From Symbiobacterium thermophilum (GTDB taxonomy: Bacteria > Bacillota > Sulfobacillia > DYFQ01): a stretch of DNA of 64,000 nucleotides. Below are positions 1 to 64,000 of this stretch, piece by piece (positions within the stretch are counted from its first letter, which is position 1; each line of letters starts with the position of its first letter). A program made the position numbers and the translations under genes. The DNA lies in contig DYFQ01000003.1 of NCBI GenBank assembly GCA_020725105.1, positions 12,136-76,135 of the forward strand, written 5' to 3'. Under the pieces are notes generated by a model, which saw only the letters and a program-made list of their open reading frames with translations, did no database searches and was not told the origin of the DNA.

Positions 1-183
1 GTCCAGGAGGCCCAGCTCCTCGGCCAGTTCGAACTTGAGCACCTCGGCCGGGTTGTCGGGATCCGGTTCCAGCTTCTCCTCGGGCTTCCGCTTGCGCTTC
101 TTTCCGGACCTCCCCCGCCCGCCGCCTCCGCCGTCACCGGCGCCGTCCCGATCCGGCTGCTCCACTCCGTGAGGCCTGACCAT
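1..183 (-). CDS. Small acid-soluble spore protein, alpha/beta-type (runs off the window edge)
   Basis: Not in the ORF track. ATG at 183 after GGAGGTGG. Translates MVRPHG...KKRKRKPEEK...EVLKFELAEELGLLD; KxElAeELGL is the SASP first helix. Confidence 0.75.
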   Translation of the reverse strand, partial: MVRPHGVEQPDRDGAGDGGGGGRGRSGKKRKRKPEEKLEPDPDNPAEVLKFELAEELGLLD

Positions 184-254
184 GCCACCACCTCCCCGGG
201 GTAGTCTCCCCAGCGATTGCCAGCCAATCCAGGACATCTCGCGCCGGCCGCCGG

Positions 255-300
255 AAAGGAACGCCGCCCGGTACCCGGTACGGCCGGGCTCCGGGCGGCG
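255..300 (-). terminator. Probable intrinsic terminator after the 26-aa peptide gene
   Basis: Minus-strand stem CGCCGCCCGG...CCGGGCGGCG followed by TTCCTTT. Confidence 0.55.
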
Positions 301-327
301 ACCCCAGAGGTTCAGTCTCGGTTCCGG

Positions 328-408
328 CTACCTCCACTTCAGCCAGGCTCCGCTGGTGAGGACCAGCGCCGCCAGCACGCCGAGAAGATACAGGGCCCGC
401 CACCGCAA
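328..408 (-). CDS. Unannotated 26-aa signal-peptide-like protein MRWRALYLLGVLAALVLTSGAWLKWR
   Basis: RBS GGAGGTGA 5 nt before TTG; stop TAG at 328-330; basic N-region, hydrophobic core, SGA, then WLKWR; downstream terminator. Confidence 0.7.
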   Translation of the reverse strand: MRWRALYLLGVLAALVLTSGAWLKWR

Positions 409-453
409 CCGGGTCACCTCCCCTCAACTCCTGCGCTGCCTCCTCCCCGCGGG

Positions 454-488
454 AAAAGGGGCCCCCGGGGGGCCTGCCGGCCCCCCGG
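454..488 (-). terminator. Possible terminator after the HD-GYP gene
   Basis: Hairpin CCGGGGGGCC-GGCA-GGCCCCCCGG, with TTTT 7 nt later (imperfect spacing). Confidence 0.35.
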
Positions 489-548
489 AAGGCTAGCGGG
501 GATGGGGGCTGGCGAACTCCTCCAACGCTACGGCCATGTCCACCGGCC

Positions 549-1748
549 TCACCGGTCCAGAACTTCCACGATGAACCTGGTCTGGTGCTCCCTGGCCGCC
601 AGGTCCAGCTTGTAGAAGCTGGTCGGCAGCCGTCCATAGGCGTCCCGGACCACCCGGATCACCGGGCGGACCAGCGGAATGACCCCGACCTCTTCCACGA
701 TGCCCTCTTCCCCCGTGCTGAGCCGCACCTTGGTGCCGACCGGGTAGGGGACCACCGTAGCGCAGAAGCTTTGAACCAGCTGGTAGTCGAACTCGAAGCC
801 GGCTCCGGCCATGAGAAAGTCCAGCGCCTCGTGGGGCAGCAGGCGGCGGCGGTGAGGCCGGTCCGACACCAGCGACGTGTACACGTCGGCCAGCGCCACC
901 AGGCGGGCCGAGACGTGGATCTCCTCGCCGCGCAGGCCCTGAGGGTAGCCGGAGCCGTCGTACCGCTCGTGATGCTGCAGCGCGATGGCCTTGGCGAAGG
1001 GAGAGAACCGCTGGTTCGCCTCGAGGATCCGGACGGTGCCGACGGGGTGCCGCCGGACCAGCTCCAGTTCCTGACGGGTGAGGCTTCCCGGCTTCCGACG
1101 AACCTCCCTGGGCACCAGGGCCATGCCCAGGTCGCAGAGAAGCGCGCCCAGACCGATGTCGAACACGCGCAGCCCGAGGCCGTAGTTCTTGGCCAGCGCC
1201 ATGGACACCACGGCCGTGTTGAGCGAGTGAACCACCAGGTGATCCTTGAGGTACTCCTCAAGGCTCCGGTGGCTGACCAGATTGACCACCTTGGAGTTGT
1301 GGTAGGCCAGGTCAAGCTGGATTTCTTTCACCACCGCCGCGATCTCGCGGTGGGGCAGCTCGACCTCGTCGGCGGCCCCGGCCGCTTCTACCTGCTCGAA
1401 GACGCGCCTCAAGAGGTTGACCGCGGCCCAGCGGGTCTCGTCGGAGATGGGCTCGTCCTTCTGGATGGTTCGTTCTTCCCGCCGGGGCGACGCGTGCACG
1501 TACACTTCGGGCACGCCAGCTTCCAGCAGCCGCCGGATGTGCTCCGTCGTCAGCTCGCGGCCGTCGGCGAACAGGTAGACCCCGTCCGAGGTGAACACGG
1601 GCCGGGCCAGCCGGGTTCCCGGGGCCAGGCTCGCCGTGGCCACCCGCATGACGGGCCGGGTCTGGTCGGCGCCCGTCCAGCCGTCCGCCGCCAGATCCGG
1701 CTCGCCGGGCTCAAACATGTCGGCCGGCTCGTGTATTGACCGCTGCAT
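549..1748 (-). CDS. HD-GYP domain protein with a degenerate active site (HD->CD); start uncertain
   Basis: HSLN, LLCDLGM (canonical LLHDIGK), HHERYDGSGYP, ADVYTSL, RPHR, and a C-terminal YPVGT..V.LS.GE module. Confidence 0.85.
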   Translation of the reverse strand: MQRSIHEPADMFEPGEPDLAADGWTGADQTRPVMRVATASLAPGTRLARPVFTSDGVYLFADGRELTTEHIRRLLEAGVPEVYVHASPRREERTIQKDEPISDETRWAAVNLLRRVFEQVEAAGAADEVELPHREIAAVVKEIQLDLAYHNSKVVNLVSHRSLEEYLKDHLVVHSLNTAVVSMALAKNYGLGLRVFDIGLGALLCDLGMALVPREVRRKPGSLTRQELELVRRHPVGTVRILEANQRFSPFAKAIALQHHERYDGSGYPQGLRGEEIHVSARLVALADVYTSLVSDRPHRRRLLPHEALDFLMAGAGFEFDYQLVQSFCATVVPYPVGTKVRLSTGEEGIVEEVGVIPLVRPVIRVVRDAYGRLPTSFYKLDLAAREHQTRFIVEVLDR

Positions 1749-2106
1749 CCTGGCTCACCAGCCGTTCCAGGGAGGCCAGCAACTTCTCGGGCCGGAAGGG
1801 TTTCAGGATGAAATCCCTGGCGCCGGCCCGCAGCGCTTCGACGACCATCGTCTGGTGGCCCATGGCGCTGCAGATGACGATCCTGGCCTGGGGATCCATC
1901 CGCCTGATCTCCTTGACCACTTCGATCCCGTCCATGGCCGGCAGCGTGATCTTCAGCAGCCCCACGTCCGGCCGCAGGCGCTGGTACCGTTCGAGCGCCT
2001 CCTGACCGTCCTCGGCCTCGTCCACCGTGTACCCCCGTTCCCTCAGGAAACGGCTGTACCGGGTGCGGGTGAAGCGACCGTGGTCCACCAGCAAGATCTT
2101 CGCCAT
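1711..2106 (-). CDS. CheY-like single receiver domain lacking the phosphoacceptor Asp
   Basis: Aligns by eye end to end with Bacillus CheY (EAEDG, MDGI, CSAMGHQTMV, AGARDFILKPF) but has VDH and LLKITLP. Confidence 0.85.
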   Translation of the reverse strand: MAKILLVDHGRFTRTRYSRFLRERGYTVDEAEDGQEALERYQRLRPDVGLLKITLPAMDGIEVVKEIRRMDPQARIVICSAMGHQTMVVEALRAGARDFILKPFRPEKLLASLERLVSQDAAVNTRAGRHV

Positions 2107-2196
2107 CACGCATCCCCCGCCGGGCAGGGAGGGTGGCCTCGGCCCCCCGGACCACACCGGCCCGACCCTGGGGCCACCCCTTCCCGCCTCCGTCTT

Positions 2197-2700
2197 CTAG
2201 TACTCCTCACCCACGATCACCTTGAGAGCCTTCATCGCCTCGGTCCAGAGGATCGAGCCGTCACGCAGGTACGAGCCGGGCGTCGGCTTGCCTTCGATCT
2301 GCAGGATCGACGCTGCCCGCAGCCTGGCCTCGATCCACGGGACGGACTCGATCCACGGGATGCTGGTCATGTCCACCGTGTTCGAGGTGCCGTCCGGCCG
2401 CGTGATCGTGACCAGGTTGGTGTTGTCCCCAAGGTTCGAGTAGACGGGCCGGTAGGCGTCCAGGTACCCGGCGCCCTGGACCGTCGCGTCGAAACCCCGG
2501 TCCTCGGCCGTCCCCTTCAACCGATTCTTCACCTGGTTGAGGGTGAGGCTCGGGTCGCGTTCCAGCATGAGCGCGACGGTGCCAGCCGTGAAGTCGGCCG
2601 CCTGCCGAACGCCGCGCTCGCCCCCGTGGCCGACCCCAGGCTCAGGAGCACCAGAGACAAGACCAGTGTCAGCGCCAAAAGCCGCCTGATCTTTTCTCAG
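2197..2700 (-). pseudogene. Remnant of a secreted S8 (subtilisin) protease: frameshifted signal peptide joined to the C-terminal part
   Basis: RBS GGAGGTGA then CTG. Signal peptide KIRRLLALTLVLSLVLLSLGSATGASA lies in a shifted frame. AGTVALMLERDPSLTLNQVKNRLKGTA..QGAGYLDA matches the post-catalytic-Ser part of subtilases. No catalytic triad. Confidence 0.75.
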
Positions 2701-2730
2701 GTTCCGCTCACCTCCCCGCCCAGGATTCCC

Positions 2731-2784
2731 TCAGAGCCACGAGATGATCTTCTCCAGCAGGCCGTACAGGAGCCGTTGGAGCAC
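2731..2784 (-). CDS. Unannotated 17-aa peptide MLQRLLYGLLEKIISWL
   Basis: Strong RBS GGGGAGGTGG 6 nt before GTG; stop is followed shortly by the protease RBS. Confidence 0.5.
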   Translation of the reverse strand: MLQRLLYGLLEKIISWL

Positions 2785-2914
2785 CGGGCTCCACCTCCCC
2801 ATTGCCGCGGGTTGCGCACGGTGGCCACGGAGCCACCTGACGTTCCGGTTGACGCCTGAGCTGGACGCATCGCCGGAGCGGAAGGGCCGAATGCTCCCTG
2901 ACCTCGCCCAGCGA

Positions 2915-3151
2915 TCACCTTCCACTGACGTCGTGCACCAACGCCGCCCGGTGGATGGTCCGGATCGTGGTCGGGTCCAGGCCCAGTTCCCGCGCCAGTT
3001 CCACGGCGAAGTGCTCCACCCGGGTGGAGTGGCCGTAGGTGTGCGGGTCCTTGGCGTTCACCAGGTAGGAGAGGGCCCGGATGATTGCCGGGGTCGAACC
3101 GCCATCAGCGGTGTCTCTTGTCGGTGGCTCCCGACGGCGCCGGATAATCAT
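2915..3151 (-). pseudogene. Truncated HD-GYP phosphodiesterase fragment
   Basis: IRALSYLVNAKDPHTYGHSTRV...ARELGL...AALVHDV, then a stop 3 codons later; no GYP half follows. Confidence 0.8.
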
Positions 3152-3167
3152 GGCACCACATACACGT

Positions 3168-3183
3168 TGCAAGAGTCGTGCCA
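3168..3183 (-). promoter_or_regulatory. Sigma-54 -24/-12 promoter
   Basis: TGGCACGACTCTTGCA matches the TGGCACG-N4-TTGCW consensus exactly. Confidence 0.9.
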
Positions 3184-3278
3184 GCGGGAAAGCATCCGCC
3201 GGACGGCGGGGGTGAGGGAAACTACTGCTAGAAGCCGCGAGGCTCGAGGCTCGGGGGCTGCTCAGGGGCTCCCGGAGG

Positions 3279-3332
3279 TGTCCGGATTCCGGACATGTCC
3301 GGTTTCCGGACACCCTGTCCGGAGACCGGACA
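3279..3332. promoter_or_regulatory. Three palindromic enhancer (UAS) sites, TGTCCGG-N3-CCGGACA
   Basis: Perfect copies at 3279-3295, 3296-3312 and 3316-3332, about 120-175 bp upstream of the predicted sigma-54 start and directly after the activator stop codon. Confidence 0.8.
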
Positions 3333-3334
3333 CT

Positions 3335-5026
3335 CTACCCGGTCAGCCCGTACCGGGAGAGCTTCTCGTAGAAGCTGGAACGGGCGAGGCCCAGGATGCG
3401 GGCGGTCTTGGCCTTGTTCTGGCCGGTGGCTTCCATTATTCGCGCGATCAGGTGGCGTTCCACCGTGGCGACAATGTCTTCCAGGGTCCCGCCCTCGGCC
3501 AGTACGGCTGCCACCTCCGCCACCAGCGCCCGCGGCGCCAGCGGGGCGCTGGCGTCGGGCAGCGGGTCGCGCCCCGCCGGCTGACGTGTTCCGGCTTCCC
3601 CGGTGGCGGGCTGCGGGCGGACCTCCAGCAGCAGGGCGGTCAGGTCGTCCACGGGAAGGTCGGCGGAGAGGACGGCCGCGTCCCTGACGACCTCGTCGAG
3701 GGGCAAGCTCTCGACCAGGTCGCCGCCGACGGCGACACCCTCGGCAGCCTCCCGGCCGTTGCCGGAGAGATGGGGCCGCAGGGCCTCGGCGGTCATCACC
3801 AGCCCGTCCGAGAGGAAGTAGGCGCGCTTCACCACGTTCTCCAGTTCGCGGACGTTACCTGGCCAGGGCTGCTCGGCCAGCAGTTCCAGAGCGTCGGGGG
3901 AAAACTGCTTCCGCAGGCCGGCTGCCGCCCCGGGTCCCCGGTTCAGATCCTCCAGCAGCCGCACGGCGATGAGGGGGATGTCCTCGCGCCGGTCCCTCAG
4001 GGGGGGCAGGGTGATGGTGATGACGGCCAGCCGGTAGTAGAGGTCGTCCCGGAAGCGGCCCCGGGCCACCATGGCCTCCAGGTCCTGGTTGGTGGCGGCG
4101 ATGACCCGGACGTCCACGGCGACCGGCCTGAGGCCCCCCACCCGCTCGACCTCCCGCTCCTGCAGGGCCCGGAGCAGCTTGGACTGGAGCGGCAGCGGGA
4201 TGTCGGCCACCTCGTCCAGGAACAAAGTCCCGCCGCTGGCCAGTTCGAAACGGCCCGGTTTGCCCGTCCTGGCCGCGCCGGTGAAGGCGCCGGGCTCGTA
4301 GCCAAATAGCTCGGCCTCGAACAGTTCTCCCGGCACGGCCGAGCAGTTGATGGCCACGAACCGGCCGGCCGAGCGGTCGGACAGGTGGTGTACGGCCCGG
4401 GCGAACAACTCCTTGCCCGTGCCGCTCTCCCCTGTCAGGAGCACCGTCAGGTCGGAGCGGGCAGCCCGGGCGGCCAGACCCTTGGCGTGCCGGATGGCCC
4501 GGGAGACGCCTTCGATGCGCTGGAGTCCCCAATCGCCGTCGTCGTCCCCCCTGGCCTTGTTACCTCCTCTTTCAACCGCCCCGGGCGGGCCGGGTTCCGG
4601 CCGCGCCCCGGCTCCTGCCGCCGGGGCCGGGGCCACTTCAGCGGGCGCGAGCTTCACCAGCAGGCCGTGGCCATTGGGGCCGGCCGGCACCAGGCGTTCC
4701 CGGACCAGCCAGGTGCGGCGGCCCAGGACGGCCAGGCCTTCGCTGGTCCTTTTGTCGCCGCCGGCGCGGCCACCCGCGACGAGGGAGTCTCCCTGCACGT
4801 AGGTGAGCAGGCCCAGCAAGGGGCGGCCGACCAACCGGTCGGGTCGCTCCTGGCACGCCCGGGCAAACGCCTGGTTGGCCCGGATCACCCGTCCCCGTAG
4901 GTCGGCGATGCAGATGGGTTCTGGGACCTGGTCGAAGACGGCGGCAAACAGCGCCACCATCCGGTCGGCCAGTTGCCCTCCCGCCGTCGCGGCGGCCGGC
5001 GGAGCAGCCTTCCCGGCCAAGCTCAA
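3335..5026 (-). CDS. PAS-domain sigma-54-dependent transcriptional activator (bEBP)
   Basis: PAS-like N-terminus, GESGTGKE, GAFTGA, LFLDEV, WPGNVREL, C-terminal Fis HTH (NKAKTARILGLARSSFYEKL). Confidence 0.95.
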   Translation of the reverse strand: MSLAGKAAPPAAATAGGQLADRMVALFAAVFDQVPEPICIADLRGRVIRANQAFARACQERPDRLVGRPLLGLLTYVQGDSLVAGGRAGGDKRTSEGLAVLGRRTWLVRERLVPAGPNGHGLLVKLAPAEVAPAPAAGAGARPEPGPPGAVERGGNKARGDDDGDWGLQRIEGVSRAIRHAKGLAARAARSDLTVLLTGESGTGKELFARAVHHLSDRSAGRFVAINCSAVPGELFEAELFGYEPGAFTGAARTGKPGRFELASGGTLFLDEVADIPLPLQSKLLRALQEREVERVGGLRPVAVDVRVIAATNQDLEAMVARGRFRDDLYYRLAVITITLPPLRDRREDIPLIAVRLLEDLNRGPGAAAGLRKQFSPDALELLAEQPWPGNVRELENVVKRAYFLSDGLVMTAEALRPHLSGNGREAAEGVAVGGDLVESLPLDEVVRDAAVLSADLPVDDLTALLLEVRPQPATGEAGTRQPAGRDPLPDASAPLAPRALVAEVAAVLAEGGTLEDIVATVERHLIARIMEATGQNKAKTARILGLARSSFYEKLSRYGLTG

Positions 5027-5251
5027 CCCTCCTCAGGAACAGAAAGAAGCCAGGAACCACCAGCCTGTCCCTGGCTCGAGTACCGTCCCTGGGTGGACCC
5101 CCGGCCGTGCTACCCCATCCCCGGATTTGCCGGAGGCTCCACGGTGCCGCTCCTCGGCTACGGACACCTTCCCTGGCCGGTTTGCCGTGTCGGCCCTCGC
5201 GGGCCTTTTCCCTCTAACCCTGTTCCACGCCGGCCGTGGCCGCCCGCGGTC

Positions 5252-5632
5252 TCAGGACCGGCGGTCCACCACCGCCGGCTGCGGGTTACCCCCTCGGAGG
5301 CAGGTAAAATAGGCTCGCCCTCCCTGGCGGGCTTGCTCCAGCTTCCGGGAGGCGACCAGCGCCTGCCTCACGGCCTCCCGGAGCAACGCTTCCCCTTCCC
5401 GCTGCAGGGCCAGGAGTTCCCGGGCCACTCCGAGGTCACCCTCGGTCAGGTCGCCCGGCGCCTGGCCCGTTGCGGGCCGATCGGCGAGCATCAGCCCCAG
5501 CCGGGCGATGCCGTCCTCGCGCAGGGCCAGCAACTCCTGGACCTGGTCGGCGTCGGCCACCCGGGCGGCTTCCACCAGCCGCCTCGATGTCAGGTGCAGC
5601 TCCCTGAGCAGCGTCCGCAGGCCCCGGGTCAC
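5252..5632 (-). CDS. FliT-like flagellar chaperone
   Basis: Helical 126-aa protein overlapping the fliS stop; the usual fliT position. Confidence 0.5.
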   Translation of the reverse strand: MTRGLRTLLRELHLTSRRLVEAARVADADQVQELLALREDGIARLGLMLADRPATGQAPGDLTEGDLGVARELLALQREGEALLREAVRQALVASRKLEQARQGGRAYFTCLRGGNPQPAVVDRRS

Positions 5633-6090
5633 GGTTGCACCTCCCCCGAGGCGCCCGGGGCGACGGTAACCATCACCCCGGAAGAGCGCTCCTCCTGGTG
5701 GGCCGCCCGGTGTGAGGCCCGCAAGCGGGCCACCAGTTCGGTCCAGGTGGCCCGCAGTTCACGGGTGTACCCGAGCACCTCGGCCACGGGCTCAGGATCC
5801 TTTCTGAGGTTCGCCTCCACGAGCCGCCGCTGCATGTACGCGTACAGGGCGTCCAGGTTCCCGGCGACGGCTCCGGCGTCGGCGTTGAGGGCGCCCTGGA
5901 GTTCCTGGATGATGCCCTGGGCCCTGACGATGGCCGCCGAGGCCCGGTCGTGCCTGGCTTCCTCGAGGGCGGCCAGGGCCATGCTCAACCGGGTGACCAG
6001 GCCGTCAAAGGCCAGCAGCACCAACCCCTCCGGAGTGGACGTCTGCACCTGGGTGAGTCTGTACTGCTCGTACGGGCTGGGCGTGGCCAT
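5629..6090 (-). CDS. fliS: Flagellin export chaperone FliS
   Basis: YRLTQVQTSTPEGLVLL, AQGIIQELQGALN, NLDALYAYM..RLVEAN; ATG with RBS at 6090. Confidence 0.93.
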   Translation of the reverse strand: MATPSPYEQYRLTQVQTSTPEGLVLLAFDGLVTRLSMALAALEEARHDRASAAIVRAQGIIQELQGALNADAGAVAGNLDALYAYMQRRLVEANLRKDPEPVAEVLGYTRELRATWTELVARLRASHRAAHQEERSSGVMVTVAPGASGEVQP

Positions 6091-6169
6091 TGTGGTACTC
6101 CCTCCCTGGAGTCCTCGAGTGTCCCCGCCTGGATACTGAACGCCGCTCAGCAACGGCACCTCGCTATCT

Positions 6170-6197
6170 GTGTCGGCAACCGCAACCCAAAACTTGA
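6170..6197 (-). promoter_or_regulatory. Sigma-28 promoter for fliS-fliT
   Basis: TCAA-N16-GCCGACAC. Confidence 0.6.
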
Positions 6198-6241
6198 ACG
6201 CTGACCGGGGCGCGCCGGCCCGGCCCGGGCGCGAAGGCCGC

Positions 6242-8185
6242 CTAGAACGTGCTCCGCTGATTCTGGAACAGGGCCTGCAACCGGAGGGCCAGGAGGTTTC
6301 CCTGCGCCTGCAGCTGCGACAGGGCCTGCTCCATGGTGGTGAACTGCCGCACCAGGTTGCGCTCGCGGATGGCCAGCCGGTTCTCCCAGGCGTCGATCAT
6401 CTGCTCCAGGTCCTTTGACCGCCGGTCGTAACTGTCGACCCGCTCGGGGATGATCCCGCCGCTGTTCACGTAGAGGTCAACCGTGTCGCGGACGATCTCG
6501 CCCACGCCCCGGACGCCGTCGGACGCGTCGTAGAAGACCTTCTTCACCTGGTCGGGCCTGGCGGCCAGCAATGCGTCCAGGGCGGCCGTGTCCACCGCCA
6601 ACAGGCCGGAGGTGTCGGAAGTCTTGATCCCCAGGTCCACCAGCTCGTTCAGTTCGGAGTCGGCGATGCCCCCGGCCTTGGAGGAGGCGGCCTTGCGCAG
6701 GGCCGCCTGCAGCCGGGCCGCCGTGGGGTCAGCTTCCAGCCGGCCGTCCCGGGCCACGTATCCGTTGAGGGTGGTCATGAAGTCGTTGTAGGCGCTGACG
6801 AAGGCCTCGATCTTGGCCCTGGGGACCGCCGCGTCCCGGGCGATCCTCAACTCCACCGCCGTTGCCGAGGTGCCCTCAAGGTACAGGGTCACGCCCGTGA
6901 CGACGTCGTCGATGGTGTTGGTGGACCGGGTGACGGTGACGCCGTCCACGGTGAAGCCGGCGTCCTGGGCCGCGGCCACCTGGTTGGCGATGGCGTCGCT
7001 GCCGTTGAGAATGCCCAGCCCCTTCAGCACCCCGGCATAGCGGACGTACAGATCCACCTGGCCGTTGCCGGCCAGGGTCAGGGTCACGCCGGTCATGCCC
7101 GACTCGCCGTCGGTGACGGTGTTGTCCGACGAGGTCAGGGTGGCGCCCCCGTTCACCGTGAACCGGGCGTCCTGGGCCGCCTGGTCCACCGTGTCGACGC
7201 CGGCCCACTGGCTGAGGGCGGTGGACTGCACGGTGAAGGCGTAGGCCGCTCCCGTGGGCGTGGAACTCAGCACCAGGCGGCTCTGGCCGCCGGAACTTTC
7301 CACGGTGGCAGTGATGTTGCCGAAGCCCGCCTCGTCTATCTTGGTCTTTATGGCATCCAGCACCTGGCGGTTGGTTTCGGTGCCCGCCAGGTTGACGGTT
7401 ATGGTCGTCGGCGTGCCGCCCTGAGTGATGTCAAAGCTGTAGGCGCCTGAGGTGAATCCGGCCGGATCGGTGTCGGTCTTCCAGTCGCCTGCGTTCTGCT
7501 GGGCCTGAGCCACTTGCAGCACGTTGACGGTGTAGTTCGCCTCGGTGGCCAGGTCAGAGGCGGTCGCCGTCAGCACCGACTGGTCCGCCGGGTCGTAGTA
7601 GACGGTCCTGGCCGCCCCGGCGGTGGAATCGGTGAAGCTGATGGCGTACCGGGCACCCGTATGGTCGGCCTGGATGACCAGGCACCCGTCGACGATGGAA
7701 GCCGTCACCCCGGCCCCGGCGTTGTTGATCTTGTCCCGGATGCCGGCCAGGGTATCGGACTTGACCACCGACACCGACTTCGTCGCGCCGTCCACCGTGA
7801 TGTCGAAGGTTCCCTCGTACCAGAGGGCGGTGGTGGTCGAGGCGAACCGGCTACCCCGGACCTTGTGGGCCTGGGCCAGCTGGCTGACGGTAATGGAGTA
7901 GGTCGCCTCCGCCGCGCTCGAGGTGGCCGAGGCGGTGAGCACGGCCTCGTCGGAAGAGGTGGCCGTCTTGGCGCCCCAGACGCTGTCCAGGCGCAGGGCG
8001 TCCAGGGCCGCCTGAACGCTCACCAGCTTGGTCTTGACCGTGGTCCAGCTGTCCTTGAGCCCGGCCAGGGCGTCCTTCCTGGCCTGCAGCCGGACCACCG
8101 GCCGCCGCTCGATGGCCATCAGTTCCTGGATCAACCGGCGCGTGTCGATGCCCGACGCCAGCCCGCTGATGCTGAAGAGCGCCAT
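6242..8185 (-). CDS. fliD: Filament cap protein FliD
   Basis: ISGLASGIDT N-terminus, VSQLAQAH, RQFTTMEQALSQL C-terminus. Confidence 0.95.
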   Translation of the reverse strand: MALFSISGLASGIDTRRLIQELMAIERRPVVRLQARKDALAGLKDSWTTVKTKLVSVQAALDALRLDSVWGAKTATSSDEAVLTASATSSAAEATYSITVSQLAQAHKVRGSRFASTTTALWYEGTFDITVDGATKSVSVVKSDTLAGIRDKINNAGAGVTASIVDGCLVIQADHTGARYAISFTDSTAGAARTVYYDPADQSVLTATASDLATEANYTVNVLQVAQAQQNAGDWKTDTDPAGFTSGAYSFDITQGGTPTTITVNLAGTETNRQVLDAIKTKIDEAGFGNITATVESSGGQSRLVLSSTPTGAAYAFTVQSTALSQWAGVDTVDQAAQDARFTVNGGATLTSSDNTVTDGESGMTGVTLTLAGNGQVDLYVRYAGVLKGLGILNGSDAIANQVAAAQDAGFTVDGVTVTRSTNTIDDVVTGVTLYLEGTSATAVELRIARDAAVPRAKIEAFVSAYNDFMTTLNGYVARDGRLEADPTAARLQAALRKAASSKAGGIADSELNELVDLGIKTSDTSGLLAVDTAALDALLAARPDQVKKVFYDASDGVRGVGEIVRDTVDLYVNSGGIIPERVDSYDRRSKDLEQMIDAWENRLAIRERNLVRQFTTMEQALSQLQAQGNLLALRLQALFQNQRSTF

Positions 8186-8209
8186 TGGTCCCTCCCGAGC
8201 TTCCTGCCG

Positions 8210-8536
8210 CTAGACTCGCCGGTCCAGCAACTGGCCGACGAAGGCGTGGATCCGGCCAAGGGTGTCCAGAACCCGCTCCGGCGGAATCTCCTTCATCACT
8301 TCCCCGGTCGCCAGGTCCACCAGCTTTACCAGGACCCGCCGGGTCTCCGGGTGAACGCGGTAGTCCAGGCGGACCATGGCCCCGGACCCTCCGGCGGCAG
8401 GGCGTTCCGCTCCGGGGCCCGTCGCCGGCCTGACGCCGGCCGGGCCGGCGCCCGGACCGACCGCTCCCGGCTCACGAACGGAACTTTCCGGGTAGGCGGT
8501 ACCCGCCCCGCCGTGTCCGACTCGAGTGACGGTCAT
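8210..8536 (-). CDS. flaG: Flagellar protein FlaG
   Basis: VHPETRRVLVKLVD..TGEVMKEIPPE motif. Confidence 0.9.
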   Translation of the reverse strand: MTVTRVGHGGAGTAYPESSVREPGAVGPGAGPAGVRPATGPGAERPAAGGSGAMVRLDYRVHPETRRVLVKLVDLATGEVMKEIPPERVLDTLGRIHAFVGQLLDRRV

Positions 8537-8566
8537 GGGTCTCGCCGCCCCTCGCGATGGTCTCCG

Positions 8567-10630
8567 TCAGGCTTCCGCCGCCTGTCCCCGCCGCAGGCCC
8601 GGCTCCGCTGCCTCCAGGGCCTGGGCCACGACGGACAGGAGTTCGGCGTGGGGATGCCGGCGGCGGCCCGCCTGGATGGTCCGGGCGGCCTCGGCGTAGC
8701 GGCGCTGCCGGGCCAGCAGGGTGGCCAGGGTGTGGTAGAGCCCGGTATCGTCCGGCTCCAGGGCCAGCGCTTCCTGGTTGAACACGATGGCATCGTCCAC
8801 CAGGTCCCTGGCCTGGGCCACCCGGCCCAGGGCCCGGAACATGGTCCCGTCCCGGACGCCCAGCCGCGCCGCGGCCACCAGTTCCTCACCGGCCGACTCC
8901 ATGAAGCCGCGCTCCAGGTATATCATGCCGAGCCGCAGATGCCGCCGCCGCGGGTCGGTGCCGGACAGGAGGTCCAGGGCCCGCTCGAAGGCCTGGAACT
9001 CCTGCGCGTCCAGCAAGGTCCCGAGCAGTTCGTACACCACGGCCTCGGCCCGGGCCTGGTGCTCCGGGCGCAAGAGCGCCGGCCGCCGGTCCACCCGGCC
9101 GGCGAGCAGCCGCAGGAAGTCGCGGTAGACCATGGCCTCCAGCGCCCAGCGGTCCTCGGTGACCCGGGCCAGGCTGGCCACCCCGTCTTCCGGCCGGCCG
9201 GCCAACCCGAGGCAGAGGGCCTGGTTCAACACGGCCTGGTCCCGGTACTCCTCGCTGGCGGCCGCCGCCTGGAAGCAGTCCATGGCAGGCTCGTACCGGC
9301 GCAGGCGCATGAACAACTGGCCCCGCAGGTGGCGGTGGCCCACCGTGGAGACGGACAGTTCTTCCACCCGGTCAAGCCACGCCAGGGCTTCCTGGTAGCG
9401 GCGGTGGCGAATGAAGGCCCGGACCACCTGCTCGCCGGCGGGGGCCCCGCCCGGCCCGACCAGGCCCGTGAGAAAGGCGTGCAGGGCGGCCGGGTCCTCC
9501 CGCGGGATGAGCAGGGACGCCAGGTCGTACGCGGCTACGGTGTAGCGGGGCTCGGCCCGGACGGCCTGCACCAGGCACCTGGTGGCCTGGACCGCGTCAC
9601 CGGTGGCTTTCGACACCTGGGCCAGGGCGTACAGGGCCTTGAACGAGCCGACCCCGCGCTCGGCAAAGTGGTGCTGCGGCGCGTCACCCCGGGCCAGGCA
9701 CTCCCGGAAGCAGTCCGCCGCCCGCAGGTATTCCTGCCGGGCCACCCGGACCAGTCCTTCCAGGAAGATCAGGTCCGTGTAGTCGGGGTAGGCCTCCCTG
9801 GCTCCCGCCAGCACTTCCAGGGCCTCATCGTAACGTTCCAGTTCCTTGAGGCACACCACGATGTTGCGCAGCAGCACCGGAGCGTAGCCCAGCTCCAGGC
9901 CGGGCAGGCGCGAGAAGGACGCCCGGAACTCTTCCAGCGCCCGGCCGTAGTCCCGCAGCCGGAGGTATTCCACCCCCAGGTTGAAACGGTGAAAGTGGTC
10001 GTCCGGGTACTCCCGGACCACCCGCTCCAGGATCTCCAGGTTGCGGGCGATCTTCCGCTTTCGCACCGCCGGGCCGTTCAGGTAGCCGTAATGGTTCACC
10101 CGCACTTCCAGCCGCCCCAGACCCGGGTTGCCCTGGGCCTGGATGACGGCCAGGATCTGCTCGTGGATGGCGCCCTGGAACCGGTAACCGGGGCGGTTCC
10201 GGAAGACCCGGAAGGCCGGGTTCAGCACCGCCTCGGCTCCCGGCGCGTCCCCCACGTAGTTGACCAGGGCCAGGTAGAAGCCGGCCACGTGGTCCTCCGC
10301 CCCGGCCAGGGCCTCCCGGAGGCGCGGTCCGTCCCCCGCCTCCAGTTCCTCGTCGGCGTCGAGGAACAGGATCCACTCGCCCCTGGCCTCCTCCAGCGAA
10401 CCGTTGCGGGCCGCCGAGAAGTCCCCGGTCCACGGGCGCGAGACCACCCGGGCCCCGAACTCCCGGGCGATCTCGGGGGTGGCGTCGTCCGAGCCGGTGT
10501 CCACCACCACGATCTCGTCCACCACGCCCTGGACGCTGGAAAGGCAACGGGGCAGATCCTGTTCCTCGTTGCGCACGATCATGCAGAGCGACAGAAGGGG
10601 GCGCTGGCCCTCCTTGGCACCACTTTCCAT
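8567..10630 (-). CDS. GT2 glycosyltransferase with TPR repeats, probably flagellin-modifying
   Basis: LSLCMIVRNEE, VVDTGSDD, DFSAARN, LDADE, IHEQ, HYGY, then TPR-like helices; adjacent to flagellin. Confidence 0.9.
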   Translation of the reverse strand: MESGAKEGQRPLLSLCMIVRNEEQDLPRCLSSVQGVVDEIVVVDTGSDDATPEIAREFGARVVSRPWTGDFSAARNGSLEEARGEWILFLDADEELEAGDGPRLREALAGAEDHVAGFYLALVNYVGDAPGAEAVLNPAFRVFRNRPGYRFQGAIHEQILAVIQAQGNPGLGRLEVRVNHYGYLNGPAVRKRKIARNLEILERVVREYPDDHFHRFNLGVEYLRLRDYGRALEEFRASFSRLPGLELGYAPVLLRNIVVCLKELERYDEALEVLAGAREAYPDYTDLIFLEGLVRVARQEYLRAADCFRECLARGDAPQHHFAERGVGSFKALYALAQVSKATGDAVQATRCLVQAVRAEPRYTVAAYDLASLLIPREDPAALHAFLTGLVGPGGAPAGEQVVRAFIRHRRYQEALAWLDRVEELSVSTVGHRHLRGQLFMRLRRYEPAMDCFQAAAASEEYRDQAVLNQALCLGLAGRPEDGVASLARVTEDRWALEAMVYRDFLRLLAGRVDRRPALLRPEHQARAEAVVYELLGTLLDAQEFQAFERALDLLSGTDPRRRHLRLGMIYLERGFMESAGEELVAAARLGVRDGTMFRALGRVAQARDLVDDAIVFNQEALALEPDDTGLYHTLATLLARQRRYAEAARTIQAGRRRHPHAELLSVVAQALEAAEPGLRRGQAAEA

Positions 10631-10787
10631 CCCTGGCTCACCTCCGGACCGCCGCCGGCCGTGCCGGCCGCTTCAAGTGACCGTCAGCGAGGGGCCGGCC
10701 GCGCTAGCCACGGCCGGCCCCCCTCGCCGACCTCGTCACGCCAAACGGTTGCTTGCCGGTCGGTTGCTCCCCAGTCGGTCGCCGCCG

Positions 10788-11612
10788 CTAGCCCAGCAGT
10801 TGCAGGATGGCCTGGGGCGCCAGGTTGGCCTGGGCCAGCATGGCCGTGCCCGCCTGCTGCAGGATCTGGAGCTTGGTGAAGTTCATCATCTCCAGGGCCA
10901 TGTCCACGTCGCGGATCCGCGACTCCGACGCCTGCAGGTTCTCGGCCGCCACGCCCAGGTTGGCGATGGTGTGCTCCAGCCGGTTCTGCACGGCGCCCAG
11001 CTTGGCCCGCTGGGACGACACTTCCTTCAGGGCGCTGTCCAGGCTGGCGATGGCCTGCTCCGCCGAAGCCTGGGTGGTGACGCTCAGGCCGCTGATGGTG
11101 AGCGCCGCCGTGGTGGCCGTGGCGATGGTGAGCGCGATGGTCTGGTCTTTGTTGGCGCCCACGTGGAAGGTGATGGCCGTCGACGCGTAGTCGCCGTTCA
11201 GGAGCTTCTTGGTGTTGAACTCCGTGGAGTCGGCGATCCGGTCCACCTCGGCCAGGAGTTCGGCCACTTCCTTCTGGATGTTGTTCCGCTCGTCAGTGGT
11301 CAGCGTGTCGTTGGCCGCCTGGACCGCCAGCTCGCGGAGGCGCTGGATGATGTTGTGGGTCTCCGTCAGCGCCCCTTCCGCCGTCTGGATGAGCGAGATG
11401 CCGTCCTGGGCGTTTCTGACCGCCTGCTGGAGGCCGCGGATCTGGCCGCGCAGCTTCTCGGAGATGGCCAGCCCCGCCGCGTCGTCCGAGGCCCGGTTGA
11501 TGCGGAACCCCGAGGACAGGCGCTCCATCGACTTGGCCAGCTGGCCGGAGGTGATGGACAGGTTCCGCCACGCGTTGAGGGCCTCGATGTTGGTGTTCAC
11601 CCGCAAACCCAC
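10788..11612 (-). CDS. fliC: Flagellin (274 aa), copy with its own sigma-28 promoter
   Basis: RVNTN, LSSGFRINRASDDAAGLAISE, LGAVQNRLE, SRIRDVD. Confidence 0.97.
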   Translation of the reverse strand: MGLRVNTNIEALNAWRNLSITSGQLAKSMERLSSGFRINRASDDAAGLAISEKLRGQIRGLQQAVRNAQDGISLIQTAEGALTETHNIIQRLRELAVQAANDTLTTDERNNIQKEVAELLAEVDRIADSTEFNTKKLLNGDYASTAITFHVGANKDQTIALTIATATTAALTISGLSVTTQASAEQAIASLDSALKEVSSQRAKLGAVQNRLEHTIANLGVAAENLQASESRIRDVDMALEMMNFTKLQILQQAGTAMLAQANLAPQAILQLLG

Positions 11613-11614
11613 GT

Positions 11615-11659
11615 GTCACGTTCCTCCCGTGACTGGTTTCTGGGCCGTCCGTGTCCCAG
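11615..11659 (-). promoter_or_regulatory. CsrA-binding hairpins in the flagellin leader
   Basis: CTGGG..ACGGAC..CCCAG hairpin (11640-11659), and GTCACG-GGAGGAA-CGTGAC with the SD in the loop (11615-11633). Confidence 0.7.
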
Positions 11660-11750
11660 GGTTCCGGGTACCGCCTCTTGGGGCGGCTCGGGGCCAGGCG
11701 CCGCGGTTCGGGCCCGTCCAGCCGCGGTTCAACTGACCCTCTCAACCCGT

Positions 11751-11778
11751 GTATCGACCGCGCGGCGGGAAAAGTTTA
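11751..11778 (-). promoter_or_regulatory. Sigma-28 promoter for the downstream flagellin
   Basis: TAAA-N16-GTCGATAC. Confidence 0.8.
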
Positions 11779-11802
11779 GCCCGGGGGGAGAACCCCCCGG
11801 GC
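11770..11802 (-). terminator. Terminator after the upstream flagellin
   Basis: GCCCGGGGGG-TTCT-CCCCCCGGGC followed by TAAACTTTT. Confidence 0.6.
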
Positions 11803-11842
11803 CTGACCCGTGGGACCTTGGGCCTCTGGACTCTGTGGCCGC

Positions 11843-12667
11843 CTACCTGAGCAGTTGCAGGATGGCCTGGGGCGAAAGGTTGGCCTGGGCCAGCATGGCC
11901 GCGCCGGCCTGCTGCAGGATCTGCAGCTTGGTGAAGTTCATCATCTCCAGGGCCATGTCGGTGTCACGGATCCGCGACTCCGACGCCTGCAGGTTCTCGG
12001 CCGCCACGCCCAGGTTGGCCACGGTGTGCTCCAGCCGGTTCTGGATGGCGCCGAGGGTCGCCCGCTGGGTCGAGATCTGGCTGATCGCCCCGTCGAGACT
12101 GGCGATGGCCTGTTCGGCCAGCGTCTGGCTGGTGACCGCAAGTCCGGCGATACCCAGGGCGTTCACCTGGGCGTCGGCGATGGTCACCGAAATGGTCTGT
12201 CCCTGGTTGGCGCCCACGTGGAACACCAGCGGCGTCGTGGCGAAGTCGCCGTTGAGCAACTTGTTCGTGTTGAACTCGGTGGTGGTGGCGATCCGGTCGA
12301 GTTCCTCCAGTAGCTGGTCGATTTCCTTCTGCAGCGTATCCCGCTCGGTGTCGGTCAACGTGTCGTTGGCCGCCTGGATGGCCAGTTCCCGCATGCGCTG
12401 CAGCACGGCGTGGGCCTCGGTCATGGCCCCCTCCGCCGTCTGGATCAGCGAGATGCCGTCCTGGGCGTTTCTGGCCGCCTGCCGCAGGCCGCGGATCCGG
12501 CTCCGCAGCTTTTCGGAAATGGCCAGCCCGGCCGCGTCGTCCGACGCCCGGTTGATCCGGAAGCCCGACGACAGCCGCTCCATGGCCCGGGACAGCTGCG
12601 CCGCCGTGTGGGTCAGGTTCCGCCACGCGTTCAGCGCCTCCACGTTGGTGTTGATCCGGAGTCCCAT
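11843..12667 (-). CDS. fliC: Flagellin (274 aa), copy downstream of csrA
   Basis: Same conserved flagellin motifs; paralog of 10788-11612. Confidence 0.97.
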   Translation of the reverse strand: MGLRINTNVEALNAWRNLTHTAAQLSRAMERLSSGFRINRASDDAAGLAISEKLRSRIRGLRQAARNAQDGISLIQTAEGAMTEAHAVLQRMRELAIQAANDTLTDTERDTLQKEIDQLLEELDRIATTTEFNTNKLLNGDFATTPLVFHVGANQGQTISVTIADAQVNALGIAGLAVTSQTLAEQAIASLDGAISQISTQRATLGAIQNRLEHTVANLGVAAENLQASESRIRDTDMALEMMNFTKLQILQQAGAAMLAQANLSPQAILQLLR

Positions 12668-12690
12668 GCTACCTCCTCCTTAAGGTGTCT

Positions 12691-12708
12691 CCGACCGTCC
12701 GTAGCCGG
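12691..12708 (-). promoter_or_regulatory. CsrA-binding hairpin
   Basis: CCGGCT-ACGGAC-GGTCGG just upstream of SD AAGGAGGAGG. Confidence 0.7.
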
Positions 12709-12717
12709 AAGCCCCCG

Positions 12718-12972
12718 TCACTGAACCCGGTCTTCGCCCCGCACGTCCGGGGGGAAGACCTGGGAGGCCCGGTTCACCCGCTTCTGGGACATGAGCGTCG
12801 CCTTTCTGTTCTCCTCGCGGACCTCGTGGTAGATCTCCTTGCGGAGGATCTGCACGTGCCGGGGGGCGTTGATGCCCAGCCGGATCTGCCCGCCCTTGAT
12901 TTCCAGGACCACGATTTCTATGTCGTCGCCGATCAGGATGCTCTGGTTCAGCTTGCGGGTGAGCACCAGCAC
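12718..12972 (-). CDS. csrA: Carbon storage regulator CsrA
   Basis: MLVLTRKLNQSILIGDDIEI...LGINAP...RKEIY. Confidence 0.97.
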   Translation of the reverse strand: MLVLTRKLNQSILIGDDIEIVVLEIKGGQIRLGINAPRHVQILRKEIYHEVREENRKATLMSQKRVNRASQVFPPDVRGEDRVQ

Positions 12973-13058
12973 TACGCTGCCCTCCCTGGCGAAGGGTGGC
13001 CCGATTTGCCAGCCCTCCGTGGCCGGCAGGTCGTCCCCTCCCTAGCGCGCATGGACCT

Positions 13059-13577
13059 TCACCCGCCTGCCCCCGCCCCGTGCGTTCTCAACGGAGATGC
13101 CGCTTGCGGGCGCTCCGCCCGCCGGGCCAGCCTGGCCTCGGCCGCCCGTCGGAACTCTCCGATGACGGAGTGCTTGGTGGTGTAGGGCCCCTCGCCCAGG
13201 ACCACCTGCTTGCCCAGGCGGGTCCGCGGGTTCACCACCAGCGGCCCCTGGAGGTTCGCCGTCATCTCCCACGGGTCGGGCGGGATCACCACACACACCC
13301 AGAGTCTGGCTTCCCCGACCGAGCCCAGGCCCAGCTGGGCCAGGTCCTCGGGGCGTACGGCCGGCGCGTAGTCCGGCACGAACTCGCCCGGATCCACGAC
13401 CACGAAGGCCAGGTCCGGGTCGTCCACCGATTGCAGCCAGACGAAGGGCCGCTGCCTGGGAAACTGCAGCGCGGCGTAGCGCTCCCGTCCGGCGAACCCC
13501 TGAAGGCCCCCGATGATCCGGTAGATCCTGTCGTCAGAGACCTCCAGGTCGCCGAACCGGTGGCTGTGGACTACCAC
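13059..13577 (-). CDS. fliW: Flagellar assembly factor FliW
   Basis: RFGDLEV, WLQSVDDPDLAFVVVDP, TANLQGPLVVN; GTG with RBS at 13577. Confidence 0.93.
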   Translation of the reverse strand: MVVHSHRFGDLEVSDDRIYRIIGGLQGFAGRERYAALQFPRQRPFVWLQSVDDPDLAFVVVDPGEFVPDYAPAVRPEDLAQLGLGSVGEARLWVCVVIPPDPWEMTANLQGPLVVNPRTRLGKQVVLGEGPYTTKHSVIGEFRRAAEARLARRAERPQAASPLRTHGAGAGG

Positions 13578-13647
13578 GAACTTCCCTCCTTCCCTGATGC
13601 GGATGATCCTGGCCGTGTGTCTCGGGCCGGCCACGCGGCCGGGCCGG

Positions 13648-14535
13648 TCAGGCCAGGAAGTCCAGCAAGGTCGGCTGGATGACCCGGGCCCCGGCGGCCA
13701 GGGACACCCGGTGGGCCAGGCTCACCGCTTCCAGGCGGGTGAGCACTTCCGCCAGGTCGGCGTCTTCCACCCGGGACCGCACCTCTTCAAAGAGGAGCCC
13801 CAGTCCCTGCAGGCGCTCCCGGTTCAGTTCCAGCCGGTTCAGCAGGCCGCCCAGCCTGGTACGGGCGGCCAGGACGCCGTCGAGGGCTGAGTCCACCGCC
13901 GCCACGACCGCCGATCCCAGCGCCGCGGCATCCCCGCTTGAAAGCGCGTCTCGCAGACCGATCAGGGCGGTGAAGGCCGGGCCGAAGGTCGCCTGGCCAT
14001 CGACGTTGATGGCCACCCGCTGGCCGGGGGCCACCTCCCGCTCGATGAGACCGCTGTCCCCCTGGTAGTTCACGGCCGTGACGGGCGAGCCCACAGCGAC
14101 GAACGGGACAGTGAGCGTCCGGTGCCCCGCGAAGAGGTACCGCCCGTCATGGGTGGCGTTGGCCACGCTCAGGAGGTGGTTCAGCAACTGCTCGGCCTCG
14201 ATGGCCAGCGCCTGGTAAGACTCGGGCGGCAGGGTGCCGTTGGCGCCGGTCAGGGCCATCTCCCTCGCCCGCTGCAGCACGTCGGCGGCCTCGGCGAGGG
14301 AAAGCTCCGACGCCCTCAGCCAGTCGACGGACGCCTCGGTGGCGGCCGCCAGCCGGCCGTGGTGAACCGCGGCGGAACGGGTCCGCAGGGCGGTGACGAC
14401 GCCGACCGGGTCGTCGGACGGCACCCGGATGGCCCGACCGGAGGCGGCCATGGTCTGCAGCCGGCGAAGCTCCGCCTCGTTCCGGTGGATGCTGGCCAGT
14501 ACCCGGTCGATGAGCATGGAGTTGGTAACTCGCAT
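13648..14535 (-). CDS. flgL: Hook-filament junction protein FlgL
   Basis: MRVTNSM, PSDDP, GRYLFAG, QPTLLDFL. Confidence 0.95.
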   Translation of the reverse strand: MRVTNSMLIDRVLASIHRNEAELRRLQTMAASGRAIRVPSDDPVGVVTALRTRSAAVHHGRLAAATEASVDWLRASELSLAEAADVLQRAREMALTGANGTLPPESYQALAIEAEQLLNHLLSVANATHDGRYLFAGHRTLTVPFVAVGSPVTAVNYQGDSGLIEREVAPGQRVAINVDGQATFGPAFTALIGLRDALSSGDAAALGSAVVAAVDSALDGVLAARTRLGGLLNRLELNRERLQGLGLLFEEVRSRVEDADLAEVLTRLEAVSLAHRVSLAAGARVIQPTLLDFLA

Positions 14536-14615
14536 GGGTTCGCGCCCCCATCCCTGGGTCGAAGGCCTCGTCCGTGAGCGACGCGCCGGCGCCGGCCGTC
14601 GACGCCTCACCGAAT

Positions 14616-14643
14616 CTATCGGCCGGCGTGGTCCGGGAATTAA
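14616..14643 (-). promoter_or_regulatory. Sigma-28 promoter for flgL-fliW-csrA-fliC
   Basis: TTAA-N16-GCCGATAG. Confidence 0.65.
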
Positions 14644-14728
14644 GACCCCTGATCCGGTCGGGTGAAACGCGGGGCGAACCCAGGAAAGGAGGGAAGGCTG
14701 GCCGGCCAGTCCGGGCCGGGCCCGGGGG

Positions 14729-16135
14729 CTAGCGGCCGGCCAGGCCCATGCGGGCGATGACCGTGTCCAGCATCTCGTCCATGGCCGTCATGAGGCGGGC
14801 GGCCGCGTTGTAGGCGTGCTGGTAGCGGATGAGGTTGGCCATCTCCTCGTCCAGTGAGACGCCGGAGAAAGCCTGCCGCTGGTGGTCGATCTGGCGGAGC
14901 AGGAGGTCCTGGTTCTCCGCCATCCGCAAGGCCTCCCGGGCCCGGACGCCGACCCCGGCGATGACCCCGCGGTAATAGTCGTCAAGGCTGGCGCCGCCCA
15001 GGAGTGGCTGGTTTCTCAGGCCGGCGATGGCCAGGGCGTTGCTGCCGTCGCCCGGTTCTCCCGAAGTCGACGCCGCCAGGCGCCGGGGGCTGGAGGCCAC
15101 GGCCGGGTCCAGGGCCAGGTTGGCCGCGGTGGAGGCCGGGTCGAAGAAGTCGTAGCCCGTGGACCCGTCCAGGCCGAAGCCGGCCCGGTGCAGCGCGTTG
15201 ACCTCGTTCACCAGGACGGCTGTCATGGCGTCCAGGTCGGCGCGGATGCCCGGGATCACCTGGTCCCTCAGGTCCAGCAGCGCCCGGAGGCTGCCGCCGC
15301 GGATGTCCACGGCCGTGCCGGTGCTCTCCCAGCGGGGCTCGGCGTAGGCGGGATTGGTGCCCAGGGGGGCGGCCACCATCCGGCGCGCGCCGTGGGGATC
15401 CACCAGGGAGACCCCGTTTACCAGCAGGTGCACCCCGTTGGCCGGACCCGGCTGGACCTGCAGGTCCACCAGGCGGGCCAGTTCCTCGATGAGGACGCCC
15501 CGCCGGTCGAGAAGGTCGTTGGGCTGGTCGCCCATGCCGGTGACCGCCATGATCTGCCGGTTCACGGCGGCGATTTCGCCGGCCAGGGCGTTGATCTCCT
15601 GAAGCTGGGCCCGCACGGTCTCGTCCAGGTTCCGTTCCAGGGCGCTCAGCTGAGCGTAGACGTGGCTCATGCCTTCGCCCAGGGCGGCCCCCCGCTGCAG
15701 GACCAGCTCGCGCACGGCCGTGGATTCAGGCTCCAGGCTGAGCTGGGAAAAGGCGTCCCAGAACTGGTCGAGCACCGTGCGGAGGCCGGCCTCGGAAGGT
15801 TCGTTGAAGACGACCTCCACCTGCTGGAGGGAGTCCCGTAGCGACGCCCACCGGCCGAGCCGCTGGGTCTCGCCGAGGGCCTGGAAGTCGAGGAAAGTGT
15901 CGCGTACCCGGCGGATCTCGTCGAGGGTGACCCCCGTCCCCACCTGACCGGCCTGCGAGGGCCGGGCGACCGAAGGCAGGGTGTAGGGAGCGCTTGCCGA
16001 CATCCGCACCACCTGCCGGGAGTAACCCCGGCTGTTGGCGTTGGCCACGTTGTGACCCGTCACGTCCACCGCCCGCTGCTGGGCGGCCAGGGCGCGCTGG
16101 GCCAGCTCCAGACCGAAAAACGCGCCGCGGATCAT
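14729..16135 (-). CDS. flgK: Hook-associated protein FlgK
   Basis: GHNVANANSRGYSRQ, SGVSLDEEMANLIRYQHAY. Confidence 0.96.
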   Translation of the reverse strand: MIRGAFFGLELAQRALAAQQRAVDVTGHNVANANSRGYSRQVVRMSASAPYTLPSVARPSQAGQVGTGVTLDEIRRVRDTFLDFQALGETQRLGRWASLRDSLQQVEVVFNEPSEAGLRTVLDQFWDAFSQLSLEPESTAVRELVLQRGAALGEGMSHVYAQLSALERNLDETVRAQLQEINALAGEIAAVNRQIMAVTGMGDQPNDLLDRRGVLIEELARLVDLQVQPGPANGVHLLVNGVSLVDPHGARRMVAAPLGTNPAYAEPRWESTGTAVDIRGGSLRALLDLRDQVIPGIRADLDAMTAVLVNEVNALHRAGFGLDGSTGYDFFDPASTAANLALDPAVASSPRRLAASTSGEPGDGSNALAIAGLRNQPLLGGASLDDYYRGVIAGVGVRAREALRMAENQDLLLRQIDHQRQAFSGVSLDEEMANLIRYQHAYNAAARLMTAMDEMLDTVIARMGLAGR

Positions 16136-16148
16136 GGCCTCGCCCCCC

Positions 16149-16676
16149 TCAGGCCCGGGTATCCATCCGCCGGGACCGTTCCCCGGCCGGCTCGCCCGCC
16201 AGGCGGCCGTCGCTGGCGTAGGCGGCCGCCCGCTCCTGGGCCTGGCGCAAGAGGTTGAAGCTCCAGTTGATGAACTCGAGGGAAGCGTGGATCAGGTCGG
16301 TGTTGGCCCGGTTGAGGGCCCGGAGCCGCTCGACGACCCGGCTGATGGACTCGTCGAGCCGCCGGTAGGTGCCACGAAAAGGCTCCTCGACGCCCTCCGA
16401 CAGCACCCTGAGGGGCGGGTCGTCGGCCTGGAGCCCCAGGGTGGCGGCGATCTCCCGGGTGACCCGCGCCCGGACGCCTTCCAGCCGGGCGGCCCGCCAG
16501 AGGAGAACCTCCTCGCTCTGGACGATGCGGTCCAGGTCGCCGATCTGCCCGCCCACCAGGACCTCCCGCTTGCGCCGGGCCAGGTCCAGCAGGGCGTCAT
16601 ACAGTTCCGCCTGCTGCTCGAGAACGTCTTCCAGGCGGGAAAGTAGTTCCAACGCGCTCCCTCCCTGGGCGCTCAA
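16149..16676 (-). CDS. flgN: Export chaperone FlgN
   Basis: Helical, LN..N..LI motif; lies between flgM and flgK. Confidence 0.85.
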   Translation of the reverse strand: MSAQGGSALELLSRLEDVLEQQAELYDALLDLARRKREVLVGGQIGDLDRIVQSEEVLLWRAARLEGVRARVTREIAATLGLQADDPPLRVLSEGVEEPFRGTYRRLDESISRVVERLRALNRANTDLIHASLEFINWSFNLLRQAQERAAAYASDGRLAGEPAGERSRRMDTRA

Positions 16677-16713
16677 CGCCGGCCGGGGCCGGCGACCATC
16701 CCTGGCCGGGCGG

Positions 16714-17028
16714 CTACCCGGACCGCTCCGCCTCGATCAGGCTCAGGATCCGCTCGGCCACCTCGGAAGCTTCCACGCTGTACGTCCCCTCGCGAATGGC
16801 CCGGGCGATCTCGTCAACCCGTTCAGCCCTGACGTCAGGCAACTGGGCCACGACGTCCCGCAGGCGCGACAGTTCCCTCGCCCGGGCCGAAAGGTTGATC
16901 ACGTCGTGCCGCCTGGGGGCAGCAGCCCCCTCCGGCCGGCCGCGCGCTCCTTCGTCCTCTCTGACCTGCCGGGTCCGCTGGGCATACAGCCGGATGAGGT
17001 CCTGAATCTGCTTGTCGGAAATCCGCAC
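16714..17028 (-). CDS. flgM: Anti-sigma-28 factor FlgM
   Basis: DVINLS, PDVRAERVDEIARAIREGTYSV. Confidence 0.93.
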   Translation of the reverse strand: MRISDKQIQDLIRLYAQRTRQVREDEGARGRPEGAAAPRRHDVINLSARARELSRLRDVVAQLPDVRAERVDEIARAIREGTYSVEASEVAERILSLIEAERSG

Positions 17029-17052
17029 GATGGGGTAGCACCTCCGCCCCTA

Positions 17053-17080
17053 ATATCGTCCGGCCGGCCGGCCCCGTTTA
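17053..17080 (-). promoter_or_regulatory. Sigma-28 promoter for flgM-flgN-flgK
   Basis: TAAA-N16-GACGATAT. Confidence 0.8.
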
Positions 17081-17527
17081 GTGCCCTCGCACCGAGTCGG
17101 CCTCACGCTCCCGGCGCTCCAGGGCGGCCATCTTCCGCCGCCCGTCCTCCTCAGGCTCACCGGCACCGGCAGCAGGCTCCTCATGCCTGGCCTCTTCGTC
17201 GCCGGCTCCCGCCCGGCCGGAGATGGAGCTGAGGCACGCCGGGCAGAGCCTGCCGCTGAGGATCCGCTGCCCGCACCGCTGGCACTCCAGAACGATGGCC
17301 GACGACGGCGACAGTTGCAGGCGTCCCTGCCGCAAGAACCGGAGCACCCGCTCGGCGTCCAGGCCCGTCTCCCGGCACGCGTCCTCCACCGTGGCCCGGG
17401 GGTTGTCGGCCAGGAACTCCCGCAGCCGGTCGAAGGCCTCGTCGTCCTGCCGGATGCAGGCCGGGCACAGGTCGCGTCCGACGTAGGCGAAGACCCGCCC
17501 GCAGCGAGAACAGTTTCGCAGCTTCAC
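17078..17527 (-). CDS. YvyF-like flagellar operon zinc-ribbon protein
   Basis: MKLRNCSRCG...CPAC...GRL...CQRCG...GRLCPAC; true start is the GTG at 17527. Confidence 0.85.
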   Translation of the reverse strand: MKLRNCSRCGRVFAYVGRDLCPACIRQDDEAFDRLREFLADNPRATVEDACRETGLDAERVLRFLRQGRLQLSPSSAIVLECQRCGQRILSGRLCPACLSSISGRAGAGDEEARHEEPAAGAGEPEEDGRRKMAALERREREADSVRGH

Positions 17528-17618
17528 CCGCTTCCCCTCCCTTGCTGGCGCCCGGACCTTCCGGCCCCTCCGCCGGGCCGGGCGGGGCCGCCGCCGGGCT
17601 CGGCTCAAACCGGCCGCG

Positions 17619-18422
17619 CTACCGCCGGAGACCGTTGGCCAGTTCCAGCATGGCGTCGGCGGTCCGGACCGCCCTGGCCCCCAGTTGGTAGGCCCGCTGG
17701 GCCAGCAGCAGGTTGACCAGTTCGGCCGCCAGGTCCACGTTGGCCAGTTCCCGGTACCCCTGCCTGACCTGCCCGAAAGCGCCAGCCCCCGGTGTTCCCG
17801 TCTCCACCTGGCCCGCGGCGGCGGTGGGGGCGTACAGTCCCCCGCCCAGGTGCTCCAGGCCCGCCGGGTTGGGGAACCGCGCCAGGCTGACCGTCCCGAC
17901 AACCACCCGGTTTCCGTCGGCGCCGAGGGCGGAAACCTCCCCCCCCCGGCCGACGATGACGTCGGTGGCCCCCGCCGGCAGGGCCGCCGGCCGCAACTGG
18001 CCGCCTCCGTGCACCAGGAGAAACCCGCCCGCCGCGTTGACCAGCCGCCCCCGGCCGTCCGGGTTGAAGCTTCCGTCACGGGTGTAAGCCTCGCGGCCCC
18101 CGGGCAGCAGGACCCGGAAGTACCCCGGCCCTTCCAGGGCCAGGTCGTACGGGCTGTCCGTGGCCTGAAGCATGCCCTGGGCCGAAGTGGGCAGGATGGC
18201 GGCTATCCGCACTCCGGTCCCCGACCGCACCCACCCGGGCGGGACCGTGGGGCCGGCGGCCGGATAGGCCGGCATGGTCTCCTGGTACACCAGGTCCTGG
18301 AAGGCCACCCGCCCGGCCTTGAAGCCGGGAGTGTTCACGTTGGCCAGGTTGTGGGCGGTCGTGTCCACCGCCAGTTGCTGGGCCCGCATGGCCGATCCGG
18401 CCACCCAGAGCGAGCGGATCAT
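17619..18422 (-). CDS. flgG: Distal rod protein FlgG (FlhP-like)
   Basis: AHNLANVNTPGFK, DLALEGPGYF, YTRDGSF, AQRAYQ. Confidence 0.9.
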   Translation of the reverse strand: MIRSLWVAGSAMRAQQLAVDTTAHNLANVNTPGFKAGRVAFQDLVYQETMPAYPAAGPTVPPGWVRSGTGVRIAAILPTSAQGMLQATDSPYDLALEGPGYFRVLLPGGREAYTRDGSFNPDGRGRLVNAAGGFLLVHGGGQLRPAALPAGATDVIVGRGGEVSALGADGNRVVVGTVSLARFPNPAGLEHLGGGLYAPTAAAGQVETGTPGAGAFGQVRQGYRELANVDLAAELVNLLLAQRAYQLGARAVRTADAMLELANGLRR

Positions 18423-18447
18423 CGGGTCTCCCCCCTCCTCCCGGCGC

Positions 18448-19212
18448 CTACAACCGGGCTACCTCGTTGGCCGCCTTCTGCAGCACCTCGTCGGCCGCCT
18501 GAACCGCTTTCTGGCTGGCCTCGTAGGCCCTGAAGACGGCGATCATCCGGACCATCGCCTCCACCAGGTCCACGTTGGCCTGCTCCAGGTAACCCTGGCG
18601 AACTCGCGGCCCGGGCGCCCCGTCAGGCGCCGGCGGGCCGGCAAATAGCCCCTCCGCGTCCCGCTCGAGCACCGACGCGTCGTCGAAGACCGCCAGGGCC
18701 AGCCGGCCCCGGGCCCGGCCGCCGGCGGTCACCTCCCCGGCTTCGGACACCTCGAAGCTCCCGCCGCCGACCCGGACGGGCTGCCCGTCGCTACCCAGGA
18801 CCGGATGGCCCCGCCCGGTCACCAGCCGCCCCTGTCCGTCCACCGAGAAGCTCCCGTTTCTGGTGTATCGGACGCCGCGGGGCGTGGCGACGGCGAAGAA
18901 TCCGGGCCCCTCGAGGGCCAGGTCGCCCGGCTCCCCCGTCTGCCGAAGCGCCCCCTGCTCGAACACGACCGCCGACCGGTCCACCGCCGTCCCGAGCCCC
19001 AAGGGCCCCAGTGCTTCGCCGGCGGCCTGGGCGGGCAAGGGCAGGGTCGGGTCGCCCAGCCGGCTCAGGAGCACCTGGGGAAAGGCGCCCAGGATGACCT
19101 CCTGCCGCTTGTAGCCGGGGGTGTTCACGTTGGCCAGATCCTGGGCAATGCCGTCCTGGCGAGCCAGGCCGGCCAGCATGCCCGAGGCCGCCGTGTAGAG
19201 GCCGCGGATCAT
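18448..19212 (-). CDS. Rod protein, FlgF/FlhO-like
   Basis: MIRGLYTAASGM, LANVNTPGYK, YTRNGSF, QGYLEQANV. Confidence 0.9.
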   Translation of the reverse strand: MIRGLYTAASGMLAGLARQDGIAQDLANVNTPGYKRQEVILGAFPQVLLSRLGDPTLPLPAQAAGEALGPLGLGTAVDRSAVVFEQGALRQTGEPGDLALEGPGFFAVATPRGVRYTRNGSFSVDGQGRLVTGRGHPVLGSDGQPVRVGGGSFEVSEAGEVTAGGRARGRLALAVFDDASVLERDAEGLFAGPPAPDGAPGPRVRQGYLEQANVDLVEAMVRMIAVFRAYEASQKAVQAADEVLQKAANEVARL

Positions 19213-19739
19213 CCCGCCTCACCCGCCTTGCGCAGGGCCAGGATCAGCCGGATCTCCCCCTGGGACAGGCGGGTCCGGCGGGCGATCTCACCGGGAAGAT
19301 GACCGGCGTCCGCCAGGGACCACACCTCCCTGAACCGCTCGCGTCGCGCCGCCCGGGCCGGCGCTCCCGCCCCGCCCGCCACCGGGCCCACTGCCGGGGC
19401 GGGTCCCGCGGCCGCCCCGGCCGCGGCCAGCGGCACCGAAGTTCCCTGAGCTACGACGGTGGCCTGGTGCAGGGCGCGCAGGGTGTCGTCGGCCCTGGTC
19501 AAGAGCACCCGCAGTTCCCGGGCGCGCCGGTCCAGGTCCGCCGCCACCTCCTCAGACAGGAGGGTCAACTCCCGCACCAGGCCCTCACCGAGCTCCCGCC
19601 AGGGTTCCCCGCCGTCTGGCGCGACCCTCCGCGGTCTGTCTCTCCCCCGGACCGCCGGCCCGTCCCGGCGCCGCCGGAGACTCACCCTGGCGGCCGCCAG
19701 CAGCGCGGCGGCGGCGACGACCAGTCCCAGGTACCACAT
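19209..19739 (-). CDS. Membrane-anchored protein with a C-terminal HTH-like motif (SwrB/DUF6115-like)
   Basis: N-terminal TM, coiled coil, EIARRTRLSQGEIRLIL. Confidence 0.6.
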   Translation of the reverse strand: MWYLGLVVAAAALLAAARVSLRRRRDGPAVRGRDRPRRVAPDGGEPWRELGEGLVRELTLLSEEVAADLDRRARELRVLLTRADDTLRALHQATVVAQGTSVPLAAAGAAAGPAPAVGPVAGGAGAPARAARRERFREVWSLADAGHLPGEIARRTRLSQGEIRLILALRKAGEAG

Positions 19740-19772
19740 GCTCGCACCTCTTCCCTGAAGTGCCGGTTCCGC

Positions 19773-20093
19773 TCAGCCCAGCGTGATATCGATGACCGTG
19801 CCCCGCTGCGGGTCTCTGGCGGGGTGCAGTTCCCGCCCGCGCCGGTCCCTGCCCCTGGAGCGGCCGTCCGGGCGGCCCTTCTGCCTTTTCCCCTCCGGCC
19901 GCTCGCCCACCCGGGCCTCCTCGGCCTTGCCTGCTTCCTTGACCTCTTCCTGCTCCCGCCTGGCCCGGCGCTGCAGGGCCGCCGCGAACTGCTCCTGCTG
20001 TCGCTGGCCCTGCTGGTCCTCGACCTGCTTCACCCGGCTGACCTCCGTGGACTTGGGAATCAGGTGCTGCAGCTCGACGGGCCGGAAGCCCAT
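19773..20093 (-). CDS. Flagellar-operon hypothetical protein
   Basis: RPVELQ..IPKSTEVSR...GTVIDITL; tightly linked after the DUF342 gene. Confidence 0.65.
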   Translation of the reverse strand: MGFRPVELQHLIPKSTEVSRVKQVEDQQGQRQQEQFAAALQRRARREQEEVKEAGKAEEARVGERPEGKRQKGRPDGRSRGRDRRGRELHPARDPQRGTVIDITLG

Positions 20094-20120
20094 GCGGCCT
20101 GCCTCCCCTCCCGCGCCAGC

Positions 20121-21584
20121 TTACTGGTGAGGCCCGATGGCGACCTCTCCCTGTTGCGACAGATAGAGCGTGCAGGGCGGAAGCTCGTCCCTCACCAGCA
20201 TGACGGCCTGACCGATGATCACCCGCACCCCCGGGAAGATGGTTCCGGAGACCCGGAGCCGGCCCAGGGGCCGGGCCTTGATCTGTTCCTCGATGGCCTG
20301 ACGCTCCCGCACCAGCCTGGCCTGTTCCTGAAGCAGCCGGTAGTGGCTCCGGCTGAGCTTCAGGAGCATCTCCTGGCCGGCAGGGTGCCCGGGCTCCCCT
20401 GACTGCCTGACCCTGGCCAGGGCAAACGCCAGGCGCTCAATATTCTTTTCGGCGTCTTCGATGGCGCGCTGCACCGCGTGGAGCCGCTCCCGGAGCTCCA
20501 GGTCAATCCCGACCTCCACCTCGGTGTGGGTGCCCAGTGACGAGCCCAGCACCTTGCAGTGGACGTCCCCCTGGCAGCGGATGGCGCCGCCGACGATCAG
20601 GCCTTTCTTGCCGTTCACCACCACCCGGCCCCGGGCCACCACCTGGCTGTGCATGAAGGCCTCGCCGACCTCCACGTCGCCGCCCACCTGGACGGTGGCG
20701 TTCTCGATGAACTTGGCGATGAGGTTCCGGCCGGCCTCGACCCGCCCCTTGGACCGGCCCTGGATCCCGCTCTTGACCAGGATGTCGTGGCCGGCTACCA
20801 GGGTCGCCGAGTCCACCAGGCCGCCCACCTCGATGTCGGACTCCGCCTTGATGACGAAACCGTCCTGGACGTTGCCGCGCACCACCACGCTGCCCACGAA
20901 GTCGATGTTGCCGGTGGAGAAGTCGACGTGGCCCTTGACCTCGTGCACGGGGTAGACGCCCACCCGGTTCCTGGCCAGCAAGATCACCTGACCGGCCCGG
21001 GTGGCCACCAGCTGGGTCCCGTCGGCCGCAAGCTCCACGTTCTTGCCGGGAATCAGCGGCACGTCCCGGCCCGGCCGCTGGCGGATGGGCTCTCCGGTGA
21101 CCGCCACCCCGGGCTCGCCCTCGGTGGGCGGGTGCTTCACCACCAGGACCTGCCCGGGGCTGACGTTCTCGATGAGATTCAAATTGTAGAAATCCACCCG
21201 GCCGTCTTCCAGCTGCTGGGGCCGCCCGCGGTCCCCGTCGGCCCGGAACCCGTACTCGAGCCTGGCGTCCTCGCCGTTGGTCGGCTGCACGCCGCGGGCC
21301 ACGACCGCGGGCTCCGCCGGCTGTTCCGCCACGGCCCTGGCCAGGGCGTCGGGGTCGATGCCGAAGCTCACGCCCGCCTCGGCCAGGCTCCGCCGGGCCA
21401 GCTCCAGGTCGGCCGGTTTTCCCCCGGGCTCGGGAGGATAGATGGTCAGCGTCGCCGACAGCCGGTCGCTGGCCACCTTGACGGCGACTCTTCCGTCCAG
21501 GGGCTTCTTTTCCGGCACGGGCCCGGGCGCGGGGCCGGCCGCCGCCTGCTCGGTGGTGACCTCGGAAACAGGTTGTTCCGTCAT
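20121..21584 (-). CDS. FapA/DUF342 family flagellar assembly protein
   Basis: DGRVDFYNLNLIENV, VDFSTGNIDFVGSV, GTIFPGV. Confidence 0.9.
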   Translation of the reverse strand: MTEQPVSEVTTEQAAAGPAPGPVPEKKPLDGRVAVKVASDRLSATLTIYPPEPGGKPADLELARRSLAEAGVSFGIDPDALARAVAEQPAEPAVVARGVQPTNGEDARLEYGFRADGDRGRPQQLEDGRVDFYNLNLIENVSPGQVLVVKHPPTEGEPGVAVTGEPIRQRPGRDVPLIPGKNVELAADGTQLVATRAGQVILLARNRVGVYPVHEVKGHVDFSTGNIDFVGSVVVRGNVQDGFVIKAESDIEVGGLVDSATLVAGHDILVKSGIQGRSKGRVEAGRNLIAKFIENATVQVGGDVEVGEAFMHSQVVARGRVVVNGKKGLIVGGAIRCQGDVHCKVLGSSLGTHTEVEVGIDLELRERLHAVQRAIEDAEKNIERLAFALARVRQSGEPGHPAGQEMLLKLSRSHYRLLQEQARLVRERQAIEEQIKARPLGRLRVSGTIFPGVRVIIGQAVMLVRDELPPCTLYLSQQGEVAIGPHQ

Positions 21585-22366
21585 AGCAGGTCATCCCTAT
21601 CCCGGCCCAGCCAGGCGCGGAGCCTCAACAGCGCCTTCCCGTGAAGCTGTGAGATGCGGGACTGGCTGACGCCCAGCACCTGGCTGATTTCCTTTGCCGT
21701 GAGCCCCTCGTAGTAGTAAAGCGTGACGACCAGCCGTTCTTTCTCCGGTAGCCGTTCAATGGCTTCCGCCATCACCCGTTTCCGCTCTTGCCGGTGGGCG
21801 TAAAGCTCCGGGTTGGGCGAGGTCTTGTCCTCGATGGTCTCCACCGGCTGCAGGTTGTTCTCCGGGTTCTCGTCGCCGGGCCACAGGTCGTCCAGGGAGA
21901 CGATGGACAGCCGGTTCACCTCGCCCAGGAGGACGTAAAGCTCCGCCACGGCGATGCCCATGGCCCGGGCCACCTCCTCGTCGGTGACCAGGCGGCCCAG
22001 CCGTTGCTCAAGAGCCTGATATGTCCGCTCGAGTTCCTTGACCCGCCGCCGCACCGAATGGGGGATCCAGTCCGTGGCCCGGAGCCCGTCCAGGATGGCG
22101 CCCCTGATCCGGGAGATGGCATAGGTCTCGAACTTGACCCCCCGGCCTGGGTCGAACTTCTCGATGGCGTCCAGCAGCCCGAAGATGCCAAAGCTGATCA
22201 GGTCGTCCACCTCCACGTTGGGAGGGAGGCCGATGGCCATCCGCCCGGCCACGTACTTCACCAGGGGGGCGTGCTCCAGGATCAGCTGCTCCCTGGCCCT
22301 GGCGTCGCCGGTCTCCTTGTACCGCGTCCAGGCGTCGCGCTGCGCTCTGGCACCCAGGCTACTCAT
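21581..22366 (-). CDS. fliA: Flagellar sigma factor FliA/SigD
   Basis: PLVKYVAGR, DDLISFG..GLLDAIEKFD, RIRGAILDGLR, SQSRISQLH. Confidence 0.95.
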   Translation of the reverse strand: MSSLGARAQRDAWTRYKETGDARAREQLILEHAPLVKYVAGRMAIGLPPNVEVDDLISFGIFGLLDAIEKFDPGRGVKFETYAISRIRGAILDGLRATDWIPHSVRRRVKELERTYQALEQRLGRLVTDEEVARAMGIAVAELYVLLGEVNRLSIVSLDDLWPGDENPENNLQPVETIEDKTSPNPELYAHRQERKRVMAEAIERLPEKERLVVTLYYYEGLTAKEISQVLGVSQSRISQLHGKALLRLRAWLGRDRDDLL

Positions 22367-22419
22367 GCAAAGCCCTCCCACGTGGCGGCCGGCGACCGCC
22401 GTGCCGCCGCCTCAGGCCC

Positions 22420-22740
22420 TCAGCTCGCCGCCCGCCGGCCGGACCCCTCGCCTGCCACCGGCGGCGCCGGCTGGTCCCGGGCTGCTTCGCCGGAGCCGAC
22501 CACGAGGTTGATCCGCTGACCCCGCTGGACCGGTCGCCCGGCGGATCCGGTCTCCGGTGCCTCGGGAACCGAGGCGCTCAGGATGAACCCCAGCGCCCGC
22601 TCGACTCCCGCCCCCACGACCCAGAACACCAGGGCTGCCAGGAGGCCCCGGAGGGCCAGCCCGTGAGGGGTGACCCCTGCCAGCCAGGAACTCACCACCG
22701 TCACCAGGCAGGCGCTGCCGCCGAGCCCCCGGGCGACCAC
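22420..22740 (-). CDS. Small membrane hypothetical protein
   Basis: Two hydrophobic segments; tightly packed in the operon. Confidence 0.5.
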   Translation of the reverse strand: MVARGLGGSACLVTVVSSWLAGVTPHGLALRGLLAALVFWVVGAGVERALGFILSASVPEAPETGSAGRPVQRGQRINLVVGSGEAARDQPAPPVAGEGSGRRAAS

Positions 22741-22743
22741 CGG

Positions 22744-23439
22744 TTACAAAAGCCCCTTCTTTCGCAGTTCGCGCTGCTGCTGGAAGACGAAGTTCACCAG
22801 GTAGTGCTGCTCCTTGAGCTCAAGGCCCAGAAAGTTCACGCCCAGGGCCACCACGTCCGGCCCCAGTTCCGGGGGCGCCGGCTCTCGCCGGACCACCTCC
22901 CCCAGCGCCAGAAAGCACTCGCCCGGCCGGAGTTCGACCTCGAGTTCCACGATGGTGCCGCGGGGCAGCGGCGCGCTGGTCAGCACGTGGGCCCCGCCGG
23001 CGGAGACGTCGCGCGTGCGGCCGTGATGGCAGGCCAGCCCCTCTTCGGCAGCGGCCTCTTCGCCGGGCAGCGCCAGCACCCGGAGCCTGACCGGCAGGCT
23101 CAGGGCCAGACGGACAAACTCACGGCGCTGGATGCGAACCACTTGCTCCGGCCGCTCCAGCTCCAGCTGGGGCGCGGGACGCAGAATGCGTCCCCGCACC
23201 CGGGTGACAAACCGGTATAGCGCCGCGTCGTCAGCGTAGGCCACCTCCACCGGCGTTCCCCGCGGCAGGTCGACCAGCGCCCCCTCCGCCGTAGGGTGGG
23301 CCACGACGATGGCTTGCCGGTTCACGTCCTCGACCCGGCTGGCAAGGGACTGGCGCCGGCCGTCCCCTCCCACCGCCACGCGCAGTTGCAGCCGCTGGTT
23401 CACCAGGATGTCGCGAAAGGGGACGATCTCCCGGTTCAC
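22744..23439 (-). CDS. YcgR/MotI-like PilZ flagellar brake
   Basis: QRREFVR (RxxxR) and DVSAGG (DxSxxG) c-di-GMP motifs. Confidence 0.9.
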   Translation of the reverse strand: MNREIVPFRDILVNQRLQLRVAVGGDGRRQSLASRVEDVNRQAIVVAHPTAEGALVDLPRGTPVEVAYADDAALYRFVTRVRGRILRPAPQLELERPEQVVRIQRREFVRLALSLPVRLRVLALPGEEAAAEEGLACHHGRTRDVSAGGAHVLTSAPLPRGTIVELEVELRPGECFLALGEVVRREPAPPELGPDVVALGVNFLGLELKEQHYLVNFVFQQQRELRKKGLL

Positions 23440-24548
23440 CGTCCCGCGACCCCCTGAACCTCCCGGCTGCCGGCCTCCTGAGCCCCGGTGGCCGGAGCCG
23501 CGGCCGGCCACGCTGTTTCCCTGAGGCACCACCGAACCAGTTTTTCCCAGGAAAATACGGCCAGATCCTCGGGGACGTGCGGCCCGAGCGACCAGTAGCT
23601 GAAGGGAACCGCCACCCGGGCGCTCAGGTTGATCAGGTTGCCCCGGTAGGCGGCCTCATCCACCCGGGTGGGGACCAGGTCCGTGACCCCCAGGGGCTGG
23701 AACCTGGACACCGTGTGCGCGGCTTCGGCCACTCCGGTGGTGGCGGGCAGGCACAGCAGCACCCGGTGGGGCGCCAGCGACTCCGCCAGACCTCTCAGTT
23801 GAGCCAGGTGCATCAGGTTCCCGGGGTTCGCTCCGGGGCTGTCCACCAGCACCAGGTCGGCGGCGCCGGCCTGGCTCATCGCGGCGTCAAGCTCCCCGGC
23901 CGTGGCGGCATGGTACAGCGGGAGGTCCAGGATGCCGGCAAACGCTTCCAGCTGGGCGGCGGCCCCGGCCCGGACGCTGTCCGCGTTGACCAGGCTCACG
24001 CTGGCGCCCTGCAACAGGCTGAACTGGGCGGCCAGCTTGGCCACGAGGGTGGTCTTGCCGGAACCCGACGGGCCGGCCACCAGCACCACCGTGGGCCTGG
24101 CTTCCAGCCCTACCGGCCTCGGCCGGCCGGCCTCCCCCTCCAGGACCTCGGCGAGGGCCGAGGGCGCCAGGTCCGGCGAGACCTGGTTGCCGTGGCGGTC
24201 CGCCAGTGACGCGCCGAGCGCCCGGGCAAGAACCTCCTCCACGCCGTGGGCCACCAGGCGGCCCACGATGGTCTCCACCGCCAGGACCGGAGCGGGAGAG
24301 CGGTCCGCGTCCCCCGCCGCCGGGCGCGCCGGCCCGTGGGCCGGGCCGACAGCGGCCGGGTTCTGTGCCCGCCGCCCGGCTTCGGGCCGGTGCTCGGGCG
24401 CTGCCGCAACCTCTCCCCGGGCCGCGGTGACCTCAACGCCGCCCGGCCGGACGCTCGAGTTCAGGATCACCGCGTCCGGGCCGAGTTCGGCCCTGACCCG
24501 GGCCATGGCCTCGGCGACCGTTGGTGCCGCCACCTTCTTGATCCTCAT
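23436..24548 (-). CDS. flhF: SRP-type GTPase FlhF (divergent)
   Basis: MRIKKV.A..V.EAM..VR.ELGPDAVIL, GPSGSGKTT, DSPG, TRVDE, VPEDL. Confidence 0.9.
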   Translation of the reverse strand: MRIKKVAAPTVAEAMARVRAELGPDAVILNSSVRPGGVEVTAARGEVAAAPEHRPEAGRRAQNPAAVGPAHGPARPAAGDADRSPAPVLAVETIVGRLVAHGVEEVLARALGASLADRHGNQVSPDLAPSALAEVLEGEAGRPRPVGLEARPTVVLVAGPSGSGKTTLVAKLAAQFSLLQGASVSLVNADSVRAGAAAQLEAFAGILDLPLYHAATAGELDAAMSQAGAADLVLVDSPGANPGNLMHLAQLRGLAESLAPHRVLLCLPATTGVAEAAHTVSRFQPLGVTDLVPTRVDEAAYRGNLINLSARVAVPFSYWSLGPHVPEDLAVFSWEKLVRWCLRETAWPAAAPATGAQEAGSREVQGVAGR

Positions 24549-26608
24549 GCCCGCACCACTCCGATGGCCTCAATTTCAACATCGGGTTCCAGCTCGGCGT
24601 AGGACAGCACCACCAGCCGGGGCAGCGCCCGCTCCGTCAGCCGCTTGAAGTACAGGCGGATGACCGGGGAGCAGAGCACGATGGGCCGGGCGCCCCGGGC
24701 CACGAGCCCCTCCACCGCCGCGGCGAGGGACTCCAGCGCCCGGCGGGCGGTGGCCGGCTCCAGGGCCAGCACCGCCCCGGCGTCGCGGTGCTCCACCGCG
24801 TCGGCGATGGCGCGCTCGAGGGCCGGGTCGAGGGTGATAACCGGCACCCGGCCCTCGTGCAGGCCGTAGCGCCGGGTGATGTAGCGGGCCAGCGCCTGGC
24901 GGGCCGCCTCGGTCAGGAGGTCGGGGTCCTTCGTCACCCTGGCCCGGTCGGCCAGCACCTCCAGCACGGCGGGAAGGTCCCGGATGCTGATGCCCTCCCG
25001 CAAGAGGTTCTGCAGGACTTTCTGGACCTCGCCGAGGGGCAGGAGGTTGGGCACCAGTTCCTCCACCACGGCGGGGTGGTCTTGCTTCACCCGGTCCAGG
25101 AGCGTCTGGACCTCCTGCCGGGACAGCAGTTCGTGGGCGTGGCGCCGGCAGATCTCGGTCAGGTGGGTCGCCAGGACCGACGCCGGGTCGACCACCGTGT
25201 ACCCCAGGAGTTCGGCCCGCTCTTTCTGGTCCGCCGCCACCCAGATGGCCGGCAGGCCGAAGGCGGGCTCGCGGGTCTGGATGCCGTCCAGGTCGGCCTC
25301 CTGCTCGGTGGGGGCCATGGCCAGAAAGCGCTCCAGGTATAGCTCGCCCCGGCCCACCTCCACCCCGCGGATGCGGATGGCGTAGACGTGGGGTTCCAGT
25401 TGCATGTTGTCCATGATCCGGATGGGTGGCACGATAAAGCCCAGTTCCAGGGCGAGTTGCCGCCGGATCAGGCCCACCCGTTGCCCCAGATCCCCGGTGG
25501 CCGGATCGGCCAGCGGGATCAGCCCGTAACCGAGTTCGATCTCCAGGGGATCCACTCGCAGCAGGCCCAGCACCCGGTCGGGCTGCTTGAGCGCCTCGTC
25601 TTCCCGGCTCCGGGCCTGCTCGGCCGCTTCCTGCCGGGCCAGCCGATCCACCTCGGTCATGACCAGACCCATCCCTCCCGAAGCGGCGGCCAGGATCACA
25701 AAGGGCAGCCAGGGCAGGCCGGGCATGATGGCCAGGGTCCCCAGCAGCCCGGCCGCGATGTACAGCGCCCGCGGCCGTGACAGCAGCTGCCCCGTCAGGT
25801 CCTGGCCCAGGTTGGCCTCGGAGGCCGCCCGGGTGACGACGATGCCGGTGGCGGTCGAGATCAGCAGTGCCGGGATCTGGGTCACCAGCCCGTCGCCCAC
25901 CGTCAGGAGCGAGTAGCGCTGCAGGGCCTGCTCCACGGCGAGCCCCCGCTGCCACACGCCGATGGCGAACCCGCCCAGCAGGTTGATGATGGTGATGATC
26001 ACCGCCGCGATGGCGTCGCCCTTCACGAACTTGGCCGCGCCGTCCATCGCGCCATAGAAGTCGGCCTCCCGCTCGATCTCCCGCCGCCGCTTGCGGGCGT
26101 CGTCCTCGGTGATCAGCCCCGCGTTGAGGTCGGCGTCGATGGCCATCTGCTTGCCGGGCATGGCGTCCAGGGTGAACCTGGCCGCCACCTCGGCCACCCG
26201 CTCGGCGCCCCTGGTGATGACCACGAACTGGATGATGGCCAGGATCAGGAAGACCACGAAGCCGACCACCGGGTTGCCGCCGACCACGAACTCGCCGAAG
26301 GACCGGATGATCCGTCCCGCCTCCCCGTGGAGGAGGATCAGCCGGGTCGACGACACGTTCAGCGCCAGGCGGAACAGGGTGGTCACCAGCAGGAGCGAGG
26401 GGAAGATGGAAAACTCCAGGGGCTCCTGGGTGTACATGGCCACCAGCAGCACCAGCAGGGCCACCGTCAGGTTCAGCGACAGGAGCAGGTCCAGCAGGGC
26501 CGGGGGCAGCGGCACCACCATCATGACCACCATGGCCACCACGGCCGCGGCGATCACGACGTCCGCGTGCTTCAGGACCCGCTGAACGATCAGGACGCCT
26601 TCGCGCAC
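24545..26608 (-). CDS. flhA: Export apparatus protein FlhA
   Basis: RVAEVAARFTLDAMPGKQMAIDADL, FYGAMDGA. Confidence 0.98.
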   Translation of the reverse strand: MREGVLIVQRVLKHADVVIAAAVVAMVVMMVVPLPPALLDLLLSLNLTVALLVLLVAMYTQEPLEFSIFPSLLLVTTLFRLALNVSSTRLILLHGEAGRIIRSFGEFVVGGNPVVGFVVFLILAIIQFVVITRGAERVAEVAARFTLDAMPGKQMAIDADLNAGLITEDDARKRRREIEREADFYGAMDGAAKFVKGDAIAAVIITIINLLGGFAIGVWQRGLAVEQALQRYSLLTVGDGLVTQIPALLISTATGIVVTRAASEANLGQDLTGQLLSRPRALYIAAGLLGTLAIMPGLPWLPFVILAAASGGMGLVMTEVDRLARQEAAEQARSREDEALKQPDRVLGLLRVDPLEIELGYGLIPLADPATGDLGQRVGLIRRQLALELGFIVPPIRIMDNMQLEPHVYAIRIRGVEVGRGELYLERFLAMAPTEQEADLDGIQTREPAFGLPAIWVAADQKERAELLGYTVVDPASVLATHLTEICRRHAHELLSRQEVQTLLDRVKQDHPAVVEELVPNLLPLGEVQKVLQNLLREGISIRDLPAVLEVLADRARVTKDPDLLTEAARQALARYITRRYGLHEGRVPVITLDPALERAIADAVEHRDAGAVLALEPATARRALESLAAAVEGLVARGARPIVLCSPVIRLYFKRLTERALPRLVVLSYAELEPDVEIEAIGVVRA

Positions 26609-26620
26609 CCCTGTTCCTCC

Positions 26621-27724
26621 TTACCTGCCCGCCGCCGGGCTCTGCCCGGGCGGCGCCACCTGGCGCGGCAGCCGGCCGGTCAGCCGGTAGACGAAGGCCA
26701 GCACCTCGGCGACGGCCCGGTACAGTTCGGCCGGAATCACCCGCCCCACCTCGCACAGGCGGTAGAGCGCCTGGGCCAGCGGCGGGTTCTGCACCAGCGG
26801 CACCTGGTGCTCGGCAGCCAGCCGGCGGATGCGCTCCGCCAGGTGGCCCTGGCCCTTGGCCACGACCCGTGGCGCGTCCGCCACGGCCGGGTCGTACTGC
26901 AGGGCCACCGCCAGGTGGACCGGGTTGGTGACCACCACGTCGGCCCGGGGAACCGCGGCCATCATCCGCCTGGTGGCCAGTTGCCGCTGGCGCTCCCGGA
27001 TGCGCGCCCGGACGTGGGGGTGGCCCTCGGTCTCCTTGAACTCCTCCTTGACCTCCTGGCGGGTCATCCGGAGGCTCTGCTCGTACTCCCAGCGCTGGTA
27101 CGCCAAGTCGAGCACGCCCATGACCAGGAGCGCCAGGCCCGCCCGCCAGGCCACCCGCTGGGCGATCACGCCCAGCACCGGCAGGGCGGCCCTGGGTTCC
27201 ATTCCCACCAGGTCCGGCAGGCGGGCCGCCTCCCCGGCCACCGCCAGGTAGGTCACGTAGCCGACCACCAGGACCTTGGCGAGGGCCTTTATCAGTTCCA
27301 CGCCGGCCCGCCGGGAAAACATCCGGCGCAGGCCGGCCACGGGGTCGAGCCGGCTCAGGCTGGGCGCCACCGGATCCAGCGATACCAGAAACCCCACCTG
27401 GGCGACGCTCGTGGCCGCGCCGGCGAGCATCACCGTGGCCAGCAGCGGCAGGACCAGGCCCAAGCCCAGCCACGCCCAGGCCGAAAAGGCCTGCTGGAAG
27501 TCGGCGACCGCCCACTCCCGCGCCGGCAGGGCCCCCAGGGTGGAACGGGCCAGGGTCTGAAGGGAGTCCCACGCGGCCGGCCCGGTCCAGCGGAGGGCAA
27601 GAAGGCCGGCCAGGAGCACCGCGGCGGAGGTGAGTTCCGGGCTGCGGGCGGTGTGGCCGCGCTGGCGGGCCTTTTGCCGCTTGCGCGGGGTAGCCCGCTC
27701 TTTCCGCTCCTGACTGGTGTCCAT
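26621..27724 (-). CDS. flhB: Export switch protein FlhB
   Basis: ATPRKR..AR..G, EGHP, VVTNPVH (NPTH variant), VAKG. Confidence 0.95.
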   Translation of the reverse strand: MDTSQERKERATPRKRQKARQRGHTARSPELTSAAVLLAGLLALRWTGPAAWDSLQTLARSTLGALPAREWAVADFQQAFSAWAWLGLGLVLPLLATVMLAGAATSVAQVGFLVSLDPVAPSLSRLDPVAGLRRMFSRRAGVELIKALAKVLVVGYVTYLAVAGEAARLPDLVGMEPRAALPVLGVIAQRVAWRAGLALLVMGVLDLAYQRWEYEQSLRMTRQEVKEEFKETEGHPHVRARIRERQRQLATRRMMAAVPRADVVVTNPVHLAVALQYDPAVADAPRVVAKGQGHLAERIRRLAAEHQVPLVQNPPLAQALYRLCEVGRVIPAELYRAVAEVLAFVYRLTGRLPRQVAPPGQSPAAGR

Positions 27725-27787
27725 CGCCGCCCTCCTTTCCCTGCCGGATCCCCGGCGCCTCGGCCTGCGGCCGCGGCAACACCGGGC

Positions 27788-28576
27788 TCAACGCGCCAGG
27801 ATGCCGATGACCGCCTCAAGCTGGCGGCCGAGTCCCTCCAGGAGCCCTGCCAGCAGCGCCACGGTGAACGGAAGCACCAGCGCCAGCACAGCGAGGCCCA
27901 CCGCGGCCTGCACCGGCAGGCCCACCACGAACACGTTCATCTGCGGCACCGTCCGGCTCACGATCCCCAGGGCCAGGTTTACGAGGAAGATGGCCGCCAT
28001 CACCGGCGCGGCCAGTTGCAGCGCGAACACGAACAGCTGGCCCAGGAGCCCCACCACGTTCCCGGTAAGCTCCGGCGCCCAGCGGGCCTGGCCCGGGGGC
28101 AGCACCCGGAAGCTCCCGGCCAGGGCGCGGATGACCACGTGGTGGCCGTTGAGCCCGAGAAACACCAGCAGCGCCAGGAGGTTCTTGAAGCTTCCCACCA
28201 GCGGCAGCTGGTGGCCGAACTCGGGGTCGATGACGTTCACGATGCCAAAGCCCAGTTCGAAGTCGATGATCTGGCCGGCCACCTGCGCGGCCACGAAGAG
28301 GAGCAGCGCCGCGAATCCCAGCAGCAGCCCGACCCCGACCTCTCCCAGCACCCACAGGCCGTAGGCCCACAGGTGGGCCGGCACGCCTTGTGGCGGCGCG
28401 GCCACCACCGGCAGGAGCACCAGGGCCAGGATCAGTGCCAGGCCCGCCTTCAGTTGCACCGGCACGTCCCTGCCGCCCAGCACCGGCGTGGCGGCAAAGA
28501 TGGCCGACACCCGCGCCAGGACCAGCAGGAACACGGTGAACTCCTCGTAAAGGCCCAGCGGCCAGCCGGCGCTCAC
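27788..28576 (-). CDS. fliR: FliR
   Basis: AGQIIDFELGF, RTVPQMNVF. Confidence 0.95.
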   Translation of the reverse strand: MSAGWPLGLYEEFTVFLLVLARVSAIFAATPVLGGRDVPVQLKAGLALILALVLLPVVAAPPQGVPAHLWAYGLWVLGEVGVGLLLGFAALLLFVAAQVAGQIIDFELGFGIVNVIDPEFGHQLPLVGSFKNLLALLVFLGLNGHHVVIRALAGSFRVLPPGQARWAPELTGNVVGLLGQLFVFALQLAAPVMAAIFLVNLALGIVSRTVPQMNVFVVGLPVQAAVGLAVLALVLPFTVALLAGLLEGLGRQLEAVIGILAR

Positions 28577-28588
28577 GGCCCCACCCCG

Positions 28589-28858
28589 TCACCGGATGAA
28601 GCCCGCCAGGTTGCCCAGCAGGCCCCCCGCGAACTCCACCATCGTCTGCATCATCCAGGGCCCGAACACGAGGCCGGCGACGAAGACCACGATGACCTTG
28701 GGCACGAAGGTCAGCGTCTGTTCCTGAATTTGTGTCGCGGCCTGCAACAGGCTGATGAAGACGCCCACCGCCATGGCCAGCCCCAGCATGGGCGCGGCCA
28801 CCACGAGCACCGTCCACAGGGCCTGCCGGCCCAGCGACACCACAAGCTCCTGGGGCAC
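28589..28858 (-). CDS. fliQ: FliQ
   Basis: QAATQIQEQTLTFVPK. Confidence 0.97.
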   Translation of the reverse strand: MPQELVVSLGRQALWTVLVVAAPMLGLAMAVGVFISLLQAATQIQEQTLTFVPKVIVVFVAGLVFGPWMMQTMVEFAGGLLGNLAGFIR

Positions 28859-28881
28859 CGGCCGTCACCTCTTCCCACCGC

Positions 28882-29673
28882 TCACTGGAAGCTCACAACC
28901 AGGGAGCGCACCACCAGGTACCACCCGTCCACCAGCACGAACAACACGATCTTGAACGGCAGCGACACCATCATCGGTGGCAGCATCAACATGCCCATGG
29001 ACATCAGGGTGCTGGCCACGATCATGTCGATCACAATGAAGGGCACGAAGATGACAAACCCCATCTGGAACGCCGTCTTCAGTTCGGAAATGGCGAAAGC
29101 CGGGATCAAGAGGTGTAGCGGCACCTCTTCCTGTGTCTGGGGCCGGGAAGCCCCGGCAACGCTCAAGAACAGGGCCAGGTCCTTCTCGCGGGTCTGCCGC
29201 AGCATGAAAGCCCTGACGGGCTCGGCGGCCCGGTCGAGGGCCTGGGCCTGGTCGATCTCGCCGGCCAGGTAGGGTTGGAGCGCCTGGGCGTTCACCTGGC
29301 TCCACACGGGCGCCATGATGAAGAAGGTCAGGAACAGGGCCAGCCCGACCAGCACCTGGTTGGGCGGGATCTGCTGGCTGGCCAGGGCGTTCCGCACGAA
29401 CCCCAGCACCACCACGATCCGGGTGAACGACGTCATCAGGATCAGCATGGCGGGGGCCAGGCTCAGCACCGTGAGCAAGAAAAGGATCTGGAGGCTGGTA
29501 GCCACCTCCTGGGGGCTTTCCGCCGGCCGCAGCCCTATGTTCAGGCTGGGCAGGGCCGGAGGCTCGGCCCAGGCCACGCCCGAAGCCATGGCCAGCACCC
29601 CAAGGAACAGGGTGAACCCCAGCACCCCGCGGCAGCCTGCCGCCGGCGTCCGGCACCCGCCCCGGCGGGCCAT
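28882..29673 (-). CDS. fliP: FliP
   Basis: MTSFTRI, PPNQVL, SELKTAF, LFVLVDGW. Confidence 0.97.
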   Translation of the reverse strand: MARRGGCRTPAAGCRGVLGFTLFLGVLAMASGVAWAEPPALPSLNIGLRPAESPQEVATSLQILFLLTVLSLAPAMLILMTSFTRIVVVLGFVRNALASQQIPPNQVLVGLALFLTFFIMAPVWSQVNAQALQPYLAGEIDQAQALDRAAEPVRAFMLRQTREKDLALFLSVAGASRPQTQEEVPLHLLIPAFAISELKTAFQMGFVIFVPFIVIDMIVASTLMSMGMLMLPPMMVSLPFKIVLFVLVDGWYLVVRSLVVSFQ

Positions 29674-30185
29674 CAGGCGCTACCCTCCTGCCGGCGAGAA
29701 TGCCATAGCTCCCGCGCGGCGCGAAGCCGGCTCACCGAGCGGGCCAGGCGTGCCGCCGCGCCGGCCGGGCTTGAAGCCTCCCGGCCCGTTCGACGGCCGT
29801 TGAACCGGGTCCACCAGGCCGCGGCCCGGTCGGAGATGACCCGCCAGAGGTGCTCGGCTCCGGGCCGGGACGCGGCGGTCGGGGCCCCTTCCTGGCCTTC
29901 AAGGCAGGCCGCCAGTTCGTCCCTGGAAAAGGATGCCAGCAGCGAGACGTTTTGCTCCGCAAAGCCGACCACCAGGAACCGGCCCGCCACCTCCACCAGG
30001 CCGACGCCCCGGTGGGGACCCAGTCCCATGGCGTCCACCAGCCTGAGATACCGCCCCGGGCGGCCCGAGCCGAAGCGCCGGGCCATGAGCCGGGTCACCC
30101 AGTACGCCAGGCCGATCACCAGCGCCGTCACCAGCAGGAACTCAAGCAGCTGGCCGGCGGGAAGCAAGGCCTCCTTGCCCGTCAC
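29673..30185 (-). CDS. fliO: FliO/FliZ
   Basis: Single TM, then LGPHRGVGLVEVAGRFLVVG. Confidence 0.85.
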   Translation of the reverse strand: MTGKEALLPAGQLLEFLLVTALVIGLAYWVTRLMARRFGSGRPGRYLRLVDAMGLGPHRGVGLVEVAGRFLVVGFAEQNVSLLASFSRDELAACLEGQEGAPTAASRPGAEHLWRVISDRAAAWWTRFNGRRTGREASSPAGAAARLARSVSRLRAARELWHSRRQEGSA

Positions 30186-30203
30186 ACGCTCCCCCTCCCT
30201 GGG

Positions 30204-31220
30204 CTAGCGCAGGGTCTGAACCCGCTCCACCGGGCTGACGATCTCGGTGATGCGGACCCCGAAGTTCTCGTTGATGACCACGACCTCGCCCCGGGCGATG
30301 GGCTTGCCGTTGACCAGGATGTCCACGGCCTCCCCCGCCAGCCGGTCCAGTTCGATCACAGAACCCGTGCTGAAGCCGAGAATCTCCCGGATCAGCCGGC
30401 GGGTGCGGCCGAGTTCCACCGTGAGGGAGAGGGGGACGTCCATGATCAACTCGATGTTGCGACCCTCCGCCGCCCGGGCGCCGCTGTCGAAGGCGGGGAA
30501 CCTGGCCTCGGCCACGGTCCGCTGGCCCTGTGGCGCAGGGCGGTCCTGCGCCGGCGCCCCCTTGTGGCCGCGGGGCCGGCCGGCCTGGTGGGCGCCGGCG
30601 AGTTCTTCCAGGCTGTCGACCAGGGTCTGGCTGAGCAGCAGGTACACTGCCAGCTGAGCACCACCGGGGAGGGCAACGGTGTAATCACCCGCCGCGACGC
30701 CCGGTCCTTCAAGGAACCCCGGGAGGTCTTCGGTGAGGGTCACGGCCCGGCAGCGGGGCGCGCCGAGGCTGATCTTGGCGCCGAGGGCCGTACCCCAGGC
30801 CGACGCCAGGCCGCCGGCGACCTGGCCGATGGCCTCACCCAGCACCGCCAGGTGGTCGTCGGCGAGTTCAACCGGGGTCTCGTCCCCCGATCCGCCCAGC
30901 ATCGCCCTGACCAGAGCCAGCGCCCCGGCCTCCGGCACCGCCACCGCCAGGCTGCCGGCGGCTCCCTCCACGGCCTCGACTTCCGCCCACAGAGCGCGGC
31001 CTTCGACCCGGGACACCACTCCGGTCGCGCCCACCATGCTCCACCCCGCGGCCGAGACCTCTGCCCCACCCTCGACCAGCAGGTCCAGGGCGTGCTCCAG
31101 GCCGGCCGCCGCCCGGCGGAAGAGCTCGTCGGTGAAGCCCGCCGAGCCGGCTTGGGACTCCTGGTTGACCGCCCTCAGCAGGGCGTCCACCTCTTGCTGG
31201 GAAAGAACCTCCTTGTCCAC
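30204..31220 (-). CDS. fliY: Switch protein FliY/FliN with a degenerate CheC-like domain
   Basis: LSQQEVDALL N-terminus; C-terminal FliN domain NIELIMDVPL..GEVVVINENFGVRI. Confidence 0.85.
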   Translation of the reverse strand: MDKEVLSQQEVDALLRAVNQESQAGSAGFTDELFRRAAAGLEHALDLLVEGGAEVSAAGWSMVGATGVVSRVEGRALWAEVEAVEGAAGSLAVAVPEAGALALVRAMLGGSGDETPVELADDHLAVLGEAIGQVAGGLASAWGTALGAKISLGAPRCRAVTLTEDLPGFLEGPGVAAGDYTVALPGGAQLAVYLLLSQTLVDSLEELAGAHQAGRPRGHKGAPAQDRPAPQGQRTVAEARFPAFDSGARAAEGRNIELIMDVPLSLTVELGRTRRLIREILGFSTGSVIELDRLAGEAVDILVNGKPIARGEVVVINENFGVRITEIVSPVERVQTLR

Positions 31221-31224
31221 GGGC

Positions 31225-32208
31225 CTAGCCCTCCTCCCCGCCTGAAACCACTTCCGTTACCTGTACGGCCAGGCGGTTGGACACGGTGCCCGGCCGGCCG
31301 CGAAACTTCTCCTCGTCCTCGACGAACACCGAGACCTCGTCGTCCAGGTTGGAGTCGAGCGGGACGACGTCGCCCACCTCCAGGTTCAGCAGGTCCCGGA
31401 CGGTGATCTCCGTCCGGCCCAGCTCGGCCCGGATGGAAACCATGACCTGCCCCAGCCGGCGGCGCAGGGAGTCGCGGATGTGGGCCGGGGTTTCGCGCTT
31501 GGTGGCGGCGAACCACTGCTGCACCGAGAGCCGGGGTAGCACCGGTTCCAGGACCACGTAGGGGATGCAAACGTTGATGGCGCCCCGCTGATCGCCGATG
31601 CGGGCCGAGAGCGAGATGACGATGCAACTGTCCGACGGCGAGACCACCTGGATGAAGAGGGGGTTGGATTCCACCGCCTCCAGCTTGGGCCGGAGTTCCA
31701 CGATGTTCTTCCAGCCGTCGGCCAGGTTTGCCAGGATCCCCCGTACCACCCGCTCGATGGCCGTCTCCTCGATCTCCGTGAGGGCGCGGGCCTTTTCCTG
31801 GCCCTGCCCCAGGCCGCCGAAGAGCCGGTCCACCATGGGAAAGGCGATGGAGGGCTGGATCTCGATGATGGCGTTGCCCTCGAGGGGTGCCAGGCCCACC
31901 ACGGCGGTGACCGCCGGGTTGGGCACCGCCCGGATGAACTCACCGAAGGTCAGCTGGTCGACGGATTCCACGGTGAACTGCACCATGGTCCTGAAGTTGG
32001 CGGAGAAATAGGTGGTCAGCATCCGGGCCACGTTGTCGTGAAGCATCTGCATGGTCCGGATCTGATCCTTGGAGAACTTGTCCGGGCGCCGGAAATCGTA
32101 GAGCCTGACCGGCCGGTCCTCGATCCTGGCCTCGTCGGCCCGGACGTCGCCGGCCGTCAGCCCTTCGATCAGGGCGTCGATTTCTCGCTGCGTCAGGATC
32201 TCGGTCAA
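31225..32208 (-). CDS. fliM: Switch protein FliM
   Basis: LTQREIDALI, YDFRRPDKFSKDQIR, DRLFGG. Confidence 0.97.
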   Translation of the reverse strand: MTEILTQREIDALIEGLTAGDVRADEARIEDRPVRLYDFRRPDKFSKDQIRTMQMLHDNVARMLTTYFSANFRTMVQFTVESVDQLTFGEFIRAVPNPAVTAVVGLAPLEGNAIIEIQPSIAFPMVDRLFGGLGQGQEKARALTEIEETAIERVVRGILANLADGWKNIVELRPKLEAVESNPLFIQVVSPSDSCIVISLSARIGDQRGAINVCIPYVVLEPVLPRLSVQQWFAATKRETPAHIRDSLRRRLGQVMVSIRAELGRTEITVRDLLNLEVGDVVPLDSNLDDEVSVFVEDEEKFRGRPGTVSNRLAVQVTEVVSGGEEG

Positions 32209-32257
32209 GTGCCGCCGACCTCGCTCCGCCGCCGGCCGGGCCAGGCCCGGGTCCGGC

Positions 32258-32728
32258 TCACTGGATGATGAACTCGACGAAGAACACCCGGGTGACCCGG
32301 CCCGTCTTCAAGAGCCCGTTCACCCGGGCCGCGATGTCGCGGGCCAGGGCCTCCATGCCGGCGGCCCCCTCCACCTCGGCCAGGGTCTTGGACCGCAGGA
32401 CGGCCAGGATGCCGTCGGCCACGGCGGCCGACTTCTGGTCCAGTTCCCGGGTAACCAGGCGATCGTCAACGGAGAATTCGACCACCACCCGGATGAAGCG
32501 CCGCCCGCCGTTATCGGCCAGGTTGGTCAGGAACTCCCCGGCCCGGTACGGGACTGTCCCGGCCGCGGGGTCTTCCGCGCCGCCGAGCACCGCCCAGGCG
32601 ACCACGGCCAGCGCCACCACAAGCGCCGCGCCGCCGGCGATCAGGATCACCAGCCTGGAGAACCCCCGCTCGGAGCGAAGGCTCCATGGGTCCCGCAACT
32701 CGCGTCCGCCCCCCTCCAATGGGTTCAC
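32258..32728 (-). CDS. fliL: FliL
   Basis: TM, EFLTNLAD, VFFVEFIIQ. Confidence 0.9.
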   Translation of the reverse strand: MNPLEGGGRELRDPWSLRSERGFSRLVILIAGGAALVVALAVVAWAVLGGAEDPAAGTVPYRAGEFLTNLADNGGRRFIRVVVEFSVDDRLVTRELDQKSAAVADGILAVLRSKTLAEVEGAAGMEALARDIAARVNGLLKTGRVTRVFFVEFIIQ

Positions 32729-33465
32729 CTGGGCTCGGACTCCCCCACGACCAGGAACATGATGACCACGTCCACCCGCCGGTTCCGCTGCCGGTTGGCG
32801 TCGCTGTCGTTGGGGGCGATGGGCCGGTACTCCCCGTAACCCGCCGCCGACAGCCGCTCGGGGGACAGGCCGTGAACCTCGATCAGGTACCGCACCACGT
32901 TGGTGGCCCGCGCCGCCGACAGCTCCCAGTTGGACGGGAAGCGGGGCGTGTTGATGGGCCAGTTGTCCGTGTGCCCCTCCACCCGCACCTGGTTGGGGAT
33001 GGCCGCCAGGTCGGGAGCGATGCGGTCCAGGGTCTGGCGCCCCTCGGGCTTGATGTCCGCCTGTCCCAGGTCAAACAGAACCTGGTCGGAGAACCGGACC
33101 ACCAGTCCTCGCTCCTCCAGGCGGAGGATGACGGTGTCCTGAAGCTGGGCCTCCTCAAGGGTGGCTTCCAGCCGGGCCTGCACCGCCCGCATCTGGGCCA
33201 GGTCCCTGAAGTCGACCTGGGGCGGCGGCCGGAACTCCTCCACCAGTTCCTCGGTGGCCAGGGTCCGGCCGCCCCGCAAGAGGCCGAGGGAACCCTGGAT
33301 GGAGGCGATGGCCTCCTCGAACTTGTGCGCGTCGATGGTCGAGAAGGTGAACAGGAGCACGAAGAAGATGAGCACCTGCGTCACCAGGTCCCCGTAGGTC
33401 AGCATCCACAGGGGCGCGCTCGGTCCGGCCGAGAACCCTCCGTCCCGGCGGAGTCGCCTAGCCAT
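32725..33465 (-). CDS. motB: Stator B subunit (MotB/MotS type)
   Basis: WMLTYGD TM, EGHTD, NWELSAARA, NRRV. Confidence 0.93.
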   Translation of the reverse strand: MARRLRRDGGFSAGPSAPLWMLTYGDLVTQVLIFFVLLFTFSTIDAHKFEEAIASIQGSLGLLRGGRTLATEELVEEFRPPPQVDFRDLAQMRAVQARLEATLEEAQLQDTVILRLEERGLVVRFSDQVLFDLGQADIKPEGRQTLDRIAPDLAAIPNQVRVEGHTDNWPINTPRFPSNWELSAARATNVVRYLIEVHGLSPERLSAAGYGEYRPIAPNDSDANRQRNRRVDVVIMFLVVGESEPR

Positions 33466-34282
33466 GGAGCTCCGCCTCCGCGCTCTCGGGCTCGGTCACG
33501 GATGGCGCGCCGGCCCTCCGGGTGCGAACCATCTGTCGCAACTGGGGCGCCAGGAACGCCTTCAGCTTCTCCTCGACGATGCGCGGGTTGTCCCCCGCCT
33601 GGATGGACAGGATGCCCTCGATCATGACCTCCTTGAGGAGGATCTCCTCCGCCGACTTGACTTTCAGCTTGCCGGCGATGGGCAGGAACACCAGGTTGGC
33701 CAGGAGCGCCCCGTAAAAGGTCGTGAGCAGCGCCACCGCCATCCCCGGCCCGATGGCGTCGGGGTTCTGCAGGTTTTTCAACATGGCGATGAGGCCGATC
33801 AGGGTGCCGATCATGCCGAAGGCCGGCGACAGCGTCCCCATGGTCTCGAACATCCCCTGGCCGCCCTTGTGCCGGTCTTCCAGGAACGCCAGTTCCGTCT
33901 CGAGGATGTCCCGGACCAGCGCCGGGTCGGTGCCGTCCACCACCAGCTGGATGCCCTTCCTGAGGAACATCTCGTCGAGCCTGTCGGCCTCGTCTTCCAG
34001 GGCCAGCAGACCTTCCCGGCGGGCCTTCTCGGCGAAGCGGACCAGGAGTTCGATGACCTCTGACGGGTCCATCAACCTGGTGGAGAAAGCGTTCTTGACC
34101 ACCTTGGCCACGCCCAGCACCCGCGGCAGGGGATAGTTGACGAAAGTGGCCGCGAAGGTTCCGCCCAGCACGATGAAGACGGAAGGCAGGTTCCAGAACA
34201 TGCCGAGGGACGCGTCCATCATGATCCCCCAGCCGATCAGGATGATCCCTGCCAGTAGCCCGATCAGCGTCGAGATGTCCAC
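33458..34282 (-). CDS. motA: Stator A subunit (MotA/MotP type)
   Basis: ARREGLLALE, PAFGMIGTLIGL, ALLTTFYG. Confidence 0.93.
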   Translation of the reverse strand: MDISTLIGLLAGIILIGWGIMMDASLGMFWNLPSVFIVLGGTFAATFVNYPLPRVLGVAKVVKNAFSTRLMDPSEVIELLVRFAEKARREGLLALEDEADRLDEMFLRKGIQLVVDGTDPALVRDILETELAFLEDRHKGGQGMFETMGTLSPAFGMIGTLIGLIAMLKNLQNPDAIGPGMAVALLTTFYGALLANLVFLPIAGKLKVKSAEEILLKEVMIEGILSIQAGDNPRIVEEKLKAFLAPQLRQMVRTRRAGAPSVTEPESAEAELHG

Positions 34283-34294
34283 CGGATGACACTC

Positions 34295-34531
34295 CTATGC
34301 GCTCGGCTGTTCAGTACCTGGCTGTTCCGCCGCCCGCCTGGCGCACCGCCGCCGTTGCAAGGCCCGCCGGTACTCGAGCACCTTTCTGACCACCTCGGAG
34401 GCGGTGTCCCGGACCACGTACTTCTTGCCCGTGGTCAAGGTGACGACCGTGTCGGGGGTCTCCTCCACCGTCTCCACAAGCTCGGCGTTGATGATGATGT
34501 CGGCCCCCGACAGCCGGGTGAGTTGAATCAC
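34295..34531 (-). CDS. flbD: FlbD family flagellar protein
   Basis: MIQLTRL...NAELVETVEETPDTVVTL. Confidence 0.9.
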   Translation of the reverse strand: MIQLTRLSGADIIINAELVETVEETPDTVVTLTTGKKYVVRDTASEVVRKVLEYRRALQRRRCARRAAEQPGTEQPSA

Positions 34532-34851
34532 CGTCGTTCACCCTGCCTCCTCCTGCCCCGGCCGCCGCCGCCCGGCGCCGGGGCCTGCCCTTCCGCTCCG
34601 TCCGCTCCGGGCGGGGCCGGCCGGCGGGCCGGGTGATCAGGCCCGCCGGCATCCCCCGCCGGCTCCCAACCTCCTCTGGTGGGCCCTCCCTGGCCCGGCA
34701 GGCTGGGATCGCCGCGTGGTCCCGGAAAACCCGGGGCCAACCCCTGTCCCCTCAGACCGGGGACCGGGGGTGAGGCTTCAGGCCCCACCCCCTCCCCCGG
34801 TGGCGGGGGCTGTATCATCTGTTCTCAGTCGCCGTCACAACGGCGCCAGGC

Positions 34852-36072
34852 TTACCGCTTCAGGTTCACCAGTTCCTGGAGCATCTCGTCGGAAGTGGTG
34901 ATGATCCGCGAGTTGGCCTGGAAGCCGCGCTGGGTGGTGATCATGTCGGTGAACTGCTGCGACAGGTCGACGTTGGCCATCTCCAGGGTACCGGGGGCGA
35001 TCATGCCCCGGCCAGCCGTGGACGGCTCGCCGATCTGCCTGAGCCCCGAGTTATTGGACTCCTCGTACAGGCTCTCGCCCTTCTTCAAGAGACCCCCGGG
35101 GTTCGGGAAGTTGGCCAGGCCCACCTGGGCCAGGCGCTGGGTCAGGCCGTTGGAGTAGACCCCGGTGATGGTCCCCGTGGCGTCGATGGTGAAGGTCTGC
35201 AGCGCCCCGGCGGGGTATCCGTCCCGGCTGGTGGCCGACGCCGTCGCCTCCGAGGCGTACTGGGTCAGCCCGGAGAAGTCCGGGGTGATGCTCATGGCCG
35301 AGGCGCCGGTGGGCGTGCCGGTGATGGGACCGCCCGTCTGCGTCTGGAAGGCGCCGTCGGTGTCAAAGACGACCGTCCCCGTGTTCCCGCTCAGGGTGAT
35401 GGTGGAAGAACTTGCTTGCCAGCTCCAGTTGTTGGCTGATGTCTTGCTGAAGGTCATGGTGATGGTGTGGGCCTCGCCCTTGGAATCGAAGACCTCCACC
35501 GCGGTGACGAAGTCGGTGGCGTCGGCCACCCGGGAGTCCAGGTTGTTGGCGTAGCCGATCTTCGTCGTGGCCCGGGCGGGGATGGTCTGGCCCACCTTGA
35601 TCTGCACGTCGGTCAGGTTGTTCTGGTCCTTCACGGGGAACACGCCGCCCGATGCCATCCAGCCCTGAACCTTCATGCCGTTGGACGGGTTGATCAGGTA
35701 GCCCTCGGCGTCCACGTCGAAGGTGCCGGCCCGGGTGTACGCGAAGGTGCCGGCCTCCTTCAGGATGAAGAACCCGTTACCCTGCACCGCCAGGTCGGTC
35801 ATCTTGCCCGTGGTCTGCAGGTTCCCCTGAATCTGCAGGCTGTCGATGGAGGACACGGCCATGCCCAGCCCCACCTGGATGGGGTTGGTCCCGCCCCGGT
35901 CCTCCAGGGCCGCCGACGCGCCCCGCAGGGTCTGGCTGAACATTTCCTGGAAGTTCACCCGGCTCACCTTGAAGCCGACGGTGTTGACGTTGGCGATGTT
36001 GTTGCCGATGACGTCCATCCGGACCTGGTGATTCCGGAGTCCGGACACCCCGGCGAACATGCTCCGCATCAT
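34852..36072 (-). CDS. flgE: Hook protein FlgE
   Basis: MMRSMFAGVSGL, GNNIANVNT.GFK, QRGFQANSR. Confidence 0.95.
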   Translation of the reverse strand: MMRSMFAGVSGLRNHQVRMDVIGNNIANVNTVGFKVSRVNFQEMFSQTLRGASAALEDRGGTNPIQVGLGMAVSSIDSLQIQGNLQTTGKMTDLAVQGNGFFILKEAGTFAYTRAGTFDVDAEGYLINPSNGMKVQGWMASGGVFPVKDQNNLTDVQIKVGQTIPARATTKIGYANNLDSRVADATDFVTAVEVFDSKGEAHTITMTFSKTSANNWSWQASSSTITLSGNTGTVVFDTDGAFQTQTGGPITGTPTGASAMSITPDFSGLTQYASEATASATSRDGYPAGALQTFTIDATGTITGVYSNGLTQRLAQVGLANFPNPGGLLKKGESLYEESNNSGLRQIGEPSTAGRGMIAPGTLEMANVDLSQQFTDMITTQRGFQANSRIITTSDEMLQELVNLKR

Positions 36073-36151
36073 GGCGTACCTCTGACCTCCTGTCTTGAGG
36101 CTCCCGGGCCCCCTCCCTGGAGGTCCAGCCCGGTGTTCTCGCCGCCGGCCG

Positions 36152-36520
36152 TTACACCAGCACGGCGCTGTCGATGTTGGTGAACACGCCTTCCCTGAGC
36201 CGCGGACCGTCCACCGCGGTGACCACGGTCCGGTTCTTCACGCTCACGATGAACGCCAGGTCGCCCAGGAGGATCAGCGAGTCCCGCGCCCCCTTGGCCG
36301 CGGCCCGTTCCACCCCGGCGGCCAGCCGGCGGGCTTCGTCCGGTCCCAGCTGGATGCCGCGGGCCCTGAGCCGCTCGGCCGCGTGCTGGGAGAAGCGGAC
36401 CTCCTCCAGGGTTCTGGCCAGGACGTCGCCGAAGCGCGGTCCCCCGGCGGCCGGCCGTTTCGGCTGGACCGGCGGTTGCGGCCCCGGCAGGGGCCGGACG
36501 TGACTAACCTGCACCGTCAC
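36152..36520 (-). CDS. Flagellar operon protein (TIGR02530-like)
   Basis: FSQHAAERL..RGI, AAKGARDSL, NRTVVTA, FTNIDSAV. Confidence 0.9.
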   Translation of the reverse strand: MTVQVSHVRPLPGPQPPVQPKRPAAGGPRFGDVLARTLEEVRFSQHAAERLRARGIQLGPDEARRLAAGVERAAAKGARDSLILLGDLAFIVSVKNRTVVTAVDGPRLREGVFTNIDSAVLV

Positions 36521-36525
36521 CCCTC

Positions 36526-36906
36526 CTATCCGGCTACCTGCCGGATGGCCTCCAGGCGGACTTCCACGTCCCCCAGGTTCAGCAGGGGAACGCCGCCGTC
36601 CAGCCTGACCGAGAGGACCCGGCCGGCGAAGGCCCCCAGGCCGGGGCTCTCACCCCGCACCTCCAGGCCGATGAGGCTGACCGCCTGGCCCAGCATGATC
36701 GCCTGGTTCAGGTTGGCCATCTGCTCCAGCGCGCTGAACTGGGCCAGTTGCGCGATGAAGCCCAGGTTGTCCATGGGGGCCAGCGGGCTCTGGTGTCGCA
36801 GTTGCGCCACCAGGAGCCTCAGGAAGTCCTCCTTGCCCAGACCCTGGGGGCGCGCCGCCTGTCCGGCCGAGGCCGCCGACGCGGCCACCCCTCCAACTGT
36901 CGTCAC
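36526..36906 (-). CDS. flgD: Hook cap protein FlgD
   Basis: LGKEDFLRLLVAQL, QLAQFSALEQM.NLN. Confidence 0.93.
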   Translation of the reverse strand: MTTVGGVAASAASAGQAARPQGLGKEDFLRLLVAQLRHQSPLAPMDNLGFIAQLAQFSALEQMANLNQAIMLGQAVSLIGLEVRGESPGLGAFAGRVLSVRLDGGVPLLNLGDVEVRLEAIRQVAG

Positions 36907-36937
36907 CAGCCATCCCTCCTCCACGTCGCGTCGCCGC

Positions 36938-38515
36938 TCAGGCCACCAGGTCGAGCCGGCGCTGGTCCAGCCGGGTGATGGGACCGGTCAGGTCCGCCGC
37001 CGCAAGGGCGCCGGCGTTGCTGGCCCGGACCACGGGACCGCCGGCCGCCGGGGCCGGGCCCGTTTGCCCCCAGGCCTGGCCCTGCCCGGCCAGGGCGGCA
37101 TGGTCGCCCACGGTCACCCCCAGGTCGCCGGGGGAGAGTCCCCCCGCCGCCAGCGCCTCGCGCAGCTCGCCCAGGTGGTGCCCGAGCAACTGACCCACCT
37201 CCCGGTGAGGCGTCACGAAGCGGGCCGACACCAGGCCGTCCTCCAGGCTCACCTCCAGGCTGAGGGCCCCGAGACCTCGGGGCGCCAGCTGGATCACGGC
37301 CGAGGCTCGCTCGCCTTCCCCCAGCAGCCTGGCCCGGCTCACCAGTTCCCGCACCGCCAGGTCCAGCCACCGCGGGGCACCCGCTTCCGTGGCCGTCCGG
37401 CCGACTTGAGCCGCCGGTTCCCGGGGCGCGGCCGGCCGGGGATCCTCGATCCCTGGCGGGACCCGCAGCCGGTCATGGTCGTCACTCACGGGCGGCCCGG
37501 CGCCTGAGCCCCTGCTGTCGGCCACCTGGACCCGCCCGGTGCCGCCGGCCTCACGGGAAGCCTCGGCCCGGACCTCCCGCCGGGCGGGCGCTCCGAACTC
37601 GTCCCCCGGCGGCTTCACCGGGCCGGGGTGCGCCCGGTCCGGTTCCGGCGCGCCGGTCGGCACCTCACCGCCTCGCGCGGGCTCCCCGGCCGGTCGCTGG
37701 GCGCCGGGCCGGGCAGGTGCCCGCGGTTCGGACCGCACCTCGGGGGCCGCGCCCCCGCCGGGGGCCGGAACGGCGTCAACCGCCCGGGGATCGGCTGCCC
37801 TACCCGGCGTGCCACCGTTCGGGAAGCCGCCGGCGGAAGCCGGGCGGCCCGCCGGTTCCCGGCCAGCGCCGGGTGCAACCGCGGCGGGCGCCTCCGGTGC
37901 GGGCCCCGCCGGTTCCCGGCCGGCTCCGGCCTCCACCGAGGCGGGCGCCACCGGCGCCCGGCCCGCCGCCTCCTCCGGCGGTGCATGTGCCGCGACTCCG
38001 CCCGGAGGGTGGCCCGAGCCGGATACATCCGGTCTCTCGAGCCCTGGCGCCGGCGACGCCGGCGCCACTGCCGGACCGGCCTCGACCGTTGCCACCGGCT
38101 TTCCGAGGAGCCCGTGCGGGCCCGCGGCGGCCGTCGAAACCGCTCCCGCCGGGGGCGGGGCCGCCGACGCCGGGTCCCCGGCACCCACTTCCGGGACCGG
38201 CCCCGCCTCGCCGCCGGCCGCCACCGGCAGGTTCACGGCCGGCCCGTCAAGCCCCGGTACCGGGCTCGCCGGGAACCAGCAGGCGCTGGCCCAGCCGAGG
38301 CTGACGGGGTCCGGCCCGGCTGCCGGCTCGTTCCGGCCGGGCGGCCCGTCGCCGCGACCTCCCCCGGATACCGGACCGCCGGCCCGGATCACCCCGCCGA
38401 GGAGGGGCAGGAAACCGGCCTCCCCGGACCTCGCCTCACCTCGCTCGCCGGAGTCGACCTCGCCGGCCGGCGCCGGCGCAAAGGGCACCGCCTGCGCCAG
38501 CATGCTCACGTCCAT
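36938..38515 (-). CDS. fliK: Hook-length control protein FliK
   Basis: Long Pro/Ala/Gly region plus a C-terminal IQLAPRGLG.L domain; precedes flgD. Confidence 0.85.
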   Translation of the reverse strand: MDVSMLAQAVPFAPAPAGEVDSGERGEARSGEAGFLPLLGGVIRAGGPVSGGGRGDGPPGRNEPAAGPDPVSLGWASACWFPASPVPGLDGPAVNLPVAAGGEAGPVPEVGAGDPASAAPPPAGAVSTAAAGPHGLLGKPVATVEAGPAVAPASPAPGLERPDVSGSGHPPGGVAAHAPPEEAAGRAPVAPASVEAGAGREPAGPAPEAPAAVAPGAGREPAGRPASAGGFPNGGTPGRAADPRAVDAVPAPGGGAAPEVRSEPRAPARPGAQRPAGEPARGGEVPTGAPEPDRAHPGPVKPPGDEFGAPARREVRAEASREAGGTGRVQVADSRGSGAGPPVSDDHDRLRVPPGIEDPRPAAPREPAAQVGRTATEAGAPRWLDLAVRELVSRARLLGEGERASAVIQLAPRGLGALSLEVSLEDGLVSARFVTPHREVGQLLGHHLGELREALAAGGLSPGDLGVTVGDHAALAGQGQAWGQTGPAPAAGGPVVRASNAGALAAADLTGPITRLDQRRLDLVA

Positions 38516-38574
38516 CGCTTCACCTCCCTCCGGAGCATCTGCTCCAGTCCGGGGCGCTCCCCGCGCCCCGAACG

Positions 38575-39285
38575 CTATCGACCGATCAGGGCCAGGAGCC
38601 GCGCCGCCTTGTCCGGTGCCAGGGTGGCCAGGATCCGGGCCGCCTGCTCGTCGTCGACGTAACGCAGCAGCGCCGCCGCCCTCGCCTCGTCCTGGACCGC
38701 CACGATGGCCGCGGCCGCGTCGGGTTTCATGGCCGCCAGCAGCGCCGCCTGGCGCACCAGGTCGGTCCGTTGCCGCCGAAGCTCGTCCAGGAGCGACTCG
38801 ACCTCCGCCTCTTTGCGGGCCAGGCTCTGCTCCCTGGCCTCCAGCTCGCTGCGGAGCCTGGCCAGGGCGGCCTCTTCGCTGGCCAGCCGCTCCTGGGTCT
38901 GGGCCAGCGTCACCCGCTCCTGGGCCAGGGCCGCCCGCTCGGCCTCGAGCGGGTCCACCACCTCGCCGGCGGGGGCCGGCGAGAGCAGCCTGCCCACCAG
39001 CGGCAGCTCCGCCAGGCGCTCCCGCAGCGCCGCGCGGTTGACGAGCCGCTCCGCTCCGCCCGCCTTGAAGAAGGCGATGGCGGCCACCGTTGATCCCCCC
39101 AGCACCAGGAGGCCCAGGAGCACCGCCAGGACCGTGCCCAGCCCGGGCCCGGAACGGGCAGGGGCCCGCTGTTCCTCGTCCGCCTCGCCCTGGTCCGGAC
39201 CAGGCCTCCGGCCGGCTCCGGACGGCTCGGGCCTGGGCCGGGCGCCGGCCGGGGCGTCGGCCTCGGCGACTGCCGCCTTTGCCAT
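38575..39285 (-). CDS. YlxF/MotE-like flagellar protein
   Basis: TM, coiled coil, MKPDAAAAI...AARILATL; between fliJ and fliK. Confidence 0.8.
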   Translation of the reverse strand: MAKAAVAEADAPAGARPRPEPSGAGRRPGPDQGEADEEQRAPARSGPGLGTVLAVLLGLLVLGGSTVAAIAFFKAGGAERLVNRAALRERLAELPLVGRLLSPAPAGEVVDPLEAERAALAQERVTLAQTQERLASEEAALARLRSELEAREQSLARKEAEVESLLDELRRQRTDLVRQAALLAAMKPDAAAAIVAVQDEARAAALLRYVDDEQAARILATLAPDKAARLLALIGR

Positions 39286-39288
39286 GGC

Positions 39289-39744
39289 CTACAGCCCCGC
39301 CACTCCGTCACCGGGCCGGCCGCCCAGCGCCAGTTCGTCCAGGATCTTTTGCTCTTCCCTGGCAGCGGCCGCCCGGTGTTCCGCCAGCCGGCGTTCCCTG
39401 AGCCCCTCCAGGGTCTTCCGCTCCTTGCGGGCCTGCCACAGGGCACCTCTGGCGGCTTCCACTTCCCCGCGGGCCAGTTCGGTCTGGCGCGCCTGGGCGT
39501 GAACGTGGCGCTGGGCCCGCTCCAGGAACACGCGTTCCAGGGTCATCTGGTCGGCGCTCAGGCCCGCCGCCTCCCGGCGGGTAAGTTCCTCGACGCACCG
39601 GTCGTAAAGGTCCTGCGCCTCGACCAGCCGCTCCAGTTCCGCCTCGTAGGCGCGGTTGGCGGCCGCCAGCCGCTCCAGGGCGGCCCGCTCCCGGTGGCCG
39701 GCGAGGTCCAGGATCCGCTGCAGCCGGAACTGAAACCGCATCAT
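39289..39744 (-). CDS. fliJ: FliJ
   Basis: FQFRLQRILD...EQKILDE. Confidence 0.9.
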   Translation of the reverse strand: MMRFQFRLQRILDLAGHRERAALERLAAANRAYEAELERLVEAQDLYDRCVEELTRREAAGLSADQMTLERVFLERAQRHVHAQARQTELARGEVEAARGALWQARKERKTLEGLRERRLAEHRAAAAREEQKILDELALGGRPGDGVAGL

Positions 39745-41138
39745 GCCCCGCCCTCCTCAGATCCGAACAGTTGCAGGAGCCCGCGGACGGCGTCCCCGAG
39801 GCCCACCCGTTCCCGCTCGGCCTGGCGCAAGAACGCCCTGATGGGACCGATCCGGTCCCGGGCATAATCGATCTCGGGGTTGGATCCGGGCCGGTATGCC
39901 CCCACGTTGATCAGGTCCTCGGCATCCTGAAAGACGGCCAGCACCCGCTTGAGCCGCATGGCCGCGTCCCGGTGGCGCTCGTCTGCCACCTCGGGCATGA
40001 CCCGGCTGACGCTTTCCAGCAGGTCGATGGCCGGGTAGTGGCCCTGGGCCGCGAGCCGCCGCGACAGCACCACGTGGCCGTCCAGCAGGCTGCGCATGGT
40101 GTCCGCCACCGGCTCCGACATGTCGTCGCCGTCGACCAGCACCGTGTAGAAAGCGGTGATGGTGCCCCGGGGCGAGGTGCCCACCCGCTCCAGCAGCCGG
40201 GGCAGCAGCGCGAAGACCGACGGGGTGTAGCCCCGGGCGGTGGGCGGCTCACCGACGGCGAGCCCCAGTTCCCGCTGGGCCATGCAGAACCGGGTGATCG
40301 AATCCATGACCAGCATCACGTCGGCGCCCCGGTCGCGGAAGTACTCGGCGATGGCGGTGGCGGTGAATGCCGCCTTGACCCGGACCAGCGCCGGCTGGTC
40401 GGAGGTGGATACCACGACCACCGAACGGGCCAGCCCCTCGGTGCCCAGGTGCTGCTCCAGGAACTCCCGGACCTCGCGGCCCCGCTCCCCGACCAGGGCG
40501 ACCACGGAGACGTCGGCGGCGGTGTTGCGCGCGATCATGCCCAGCAGCGTGCTCTTGCCCACGCCCGACCCCGAAAAGATGCCCAACCGCTGCCCCTTAC
40601 CGCAGGTCAGGCAGGCGTCGATGGCCCGTACCCCCACCGAAATGGCCTCGGTGATCCGCGGGCGCTCCAGTGGCGGCGGTGGGCTCTGGGAGGTGACCGG
40701 ACAGGTAGCCTCCGCCTGGACCGGGCCGCCGTGATCGATGGGCCGGCCAAGCCCGTCCAGGATCCGACCGAGCAGTTGCGTCCCCACCGGGATTCTCAGC
40801 GGGTGGCCGGCGGCGATGACCTCGTCACCCGGGGCGGTGCCGGCCATCTCCCCCAGCGGCATCAGCAGCACCTGGCCCTCGCGGAACCCCACCGCCTCGG
40901 CCAGGACCCGGGCCGGCTTCAACGTTGCGCCACCACCGCGGGCCACCTGGCCGGAGGTGCCGTCGGGCCTGACCGGGCCCGGAACGATGTAGCAGAGGTC
41001 GCCCACCTTCACGCGAGGCCCCCGGGACTGCACCAGCAGGCCGACCACCTGGTTTACCCGGCCCCGGTAGGCGAAGGTGTCGACCTGGCCGGCGGCCCGC
41101 ACGAGCCGGTCCACGGTAGCGGTGACATCCTCAGCCAT
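39741..41138 (-). CDS. fliI: Export ATPase FliI
   Basis: GSGVGKS, GERGREV, DSITRF, LLDGHVVL. Confidence 0.97.
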   Translation of the reverse strand: MAEDVTATVDRLVRAAGQVDTFAYRGRVNQVVGLLVQSRGPRVKVGDLCYIVPGPVRPDGTSGQVARGGGATLKPARVLAEAVGFREGQVLLMPLGEMAGTAPGDEVIAAGHPLRIPVGTQLLGRILDGLGRPIDHGGPVQAEATCPVTSQSPPPPLERPRITEAISVGVRAIDACLTCGKGQRLGIFSGSGVGKSTLLGMIARNTAADVSVVALVGERGREVREFLEQHLGTEGLARSVVVVSTSDQPALVRVKAAFTATAIAEYFRDRGADVMLVMDSITRFCMAQRELGLAVGEPPTARGYTPSVFALLPRLLERVGTSPRGTITAFYTVLVDGDDMSEPVADTMRSLLDGHVVLSRRLAAQGHYPAIDLLESVSRVMPEVADERHRDAAMRLKRVLAVFQDAEDLINVGAYRPGSNPEIDYARDRIGPIRAFLRQAERERVGLGDAVRGLLQLFGSEEGGA

Positions 41139-41925
41139 CGCGGACCACCTCCTCGATGAGGGCGCGCTCCAGGTTGGCCATGCGCTCCGAGAGGCTGGCG
41201 TCCAGTACGCCGTGCTGGCTCTCCACCACGCAGCCGCCGGGTTCCACCGCGGGGTCTCTGATGATCTCCACCTTCGCCTGGGCCCTGGCCCCGGCGAGCC
41301 ACCGGCCCCGCTCGGCCTCGGCCAGCCCGGCGTCCCGAGGATTCACGCGGACCACCAGTTCCTCTTCCTCCGTGAGCCGCGCGATGGCTGCCCGCAGGCT
41401 GTGAAGCACCGTCTCGGGTCTGGCTTCCACGGTCTCGCCGATGATGGAGCGGGCCACGGCGACGGCCAGCCTGACCACGTCGGCTTCCAGCCCGGCCAGC
41501 CGCCGCGCCTTCTCCCGGCGGGCCTCCGCCAGGACCGCCGAGGCCTCCTCCAGCATCCGCCTGGCCTCCAGGCGGGCCGCCTCCAGCCCCTCCCGCTTGC
41601 CTGCCTCGAACCCTTGCTGCCGCGCCTGGCGGGCCAGATTCTCCGCCTCCTGCCGGGCGTGCTGGAGCATGTTGTCGGCTTCACGGCGGGCCGCCTCCGG
41701 ATCCGCGCCGGGGGAGGGCCGCGCCTGCGCGCCCTCGGGCTGGGCGGCGCGCCGGGGATGCTCCTCCCTTGCGGGCCGGCGCCGGGACGGGCCACGGCCC
41801 GGCCTTGGACCCGACCCTTCAGGGAACTCGGGCACAAAGGGCTTTGGGTCCGCCGACCGTCGGCCCACGTCCACGGCGGGGTGGGTTGCCTTCTTGACGG
41901 CCCGGGACTTGATGATCCTAGACAA
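41131..41925 (-). CDS. fliH: FliH
   Basis: TTG start MSRIIK overlapping the fliG end; GxxxG repeats; GGCVVES..G.LDA. Confidence 0.88.
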   Translation of the reverse strand: MSRIIKSRAVKKATHPAVDVGRRSADPKPFVPEFPEGSGPRPGRGPSRRRPAREEHPRRAAQPEGAQARPSPGADPEAARREADNMLQHARQEAENLARQARQQGFEAGKREGLEAARLEARRMLEEASAVLAEARREKARRLAGLEADVVRLAVAVARSIIGETVEARPETVLHSLRAAIARLTEEEELVVRVNPRDAGLAEAERGRWLAGARAQAKVEIIRDPAVEPGGCVVESQHGVLDASLSERMANLERALIEEVVRDG

Positions 41926-42934
41926 CGAGTTCGTCGCCTCCACCCCGCGCGATGACGATTTCGCCCTCTTCCTCGAGCTTGCGGATGGCGTTGACGATCT
42001 TCTGCTGCGCCTCTTCCACCGACCGCAGCCTGACCGGGCCCAGGTACTCGATGTTTTCCAGGAGGTTCTCCTGGGCGCGCTTGGACGTGTTCTTGAGGAT
42101 CTTTTGCTTGACTTCGTCCGAGGCCACCTTGAGGGCCAGCGGCAGGTCCCGCGACATGTCGATCTCTCTGAGCATGCGCTGGACGGAACGATCGTCCAGC
42201 AGCACGATGTCCTCGAAGACGAACATCCGCTTCTTGATCTCCTCGGCCAGATCGGGATCCTGCACCTCGAGGATCTCGATGATGGCCTTCTCGGTGCCCC
42301 GGTCAACGTGGTTGAGCACGCCCACCACGGCGTCGATGCCGCCGGCCGCGGCGTACTCCTGGCTCATCACCGACGAAAGCTTGCGCTCGAGCACGCGCTC
42401 GACCTCACGGATGACGTCGGGCGAGGTGCGGTCCATGGTGGCGATCCGCCGGGCCACGTCGGCCTGGCGCTCGGGCGGTAGCGCCGAGAGGATCACCGCC
42501 GCCTGGTCCGGGTGAAGGTAGGCCATGATGAGCGCGATGGTCTGCGGGTGTTCGTTCTGGATGAAGTTCAGCAACTGGCCCGGATCGGTGCGGCGCAGGG
42601 CGTCGAAGGGCCGCACCTGGAGGGTCGAGGTGAGCTTGTGCATGATGTCCAGCGCCCGCTGGGAACCCAGGGCCTTCTCCAGCACCTGCTTGGCGTAATC
42701 GATGCCGCCCTGGGCGATGAACTCCTTGGCCAGGGCCATCTGGTGGAACTCCTCGATGACCTTGTCCCGGGTCTCGCTGTTGATCTTGCGCAGGCTGGCG
42801 ATCTCCAGGGTGAGCTGCTCCACGTCCTCTTCCCCCAGGTGCTGCAGCACCTGGGCCGAGGCTTCCGCGCCCAGGGAAACCAGGAGGATGGCGGCTTTTT
42901 GCTTGCCCGACAGTCCCTGCCGCGCCAGCGCCAT
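41918..42934 (-). CDS. fliG: Switch protein FliG
   Basis: GKQKAAILL, EHPQTIA, MFVFEDI, VEEAQQKIV. Confidence 0.98.
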   Translation of the reverse strand: MALARQGLSGKQKAAILLVSLGAEASAQVLQHLGEEDVEQLTLEIASLRKINSETRDKVIEEFHQMALAKEFIAQGGIDYAKQVLEKALGSQRALDIMHKLTSTLQVRPFDALRRTDPGQLLNFIQNEHPQTIALIMAYLHPDQAAVILSALPPERQADVARRIATMDRTSPDVIREVERVLERKLSSVMSQEYAAAGGIDAVVGVLNHVDRGTEKAIIEILEVQDPDLAEEIKKRMFVFEDIVLLDDRSVQRMLREIDMSRDLPLALKVASDEVKQKILKNTSKRAQENLLENIEYLGPVRLRSVEEAQQKIVNAIRKLEEEGEIVIARGGGDELVV

Positions 42935-42937
42935 GGT

Positions 42938-44560
42938 CTAGTCCTCCGAAAGCCAGGTCCGCAGAAGTTGGGCCACCGACTCGGGTTGCTCCCTGGCCAG
43001 CCCCTGAATCCGCTCGCGCCGCTCCAGCCGCTCCTGCTCCTCAGGAGAAAGCTCGATCTGAGGGAGGCCGGCAAAGCCCATGGCGGACGACCCGGCGCCT
43101 ACCCGTCCGGTGCCGGCCGCGCCGACGGCCAGTTCAGCCCGGCGGAACGCCCCGTAACCCGGAGCGACGCCCCGCGCCGGCCCGGTGACAGGCTCCGCCG
43201 CCCGCCGCCGGCGGCCGCGGAACCACCAGATGGCCAGGAGTGCCGCGGCGGCGATGGCCCCCCGGGTCACGTTGGATCGCAGCCGCTGCTCGGCCGCGGC
43301 CTGGGCTTCCATGTCCGCCTTGACCGCTTCGGCCATGGTGGTGTCGAAGGTCATCCCGGTGACGATGATGGAATCACGCCGTTCGGGGTCCACGCCGATG
43401 GCCGCCGCCACCGTGGCCTCGATGGCCTGCTGCTCGGCGGGGGCAAGCTGGCGATTGACCACGACGGCCACCGACAGCCGGCTGACGCTGCCCGGCGCCA
43501 CCACCAGCCGCTCGCGGATCTCGTTGAGTTCGAAGTTCTTGACCACCTGGGAGCGCTCGGCAGCGCTTTCCCCCGCCTGGCCCGCCGGCGCCTGGTAGGT
43601 CGGAAGGTTGGACGAGGCGCCGGGAACGCCGCCGGCCGACTGGGACGTGCCGCGGAAGGTCTCCTGCAGTTCCTGCATGGACCGGAGAATGCCCTGGGTG
43701 TCGCGGACCGGCTCGAACAGGCTCTTGTCCACCACCCGCTCGTCGAAGTTGAGCTGGGCGGTGACCCGCGCCACCACGTTGCCCGGCCCCAGGACCTGCT
43801 CCAGGAGACCCTGGAGGCTCCGCTCCAGCTCTCGCTGGAACCGCTGCTGGACGTCGAGGCGGGAAAGGGCGGCCGCGCCCCCCGGCGACTCCAGGTCGGC
43901 CGAAAGGATCCGGCCGGTGGTGTCGACGACGGTGACGTCAGCGGGGCGTAACCCTTCGACGCTGGAGGCGACCAGGTGAACGATGCCCCGCACCTGGCCG
44001 GAGTCCAGGATGGCGCCCGGCCGCAGCTTCACGAAGACCGCCGCCGTCGCCGGGCTCGACTCGCTGACAAAGAGCCGTTCCTGGGGTAGGACGATGTGGA
44101 CCCGGGCCTCCTCCACCGCCGCGATCTTGCGGATGGTCCGGGTCAGCTCGCCCTGGAGCGCCCGGACGTAGTTCACCCGGCGCTCGAACTCGGTGGCGCC
44201 GAGCTTGGTGCGGTCGATGATCTCAAACCCCACCACGCCGCCCCGGGGCAGCCCCTCGCCGGCCAGTTGCATCCGCAGCGCGTGCACCTGGTCGGCCGGC
44301 ACCATGATGGCGCTGCCACCGTCGCCGATCCGGTAGGCCACCCCCCGGTCGTCCAGCTTCTTCAGGATCTCGCCGGCGTCGGACTCGTCGAGCCGGGCGT
44401 AGAGGGTGACGTACTCGGGCTGGCCGGCGTACATGACCACCCACAGCACCAGCGCCAGCACCACGGCGGCACCGATCGCCGCCACGGCGCCCTTCTGGCG
44501 CCGGGTCAGGCTCCGCCACGTGTCCAGAAGTCCCTGACGCGGGTTGCCGGTCTCAGCCAT
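42938..44560 (-). CDS. fliF: MS-ring protein FliF
   Basis: GFEI, RALQGEL.RTI, ARVHIVLP, ASSVEGL. Confidence 0.96.
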   Translation of the reverse strand: MAETGNPRQGLLDTWRSLTRRQKGAVAAIGAAVVLALVLWVVMYAGQPEYVTLYARLDESDAGEILKKLDDRGVAYRIGDGGSAIMVPADQVHALRMQLAGEGLPRGGVVGFEIIDRTKLGATEFERRVNYVRALQGELTRTIRKIAAVEEARVHIVLPQERLFVSESSPATAAVFVKLRPGAILDSGQVRGIVHLVASSVEGLRPADVTVVDTTGRILSADLESPGGAAALSRLDVQQRFQRELERSLQGLLEQVLGPGNVVARVTAQLNFDERVVDKSLFEPVRDTQGILRSMQELQETFRGTSQSAGGVPGASSNLPTYQAPAGQAGESAAERSQVVKNFELNEIRERLVVAPGSVSRLSVAVVVNRQLAPAEQQAIEATVAAAIGVDPERRDSIIVTGMTFDTTMAEAVKADMEAQAAAEQRLRSNVTRGAIAAAALLAIWWFRGRRRRAAEPVTGPARGVAPGYGAFRRAELAVGAAGTGRVGAGSSAMGFAGLPQIELSPEEQERLERRERIQGLAREQPESVAQLLRTWLSED

Positions 44561-44577
44561 CGGCTAGCGAAACCCTC

Positions 44578-44907
44578 CTACACCTGGAGCCGCATGATCT
44601 CCTGATACGCTTCAAGCGCCTTGTTGCGAAGCTGAACCGTCAGGTTCAGCAGCAGGTTGGCCTGCTCGGTGGCGATCATCACCTGGTGCAACTCCACCGG
44701 CTCCCCCGCCGCCAGGGCCATCGACAGCTTGTCCGCGTCAAGCTGGGCCTGATTGACCCGGGCCACCGCGTCGGCCAGCCACTGGCCGAAGCCCGGCGTC
44801 CCGGCCAGCGCCTCGCCGGCCCGCCCCGGGCCCGCTGTCCCGTCGCCGACGCGCGGCATGGGTACGCCGAGGCCCGGTCCCTGACGCTGGATGGGATCCA
44901 CCGGCAT
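44578..44907 (-). CDS. fliE: FliE
   Basis: LHQVMIA...RNKALEAYQEIMR. Confidence 0.95.
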   Translation of the reverse strand: MPVDPIQRQGPGLGVPMPRVGDGTAGPGRAGEALAGTPGFGQWLADAVARVNQAQLDADKLSMALAAGEPVELHQVMIATEQANLLLNLTVQLRNKALEAYQEIMRLQV

Positions 44908-44988
44908 CCTGCCCCCTCCTCAGTCACTCGGTGCCGGTCGCGGGCCAAGCGGCCGGCCCCGCCGGCCCGGCGGCACGCGGCCATGCGT

Positions 44989-45513
44989 CTAACTCCGCCC
45001 GATGTCCAGCGCTCTGGAGGCCATGGCCTTGGCCGCGTTGATGGCCGTGACGTTGGCCTCGTAGGCGCGGGTCGCCGAGATCAGGTCCACCATCTCCGTC
45101 ACCAGGTCCACGTTGGGCAGGGCCACGTAGCCGTCGGCATCGGCGTCGGGGTGCGTCGGGTCGTACTGAAGCTTCGGCGGCGACTGGTCCTGCGCGATGG
45201 CCACCACCCGGACGCCCCGGCCCGCCCCGGCTTCAAAAAGCCCGGCCCCGAAGGGCCAGGGGCCGGCGGGTCCGGCGTATCCCGCCCACGCCTGGCCGTT
45301 CATGCCGCCCGCGTGCAACAGGGCGGCGGCAAACGGCGGCACCGGGGCGGCCGCCTCCCGGGGCTGGTAGACCGGCATCTGGCGCCGGTACGGCCCGCCC
45401 TCAGGGGTACGCGTCGTGTTGAGGTTGGCGATGTTGTTGGCAACGATCTCCAGCCGCAACCGCTCCGCGGTCAGCGCCGAGCCGCTCGCCTCAAGGGCCC
45501 GGAAGATCCGCAC
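44989..45513 (-). CDS. flgC: Rod protein FlgC
   Basis: ANNIAN.NTTRT, YDPTHPDA, PNV, RAYEAN. Confidence 0.96.
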   Translation of the reverse strand: MRIFRALEASGSALTAERLRLEIVANNIANLNTTRTPEGGPYRRQMPVYQPREAAAPVPPFAAALLHAGGMNGQAWAGYAGPAGPWPFGAGLFEAGAGRGVRVVAIAQDQSPPKLQYDPTHPDADADGYVALPNVDLVTEMVDLISATRAYEANVTAINAAKAMASRALDIGRS

Positions 45514-45516
45514 CTG

Positions 45517-45942
45517 CTAGCGCCTCCCCTCGAAGATCACCGACTGCCACTGCAGAAAGCGCCGGGAGATCTGGCGGGCCAGGGCGTCGTACCACAGCTG
45601 GTTCTCGGCCAGCCGGATCATCTCGGCTTCCAGGGTGACGTTGTTGCCGTCGGCCCGCTCGGCCGAAGCCGTGTCCCGTAACACCCGAGGGGCAACCCCT
45701 CCGGGGTCGGCGGACGGGGTACCAAGGTGCCGGGGGTGGGTCAGGACAAGGGGAACCGGCTGCCGGCCCCGGTCGGCCAGGGCCCGGCGGAGGTCATCCT
45801 CGAACCGAACTTCCAGGCGCTTGTACCCAGGCGTGTTGGCGTTGGCCAGATTGTGAGAAATGGCCTGGTGGCGCATGCTGCCCGCGTCCAGCGCGCGCCG
45901 GACGACGCTCACCACCTGGTCCTCGAACAGCCTGCCCATCAC
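45517..45942 (-). CDS. flgB: Rod protein FlgB
   Basis: SHNLANANTPGYK, DGNNV. Confidence 0.95.
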   Translation of the reverse strand: MMGRLFEDQVVSVVRRALDAGSMRHQAISHNLANANTPGYKRLEVRFEDDLRRALADRGRQPVPLVLTHPRHLGTPSADPGGVAPRVLRDTASAERADGNNVTLEAEMIRLAENQLWYDALARQISRRFLQWQSVIFEGRR

Positions 45943-45990
45943 GGACGCCCCTCCCTGGGCCGGTCCTTGGGCGTGCTTCCTGCCCGCCCG

Positions 45991-46035
45991 AAAAACGAAC
46001 CTGTCTCACCCCGGGTGACGAAGCGAGACAGGTCT
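45991..46035 (-). terminator. Expression-platform terminator of riboswitch 2
   Basis: ACCTGTCTC...GAGACAGGT then TCGTTTTT. Confidence 0.75.
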
Positions 46036-46039
46036 GGCC

Positions 46040-46145
46040 TGTTCCTTCGGCAGCCCGGCGATCCTGGCCCCGGCCACTGGCCGGGTGCGGTAGACCCGTA
46101 GCTTTGCGTCCCTGCCTTTCGGCGGGTTTGCCTTTATCGGGAACC
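46040..46145 (-). ncRNA. c-di-GMP-I (GEMM) riboswitch, proximal copy
   Basis: GGCAAACCCGCCGAAAGGCAGGGACGCAAAGCTACGGGTCTA...GCCGGGCTGCCGAA. Confidence 0.92.
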
Positions 46146-46192
46146 CGTATCCGGTTGTCGTCGCGGACTCGCCGTGCGGCCCCCCCCCCAGC

Positions 46193-46240
46193 AAAAAAGC
46201 CCGTCGTTCGCTGCCCGGCTGCCGCGAGACGACAGGCTCT
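46193..46240 (-). terminator. Expression-platform terminator of riboswitch 1
   Basis: AGCCTGTCGT...ACGACGGGCT then TTTTT. Confidence 0.8.
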
Positions 46241-46243
46241 GCC

Positions 46244-46337
46244 CTCGGCAACCCGGCAGCCATCGCCCGGCGTCGGCCGGGCCTTAGGCCCGCGGCTTTG
46301 CGCCCCTGCCTTTCGGTCAGGTTTGCCCTTGGCGAGT
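46244..46337 (-). ncRNA. c-di-GMP-I (GEMM) riboswitch, distal copy
   Basis: GGCAAACCTGACCGAAAGGCAGGGGCGCAAAGCCGCGGGCCTAA...ATGGCTGCCGGGTTGCCGAG; P1 stem CTCG/CGAG. Confidence 0.92.
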
Positions 46338-46400
46338 CCTCGGAGCCTTTTTTGATTCTGACTCTGACTCCAGCCCCCATAAGGGGTGGCGTCAGCGCCC

Positions 46401-46427
46401 ATTCTACATCCGTGGGTAAATTCCTTC
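46401..46427 (-). promoter_or_regulatory. Sigma-H-like promoter for the flagellar operon
   Basis: GAAGGAATT-N11-GTAGAAT fits RNAGGAWWW-N11/12-RNNGAAT. Confidence 0.6.
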
Positions 46428-46602
46428 TCTATTGCCAGAAATTTTCCCAGAACATGCCTCGTAGCACCGAATACGAATCATCAGCCCAGCTAGAGGGGGT
46501 CGTATTGCTACTCAACTCCAGGACTCAGGAACGCCGGCAGGGAGGTCGGGCCGGCCGGGCGAAGCCCCGAACCGGCCGGCCCGCGGGGCCGGCGGAGGAG
46601 GT

Positions 46603-46833
46603 TTGACGGTGGAACTCAAGGAGCTTCTGGAGATCCTCGTCTGCCCGGCCTGCAAGAGCCGGCTCGACCTGGTCGGCGAGGTCTGGCTCGCCTGCACCGA
46701 CCGCGAGTGCCGGCGGAACTACCCCATCCGCGACGGCATCCCGGTGATGCTGGTGGAGGAAGGCGACCGGTTTGCCGGGCTGTCCCGGGAGCAGTTGCTC
46801 AAGACCGCCCCGGGACCGGCCGAGGGCGGGTAG
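46603..46833 (+). CDS. Trm112/YcaR family protein
   Basis: LLEILVCPACK...YPIRDGIPVML.EE. Confidence 0.9.
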   Translation: MTVELKELLEILVCPACKSRLDLVGEVWLACTDRECRRNYPIRDGIPVMLVEEGDRFAGLSREQLLKTAPGPAEGG

Positions 46834-47004
46834 CCGCCGCTCGGTATGCCGCTCGCGAAGCCGGGTATACCACCCACCGGAATGTATACAATGGACTGTC
46901 GGGGTGACCGGACAGGCCTCCCGCGCCCCGGCGCGGCATGCCCTCCGGGAGCCCGGGACCTGCGGGCCCAGAACGATAGTCAAAACGCCCGGGAGGGATG
47001 ATTC

Positions 47005-47622
<618 letters not shown>

Positions 47623-47891
47623 CGAAGTCCTGCTTCTGGACGCCGCCCTGCTGGAGACTTGCGTGGCGCAACTGCCGGAGCCCGGCCCGTCGTGGACCCT
47701 GGTCCGCGCGGGCCGCCTCGCCACTGCGGCCGCCCGCTGCTCCAGGTCGCCGGGAGCGGGCGCCGGGTCCCGCCTGAAGACCGGGGTCCAGCCGGCGGGA
47801 CGGGTGAGCGCTGAGGCAAACCAGACCCGCGGCTCCGACGGTCGCGCCGGCCCAGGCCAGCGGTGAGGCGTACCGCCGCAACGGCCGGGCG

Positions 47892-48992
47892 TCACCCATC
47901 CCCGAACTCCGCCAGCCTGACCGGCAGGTAGCGCCGGCCCCAGTTGCCCGGCCGGGCCTCGAACACCCCGGCGCAGGGAGCGCCGCAGCCCCGGCAGGCG
48001 CCGTCCGGCGTCAGGTTCCACGCCTTCAGCTCGTACCACCGGCGACCGACGAGCAGCGCGCCGCACTCGTGGCAGTAGGTGCTGTCGCCGGCGGGGTCCC
48101 AGACGTTGCCGGTGTAGGCGTAGCGGACGCCGTTTCCGAGCGCGATCTCCCGCGCCCGCCGGAGGGTGGCGGGGGGCGTGGGCGGCCGGTCGCGGAGCAT
48201 CCAGTCGGGGTGAAAAGCGGTGAAGTGAACGGGCACCTCGGGCCCCAGTTCCTCCACCACCCACCGGGTCATGGCGTCGATCTCCTCCGGCGAGTCGTTC
48301 TCGCCGGGTATCACCAGGTTGGTGAGCTCCAACCAGACCTCGGTCTCGTGTGTCAGGTAGACCAGAGTGTCCAGCACCGGCCGCAGCCGCCCGGCGCACA
48401 GCCGGTGGTAGAAGGCCTCGGTGAAGCCCTTCAGGTCCACGTTGGCCGCGTCGATGTACCGGTAGAACTCGGCCCTGGGCTCGGGGCAGACGTAGCCCGC
48501 GGTGACCGCCACGGTCTTGATCCCCAGCTCGCGGCACGCCCGGGCCACGTCGATGGCGTACTCGTGAAAGATCACGGGGTCGTTGTAGGTGAACGCCACG
48601 CTCCGGCAGCCCAGCGCCCGGGCGGCCCGGGCGATCCGCTCGGGCGAGGCCGCGTCGGCCAGGGTGTCCACTTCCCGCGACCTGGAGATGGCCCAGTTCT
48701 GGCAGAAGCGGCAGGCCAGGTTGCAGCCGGCGGTGCCGAAGGAAAGAACCGGCGTCCCGGGTAAGAAATGATACAGCGGCTTCTTCTCGACGGGATCCAC
48801 GCAGAAGCCGCTGGACCGGCCGTAAGTGGTCAGCACGATCCGGCCACCCTGGCAGGCCCGGACGAAGCAGAGCCCCCGCTGCCCCTCTCGCAGCCGGCAG
48901 TGACGGGGGCACAGGTCGCACTGGATGCGGCCGTCGGGCAGTTCGTGCCAGTATTCAGTGGGGACCACCGAACCGTGCGTCACACCGCGCAC
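47892..48992 (-). CDS. amrS: AmmeMemoRadiSam system radical SAM enzyme
   Basis: CDLCPRHC, DPVEKKPLYHF, GCNLACRFCQNW, FTAFHP. Confidence 0.92.
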   Translation of the reverse strand: MRGVTHGSVVPTEYWHELPDGRIQCDLCPRHCRLREGQRGLCFVRACQGGRIVLTTYGRSSGFCVDPVEKKPLYHFLPGTPVLSFGTAGCNLACRFCQNWAISRSREVDTLADAASPERIARAARALGCRSVAFTYNDPVIFHEYAIDVARACRELGIKTVAVTAGYVCPEPRAEFYRYIDAANVDLKGFTEAFYHRLCAGRLRPVLDTLVYLTHETEVWLELTNLVIPGENDSPEEIDAMTRWVVEELGPEVPVHFTAFHPDWMLRDRPPTPPATLRRAREIALGNGVRYAYTGNVWDPAGDSTYCHECGALLVGRRWYELKAWNLTPDGACRGCGAPCAGVFEARPGNWGRRYLPVRLAEFGDG

Positions 48993-49047
48993 CGGGCCTC
49001 ACTCCGTTGCCGGTCCCGATCAGCCAGCGGTTGCAGGGGGAAACGGC

Positions 49048-49905
49048 ATGGCCGGCGTGCGACCGCCCGCCGTGGCGGGCTTGTTCTACCCCGCCGACCC
49101 GCACGAACTGTGGGGCACGGTCCGGGAATACCTGGCCGCCGCCAGGTCCGCCGGACCGACTCCCAAAGCCATGGTCGTACCGCACGCCGGCTACGTGTAC
49201 TCCGGGCCGGTGGCCGCGGCCGCCTACGGCAGGCTGGCCGCGTCCGGTCCCGCCTTCAGCCGGGTGGTGCTGGTCGGCCCGGCTCACCGGGCAGCCCTGC
49301 GGGGCGTGGCGGCCAGCGGCGCCGAGGCCTTCGCCACGCCGCTGGGCCGCGTCCCCGTCGACCGTTCCGCCACCACCCTGATTCTATCCCTTCCGCAGGT
49401 CGGCGTGGACGACGAAGCTCACGCCCCCGAGCACGGCCTGGAGGTCCAGCTTCCTTTCCTCCAGACCGTGCTGGCCGACTTCACCCTGGTGCCGCTGGTG
49501 GTGGGCGACGCCACCCCCGAGGAGGTGGACGAGGTGCTGGAGGTGCTGTGGGACGGCCCTGAAACCCTGGTCGTCGTGAGCACCGACCTCAGCCACTACC
49601 TGGACTACGAAGCCGCCCGCCGGCTGGACCTGGCCACCTCCCGCGCCATCGAGGCCCTGCGCCCGGAGGAGATCCGGCCGGAACAGGCCTGCGGCTGGAC
49701 CGGCCTGGTGGCGCTCCTGGCGGTGGCCCGCCGGCACGGGTTGCGGGCAAGGACGCTGGAACTGCGCAACTCGGGCGACGCGGCCGGCCCCAGGCACATG
49801 GTGGTGGGCTACGGGGCCTACGTCCTGGAGCCGCCGGCAAGCGCCCGCCAGGAAGCGGAGGTGGCCGCCGAGGCGGTGAGCCCGGCCCTGGCCGTGGTAG
49901 AATGA
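49048..49905 (+). CDS. amrB: AmmeMemoRadiSam system protein B (MEMO1 family)
   Basis: RPPAVAGLFYP, PHAGYVYSG, EHGLEVQLPFLQ, STDLSHY, VVGY. Confidence 0.92.
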   Translation: MAGVRPPAVAGLFYPADPHELWGTVREYLAAARSAGPTPKAMVVPHAGYVYSGPVAAAAYGRLAASGPAFSRVVLVGPAHRAALRGVAASGAEAFATPLGRVPVDRSATTLILSLPQVGVDDEAHAPEHGLEVQLPFLQTVLADFTLVPLVVGDATPEEVDEVLEVLWDGPETLVVVSTDLSHYLDYEAARRLDLATSRAIEALRPEEIRPEQACGWTGLVALLAVARRHGLRARTLELRNSGDAAGPRHMVVGYGAYVLEPPASARQEAEVAAEAVSPALAVVE

Positions 49906-49977
49906 TCGGAGTTGCCCGAAGCACCCGGGCCGCACTGCGACACGAAGTCGCCGGCCCCGTCGCAGGAGGAGTGCGCG

Positions 49978-51270
49978 GTGAAAGAAGACCACCCTGAGTT
50001 CCGGCTTCTCCGGCCGCCTGGAGAGGGCGAGCCCATCGGTTACCGTGACGGGCAGCTGGTGGTCCCCGACCGCCCCATCATCCCCTTCATCGAGGGTGAC
50101 GGCACCGGTCCCGACATCTGGGCCGCCAGCCGGCCGGTGTTCGACGCCGCCGTGGAGCGGGCCTACGGCGGGCGGCGCAGGATCGTCTGGTTCGAGGTGT
50201 TCGCCGGGGAGAAGTGTCACGACCGCTTCGGCACCTGGCTGCTGGACGACACTCTCGCGGCCATCAGGGCCTACCGGGTGGCCATCAAGGGCCCGCTGAC
50301 CACGCCCGTCGGGGGCGGGATCCGCAGCCTGAACGTCACCCTCCGGCAGGCACTGGACCTTTACGCCTGCGTCCGGCCGGTCCGCTGGTTCGAGGGCGTG
50401 CCCAGCCCGGTGTTGCGGCCCGACCTGGTGAACGTGGTCATCTTCCGGGAGAACACCGAAGACATCTACGCCGGCATCGAATGGCCGGCAGGGTCGGAGG
50501 AAGCGCGAAAGGTCATCGCGTTCCTCGAGCGCGAGTTCGGTGTCGCGGTGCGGCCCGATTCGGGCCTCGGCCTGAAACCCATGTCCGAGTTCGGCTCCAA
50601 ACGCCTCATCAGGAAGGCCATCCGGTACGCCCTGGACCACGGCAGAAAGAGCGTCACCCTGGTCCACAAGGGAAACATCCAGAAGTACACCGAGGGCGCC
50701 TTCCGCGACTGGGGCTACGAACTGGCCCGGGAGGAGTTCGGCGACGTCACCATCACCGAGGACCAGCTCTGGAGCCAGCACGGCGGCCGGCAGCCCGAGG
50801 GCAAGGTGGTCATCAAGGACCGGATCGCCGACATCATCTTCCAGCAATTGCTCCTCCGGCCGGCGGAGTTCGACGTGCTGGCCTGCCCCAACCTGAACGG
50901 CGACTACCTCTCGGACGCCGTGGCCGCCCAGGTGAGCGGGATCGGCATCGCGCCCGGGGCCAACCTTTCCGACGGTTACGGCCTGTTCGAGGCGACCCAC
51001 GGCACGGCGCCCAAGTACGCCGGCCAGGACAGGGTGAACCCCGGGTCGGTGATCCTGTCGGGCGTGATGATGCTGGAGTTCATGGGCTGGCGGGAAGCCG
51101 CCGACCTGATCGTCCGGGGTCTGGAGCGCACCATCCGGCAGAAGACGGTGACCTACGACTTCGCCCGGCTGACCGAGGGCGCCACCGAGGTCAGGTGCTC
51201 GGAGTTCGGCCGGCTGATCGTGGAGAACATGGGGTTCAAAGCCGCTTGGCCGTCTCGCTGGCGGCGATGA
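49978..51270 (+). CDS. icd: NADP-dependent isocitrate dehydrogenase
   Basis: [45 protein letters not shown]. Confidence 0.97.
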
Positions 51271-52633
51271 GAATGGGATCGTAGACGGGAGAGTACGGCG
51301 GGGCGTAGCTCAGGTCAAGCTCGGCCAGGCGGTCCACGGTCCAGCCGGCATGAAGCGCCGTGGCGACGACGTCGATCCGCTTGGCGACGCCGGCCTCCCC
51401 CACCATCTGAGCCCCCAGGAGCCGGCCCGTCCCCCGCTCCGCCACCAGCTTGACCGTGGCCGGACCGGGGCCGGGGTAGTAGTGGGCCCGGACCCCGTGG
51501 GTGATGGCGTGGCCCGCGGCGTCAAAGCCCTCGGCCTTCGCCTGGGCCTCCGAGAGCCCCGTGCGGGCCACCTCCAGGCCAAACACCTTGACCACGGCGG
51601 TGCCCACCACCCCCGGAAAGCGGGCGTCGCCGCCGGCGGCGTTCTCCCCGGCCACGCGGCCCTGCTTGTTGGCGGTCGTGCCCAGCGGCACGTAAGCCGG
51701 GCGCCCGGTCACCAGGTGCCGGACCTCGGCCACGTCCCCGGCGGCGTAGATCCCCGGCTGGCTGGTCTCCAGCCGGCCGGTGACGGCCACGGCGCCGGAC
51801 GCGCCGAGCTTGAGCCCCGCCTCCTCGGCCAGTTCCGCCTGGGGCCTGACGCCCAGGCCCAGGAGGACCAGGTCGGCCGGGAAGCTCTGGCCGCCGGCCC
51901 TGACGGCCCTCACGCCGGCGGTAGACCCGTGGCCACCGGACCCGGCTCGCCCGTGGGCGCCGTCCCCGCCCAGCACCGCCTCGACGGGTGACTCCAGGAC
52001 CACCCGGACGCCGTGCCGCTCCAGTTCGGCCTGGACCCGGCCGGCCACGTCGGGGTCAACGGTGGTGAGCACCTGGCGCGCCAGATCGAGCACGGTCACC
52101 TCGAGCCCCCGGGCCACCAGGGCCTCGGCCATCTCCAGGCCGATGTAACCGGCCCCCAGGATCACCGCCCGGCGTGGACGGCGCTCCTCCAGGTACCCCC
52201 GGATGGCCAGCCCGTCCTCGACGGTCCTGACGCCAAACACGCCGGGCAGGTCAAGGCCGGGGATGGGGGGCCGGGCCGGCCGGCCCCCGGTGGCCAGCAC
52301 CAGCCGGTCGAAGCCGACCCGGCGCTCGTGGCCGTTGGCAAGCTCCACCACGCTGAGCTGACCGGCGGCGGGGTCAATGCCGGTGACCCGGTGGCCGGTG
52401 TGGACCTGGATGTCGCGCTCCTTTCTGAAACGCTCCGCGGTGATGGCGATCAGGTCGTCGGCCTCGGTCACCACTCCGGCGATGAAGTACGGCAGGCCGC
52501 ACGAGCCGTACGAGACGTACCCCGTGGCTTCGAAGACCACGATCTCCAGGTCGGGATCGAGGCGGCGGGCGCGGCTGGCGGCGCTCATCCCCGCCGCCAC
52601 GCCGCCCACCACCACCAGGCGCTGGCGGGCCAT
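51236..52633 (-). CDS. CoA-disulfide reductase / NADH oxidase family flavoprotein
   Basis: [35 protein letters not shown]. Confidence 0.88.
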
Positions 52634-52694
52634 GGATCTTGACCTCCTCCACCCCGCGCGCCCCTGGGCCGGCGCCCCGGGACGGTGCCGCCGG

Positions 52695-53126
52695 TCAGGC
52701 GCTGCAGGTGCTCAGAAACTGCCCCGCGTACTCGTCGCGGATGGACCGGCCCCACACCAGTTCCACGCCCTCGGGCAGCCGGGCGCGGACGGCATCGGGG
52801 GCCGTGCCGGCGGCCGCGGCGGGTTCGACCCACAACGTGCCCGCGCCCGCCCGGGCCGCCGCCGCGATGGCCGCGTCCAGCGCCTCCGGCCCGAGCACCA
52901 CCAGGATGTCGCGCGCCTCGGCGGCCCCCGCCTCGATCAGCCGGAAGCCCTGGTTCGCCAGGAACTCGGCCAGCCGGCGCGGCCCGTCGCCCGTTACCGG
53001 GTCAGCACCGGCCAGCGCCACGCTCTCGGCCCGCATGAACAGGCGGCGGAGCCGCTGGGCGTCGGTGTCATCGGGTCGGACCTCAGGCCGTTGCCCCGGG
53101 CCGCCCGGGATGAACAGCCGTTCCAT
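52695..53126 (-). CDS. Divergent CoA-binding (YccU-like) protein with a C-terminal Cys
   Basis: LRRLF..AESVALAGA..LAEFL..QGF...AGAGTLW pattern; ends TCSA; ATG with RBS. Confidence 0.55.
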   Translation of the reverse strand: MERLFIPGGPGQRPEVRPDDTDAQRLRRLFMRAESVALAGADPVTGDGPRRLAEFLANQGFRLIEAGAAEARDILVVLGPEALDAAIAAAARAGAGTLWVEPAAAAGTAPDAVRARLPEGVELVWGRSIRDEYAGQFLSTCSA

Positions 53127-53140
53127 GCCGCCGCCACCTC

Positions 53141-53839
53141 TCAGGACGCGCCGGCCGCCCGGGCGCCCGCCGCCAGGGCCTCCCGGACCACCAGGCTCAC
53201 GAACTGGCGCTCCGGGCGCGCCCCCTCGAAGCCGCCGGCGTCGTTGATCACGATCTTGGGCACGCCCATCACCCCGTACCGCCGCGCCAGGGCGGGAAAC
53301 TCGGTGGCTTCCACCATCTCCGCCCGGACCTCCTCGCGCTCCACGGCCAGCTGGTGGGCCAGGCGGACCGCTCCCGGGCAGTAGGGGCAGGTGGGGGTGA
53401 CGAAAACCTTGATGGTCACCGGCCCCCGAAGCTTTTCCAGTTCCTTGCGGCTGGCCGCGCTCAACCCGCTGTCGCCGGTCGAGGCGTCGATGACGGCGTC
53501 GATCACCGGCATGAACTCCATGCCGGCGGGAATACCGAAGAACCGGATACCGTAGTCGCGCTCTCCGCTCACGGCAAAGGCCGGAACGTCGAAGATACCG
53601 AACTCCCGGGCGACGTCGGGTTCCTCGTCCACGTCGTGCACCCTGAGGCTCAACCGGTCGGTGAGCGCCCCCAGTTCGGTCAGGAGTTCCTCCGTCTCCT
53701 TGCAGTAACGGCACGGCTCCCGCCCGGGCACCACCAGCGGGGAGCGGCGGGTAAAGAAGTCGATCGTCACCGGCCCGTCCATTTCCGCCTCCAGCTTGTC
53801 CTTCAGGAACTTCGCGTCTTCCGGGCTGAAGAAGCCCAT
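53141..53839 (-). CDS. Protein disulfide oxidoreductase (two thioredoxin folds, PDO/AhpF N-terminal type)
   Basis: CRYC and CPYC motifs, GIPAGMEF, VMGVPKIVIN. Confidence 0.9.
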   Translation of the reverse strand: MGFFSPEDAKFLKDKLEAEMDGPVTIDFFTRRSPLVVPGREPCRYCKETEELLTELGALTDRLSLRVHDVDEEPDVAREFGIFDVPAFAVSGERDYGIRFFGIPAGMEFMPVIDAVIDASTGDSGLSAASRKELEKLRGPVTIKVFVTPTCPYCPGAVRLAHQLAVEREEVRAEMVEATEFPALARRYGVMGVPKIVINDAGGFEGARPERQFVSLVVREALAAGARAAGAS

Positions 53840-53860
53840 CGGGCAAGCCCTCCTATACCT

Positions 53861-53876
53861 ATACCCCGTAGGGTAT
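53861..53876. promoter_or_regulatory. CsoR/CstR-family operator
   Basis: ATACCC-CGTA-GGGTAT, between the promoter and the RBS. Confidence 0.7.
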
Positions 53877-53887
53877 TATCTGCCCCC

Positions 53888-53916
53888 ATCGTAGCTTCCG
53901 TGGGCCGGCCCGTCAA
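53888..53916 (-). promoter_or_regulatory. Sigma-A promoter of the PDO operon
   Basis: TTGACG-N17-TACGAT. Confidence 0.7.
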
Positions 53917-54056
53917 GCCCCGCCGCACCACCGCCGCGCGCGATGGCCCCGCCGCCGGCCGGCCCCGCCGCCGTCAGGATCCAAGACAGGCACCGGTCCC
54001 GGGCACGTCACGTATCGTGCCGGGCAGGAATCTTCCGGGAATCAGGTGGGGGGCGC

Positions 54057-55901
54057 ATGTGCGGTATCGCCGGCTGGATTGACTACGAAGCTGAATTCAC
54101 CGCGGAATCGGCGGCCCTGGAGGCGGTGGCCAGGACCATGGCCTGCCGGGGACCCGACGGCGAGGGGACCTGGGCCGGGCGACACGCGGCCCTCGCTCAC
54201 CGCCGGCTGATCGTGGTCGACCCGGCGGGTGGCGGGCAGCCCATGACCCTCGAGCGGGGCGGCAACACCTACGTCATCACCTACAACGGCGAGCTCTACA
54301 ACACCGAGGACCTCCGGCGCGAGCTCCTGGCCCGGGGCCACAGTTTCCGGGGTCATTCCGACACCGAGGTCCTGCTGGCGTCGTTCGTGGAGTGGGGTCC
54401 GGCCTGCCTGGAACGGCTGAACGGGATCTTCGCCTTCGGCATCTGGAGCGCGGCCGACGAGCGCCTGTTCCTGGCCCGCGACCGGCTGGGGGTGAAGCCG
54501 CTCTTCTTCGTCCAGCGGGGCCGCGGCCTGCTCTTTGCGTCCGAGCTGAAGGCGATCCTGGCCCACGGCCTGGTGGCGCCGGAGGTGGACGCCGAAGGGC
54601 TGGCCGAGGTATTCGCCATCGGTCCGGGGCGCACGCCGGGCCACGGGGTGTTTCGCGGCGTGGAGGAACTGAGGCCCGGCTACTGGCTGGCCTTCGACCG
54701 GCGCGGCACCCGGACCGGCCGGTACTGGGCCCTGGAGAGTCGGCCCCACCCCGACGACCCGGAGACGACGGCCACCCGCGTGCGTGGCCTCCTGCAGGAC
54801 GCCGTCGAGCGCCAGCTCGTGTCCGACGTGCCGGTGTGCGCCCTCCTGTCGGGAGGCGTGGACTCCAGCGCCATCACGGCCTTCGCGGCCGGTGCGTACC
54901 GGCGGGCGGGCACAGGTGCCCTGAACACCTACTCCGTGGATTACGTGGACAACGACCGTCACTTCCGGCCCAGCGACTTCCAGCCCGACGCCGACGGCCC
55001 GTGGGCCCGGCGGGTGGCCGACTGGTTCGGCACCCGTCACCACCAGGTGCAACTGGACAACTCGGACCTGGTTGACGCCCTCGATGCCGCGGTGAGGGCC
55101 CGCGACCTCCCCGGCATGGCCGACGTGGACGCGTCGCTGTACCTCTTCAGCCGCGCCATCAAGCGCGACGCCACGGTGGCGCTGTCGGGGGAGTGCGCCG
55201 ACGAGGTCTTTGGCGGTTACCCCTGGTTCCGGCGACCCGAGGCCGTGGCGGCGGACACCTTCCCCTGGGCCCTGGGGCTCGGTGAGCGGTGGCGGCTGCT
55301 GTCGCCCGAGCTGGTCCGCCACATCATGCCCGAGGCGTACCTGGCCGAGCGCTACCGGGAAGCGCTGGCCGAGGTGCCCGCCCTGCCGGGCGAGGACCCG
55401 GCCGACGCCCGGCTCCGCCAGATAGCGTACCTCACCCTCACCCGCTGGATGCCCGTGCTGCTGGACCGCAAGGACCGGATGAGCATGGCCGTCGGCCTGG
55501 AGGTCCGGGTACCCTACTGCGACCACCGGCTGGTGGAATACGTGTGGAACGTGCCCTGGCCGGTGAAGCGCTGGAGCGGCCAGGAGAAGGGCCTCCTCCG
55601 CAAGGCGCTGGCCGCCGTCCTGCCCTCGGCCGTGCTGGAACGGCGCAAGAGCCCGTACCCCAAGACCTACAACCCGGCCTACCTGGCGGCGGTCCGGGAG
55701 AGGCTGCTGGACATCCTGGCCGACCCCGGCTCGCCGCTGCGGCCCCTGGTCGACGTGGACCGGGTGCGGGCCATGTGCCGGCCCGACGCGCCGGTCTCGA
55801 CGACGCCCTGGTTCGGCCAGCTGATGGCCGGCCCGCAGCTGCTGGCCTACCTCGTCCAGACCGACGTCTGGCTGAGGGAGTACCGGGTGCGGCTCGTCTG
55901 A
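54057..55901 (+). CDS. asnB: Asparagine synthase (glutamine-hydrolysing), AsnO-like
   Basis: MCGIAG, RGPD, YNGELYN, LSGGVDSS, SGECADEVFGGY. Confidence 0.93.
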   Translation: MCGIAGWIDYEAEFTAESAALEAVARTMACRGPDGEGTWAGRHAALAHRRLIVVDPAGGGQPMTLERGGNTYVITYNGELYNTEDLRRELLARGHSFRGHSDTEVLLASFVEWGPACLERLNGIFAFGIWSAADERLFLARDRLGVKPLFFVQRGRGLLFASELKAILAHGLVAPEVDAEGLAEVFAIGPGRTPGHGVFRGVEELRPGYWLAFDRRGTRTGRYWALESRPHPDDPETTATRVRGLLQDAVERQLVSDVPVCALLSGGVDSSAITAFAAGAYRRAGTGALNTYSVDYVDNDRHFRPSDFQPDADGPWARRVADWFGTRHHQVQLDNSDLVDALDAAVRARDLPGMADVDASLYLFSRAIKRDATVALSGECADEVFGGYPWFRRPEAVAADTFPWALGLGERWRLLSPELVRHIMPEAYLAERYREALAEVPALPGEDPADARLRQIAYLTLTRWMPVLLDRKDRMSMAVGLEVRVPYCDHRLVEYVWNVPWPVKRWSGQEKGLLRKALAAVLPSAVLERRKSPYPKTYNPAYLAAVRERLLDILADPGSPLRPLVDVDRVRAMCRPDAPVSTTPWFGQLMAGPQLLAYLVQTDVWLREYRVRLV

Positions 55902-55906
55902 CCCAC

Positions 55907-56158
55907 CTACTTGAGGCCGGTCTTGATGGCCTCGAACTCCTCGCGGCTGATCTCGCCCCGGGCGTACCGCAGCCGCAGGACGTCAAGGGCCTCGCTCGCG
56001 GCTCCGGCGGGCCGCGCCCGCGGGAAGAACCGGCCGGCGGCCCAGATCAGGGTGCCGAACAGCAATCCCCAGAAGACCAGGGTCAGGACAAAACCCCACC
56101 AGCCGGCGCCCGCGCCGCCCCACGCCGCCGGGTGACACCACCCGCCCCACATCGGCAA
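55907..56158 (-). CDS. SHOCT-domain membrane protein
   Basis: TM segment, then ALDVLRLRYARGEISREEF. Confidence 0.88.
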   Translation of the reverse strand: MPMWGGWCHPAAWGGAGAGWWGFVLTLVFWGLLFGTLIWAAGRFFPRARPAGAASEALDVLRLRYARGEISREEFEAIKTGLK

Positions 56159-56243
56159 ACCGCCCCTTTCAGGAGTCGCTGAAATTCAGAACTGGCCAGG
56201 TCCAATGATGGCCCGCCGCTGTCAAGCTCCCGTGGGCGGCCGG

Positions 56244-56259
56244 TGAAGATCTGGTTAAG
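56244..56259. promoter_or_regulatory. Possible OmpR-family direct-repeat site
   Basis: TGAAG-N6-TTAAG (11-bp period) upstream of the SHOCT gene. Confidence 0.35.
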
Positions 56260-56290
56260 CGGCGGGGCAACGCGGCCGCGAGGGGCCCGT

Positions 56291-57418
56291 TCAGGGGCGG
56301 GCAGTCGGCAGGGTGAACCGGAAGGTGCTGCCCTGGCCCGGGCCGGCGCTCTCGGCCCAGATCCGCCCGCCGTGCGCCTCCACCAGGGACCGGGCGATGG
56401 TCAGGCCGACGCCGCTACCGCCGCTGGCGCGGGCGCGGGACTTGTCCACCCGGTAAAACCGCTCGAACAGGTGGGGCAGGTGTTCGGCGGCGATGCCCTC
56501 GCCCGTATCGGAGACGGCCACCTCCACGTGGCCGCCGGCGTGGGTGGCGGTCACCGAGACCCGGCCGCCGGCCGGAGTGTACTGCAGCGCGTTACCCAGC
56601 AGGTTGGTGAGGACCTGGGCGATCCGGTCCTCGTCGGCCCAGACCCGCGGCAGGTCGCGCGGCAGGTTCACCGCGAGGCTGACCTCCTTGGCCTGGTACT
56701 GGCTCTCCAGCCGCGCCGTTGCCGCCTTCACCGCGCCGGCCAGGGGCACCGGGCGGGGCTCCAGCGACAACCGGCCGCCCTCGGCGCGGGAAAGCTCTTC
56801 CAGGTCCTCCACCAGCCGGCGCAGCCGCGAGGCTTCTCTGGCCACCAGGGCGTACGTCTGCGAACTGGGCTCGGTCACCCCGTCCAGCAGCCCCTCCATG
56901 TAGCCCTCGATGGTCGTCAGCGGCGTCTTCAGTTCGTGGGCCACGTCGCCGATGAGGGCCAGCCGGCGGGACTCGGCCGCCGCCAGGGCCTCGGCCATCT
57001 GGTTGAAACCCTTGGCCAGCTCCGCCAGTTCCTCTGGACCGTTCACCTGGATCCGCTGGTCGTACCGCCCCTGGGCCACCCGGCGGGTGCCGGCGACCAC
57101 CGCCCGGATGGGACTGGTGATCCGGCGGCTGACGACGTAGGCCAGTCCGACCGCGGTGAGGACGGCCGCCAGTACCGCCCAGCCCAGGGCGCTCCGCAGG
57201 CCGCGGAAGAACAGCTCCCGCAGGGCCTCGTTCATGGCGTCCGTCATCACGGCGGCCATCATCCGGCCCATGCCCCGCCCGGCGCCCATCATCGCCCCCA
57301 TGTGGTACTCGAAGGCCACCGGCGCCGTCCACTGGAGCACGAGCCACAGGGCGGCCACCGCCGTGCCGATGACGGCCAGGTAGGAGACGAACAGGCGGAG
57401 CTGCAGCCCACCCCTCAC
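56291..57418 (-). CDS. HAMP sensor histidine kinase with a Met-rich sensor loop
   Basis: Two TMs, HAMP, AHELKTPL, NLLGNA, DTGEGI, GSGVGL. Confidence 0.93.
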   Translation of the reverse strand: MRGGLQLRLFVSYLAVIGTAVAALWLVLQWTAPVAFEYHMGAMMGAGRGMGRMMAAVMTDAMNEALRELFFRGLRSALGWAVLAAVLTAVGLAYVVSRRITSPIRAVVAGTRRVAQGRYDQRIQVNGPEELAELAKGFNQMAEALAAAESRRLALIGDVAHELKTPLTTIEGYMEGLLDGVTEPSSQTYALVAREASRLRRLVEDLEELSRAEGGRLSLEPRPVPLAGAVKAATARLESQYQAKEVSLAVNLPRDLPRVWADEDRIAQVLTNLLGNALQYTPAGGRVSVTATHAGGHVEVAVSDTGEGIAAEHLPHLFERFYRVDKSRARASGGSGVGLTIARSLVEAHGGRIWAESAGPGQGSTFRFTLPTARP

Positions 57419-58131
57419 GCCCGGGCCCCCACGAACTTGTAGCCGACGCCCCGCACCGTCTCGATGAACCGGGGATTGGCCGCGTCGTCGCCCAGTTTCT
57501 TTCGTAGCTGGGCGATGTGCACGTCGACCACCCGGTCGTCGCCGTAGAAATCGTGCCCCCAGACCCGTTCGAGCAGGCGTTCCCTGGTCAGTACCACCCC
57601 GGGGTGCGAGGCCAGGGCATGCAGGATGTCAAACTCGAGGGTGGTCAGGCGGATGGGGCCGGTCTCGCCGGTAACCTCCCGGCGGAGCGGGTCGATCCTC
57701 AGGCCGGCAAATTCCAGCGGCGGCTCGGCGGCGGCGCCACCGTCACGGCCGCGGCCCCGCCGGAGCACGGTCTTGGCCCGGGCCGCCAGTTCCCGGGGGC
57801 TGAAGGGCTTGGTCACGTAGTCGTCGGCCCCGACGGCCAGGCCAATAAGCTTGTCCGTCTCCTCGGAACGTGCGGTCAGCAGGATGACGTAGGGGTCATA
57901 GTGGCGCCGGACCTCGCGGAGAACCTCGAGGCCGTCCATGCCAGGCAGCATCACATCGAGAACGATCAGGTCCGGTTTCAGCGCCCGGGCGCGCTCCAGC
58001 GCGGTCGGCCCGTCGTGGGCGGTGAGCACCTTGAAGCCCTCGCGCTCCAGGTACGCCTTGACCAGGTCCACGATGCTGGCCTCGTCGTCCACCACCAGCA
58101 CCAGCGCTCCGGCCGGCGCGGCCACGGCCAC
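57415..58131 (-). CDS. OmpR-family response regulator
   Basis: LVVDDE, LDVMLP, GADDYVTKPF, ETVRGVGY; GTG with RBS at 58131. Confidence 0.93.
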   Translation of the reverse strand: MAVAAPAGALVLVVDDEASIVDLVKAYLEREGFKVLTAHDGPTALERARALKPDLIVLDVMLPGMDGLEVLREVRRHYDPYVILLTARSEETDKLIGLAVGADDYVTKPFSPRELAARAKTVLRRGRGRDGGAAAEPPLEFAGLRIDPLRREVTGETGPIRLTTLEFDILHALASHPGVVLTRERLLERVWGHDFYGDDRVVDVHIAQLRKKLGDDAANPRFIETVRGVGYKFVGARA

Positions 58132-58302
58132 CGCCTCCCTCCTTGACAGCTTCATGCTACCACCGGCCTCGGGGAGCAACAAGTCCTGGAGCCCGCGGAG
58201 CAGGGAATACGTGGGGTGAGGGCGTACCCCAGCTGAAAGCCTGGCAGTGGGGGCGGCCGGCCGGAGCAGGCCGCCGCTCCGCCTGCGCGGAGGTGGCCGG
58301 CA

Positions 58303-58791
58303 ATGAACCTTCACCCGCTGGCCCGGCGGGTCCAGGAGGCCCTGGACCGGGCGGGAGCGGGCGCGACGGTGGTGGAGATGACGGCCAGCACCAGGACGTC
58401 AGAGGACGCCGCCCGCGCGCTCGGCACCGACGTCCGGCACATCGCCAAGAGCCTGGTGTTCCGGGTAGGTGACGGGCTGGCGCTGGTGATCGCCAGCGGA
58501 TCCGACCGCGTGGACCTGGCGAAGCTGTCGGCGGCCTGCGGTGCCCCGGCCCGCCGGGCCGACGCCGACGCGGTCAAGGCGGCCACCGGCTTCCCCATCG
58601 GCGGCGTGCCCCCGCTGGGCCACCGCACGCCGCTGCCGACCTACCTCGACCGGCGCCTGCTGGCCCTGGACCACGTGTGGGCCGCGGCCGGGACACCCCA
58701 GGCGGTCTTCCGTACCACTCCCGCCGACCTGGTCCGGATCACCGGCGGCACCGTGGCCGACCTGGCCGTCGAACCGGCCGGGGGCGGTTAG
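58303..58791 (+). CDS. YbaK/EbsC aminoacyl-tRNA deacylase
   Basis: IAKSLVF, TGFPIGGVPPLGH, WAAAGTP. Confidence 0.9.
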   Translation: MNLHPLARRVQEALDRAGAGATVVEMTASTRTSEDAARALGTDVRHIAKSLVFRVGDGLALVIASGSDRVDLAKLSAACGAPARRADADAVKAATGFPIGGVPPLGHRTPLPTYLDRRLLALDHVWAAAGTPQAVFRTTPADLVRITGGTVADLAVEPAGGG

Positions 58792-58896
58792 CTCGAGGCC
58801 CCGGTCCCGGCCGGCGGGGCGGCAGCGCCATCTGGTTGCGGCCGGCGTCCTTGGCCAGGTAACACGCGAGGGTAACCCTGCCGCTCCAGTCGCGCC

Positions 58897-59979
58897 TCAG
58901 CCGATGAAGCCCCGCGAGGCCAGGTACTCCGCCACCAGCACGGCCCCCTTGCCCGCCCCCATTTTCGTGTTGTGGGTGACCAGCACGTACTTGAGGCCGC
59001 CTTCGAACACGCCGTCGGTGCGGATGCGGCCCACGGTGGTGGCCATGCCGCCCTCGTTGTCCCGGTCCAGCCTCGGTTGGGGCCGGAAGGGGTCGCCGAC
59101 CACCACCAGCAACCGGCCGGGGGCCGAGGGCAGCCCGAGGCCCACGAAGTCCCGGCCGAACTCGCGGAAGACCCTGGCCGCGGCTTCGGGCGTCGCCCCC
59201 CGTTCGGTCTCCACGAAGACCGCCTCGGTGTGGCCCTCCAGCACCGGCACCCTGGTGCAGGTGGCGCTCAGCCGGAGCGCGGCCTCCCGGACCGTATCGC
59301 CGTCCAGCCGGCCCAGGATCTTCTTGCTTTCGGCCTCGACCTTCTCTTCCTCCCGGGGGATGAAGGGGACCACGTTGTCGATGATGTCCAGGGCGATCAC
59401 CCCGGGCGACCGGCCGGCGCCGGAGACGCCCTGCAGCGAGGTGACCACCACCCGCCGGAGGCCAAAGGCTTCGGCCACGGGTTTCAGGGTCATCACCAGC
59501 CCGGTGACGGTGCAGTTGGGAATGGGGGTGATGAAGCCCCGCCAGCCGCGCCGGGCCTGTTGCACGCGGAGCAGGGACGCGTGCTCCATGTTGACTCCGG
59601 GCACGAGAATGGGCACGTCGGGTGCCATGCGGAAGGCCGAGGCGGTGCTGATGACCGGGGTGGTCCGGGCGTAGCGCGGTTCCAGTTCCCGGGCCACGTC
59701 GGACTCCACGGCCGTGAAGATGCAACTGAAAGCCTGAGGGTCGAGGTCGGCGGCGTCCTGGACCACCTGCTCCAGGAGTTCAGGGGCCGGATCCTCCGGC
59801 AGCCACCACCGGAGGGCGCCGGTGCCCGGGTCCCGGAGGGCCTCACCGTACGTCTTTCCCGCCGATCGCTCCGAGGCGGCCAGGCCGGTCAGCTCGAACC
59901 ACGGGTGACGCTGCAGGCTGGCGACGAGTTGCTGGCCGGCGATGCCCGTGCAGCCGACCACGGCTACCCTGTGTCCCAC
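58897..59979 (-). CDS. asd: Aspartate-semialdehyde dehydrogenase (archaeal/fungal-type)
   Basis: HPWFE, ASERSAGK.Y, PNC, SLQGVSGAG, CTRVPVLEGH, PQPRLDRD, HNT. Confidence 0.9.
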   Translation of the reverse strand: MGHRVAVVGCTGIAGQQLVASLQRHPWFELTGLAASERSAGKTYGEALRDPGTGALRWWLPEDPAPELLEQVVQDAADLDPQAFSCIFTAVESDVARELEPRYARTTPVISTASAFRMAPDVPILVPGVNMEHASLLRVQQARRGWRGFITPIPNCTVTGLVMTLKPVAEAFGLRRVVVTSLQGVSGAGRSPGVIALDIIDNVVPFIPREEEKVEAESKKILGRLDGDTVREAALRLSATCTRVPVLEGHTEAVFVETERGATPEAAARVFREFGRDFVGLGLPSAPGRLLVVVGDPFRPQPRLDRDNEGGMATTVGRIRTDGVFEGGLKYVLVTHNTKMGAGKGAVLVAEYLASRGFIG

Positions 59980-60084
59980 GGTCGTCCCCCTCTCGTCTCC
60001 CCGCGGCCGCGGCGCCGGTTCCAGCCTACGCCGGTCCAGCCGCCGGTGTCGCCCTGGCGCAGTATCGCCCCCTGAAGTTCCCGG

Positions 60085-61227
60085 CTACAGGCTCTCCAGG
60101 AGGCGGGCCAGCAGCGCCGCCCTGGGCGCCAGGTGCGGCACCAGCACGTGCTCGTGCAGGGCGTGGGCCCCGTCACCCATGGCGCCCAGGCCGTCAAGGG
60201 TGGGAATGCCCAGCGCGGCGGTGAAATTGCCGTCCGAACCGCCGCCGGTTCCCCCTTCCGTCACCTCGAAGCCTAGCTCCCTGGCGAGTTCCCTGGCCCG
60301 TTCGAACAGGGCCACGATGGCCGGGGTCCGCTCCATGGGGGGCCGGTTCATGCCCCCCTCCACCGTCACGGTGGCCCCGGGCAAGAAAGGCTTCAGCCCC
60401 AGGATGGCCGGCACCACCTGCTCGGCCGCGGCGGGGGTCATCACCCGCAGGTCCACCTCGGCCTCAGCCTCGGCGGCCACCACGTTGGAACGGGTGCCGC
60501 CCCGGACAACGCCCACGTTGACGGTGGTCCCGGTGGCGTAGTCCGTCAGCGAGTGGAGCTTCACGACCTGGCGGGCCAGTTCCTCGATGGCGCTGACCCC
60601 CTGCTCGGGGTCCGCCCCCGCGTGGGCCGCCCGGCCGGTCACGCGGACGCGGAACATGCCCACCCCCTTGCGCCAGGTCTTGAGGGCGCCGTAAGGGGGG
60701 ACAGGAGGTTCCAGCACCAGCACGGCCGAGGCCCGCCGGGCTTCGGCCTCGATGATGGGGCGCGAAGTGGGGCTGCCCACCTCCTCGTCGGAGGTGACCA
60801 GCGCCACCACGTCGGCCGCCGGGCTGCGGCCCAGGGCCCTCAAGGCCCGCAGGGCGAAGACCGCCTGGGTGATCCCGCCCTTCATGTCGTATACCCCGGG
60901 GCCGTAAAGCCGGTCGCCTTCACGCCGCAGGGGTTGCTTCTGAAGCTGGCCCACGGCCCACACGGTGTCCATGTGGCACAGCACCAGCACCCGGCGGGAA
61001 CGGTCGGCGCCCGGGAAAACGGCCCGCAGGTGGTTGCCGGCTTCGCCCTGGGGCAGCATCTCGACGGCGCCGCCGGCGTCCTGCAGCGCCGCCGCCAGGT
61101 GTTCTCCCAGCCGGTCGAGGGCGGCCTTGTCGCCCGATGGCGACTCCCGTCCCGCCAGGCCGCCCAGGAACGCCACCATGTTCTCGGTCTCTCTTTCCAG
61201 GTAAGCGAGGACGTCTCGAGGGTTCAC
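60085..61227 (-). CDS. M20 metallopeptidase (carboxypeptidase G2-like)
   Basis: HMDTV, GPGVYDMKGG, DEEVGS, AHAG, GGGSDGN. Confidence 0.9.
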   Translation of the reverse strand: MNPRDVLAYLERETENMVAFLGGLAGRESPSGDKAALDRLGEHLAAALQDAGGAVEMLPQGEAGNHLRAVFPGADRSRRVLVLCHMDTVWAVGQLQKQPLRREGDRLYGPGVYDMKGGITQAVFALRALRALGRSPAADVVALVTSDEEVGSPTSRPIIEAEARRASAVLVLEPPVPPYGALKTWRKGVGMFRVRVTGRAAHAGADPEQGVSAIEELARQVVKLHSLTDYATGTTVNVGVVRGGTRSNVVAAEAEAEVDLRVMTPAAAEQVVPAILGLKPFLPGATVTVEGGMNRPPMERTPAIVALFERARELARELGFEVTEGGTGGGSDGNFTAALGIPTLDGLGAMGDGAHALHEHVLVPHLAPRAALLARLLESL

Positions 61228-61230
61228 CCG

Positions 61231-61914
61231 CTAACCTCCCAGAAACAGCCTGGCCAGGACGATGGCCACCAGGAGACCCGGCAGGAAGTTGGCCACCCGG
61301 ATTCTGGCCATGCCCAGCATGTTGATGCCGATACCGACGATCATCAGGCCGCCGGTGGCCGTCAGCTCCCGGACCACCGGGTCGGTCATGAACTGTCTGA
61401 CGCTTCCCGCCAAGAGCGTCAGGCCGCCCTGGTAAAACAGGATGGTGAAGACGGAAAAGAGCACGCCGACCCCCAGCGTGGAGGCGAAGGCGACCGACGA
61501 GAGCCCGTCCATGACGGACTTGGTAAGGAGGATGGTGTAGTCGCCCTGCAGCCCGTCGGCGATGGAGCCCAGAATGGTCATGGGGCCCACGCAGAACAGC
61601 AGGCTGGCCGAGACGAAGGCCTTGGTGAAGTCGCCGTCCTTCCGGCCGTAGCGAGCTTCCAGGCGGCGCCCCAGGGCATCAAGCCGCGCCTCCAGGTCGA
61701 GCGCCTCGCCGGCCATGCCGCCCAGCACCAGGCTGAACAGGACCACCAGGGCGTTCTCGCTGCCCAGGGCCAGCCTGGTGCCGAGCACCAGGGTGAACAG
61801 GCCTACCCCCTGAAAGATGGTCTCCGCCAGCCGGGCCGGCAGGCGCCGCCGCAGCAGGAGCCCGCCCAGCCCGCCCGCCGCCACCGCGGCGATGTTGATG
61901 AACGTGCCCGTCAC
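61231..61914 (-). CDS. DUF554 membrane protein
   Basis: GTFIN, SLLFCVGPMTILGS, KSVMDG, ANFLP. Confidence 0.9.
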   Translation of the reverse strand: MTGTFINIAAVAAGGLGGLLLRRRLPARLAETIFQGVGLFTLVLGTRLALGSENALVVLFSLVLGGMAGEALDLEARLDALGRRLEARYGRKDGDFTKAFVSASLLFCVGPMTILGSIADGLQGDYTILLTKSVMDGLSSVAFASTLGVGVLFSVFTILFYQGGLTLLAGSVRQFMTDPVVRELTATGGLMIVGIGINMLGMARIRVANFLPGLLVAIVLARLFLGG

Positions 61915-62138
61915 CGTCTTGCCCCCGCTTCAGGGCCGCGGCCGCACCCGTCGACCGGGCGTCCTTCGCCTGACGGCACCTGTTCCGCGTTGGCGGCGCG
62001 GTCCCTGCCGGCCCGGGGTCAGTCCCGACCGAGGCCGGCGCCTGCGCGGCGCGTGCCCCCAGGGAACTCCAGGCCCAGGGCAGGGGCCCACCCGGGCCGC
62101 CTCGACCCCCGGACCGGGCCGCCACGGAGCCAGCCATC

Positions 62139-63614
62139 CTACGGCAACGTGACGACGGCTGCCGAAACCAGGCGGAAGAAGGGCGCCGCGCCGAGGCCGA
62201 TGAGCAGCGTCCCCAGGACGGCCAGGGTGAAGCCTAGGCCGAACACGGGTGACGCCTTCAGCGGCTCTTCCGTCGCCGGCTCCTCCATGAACATGGCCCG
62301 GACCACGTTCCAGTAGTAACCCAGCGAGATGACGGAGTTCACCGCCATGGCGACGGCCAGCCAGAACAGGCCGGCGTCCACGGCGGCGCTGAAGAGCAGG
62401 AACTTCCCGAAGAAGCCGGCCGTGGGCGGGATGCCGATGAGCGAGAGGAAGCAGAAGGTCAGCGCCCAGGCCACGAGCGGCGCCCGCCGGCCGAGCCCGG
62501 CGAAGTCGGCCAGCTCCTCGCTCTGGCCGTTGTGGGAGAGGTAGATCAGCGCGGCCCAGGCACCGAGATTCATCACAGTGTAGGCCAGCACGTAGTAGAG
62601 CATGGCCGAGATGCCCCGGTCGGTGGCCACCGCCAGGCCCACCAGGATGTAGCCGGCCTGGGCGATGGAGGAGTAGGCCATCATCCGCTTGACGTTCTGC
62701 TGCAACAGCGCCGTCACGTTGCCCAGGGTCATGGTGGCCAGGGCCAGGACGGCGAAGACCGCCGCCCAGTTGGGCTGGATGATACCGAGCCCGGTGACGA
62801 ACACCCGGATGGCGGCGGCAAAGGCCGCTCCTTCCAGGCCCACCGAGAGAAACGCCGCAACCGGGGTGGGCGCGCCCTCGTATGCGTCGGGCACGTACAT
62901 GTGGAAGGGCACCGCCGCCATCTTGAAGCCGAAGCCGGCCACCAGGAACATGGTGGCGGCCAGGAGCGCCGGGCGGAAGGTGGCCGCCGCGCCGCCGGTG
63001 AGCGCATGGCCGATCTCCACCAGGTTGGTGGAACCGGTGATGCCGTAGACCAGCGAGAGCCCGAACAGGAGGACCGCCGAGCCCATCGCCCCGATCAGAA
63101 AGAGCTTGATGGATGCCTCCTGGGACCTGGCGTCGGACCGGAGCATGCCGGCCAGCACGTAGCCGGAGATGGAGGCCAGCTCCAGCCCGAGGTACAGCAT
63201 GAGCAACTCGTGGGTGGAGGCCATCAGCATGATGCCCACGGTGGCGAAGAGCACCAGCGCGTAGAACTCGCCTGCCGGGACCTGGCGGCGGGCCAGGTAG
63301 TCCGGGGACAGGCCGATCACGATCAGGGCGCCCAGCATGAACACGGGCCGGAAGAAGGTCGACGTGCCGTCCAGCACCAGCATCCGGGCCAGCACCTCGC
63401 CGGCGCCCCCGACGGACGGGCCCAGTCCGGCGAAGGCGGCGAGCACGCCCGTAGCGGCCACGAACACCAGCGGGCGCTCGCGGCCGCGCAGGAGCGGGCT
63501 GATGGCCACGATCACCGTCCCGGTGACCGCCAGGATCAACTCGGGCAACAGAAAGATCAGTTGCGCCACCAGGACGGCGGTATCGACCTCGCCCACGATC
63601 GGCAGCGTTGGCAT
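62139..63614 (-). CDS. nuoN: NADH-quinone oxidoreductase subunit N
   Basis: FKMAAVPFH..PDAYEGAPTP, KRMMAYSSI, GIPPTAGFFGK. Confidence 0.93.
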   Translation of the reverse strand: MPTLPIVGEVDTAVLVAQLIFLLPELILAVTGTVIVAISPLLRGRERPLVFVAATGVLAAFAGLGPSVGGAGEVLARMLVLDGTSTFFRPVFMLGALIVIGLSPDYLARRQVPAGEFYALVLFATVGIMLMASTHELLMLYLGLELASISGYVLAGMLRSDARSQEASIKLFLIGAMGSAVLLFGLSLVYGITGSTNLVEIGHALTGGAAATFRPALLAATMFLVAGFGFKMAAVPFHMYVPDAYEGAPTPVAAFLSVGLEGAAFAAAIRVFVTGLGIIQPNWAAVFAVLALATMTLGNVTALLQQNVKRMMAYSSIAQAGYILVGLAVATDRGISAMLYYVLAYTVMNLGAWAALIYLSHNGQSEELADFAGLGRRAPLVAWALTFCFLSLIGIPPTAGFFGKFLLFSAAVDAGLFWLAVAMAVNSVISLGYYWNVVRAMFMEEPATEEPLKASPVFGLGFTLAVLGTLLIGLGAAPFFRLVSAAVVTLP

Positions 63615-63684
63615 GTCCAGACGTCCTTTCCCTCAGCTTGGGGCCGGCAGCCGACGGTCGCGCGGGTGCGCCGGCCGGGTTCCG

Positions 63685-64000
63685 CTAGCCCAGCACCCGC
63701 CGGATGAACTCCATCACCGCCGGGTTGGTGATGTCAACCAGGAGCCGCGGCCACACGCCCAGCAGCACGATGAGGGCGGCCGGCGGCACCAGCGTCACCA
63801 GTTCACGGGCGTCGGCGTCGGGAATGCCCTTGAACTCCTCCATCTCCTCGCCCATGAGCATCCGCTGGATCATCCAGAGGATGTAGCCGGCGGCCAGCAC
63901 GATGGTGAGCACCCCGATGTACACCATGAGCTGGAAGAAGGGGTCGCCGGTGAGATACGCGCCCAGCAGCGTGAAGAACTCGCCGATGAACGGCGCCAGC
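63685..64000 (-). CDS. nuoM: NADH-quinone oxidoreductase subunit M, C-terminal part (start outside the window)
   Basis: LAPFIGEFFTLLGAY...LAAGYILWMIQR...REL...GVWP; directly upstream of nuoN. Confidence 0.88.
   Translation of the reverse strand, partial: LAPFIGEFFTLLGAYLTGDPFFQLMVYIGVLTIVLAAGYILWMIQRMLMGEEMEEFKGIPDADARELVTLVPPAALIVLLGVWPRLLVDITNPAVMEFIRRVLG

What the first reader, a model, noticed from the sequence alone, without database searches (positions are those of the whole stretch)
328..5026. Candidate undescribed Trp-peptide / c-di-GMP signalling module appended to the flagellar cluster
Seen, all co-oriented: PAS-bEBP > triple UAS > sigma-54 promoter > HD-GYP fragment > 17-aa peptide (..IISWL) > secreted subtilase remnant with an S-[IV]-x-W-x-E tail > pseudo-CheY > degenerate HD-GYP > 26-aa pre-peptide (..GAWLKWR). 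Three separate products carry short Trp motifs at or near their C-termini. The linked flagellar cluster has two c-di-GMP readouts (riboswitches and PilZ). Inference: exported or proteolytically released Trp peptides act as quorum-like signals that tune c-di-GMP turnover and motility. This copy is partly decayed.
Basis: partly seen in the sequence, partly recalled or inferred. Interest (0 to 1): 0.85.

Follow-up and report, generated by a model that had tools for sequence, protein, structure and literature searches.

The report
Relic chemotaxis and protease-sensor operon
This stretch is the wreck of a sigma-54-controlled operon that in related bacteria encodes chemotaxis proteins plus a secreted protease with a repeated tryptophan tail next to a membrane c-di-GMP enzyme, a gene pair that recurs in other genomes and that my literature searches did not find described.

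Summary
What they add up to is different. The activator (bEBP), its three exact binding palindromes and the sigma-54 promoter are intact. Behind them lies an eroded operon. In same-class relatives the syntenic locus reads: c-di-GMP riboswitch leader, MASE9-GAF-GGDEF-HD-GYP, (in one genome) an S8 protease with nine TILW[SA]D repeats, cheW-A-C-D-Y-B-R, HD-GYP, cheX. Here about 9-10 kb is missing. What is left is a 78-aa HD-GYP stump, a signal peptide joined out of frame to the last third of the protease, a CheY without its acceptor Asp, and an HD-GYP with HD changed to CD. The genome (96.8% complete) shows no CheA/W, MCP, CheR or CheB methylesterase. Independent metagenome contigs carry the same scars. 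The two Trp-ended small ORFs are unremarkable. Of 80 complete S8 genes in the class sample, 12 end in identical tandem aromatic 5-6-mers. All 12 sit beside a membrane GGDEF/HD-GYP gene, against 4 of 68 without such a tail. Two of two metagenome relatives show the same pairing. Peptide release and sensing remain untested.

The parts
3335..5026 (-). PAS-AAA+-HTH sigma-54 activator (bEBP), 563 aa, intact; the only one in the genome
   Evidence: Pfam. GAFTGA and the GESGTGKE Walker A are read in the translation. Own-genome searches. It is 54-55% identical in the AAA+ core and 59-64% in the HTH to the bEBPs at the syntenic place in G024 and G065.
3279..3332 (.). Three exact palindromes TGTCCGG-N3-CCGGACA (3279-3295, 3296-3312, 3316-3332): presumed bEBP binding sites
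   Evidence: the only exact copies in the genome; 9 of 201 class genomes hold any exact copy. The same half-sites stand between the bEBP and the sigma-54 promoter in G047 (exact) and G024 (1-2 changes).
3168..3183 (-). Sigma-54 -24/-12 promoter TGGCACgactcTTGCA
   Evidence: 3 strict matches in the genome. The matching elements TGGCACgcctcTTGCT (G024) and (T)GGCACgggtcTTGCT (G047) sit at the same relative place.
2915..3151 (-). 78-aa stump of a MASE9-GAF-GGDEF-HD-GYP gene. Only the start of the HD-GYP domain, up to ..LVHDV, is kept. The riboswitch leader, about 615 N-terminal codons and about 130 C-terminal codons are missing.
   Evidence: Architecture of the intact relatives. Riboswitch leaders in the relatives. 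None lies here.
2731..2784 (-). 17-aa ORF (..EKIISWL) in the ~230-bp scar between two gene fragments; no support as a gene
   Evidence: No similarity found by blastx at E<=1. Chance rate of Trp ends.
2614..2690 (-). Orphan signal-peptide coding stretch (..KIRRLLALTLVLSLVLLSLGSATGASA) of the former S8 protease, in a different frame from the rest
   Evidence: Three-frame translation.
2197..2613 (-). C-terminal third of an S8 protease. It starts just after the catalytic Ser position; the Asp and His regions are gone. Its tail holds four now unequal hexapeptide units (SIPWIE, SVPWIE at 2329-2364; SILQIE; SILWTE).
   Evidence: The tail-only query from G047 hits here at E 3.2e-5.
1711..2106 (-). cheY relic, 131 aa, full-length receiver with D13->H (codon 2080-2082) and D57->K (codon 1951-1953). 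Other strains read Glu at codon 57.
549..1748 (-). HD-GYP protein (probable start ATG 1647-1649), ortholog of the HD-GYP that closes the che operon in relatives. The HD dyad is changed to CD (Cys codon 1134-1136).
328..408 (-). 26-aa ORF (one hydrophobic helix, ..GAWLKWR) with a GGAGGTGA 5 nt before its TTG; no homolog found; status open
   Evidence: No hit in the loci of relatives.

Best explanation
Window 328-5026 is an intact sigma-54 control unit followed by the eroded remains of the operon it controls. The control unit is the PAS-bEBP, three binding palindromes and a -24/-12 promoter.

The ancestral operon, as kept in same-class relatives, ran in this order:
1. a c-di-GMP-I riboswitch leader
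2. a MASE9-GAF-GGDEF-HD-GYP membrane enzyme
3. a secreted S8 protease ending in tandem Trp hexapeptides
4. cheW-cheA-cheC-cheD-cheY-cheB-cheR
5. an HD-GYP
6. cheX

At least five deletions, about 9-10 kb in all, removed the following:
- the leader and most of the sensor enzyme
- the catalytic core of the protease
- cheWACD
- cheBR
- cheX

The genome as assembled has no chemotaxis kinase, coupling protein, receptor or methylation enzyme. It keeps a flagellar cluster that is gated by tandem c-di-GMP riboswitches and holds one PilZ protein.

The two surviving full-length genes have each lost a key residue. CheY has lost its acceptor Asp, and the HD-GYP has lost the His of its HD dyad.

Shown: the homologies, the synteny, the missing genes, and the same scars in independent assemblies.

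Inferred: the order and number of the deletions. Also inferred is that the bEBP and sigma-54 still drive transcription across the debris into cheY* and HD-GYP*.
For: Synteny:
- Six loci of relatives hold cheY (42-57% identical), cheB and the HD-GYP ortholog (38-44% identical) in the same order.
- Three loci (G024, G065, G051) also show fliD and fliS upstream; G047 shows fliS.
- Three loci (G024, G047, G065) have a bEBP after fliS.
- Pfam names the G024 genes as GAF-GGDEF-HD-GYP, CheW, CheA, CheC, CheD, CheY, CheB, CheR and CheX. The G047 sensor scores MASE9 at 37.8 bits.

Fragments:
- The stump matches residues 628-687 of the 818/819-aa sensor (61-65% identity).
- The protease piece matches residues 405-533 of the G047 S8.

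Control region:
- The same UAS half-sites, a sigma-54 promoter and a c-di-GMP-I riboswitch precede the sensor gene in G024 and G047.
- The window has no riboswitch there.

Loss of chemotaxis:
- tblastn with the G024 Che proteins finds no CheW, CheA, CheC, CheD or CheR in the genome, and only receiver-domain hits for CheB.
- The Pfam families CheW, MCPsignal, CheR and CheB_methylest each give 0 hits in the genome, which is 96.8% complete.

Residues:
- All six orthologs keep DD and D57 in CheY. Five of six keep HD in the HD-GYP.

Not an artefact:
- Contigs of other samples and studies cover the scars at near-identity. X3 covers 1129-2633, 2713-2933 and 2904-3083. X5 covers 1829-2172, 2687-3121 and 3132-3385.
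Against: - The nearest genomes held are only 'same class'. The ancestral state is therefore read from relatives that are 40-65% identical.
- Those relatives differ among themselves. G024 lacks the S8, G065 lacks both the S8 and the sensor, and G051, G029 and G018 show no bEBP at the locus.
- No trace of cheW/A/C/D/B/R is left in the short spacers. The deletions are inferred from gene order, not seen as decayed sequence.
- The genome is a 73-contig assembly. About 3% of marker genes are missing, so che genes elsewhere cannot be fully excluded.
- Three perfect palindromes, an intact promoter, the only bEBP and an intact rpoN argue that the unit is still in use. 'Wreck' therefore holds for the proximal genes, not necessarily for cheY* and HD-GYP*.
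Confidence: 0.85

Rival explanations
1. One reading: all nine elements, including the 17-aa and 26-aa ORFs, the pseudo-CheY and the second HD-GYP, form one Trp-peptide quorum module that tunes c-di-GMP and motility in this organism.
For: All elements are co-oriented behind one sigma-54 promoter. Trp-repeat S8 proteases do pair with membrane HD-GYP enzymes elsewhere.
Against: - The S8 has no catalytic core and its signal peptide is out of frame.
- The sensor is a 78-aa stump.
- The small ORFs have no homologs, and their Trp ends occur in 21% of short ORFs.
- The CheY and the distal HD-GYP are che-operon genes in six relatives.
Confidence: 0.05
2. The leftovers are a working minimal module, which does not exclude the relic reading. 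The PAS-bEBP senses a cue and, through sigma-54, turns on a phosphorylation-independent CheY-like protein and a modified HD-GYP. These act on the flagellar switch or on the c-di-GMP pool that gates the flgB riboswitches.
For: - The bEBP, three exact UAS copies, the promoter and rpoN are intact, and this is the only bEBP and UAS cluster in the genome.
- cheY* and HD-GYP* are full-length while every neighbour is deleted.
- The receiver keeps K109 and the Ser at position 87. The HD-GYP keeps HHE and GYP, and Cys can ligate metal (the metal point is from general knowledge).
- Both alleles at codon 57 (Lys, Glu) are non-Asp.
Against: - There are no transcript data; no RNA holder was listed.
- No relative is close enough for dN/dS.
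- Two different residues at the acceptor site among near-identical strains fit relaxed constraint as well.
- The first ORF starts about 17 nt after the promoter's -12 element, with no Shine-Dalgarno sequence.
Confidence: 0.35
3. This concerns the intact cassette elsewhere. The aromatic repeat tail is a structural or anchoring element, not a source of free peptides. The protease would work with the MASE9 enzyme in a LapD/LapG-like way, with the membrane c-di-GMP protein holding or releasing a protease at the cell surface.
For: - Adjacency is strict: 12 of 12 in the class sample and 2 of 2 metagenome loci.
- In database proteins P0004-P0008 the DTILWT units are irregularly spaced, as in structural repeats.
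- The tail query gives weak hits (E about 3e-3) to proteins I read as GlmU-type left-handed beta-helix, from their sequence and not from a family search.
Against: - AlphaFold2 gives the tail pLDDT 25-34 beside a catalytic domain above 90.
- The units are identical at protein level and differ in codons.
- MASE9 has only short outer loops (passages read).
Confidence: 0.3
4. The truncations are an assembly or binning artefact of the metagenome-assembled genome.
For: The genome is a 73-contig assembly.
Against: Logan contigs of four runs from three studies were laid on the stretch; one run may be the source sample. They lie on it at 99-100% identity with no insertions or deletions reported. X3 and X5 span the cheY/S8, S8-internal and stump junctions.
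Confidence: 0.02

Closest known systems
Bacillus-type chemotaxis operon (cheW, cheA, cheC, cheD, cheY, cheB, cheR, cheX) at the end of a flagellar cluster
   Same: The relatives' syntenic loci carry exactly these families after fliD-fliS. The window's CheY is 42-57% identical to theirs.
   Different: Here every che gene but cheY is gone, genome-wide, and cheY has lost Asp57 and Asp13. In G024 and G047 a sigma-54 promoter with a bEBP and a c-di-GMP riboswitch leader stands ahead of the sensor gene that precedes the che genes.
MASE9-linked HD-GYP proteins (Galperin and Chou, bioRxiv 10.1101/2021.11.05.467447; passages read)
   Same: The stump derives from a MASE9-GAF-GGDEF-HD-GYP protein. Partners of the tail-bearing proteases score MASE9 in G047, L257 and 2 of 7 fused proteins of families f21/f34, with L258 below the cut-off.
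   Different: That paper names no ligand and does not contain the word protease (0 occurrences). It suggests ligand binding inside the membrane. The pairing with an S8 protease is not in it.
LapD/LapG (a c-di-GMP receptor in the membrane controlling a periplasmic protease; recalled, not read here)
   Same: A membrane c-di-GMP protein encoded next to a secreted protease.
   Different: As recalled, LapG is a cysteine protease and LapD a degenerate GGDEF-EAL receptor with a large periplasmic domain. Here the protease is S8 and the partner is a MASE9 enzyme with GGDEF and/or HD-GYP domains.
Multi-copy peptide precursors cut by subtilisin-like proteases (yeast alpha-factor with Kex2; Bacillus Phr peptides cut by subtilisin, Epr and Vpr; recalled, not read here)
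   Same: Identical short units in tandem, an S8 protease, and unit sequence differing between paralogous cassettes.
   Different: Here the repeats are the C-terminal end of the protease itself, with no spacers. The neighbour is a c-di-GMP enzyme, not a Rap/RNPP or two-component receptor. Release is not shown.
Phosphorylation-independent CheY-like proteins (for example Caulobacter Cle proteins; recalled)
   Same: A single-domain receiver linked to flagellar genes that cannot use the usual Asp.
   Different: No c-di-GMP-binding extension is evident. Here the change sits in a clear cheY ortholog after loss of CheA.

Membership tests
Bacterial enhancer-binding protein (sigma-54 activator) | AAA+ sigma-54 interaction domain with a GAFTGA loop, and a C-terminal HTH | tested here: met
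   PF00158 E 1.3e-67 and HTH_8 E 6.4e-9. GAFTGA is read in the translation.
Bacterial enhancer-binding protein (sigma-54 activator) | Sigma-54 present, and a -24/-12 promoter with upstream binding sites | tested here: met
   rpoN DBD E 7e-55 in a 477-aa open frame. The promoter and three palindromes lie 96-164 bp upstream of it.
HD-GYP c-di-GMP phosphodiesterase (gene 549-1748) | HD_5 domain with HHE and GYP motifs | tested here: met
   HD_5 E 1.2e-26. HHERYDGSGYP is seen in the alignment.
HD-GYP c-di-GMP phosphodiesterase (gene 549-1748) | His-Asp metal-binding dyad | tested here: not met
   It reads LLCDLGM where five of six orthologs read LHD[LV]GM; G018 reads LSDLGL.
HD-GYP c-di-GMP phosphodiesterase (stump 2915-3151) | Complete domain of about 170 residues | tested here: not met
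   Only profile positions 2-51 of 170 match, and a stop follows HDVSGR.
CheY response regulator | Receiver fold | tested here: met
   Response_reg E 7.6e-29 over positions 1-110 of 111.
CheY response regulator | Phospho-acceptor Asp57 and acidic pocket Asp12/Asp13 | tested here: not met
   Lys at position 57 and His at position 13. Six of six orthologs have D and DD. Glu at position 57 in all four laid runs.
CheY response regulator | Cognate CheA kinase in the genome | tested here: not met
   No CheA by tblastn. There are 0 CheW-domain hits; CheA carries one. Completeness is 96.8%.
Peptidase S8 (subtilase) | Asp-His-Ser catalytic triad | tested here: not met
   Homology starts at residue 405 of the G047 enzyme. 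The Asp180 and His212 regions are absent, and the position aligned to Ser407 reads otherwise. Pfam gives no hit for the 123-aa ORF.
S8 protease with aromatic tandem-repeat tail paired with a MASE9 GGDEF/HD-GYP enzyme (a pairing defined here) | Identical tandem 5-6-residue aromatic units at the extreme C-terminus | tested here: not met
   The window has four unequal units (SIPWIE, SVPWIE, SILQIE, SILWTE), two of them in tandem. All 12 complete class-sample proteins and the complete metagenome protein L257 have exact blocks.
S8 protease with aromatic tandem-repeat tail paired with a MASE9 GGDEF/HD-GYP enzyme (a pairing defined here) | An adjacent, co-oriented multi-pass membrane GGDEF and/or HD-GYP gene | tested here: inconclusive
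   The neighbour is there, but only as a stump of the HD-GYP domain; its membrane part is deleted.
Peptide quorum-sensing system | An exported, processed peptide that accumulates and is sensed by a receptor | not testable with these tools
   No tool here shows secretion, cleavage or binding. The complex prediction gave no verdict (see Tried and rejected).
LapD/LapG-type system | A LapG-type cysteine protease and a LapD-type degenerate GGDEF-EAL receptor | tested here: not met
   Pfam shows Peptidase_S8 and GGDEF/HD_5 instead. The LapD/LapG definition is recalled.

The most novel reading that the evidence does not exclude
The intact form of what is broken here would be a self-contained peptide signal cassette. 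A secreted subtilase carries several identical copies of a 5-6-residue aromatic peptide as its own C-terminal tail. It cuts them off after the aromatic residue, the usual subtilisin P1 preference. The hydrophobic peptides are then sensed within the membrane by the MASE9 module of the neighbouring enzyme, which shifts the balance between its GGDEF and HD-GYP activities. Paralogous cassettes in one genome (QVYWD, QSYWD and NVYYD in G150) would be separate channels. The window would then hold a dead channel of this kind, wired by sigma-54 to chemotaxis genes.
Probability: 0.25. Interest if true: 0.85.

Novelty: new variant of a known kind. Interest (0 to 1): 0.6.

Why it matters
For this organism, the finding shows a flagellated subsurface bacterium that has discarded its whole chemotaxis pathway. 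It kept the sigma-54 switch, a CheY that cannot be phosphorylated at the usual site, and c-di-GMP control of the flagellar operon. That makes it a natural case of motility regulated without chemotaxis.

Beyond this organism, following the fragments led to a recurrent gene pair. An S8 protease ending in identical tandem aromatic peptides sits next to a MASE9-type membrane GGDEF/HD-GYP enzyme. I did not find this pair in the literature searched.

MASE9 has no known ligand (passages read). The passages I read of a 2022 census of c-di-GMP stimuli name two quorum-sensing ligands and no peptide pheromone. The pairing offers a concrete candidate ligand that can be synthesised, and a cheap experiment.

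Tried and rejected
Searches that did not help:
- bEBP relatives: 80 loci were kept of 512 relatives in genome contigs. None (0 of 80) has an HD-GYP or S8 hit at E<=1e-5 within 7 kb. They are paralogs, at most 41% identical over the full length, so this says nothing on synteny.
- Paralog origin of the fragments: the own-genome paralogs are only 34-49% identical, so this is no recent duplication.
- blastx of 300-3400 against the relatives' proteins at E<=1 found nothing in the scars at 2690-2915 or 417-549, apart from noise (CheR, E 0.46).
- The N-terminal membrane-module HMM from seven f21/f34 partners does not hit the G047 or G024 sensors. Pfam MASE9 does hit G047.
- A tail-only search over 401 phylum genomes found 13 weak hits. 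These were the window's own remnant, spurious frames, and proteins I read as GlmU-type. No new tail-bearing protease turned up.
- The second exact UAS in G047 (C27) has no convincing -24/-12 element after it.
- The simple terminator scan did not call the GC-rich hairpin plus TTCCTTTCC that I saw by eye after the 26-aa ORF. I do not claim a terminator.
- The AlphaFold2 model of the G047 protease gives no fold for the tail. With only 25 sequences in the alignment this does not prove disorder.

Results that are no evidence either way:
- Complex prediction (G047 MASE9 region 1-280 with tail 465-544): no support and no verdict.
- The look-up of sequencing runs: no RNA holder was listed, so nothing can be said on expression.
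- Some bins of runs X4 and X5 had no cover; this is no finding.

- Supplementary files of papers were not opened. Figure S5 and the tables of the MASE9 paper may list gene neighbourhoods that I could not see.

Full report
THE OBSERVATION

The window is about 70% G+C, and the genes of the finding lie on the minus strand.

Pfam confirms a 563-aa activator at 3335-5026. It has a short PAS match, a sigma-54 interaction domain (E 1.3e-67) and a Fis-type HTH.

Directly after its stop stand three exact palindromes TGTCCGG-N3-CCGGACA, at 3279-3332. About 100 bp further on is TGGCACgactcTTGCA, at 3168-3183. A scan of the whole 2.74-Mb assembly finds the exact palindrome only at these three places. It finds the strict -24/-12 pattern three times. 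The exact palindrome occurs in only 9 of 201 genomes of the class.

The genome has one rpoN and one true bEBP. The two other PF00158 hits are weak, and I read them as other AAA+ proteins.

The 78-aa ORF behind the promoter matches only the first fifty positions of the HD/HD_5 profiles and stops after ..LVHDVSGR.

A three-frame translation shows a signal peptide in one frame. In another frame it shows the end of a subtilase, from just after the catalytic serine. That piece has a tail reading SIPWIE-SVPWIE...SILQIE...SILWTE. Two full-length S8 paralogs on contig C59 confirm the family.

The receiver protein (Response_reg E 7.6e-29) and the 399-aa HD-GYP (HD_5 E 1.2e-26) are full-length.

The tandem c-di-GMP-I riboswitches at 46045-46337 sit ahead of ORFs that I read as flgB, flgC, fliE and fliF. 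That reading rests on their translations, not on a family search. The genome's single PilZ gene lies in the same cluster.

WHAT THE PIECES CAME FROM

No close relative is held. All 40 'relatives' are only of the same class, and they match the bEBP only in its AAA+ core. The 80 best bEBP loci of the species collection are paralogs with no HD-GYP or S8 nearby.

The 399-aa HD-GYP gave the way in. Of 201 class genomes, 127 match at E<=1e-30. Six hits stand out, at E 1e-68 to 1e-83 and 40-45% identity, above the best own-genome paralog at E 4e-58.

Around these six hits the gene order is conserved. G024, G065 and G051 show fliD and fliS upstream. G047 shows fliS. G024, G047 and G065 have a bEBP after fliS. 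All six have cheY, cheB, a cheR-sized gap and then the HD-GYP.

Pfam on the G024 genes gives the following:
- GAF-GGDEF-HD-GYP (819 aa)
- CheW
- CheA
- CheC
- CheD
- CheY
- CheB
- CheR
- CheX

The G047 sensor (818 aa) also scores MASE9 above its cut-off.

The window's stump is 61-65% identical to residues 628-687 of these sensors. The window's protease piece is 37% identical to residues 405-533 of a 544-aa S8. In G047 that S8 lies exactly between the sensor and cheW.

In G024 and G047 three elements precede the sensor gene:
- the same palindrome half-sites
- a sigma-54 promoter
- a c-di-GMP-I riboswitch (87 and 71 bits)

The window has no riboswitch there.

From bEBP stop to HD-GYP stop the window measures 2.8 kb, against about 12 kb in G047. 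I therefore infer at least five deletions, totalling about 9-10 kb.

LOSS OF CHEMOTAXIS

tblastn with the G024 proteins finds no CheW, CheA, CheC, CheD or CheR in the own genome. For CheB it finds only receiver-domain hits. A CheX-like gene lies on C38.

The Pfam families CheW, MCPsignal, CheR and CheB_methylest each give no match in the genome, which is 96.8% complete.

The surviving CheY reads VDHG and LLKITLP where all six orthologs read VDDA and LMDITMP. That is D13H and D57K. The Ser at position 87 and Lys109 are kept.

The surviving HD-GYP reads LLCDLGM where five of six orthologs read LHD[LV]GM. G018 reads LSD. HHE and GYP are kept.

THE STRUCTURE IS REAL

Nine of the 12 listed runs, from four studies, hold all or part of the stretch. 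Two of them may be the source sample.

Contigs of four runs were laid on it. X3 (another study) covers 1129-2633, 2713-2933 and 2904-3083. X5 covers 1829-2172, 2687-3121 and 3132-3385. No insertions or deletions were reported. So the junctions are not an artefact of this assembly.

All four runs differ from the window at 1953, 1961 and 1969. Read on the minus strand, codon 57 is GAG (Glu) instead of AAG (Lys). Codon 54 is GTG (Val, as in the orthologs) instead of GGG. The third change is silent.

The acceptor Asp is thus gone in every strain seen. Glu is a plausible intermediate on the way to Lys (inference).

THE SMALL ORFS

The 17-aa ORF lies in the 230-bp scar between the stump and the orphan signal peptide. 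The 26-aa ORF, a single hydrophobic helix, follows the HD-GYP.

Neither has a detectable relative in the loci of relatives. In the window, 63 of 295 short ORFs (21%) have a Trp in their last seven residues.

I find no reason to count either as part of anything. The 26-aa ORF does have a well-placed GGAGGTGA and stays open.

THE PART OF THE IDEA THAT HOLDS UP ELSEWHERE

The G047 protease ends in nine units of TILW[SA]D.

A search of 5.8 billion proteins with that tail found eight S8 proteins with [ST][ILV][ILV]W[SAT][DE]-type repeats. One of them is named as from Acidobacteriota.

In the class sample, 51 of 201 genomes have an S8 match at E<=1e-40, with 84 matches listed. I fetched all 84 matches with flanks and scored them.

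The count was as follows:
- 80 S8 ORFs were complete.
- 12 of them end in an exact tandem repeat of a 5-6-residue unit holding W, F or Y. The units are TILWSD, QVYWD, QSYWD, QSYWE, NAYWE, NTLWG (twice), NVLWG, AMWSN, NVFFD, NVLFE and NVYYD.
- All 12 lie within 3.5 kb of a GGDEF or HD-GYP domain on the same strand, mostly 1-170 bp from the neighbouring gene.
- 4 of the 68 without such a tail do so.
- Fisher's exact test gives p = 3e-11.

The 12 come from 7 genomes, 5 genera and 3 families. They are not independent, so the p-value overstates the case.

Four cut ORFs were left out. One of them (L236) shows NVFFE three times and lies about 70 bp before the HD-GYP gene of L171.

The one metagenome scan returned two relatives. 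Both have the hexapeptide tail directly followed by a MASE9-HD-GYP-GAF gene. MASE9 scores 28 bits in L257, and 20 bits in L258, which is below the cut-off.

The partners in families f21/f34 are proteins of 863-930 aa. Each has a multi-pass membrane module, a GGDEF domain, a second membrane module and an HD-GYP domain. Two genomes split them into two genes. MASE9 scores above E 1e-3 in 2 of the 7 fused proteins.

In 13 of 13 tails, units that are identical in protein are written with different codons. The sameness of the units is therefore kept by selection, not by recent slippage.

Protease and partner identities go together: r = 0.88 over 21 pairs of seven cassettes. The unit type follows the cassette lineage across genera (QSYWD/QSYWE; NVFFD/NVLFE). 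Three cassettes within one genome are only 38-41% identical to each other. Co-inheritance of neighbouring genes would give the same pattern.

AlphaFold2 models the catalytic domain with pLDDT above 90 and the tail with 25-34.

A counter-example from the other side: G024 has the sensor but no S8 match at E<=1e-40.

HOW IT MOST LIKELY WORKS

In this genome the cassette and the chemotaxis pathway are dead.

What can still work is the bEBP/sigma-54 switch. Its only recognisable target promoter now reads through debris into cheY* and HD-GYP*. Whether these two are used (I put this at about 35%) or are decaying cannot be told without closer relatives or RNA.

For the intact cassette the mechanism is open. 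Two readings fit:
- The tail is cut into free aromatic peptides that MASE9 senses in the membrane. The P1 preference of subtilisins for large hydrophobic residues, and the paper's suggestion of intramembrane ligand binding, fit this. The first is recalled; the second is from passages read.
- The tail is a tether or docking element in a LapD/LapG-like arrangement.

COMPARISON WITH THE KNOWN

All parts belong to known families: bEBP, HD-GYP, GGDEF, MASE9, S8 and Che proteins.

The MASE9 paper names no ligand and does not mention proteases. [quoted passage not shown]

Five full-text searches gave no paper describing an S8 protease with such a tail or its pairing with a c-di-GMP enzyme. I saw only listings and abstracts from these searches, so a description elsewhere is possible.

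VERDICT

The window itself holds a relic: ordinary gene families, with an unusual degree of targeted loss.

The recurrent protease-sensor pairing that the relic points to is a new variant worth testing. Interest 0.6.

Noticed in passing
window 1951-1969 (cheY codons 52-57): All four laid runs, including a possible source sample, read GAG (Glu) at codon 57 and GTG (Val) at codon 54. The window reads AAG (Lys) and GGG (Gly). Two alleles of the dead acceptor site therefore coexist in near-identical populations.
   Followed up: partly
window 46045-46337 (-) and 42938-45942 (-): Tandem c-di-GMP-I-type riboswitches (71.7 and 70.7 bits) stand directly ahead of ORFs that read like flgB, flgC, fliE and fliF. 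The core flagellar operon of a bacterium without chemotaxis genes seems gated by c-di-GMP.
   Followed up: partly
window 22780-23130 (-): The only PilZ-domain hit of the genome (E 5.6e-12) lies inside the flagellar cluster.
   Followed up: no
G000:C2:57823-57838 (-), outside the window: A second strict sigma-54-like element (TGGCACttggtTTGCC) lies about 40 nt before an ATG with AAAGGTGG, at the start of a membrane-protein-like ORF. No palindrome with two or fewer changes lies within 300 bp upstream. It may be a second sigma-54 target.
   Followed up: partly
window 1-237 (-), continued in L018 11989-12372: A 127-aa ORF has a stretch (..AEVLKFELAEELGLL..) that recalls alpha/beta-type small acid-soluble spore proteins. 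This is recalled, not tested. It is followed by a LysM/amidase-like 519-aa ORF.
   Followed up: no
L171 and L236 (G163:C40), L167 (G166), L168 (G127): Cassette variants. In G163 two tail-bearing S8 genes flank one sensor gene. In G166 and G127 the sensor is split into a membrane HD-GYP gene and a membrane GGDEF gene, followed by two tandem S8 genes with different units (NTLWG with NVLWG or AMWSN).
   Followed up: partly
L127 6442-7698 (G018): The che-operon HD-GYP ortholog of G018 also lacks the His of the HD dyad (LSDLGL), although its che genes are present. The change is therefore not tied to loss of chemotaxis.
   Followed up: no
L163 (G047:C27:22465-22481): A second exact copy of the G047 palindrome (identical 17 bases) lies ahead of a secreted-protein-like ORF, without a clear -24/-12 element.
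   Followed up: partly
L250, L252, L253, L256: The TILWSD tail query gives weak hits (E about 3e-3 per genome) to the hexapeptide-repeat end of 466-472-aa proteins that read like GlmU. This is probably only shared six-residue periodicity.
   Followed up: no
window 5252-5632 (-): A 126-aa ORF between fliS and the bEBP has no Pfam hit. It sits where G024 and G047 have a 131-142-aa ORF, but no BLAST similarity to those was found at E<=1e-6.
   Followed up: no

Follow-up and report, generated by a model that had tools for sequence, protein, structure and literature searches.

The window, meaning the whole 64,000-nucleotide stretch of DNA analysed here, carries close to one end a short open reading frame (sORF) on the minus strand. 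Genes for a soluble HD-GYP protein and a CheY-like receiver (REC) protein lie upstream of it, and an alpha/beta-type SASP gene lies downstream (Table 1). The first-pass annotation had proposed this sORF as a hidden gene of 26 codons, and the evidence below bears that out.

Table 1. Features of the sORF locus (positions in the window).
Feature	Position (nt)	Strand	Details
sORF coding sequence	328..408	(-)	TTG start 408-406, 26 codons, TAG stop 330-328; product MRWRALYLLGVLAALVLTSGAWLKWR
Shine-Dalgarno region GGGGAGGTGA	414..423	(-)	GGAGG core 421-417, 8 nt before the TTG; read from the sequence
Contig-covered stretch, 171 nt	258..428	(-), presumed	20-nt leader, sORF and 3' hairpin; one metatranscriptome contig
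GC-rich 3' hairpin, core stem ~262-300	258..305	(-)	followed by GUUCC; terminator-like, poor U tract; MFE and centroid fold
Hairpin CCGGGGGGCC-GGCA-GGCCCCCCGG (488-465), then GGGCCCCUUUUCCC	451..488	(-)	read from the sequence; present in the fold
Soluble HD-GYP protein, 399 aa	549..1748	(-)	Pfam HD_5 1.2e-26, HD 8e-11; directly upstream of the sORF
CheY-like receiver (REC) protein, 131 aa	1711..2106	(-)	Pfam Response_reg 5.1e-29; overlaps the start of the HD-GYP gene
alpha/beta-type SASP gene, 5' part	1..237	(-)	downstream of the sORF; runs off the window; Pfam SASP 2.1e-6

Structure of the locus

A longer, 29-aa form of the sORF with a GTG start (328..417) also appears in the ORF listing. The type-A relatives described below all begin with M-R-W-R and have a GGAGGTG-like site 7-9 nt upstream; since both features occur in every relative, TTG 408 is the start of the sORF. 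The strong ribosome-binding site noted in the first-pass annotation is found in front of this codon. For the SASP gene, the Pfam value refers to the full ORF, taken from the contig beyond the window, and its start is likely the ATG at 183, which has GGAGGTG in front of it.

The HD-GYP neighbour named earlier is confirmed by its Pfam matches; its ORF ends 140 nt upstream of the sORF. The protein has no MASE9 membrane domain, and it matches the MASE9 HD-GYP of a related locus (L117) weakly, with 33% identity over residues 244-404, the catalytic part alone. Between the two genes stands the hairpin at 451..488, which could serve in leaky termination or in RNA processing and stability.

The terminator noted downstream of the sORF corresponds to a 16-bp GC-rich hairpin (~262-300) on which the MFE and centroid folds agree, and the metatranscriptome contig ends at 258, four bases past its stem. 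Only GUUCCUUUCC follows, which makes a poor U tract, and a terminator consensus scan returned 0 minus-strand sites near the sORF, leaving this hairpin uncalled. A promoter scan found no sigma-70-like promoter upstream of position 428, and inspection by eye gave nothing convincing as a sigma-54 or sporulation-sigma site upstream of the sORF. Searches of Rfam 15 gave 0 matches at E<=1 in window positions 1-3000 and 0 matches at the gathering score in 20 related loci.

The sORF is a conserved gene under selection as a protein

The sORF is a genuine, conserved gene whose reading frame is under selection. A profile was built from 34 relatives without the two copies of the source genome, and every stop-to-stop frame of that genome with 20 aa or more (50,770 in all) was scored with it. 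The window sORF ranked second (26.4 bits, E 1.3e-5), behind the other family copy of the same genome (41.5 bits), and the third-best frame scored 8.0 bits. A rank of 2 among 50,770 frames excludes a chance ORF. Counting codon pairs that differ at one base, the ratio of synonymous to nonsynonymous changes among the eight type-A members is 161:90 in the sORF frame but 90:195 and 14:250 in the two remaining ones; for the related type B the corresponding ratios are 471:135, 88:482 and 41:515. With the window peptide as sole query, short stand-alone ORFs are recovered in genomes of the same class, all of them encoding exactly 26 aa, beginning with M-R-W-R and with S-G-A-F-H-K-W close to the C-terminus.

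A small-peptide family missing from annotation

Judged by its sequence, the window sORF is a diverged representative of ‘type A’ in a peptide family that had not been annotated before. Family members have 23-33 aa. A basic N-terminus is followed by a hydrophobic core of 14-18 residues, then by the motif [AS]-G-[GSA]-A and a short tail, [KQR]-W, defined as x-x-[KQR]-[WVI] at the C-terminal end. The window sORF shows this build in alignments as well as in its leave-out profile score (26.4 bits), and the signal-peptide-like arrangement described in the earlier reading, a basic n-region and a hydrophobic stretch followed by S-G-A, is evident. Type B is a related peptide of 25 aa. The family is present in 90 of the 401 genomes sampled from the phylum and also in records of Actinomycetota and Chloroflexota; the tail motif x-[KQR]-W is conserved across these phyla (Bacillota-type, Actinomycetota and Chloroflexota records). 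Conservation is highest in the G-A motif and in the tail. Around the supposed cleavage site, positions -3 and -1 have small residues throughout the family, and the invariant residue is the Gly at -2. The mean net charge is +2.17 in the N flank and +0.75 in the C tail (N > C in 30 of 36 members), and the predicted orientation is N-in, C-out. One predicted protein of 58 aa (P0015) consists of two peptide units fused head to tail, an arrangement easier to reconcile with a membrane hairpin than with a precursor that is cleaved.

Current annotation misses the family almost entirely, and much conserved biology lies below the length cut-offs of gene callers. Neither Pfam nor NCBIfam has a model for it, and none of ten members looked up in a collection of 15 billion proteins was present (0/10). 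Among 1.84 billion representative proteins there were 22 family matches, all of 24-83 aa; none of the 22 was a fusion of the sORF to MASE9 or HD-GYP, although with so short a profile weak fused forms could escape. The ten representatives whose names were looked up are called ‘hypothetical protein’ where any name is given. As a lead, a 33-aa member used as query in the ESM Atlas matched only unnamed clusters of 32-34-aa hypothetical proteins (scores 0.90-0.92).

Linkage to MASE9 HD-GYP and DUF5317 genes

The first-pass annotation had pointed to sORFs ending in GAxxxW beside HD-GYP genes in other Bacillota; this link is confirmed and holds as a strong rule. In 45 of the 50 loci examined (28/30 and 17/20), the same strand carries an HD-GYP catalytic domain 655-821 nt downstream of the peptide gene, and in the typical locus the peptide gene is placed just upstream of a membrane (MASE9-type) HD-GYP gene. 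Among type-A loci of the class, excluding the source genome, MASE9 and HD-GYP domains are found just downstream in 7/7 and a DUF5317 gene just upstream in 6/7. Twenty weak matches were also fetched; 16 of them are of type B, each ~750 nt upstream of an HD-GYP catalytic domain. DUF5317 occurs in 86 of 90 carrier genomes versus 42 of 311 non-carriers, a co-occurrence whose statistics overstate the support because the genomes are related and not independent. In 76 of the 86 genomes the peptide and DUF5317 matches are no more than 3.5 kb apart on one contig. A record of Vallitalea maricola, a cultured, non-pathogenic organism, is among those with the module (locus L234).

The peptide type tracks the clade of the HD-GYP enzyme. 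A tree of 26 MASE9 HD-GYPs places every enzyme linked to type A in a single clade (support 100/99), which takes in an enzyme of the source genome (on contig C28) that has no adjacent sORF; the type-B-linked enzymes make up the other clade. A scan of metagenome contigs with the HD-GYP protein of the window gave no close relative (best match 39% identity), and at 45 loci of its distant homologues no similar sORF was found downstream, which was both the wrong side and the wrong class of HD-GYP.

DUF5317 gains a context from this linkage. A Pfam search at E<=10 returned DUF5317 alone. Its AlphaFold2 model, a confident one (pLDDT 91.0, pTM 0.84), gave no PDB match at E<=0.001 with Foldseek (best E 1.7), and VIA-align against 48,161 chains reached a best Z of 5.8, from partial helices, with no solved protease fold matched. 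Two invariant Asp residues in GD motifs had prompted the idea of a GxGD-type intramembrane protease, for which these searches gave no support.

The preprint that defines MASE9 proposes that a ligand binds within the membrane (bioRxiv 10.1101/2021.11.05.467447); the words ‘peptide’ and ‘upstream’ are absent from the part of that preprint that was available. Literature searches returned no paper on DUF5317, none containing any of six family peptide motifs, and one that mentions MASE9 together with HD-GYP. The papers that combine HD-GYP with small membrane proteins or with small ORFs are unrelated, as judged by titles and abstract openings, and in the literature searched no small-protein partner is described for a MASE9 c-di-GMP phosphodiesterase.

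The window copy as an orphan

A family member by its sequence features, the window copy is atypical in placement. It lies downstream of a soluble HD-GYP gene and upstream of the SASP gene, outside the usual position of the family; no HD-GYP gene follows it, a strong hairpin and the SASP gene being found there instead, and the whole peptide is kept. The cognate clade-A MASE9 HD-GYP of the same genome is on contig C28, beside a DUF5317 gene and without an sORF. That genome has two DUF5317 genes (contigs C28 and C30), each adjacent to a MASE9-type HD-GYP gene. Two more orphan type-A-like copies were found (loci L317 and L322), that of L322 behind a PAS-GAF histidine kinase. We favour the view that the window copy is a relocated, separately transcribed ‘orphan’.

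Coverage in RNA and DNA libraries

The sORF is probably expressed. In one metatranscriptome run (X8, record 25), a contig of 195 nt at depth 12.4 covers exactly positions 258-428. Its order is an adapter-like 24 nt, then 393-428, then 258-392, with a junction 428|258. Being a Logan contig, and one with an unexplained permuted junction, it does not tell the strand, and it could formally also derive from carried-over DNA. The ends of the contig fit a sense transcript, which would begin shortly ahead of the ribosome-binding site and stop directly past the hairpin. No cover from the source organism was seen in this run over the REC, HD-GYP and SASP genes, and within the rest of 1-2200 only 929-971 is covered, by a contig of another organism (4 differences). 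Two DNA runs, X4 (233-458) and X5 (286-655), show 0 differences over 233-655.

A candidate membrane partner of MASE9 phosphodiesterases

Among c-di-GMP enzymes, the HD-GYP phosphodiesterases are, to our knowledge, those understood least, and we know of no signal for the MASE9 sensor domain. A peptide of ~25 residues encoded right before MASE9 HD-GYPs is a concrete, testable candidate for such a signal. The reading that we prefer, and to which we give an even chance, is that the peptide is a single-pass membrane partner or intramembrane ligand of these phosphodiesterases. The 26-residue peptide would insert in the membrane in the predicted N-in/C-out orientation and pack against the MASE9 sensor domain, making contact through a small-residue face (A/S-G-G/S-A) and an interfacial K/Q-W tail. 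As a small subunit or intramembrane ligand it could then set the phosphodiesterase activity and through it the level of c-di-GMP. In the source genome, the type-A copy appears to have become separated from its cognate clade-A HD-GYP (contig C28) and now stands behind the REC and soluble HD-GYP pair, probably as a short, abundant, hairpin-bounded RNA of 171 nt; separated in this way, it would have to act in trans.

A complex was predicted from the MASE9 domain of the C28 enzyme (residues 1-232; alignment of 25 rows) and the window peptide (alignment of 24 rows). The scores of 0.09 and 0.11 against a mark of 0.32, in runs without controls and with a peptide shorter than those of the calibration set, speak neither for nor against binding. 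The hydrophobic span up to the small-residue motif, 14-18 residues, is as long as the h-region of a signal peptide usually is, and the motif obeys the -3/-1 rule, so that the peptide could still be cleaved. The spacer between the peptide gene and the next gene carries a motif, YGYCGGYCC, often followed by a T-run, 10-30 nt past the stop codon in 34 of 59 unique loci (4.0 expected from shuffles), and its conservation suggests an additional or alternative cis-regulatory role.

A bolder proposal, which we regard as speculative and rather unlikely as a whole, is that the peptide, DUF5317 and the MASE9 HD-GYP form a three-part module across at least three phyla. The peptide, intact or processed inside the membrane at the G-G/S-G-A hinge, would be the long-sought intramembrane ligand by which MASE9 phosphodiesterases are switched, and DUF5317 would handle or process it. 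With orphan, highly expressed copies such as that of the window, a cell or those around it could adjust c-di-GMP by means of a peptide that diffuses or stays in the membrane. If true, this would be a peptide-to-c-di-GMP signalling axis not described before. The family itself points to an undescribed peptide layer of control over the c-di-GMP pathway.

Alternative explanations

The first-pass annotation had likened the sORF to the Phr, PapR and ComS pheromone precursors. In an exported form of that idea, the product would be a minimal Sec-type signal peptide cut after S-G-A (G-G-A in type B), and the 4-6-residue C-terminal peptide released (WLKWR here, NFQWG or FHKWx elsewhere) would be sensed by the MASE9 HD-GYP from outside or within the membrane, coupling cell density or autocrine signalling to c-di-GMP. 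The n/h/c layout with its small residues at -3 and -1, the predicted orientation, the strong conservation of the G-A motif and the tail, a precursor size like that of SHP/ComS-type pheromones and the adjoining membrane sensor without a known ligand are all compatible with this proposal. We nevertheless consider it unlikely. By Pfam, the neighbours of the sORF are REC, HD-GYP and SASP genes in the window and DUF5317 and MASE9 HD-GYP in the relatives, with no RRNPP/Rgg/ComR-type receptor next to it, and the module has no dedicated exporter or known processing protease. The [KQR]-W tail is the same across phyla and not diversified as pheromone specificities usually are, and the residue that is invariant, Gly at -2, is not required by signal peptidase I. 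Against export speak also the tandem-fused form (P0015) and the small size of the product, a 26-aa chain being released from the ribosome before co-translational targeting can happen.

Less probable still is a cis-acting leader peptide, in which translation of the sORF would control the downstream HD-GYP gene by attenuation or by stalling at the C-terminal motif, through RNA structures of the spacer motif and with no role in trans. Leader peptides of the TnaC/Erm type are of similar size, and in most loci the sORF stop is ~45-120 nt before the HD-GYP start. The enriched spacer motif (34/59 against 4.0), with its T-runs, can pair with the GCC-GGC-GG codons, and the energies of the duplex between the A-G-G codons and the motif are favourable, though unremarkable for GC-rich sequence. 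On the other hand, changes in this codon/spacer pairing, compared by eye and not by formal covariation, are one-sided or wobble with no compensatory pair, and Rfam gave no match in the 20 loci or in window 1-3000. The window copy and the two other orphans keep the full peptide without a downstream HD-GYP gene, and the window copy has a hairpin of its own and is alone among the genes here in being covered in the RNA library. Synonymous change is free, whereas the entire hydrophobic core is kept at the protein level, which arrest peptides do not need.

That the product is a hydrophobic peptide akin to type I toxins and paired with an antisense RNA, or that the ORF is a functionless product of chance, is highly improbable: the peptide is short and hydrophobic, the 171-nt contig is of undefined strand and could be an antisense RNA over the ORF, and no sigma-70-like promoter was found, but conservation across phyla and fixed synteny with HD-GYP and DUF5317 are atypical of toxin-antitoxin loci, selection is specific to the sORF reading frame, the contig ends fit a sense transcript, and the genome-wide profile rank rules out chance.

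Comparison with known systems

Leader peptides such as TnaC and ErmCL resemble the family in having ~20-25 codons, a position a short distance upstream of the regulated gene and, adjoining the stop codon, a conserved C-terminal motif that includes Trp. The family has such a position in 45/50 loci; the window copy does not, as the unrelated SASP gene follows it. The family also differs in that its hydrophobic core is conserved as protein and in that orphan copies exist with their own terminator and no downstream target.

The Phr, PapR, NprX and SHP/ComS precursors of Bacillota are likewise short. Their N-terminus is basic, they have a hydrophobic stretch, and the last few C-terminal residues carry the information; they are encoded beside the gene of the signalling protein that they control. 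Their receptors are cytoplasmic RRNPP/Rgg proteins, reached after import by Opp, whereas the neighbour here is a membrane phosphodiesterase (REC and HD-GYP in the window). The tail of the present family, unlike theirs, is conserved across phyla.

The small membrane-protein modulators (MgrB-PhoQ, SafA-PhoQ, MgtS-MgtA, AcrZ-AcrB, KdpF, CydX) are also proteins of 20-40 aa with one hydrophobic helix; their genes adjoin that of a polytopic membrane protein, or their products act on one, and they escape gene callers and can act in trans. E. coli MgtS (YneM; 31 aa, NC_000913.3) is a single hydrophobic helix ending in ...S-G-F-L-A-A-Y-F-S-H-K-W-D-D, compared with ...A-S-G-A-F-H-K-W-D in type A, and its gene is two genes from the c-di-GMP gene dgcZ. 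Homology to MgtS was rejected: against the three family profiles it scores 2.3-4.6 bits, a level also reached by 13-86 of 2000 composition-matched shuffles, and the likeness is of the tail only. The partners of MgtS are MgtA and PitA, unlike the partner proposed here. With none of these modulators does the family share a sequence relationship; its partner would be a MASE9 c-di-GMP phosphodiesterase, and it differs from them further in spanning several phyla and in having a third constant companion, DUF5317.

A small-protein family linked to MASE9 HD-GYP enzymes

The 26-aa minus-strand ORF at 408-328 (the sORF) is confirmed, and it is a member of a small-protein family that is widespread, absent from annotation, and associated with MASE9 HD-GYP phosphodiesterases and with DUF5317. 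An alternative 29-aa version with a GTG start (328..417) appears in the ORF listing. No Rfam family covers the sORF locus or any of 20 related loci.

Features at the sORF locus (window positions; C56 is the contig that holds the window)
Feature	Position	Strand	Remarks
399-aa HD-GYP ORF	549-1748	-	Pfam HD_5/HD; its stop precedes the sORF region
Perfect 10-bp GC hairpin	488-465	-	followed by GGGCCCCUUUUCCC; between HD-GYP ORF and sORF
Ribosome-binding region GGGGAGGUGA	GGAGG core 421-417	-	read from sequence
sORF start, TTG	408-406	-	8 nt past the GGAGG core
sORF body of 25 sense codons, stop TAG	330-328	-	
Long GC hairpin past the sORF stop	about 300-262	-	
alpha/beta SASP gene	1-237, on to C56:11989	-	Pfam SASP, 2.1e-6

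In the SASP-family gene, the conserved SASP core is preceded by a long N-terminal extension rich in Gly, Lys and Arg, and a possible forespore-type promoter was seen by eye at ~210-245, between the sORF hairpin and the SASP ATG. Elsewhere in the window, a 132-aa ORF (2915-3313, minus strand) has no more than the first part of an HD-type domain (…HSTRVEHFAVELARELGL…HRAALVHDV…). Its match (C56:15059-15229, E 1.4e-6) is to the N-terminal portion of the HD-GYP catalytic region, and it may be a truncated HD-GYP remnant near the REC/HD-GYP pair. The 563-aa ORF at 3335-5026 (minus strand) resembles, by eye, a sigma-54-dependent activator (AAA+, GAFTGA-like loop, C-terminal HTH).

Conservation of the sORF

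A 26-codon open frame in such GC-rich DNA (assembly of 2.74 Mb, 70.8% GC, 73 contigs) is uninformative alone, and the case was therefore built on cross-genome comparison; among the 40 nearest genomes compared, none is closer than the same class. With the window peptide alone as query, 210 genomes of the same class were searched in all six frames. The matches were weak (E about 1e-3) and lay in very short frames, each a free-standing ORF exactly 26 codons long with a GGAGGTG-type ribosome site upstream, an M-R-W-R N-terminus and a C-terminus of the form S-G-A-F-H-K-W-x. A profile of these ORFs recovered 8 strong copies in 7 other genomes of the class, plus weaker matches. Twenty of the weaker matches, selected for a short open frame, were fetched: 16 encode a clearly related 25-aa form, here type B (consensus M-[AS]-R-x-x-[KR]-x-x-L-A-L-L-A-L-V-L-A-G-G-A-[NS]-F-Q-W-[GRK]), as distinct from the 26-aa type A, and four (L180, L183, L184 and L185) are unrelated to the family.

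Codon pairs differing at one base were compared within type A (8 genes) and within type B (11 genes). The ratio of synonymous to nonsynonymous differences is 161:90 for type A in the annotated frame (90:195 and 14:250 in the other two) and 471:135 for type B (88:482 and 41:515), showing that selection acts on the sORF protein. When all 50,770 stop-to-stop frames of the genome were ranked against a profile built without its own two copies, a type-B copy on contig C30 came first (41.5 bits) and the window ORF second (26.4 bits, E 1.3e-5), with the third frame down at only 8.0 bits. Rank, relatives of the same layout and the frame-specific synonymous excess establish the window ORF as a real, conserved gene, and the strong ribosome-binding site noted in the first-pass annotation has counterparts in relatives.

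Linkage to HD-GYP and DUF5317 genes

The first-pass annotation also pointed to similar GAxxxW-ending sORFs beside HD-GYP genes in other Bacillota; this association was verified, and it is the rule. Type-A loci of relatives are ordered DUF5317 (PF17248), sORF, and then a protein of ~415 aa that joins a MASE9 membrane domain (PF20972) to an HD-GYP catalytic domain, with HD-GYP downstream in 7/7 and DUF5317 upstream in 6/7. In a sample of the phylum, a 24-sequence profile (E≤1e-3) matched 90/401 genomes (63/278 genera), nearly always within open frames of 20-86 aa. Of 30 loci from this search, 28 have the HD-GYP catalytic domain on the sORF strand, 731-807 nt downstream; the contig of L204 ends 237 nt past the sORF, and L211 has the MASE9 part only, after which its contig ends. 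Among 20 further fetched matches, the domain lies 655-821 nt downstream on the same strand in 17, and one has an HD-GYP match at +169.

DUF5317 occurs in 86/90 carrier genomes vs. 42/311 non-carriers, a contrast whose Fisher p-value overstates the support because the genomes are related. In 76 of the 86 genomes the sORF and DUF5317 matches are ≤3.5 kb apart on one contig (median 1.76 kb), so that type-B loci usually run sORF, HD-GYP, DUF5317.

Named genome records were also scanned with a MASE9 HD-GYP alignment, which returned 80 loci. Nine have an sORF match (E≤0.1) just upstream, and in 9/9 the match spans the membrane domain; other full-length loci among the 80 have no sORF match at E≤1. 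The carriers are Coriobacteriales, Slackia heliotrinireducens, Thermosediminibacterales and Bacillota MAGs, Vallitalea maricola, an Anaerolineae MAG (31-aa type-A-like form) and three Actinomycetota MAGs (two tandem copies of 23-33 aa each).

The AlphaFold2 model of one DUF5317 protein (L117:820-1383:+) is confident (pLDDT 91.0) and depicts a membrane protein made of helices and small beta elements; it has no match among solved structures (best Foldseek E 1.7, best VIA Z 5.8). Alignment A4, of this protein with 14 homologues, has N-G-G-x-M-P and two Asp within GD motifs among its invariant residues. A control search placed the DUF5317 family also in Thermotoga maritima and Thermus thermophilus.

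The window copy as a probably relocated orphan

The genome has two pairs of DUF5317 and MASE9 HD-GYP genes, on contigs C28 and C30. On C30, the second family member (type B, MARVLKVLLALLALVVAGGANFQIGA; C30:40651-40725, minus strand; L135:2795-2872:-) lies outside the window, directly upstream of a MASE9-like HD-GYP gene (C30:39354-40571), which is followed by DUF5317 (C30:38534-38977). On C28, DUF5317 is followed directly by HD-GYP, with no sORF in the ~110-nt gap between them. A maximum-likelihood tree was built from 26 MASE9 HD-GYPs. In it, the type-A-linked enzymes form one clade (support 100/99) that includes the C28 enzyme, and the type-B-linked enzymes form the other, with the C30 enzyme inside; this match involves labels common to related genomes and would not by itself prove co-evolution.

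On the simplest reading, the gene for the type-A peptide moved away from C28. Its present place is 140 nt behind another HD-GYP, which is soluble and has a REC protein as its pair. The chance of landing <150 nt from an HD-GYP gene is roughly 0.001 by rough arithmetic (8-9 HD-GYP genes in 2.74 Mb), and the new neighbourhood may therefore be functional too. Other orphans exist: two of the 20 further matches, L317 (G272:C14) and L322, are type-A-like copies, and no HD-GYP lies within 2.6 kb of either; one of the two follows a PAS-GAF histidine kinase gene. L317 and the G224 copy (L323:4058-4135, plus strand; G224:C51) read MRWRLAYV[ML]LA[LV]LAMVAASGAGFKWV. In G224 the PAS-GAF histidine kinase gene is ~300 nt ahead of the copy, which is thus, like the window copy, downstream of a signalling gene.

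RNA-library coverage

Eight public runs contain the window stretch or part of it, one of them an RNA run; four were compared with window 1-2200. Metatranscriptome run X8 belongs to a study that also includes a likely source sample. In it, one contig of 195 nt (depth 12.4) is composed of 24 adapter-like letters, 393-428 and 258-392, a circular permutation of exactly 258-428 in which 428 joins 258 with no letters between. Over 1-2200, X8 has no other cover from this genome across REC, HD-GYP or SASP, and DNA carry-over is unlikely because these flanks are silent. The one further X8 contig differs at 4 positions from window 929-971, continues into unlike sequence, and thus derives from another organism.

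The contig itself is strand-blind; its ends make sense if it is minus-strand RNA, which would begin 3 nt before the ribosome-binding region and end 4 nt past the hairpin stem. No sigma-70-like promoter was found ahead of 428, so this 5' end may reflect processing of a read-through operon transcript. The junction may stem from circularisation of a discrete small RNA in library preparation or from a genuine circular RNA; rolling-circle amplification could be another cause.

Peptide architecture and possible modes of action

Across 36 family members, an N-terminus with 1-4 basic residues is followed by a hydrophobic span of 14-18 residues ending in a small-residue motif, and by a 3-6-residue tail in which an aromatic residue, one of K/Q/R and a W usually come in that order. 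Net charge averages +2.17 in the N flank and +0.75 in the C tail (N > C in 30/36), which by the positive-inside rule predicts an N-in, C-out orientation.

We favor a reading in which the peptide would cross the membrane once and serve the MASE9 domain as a partner or as an intramembrane ligand. The reasons are that peptide type tracks enzyme clade, that action in trans is implied by orphan copies having a transcript of their own, that different phyla share the conserved tail, and that a tandem-fused form exists. This fits a published proposal that the ligand of MASE9 is bound inside the membrane (bioRxiv 10.1101/2021.11.05.467447). The fused form, P0015 (58 aa), has two peptide units head to tail with a charged linker, EEGEPKTF, and the Actinomycetota loci L222, L225 and L240 each have two sORFs in tandem, unfused. 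Both arrangements are a hint that the peptides may work in pairs.

A cis-acting leader peptide controlling the HD-GYP gene fits part of the data, namely the sORF position upstream of that gene and a conserved nucleotide motif (~YGYCGGYCC) 10-30 nt past the sORF stop, before the HD-GYP start. The strict pattern occurs in 34/59 unique loci vs. 4.0 expected from shuffles, with looser variants in many remaining loci, and a T-run often follows (e.g., L172:3108-3175, L186, L167); the window counterpart for comparison is 292-303 (GTCGCCGCCCGG). The motif can pair with GCC-GGC-GG (Ala-Gly-Gly) codons and is a candidate attenuator, processing site or binding site. However, the orphan copies and the conservation of the whole hydrophobic core at the protein level argue against a leader function as the sole role. 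The pheromone model of the first-pass annotation (a signal peptide cut after S-G-A or G-G-A, releasing a pentapeptide) is possible, since the n/h/c-like layout permits such cleavage, but not best supported: the defining companions of Phr/PapR/ComS systems are all absent, and the invariant residue is the -2 Gly, not -1 or -3.

Relation to known proteins

Neither Pfam nor NCBIfam has a model for any form of the family, and an exact-sequence look-up in a 15-billion-protein collection found 0/10 members. Among 1.84 billion representative proteins, a family profile matched 22 at E≤1e-3, P0015 included, all 24-83 aa long and matching at the C-terminal end; for the 10 looked up, the sole name, where given, is 'hypothetical protein'. 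The literature search found no paper on DUF5317 and none containing any of six family peptide motifs, and the words 'peptide' and 'upstream' are absent from the accessible part of the one paper found to mention both MASE9 and HD-GYP (10.1101/2021.11.05.467447).

The ...F-S-H-K-W-D-D tail of E. coli MgtS is strikingly like the type-A FHKWD, and mgtS is two genes away from dgcZ, which encodes a diguanylate cyclase (L302, E. coli K-12 NC_000913.3 1622646-1623850); the likeness lacks statistical significance (2.3-4.6 bits against the family profiles, equalled by 13-86 of 2000 shuffles). Small membrane proteins that modulate sensors and transporters include MgrB, SafA, MgtS, AcrZ, KdpF and CydX. 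The window peptide is a member of none of these, but they would be its closest counterparts in mode of working.
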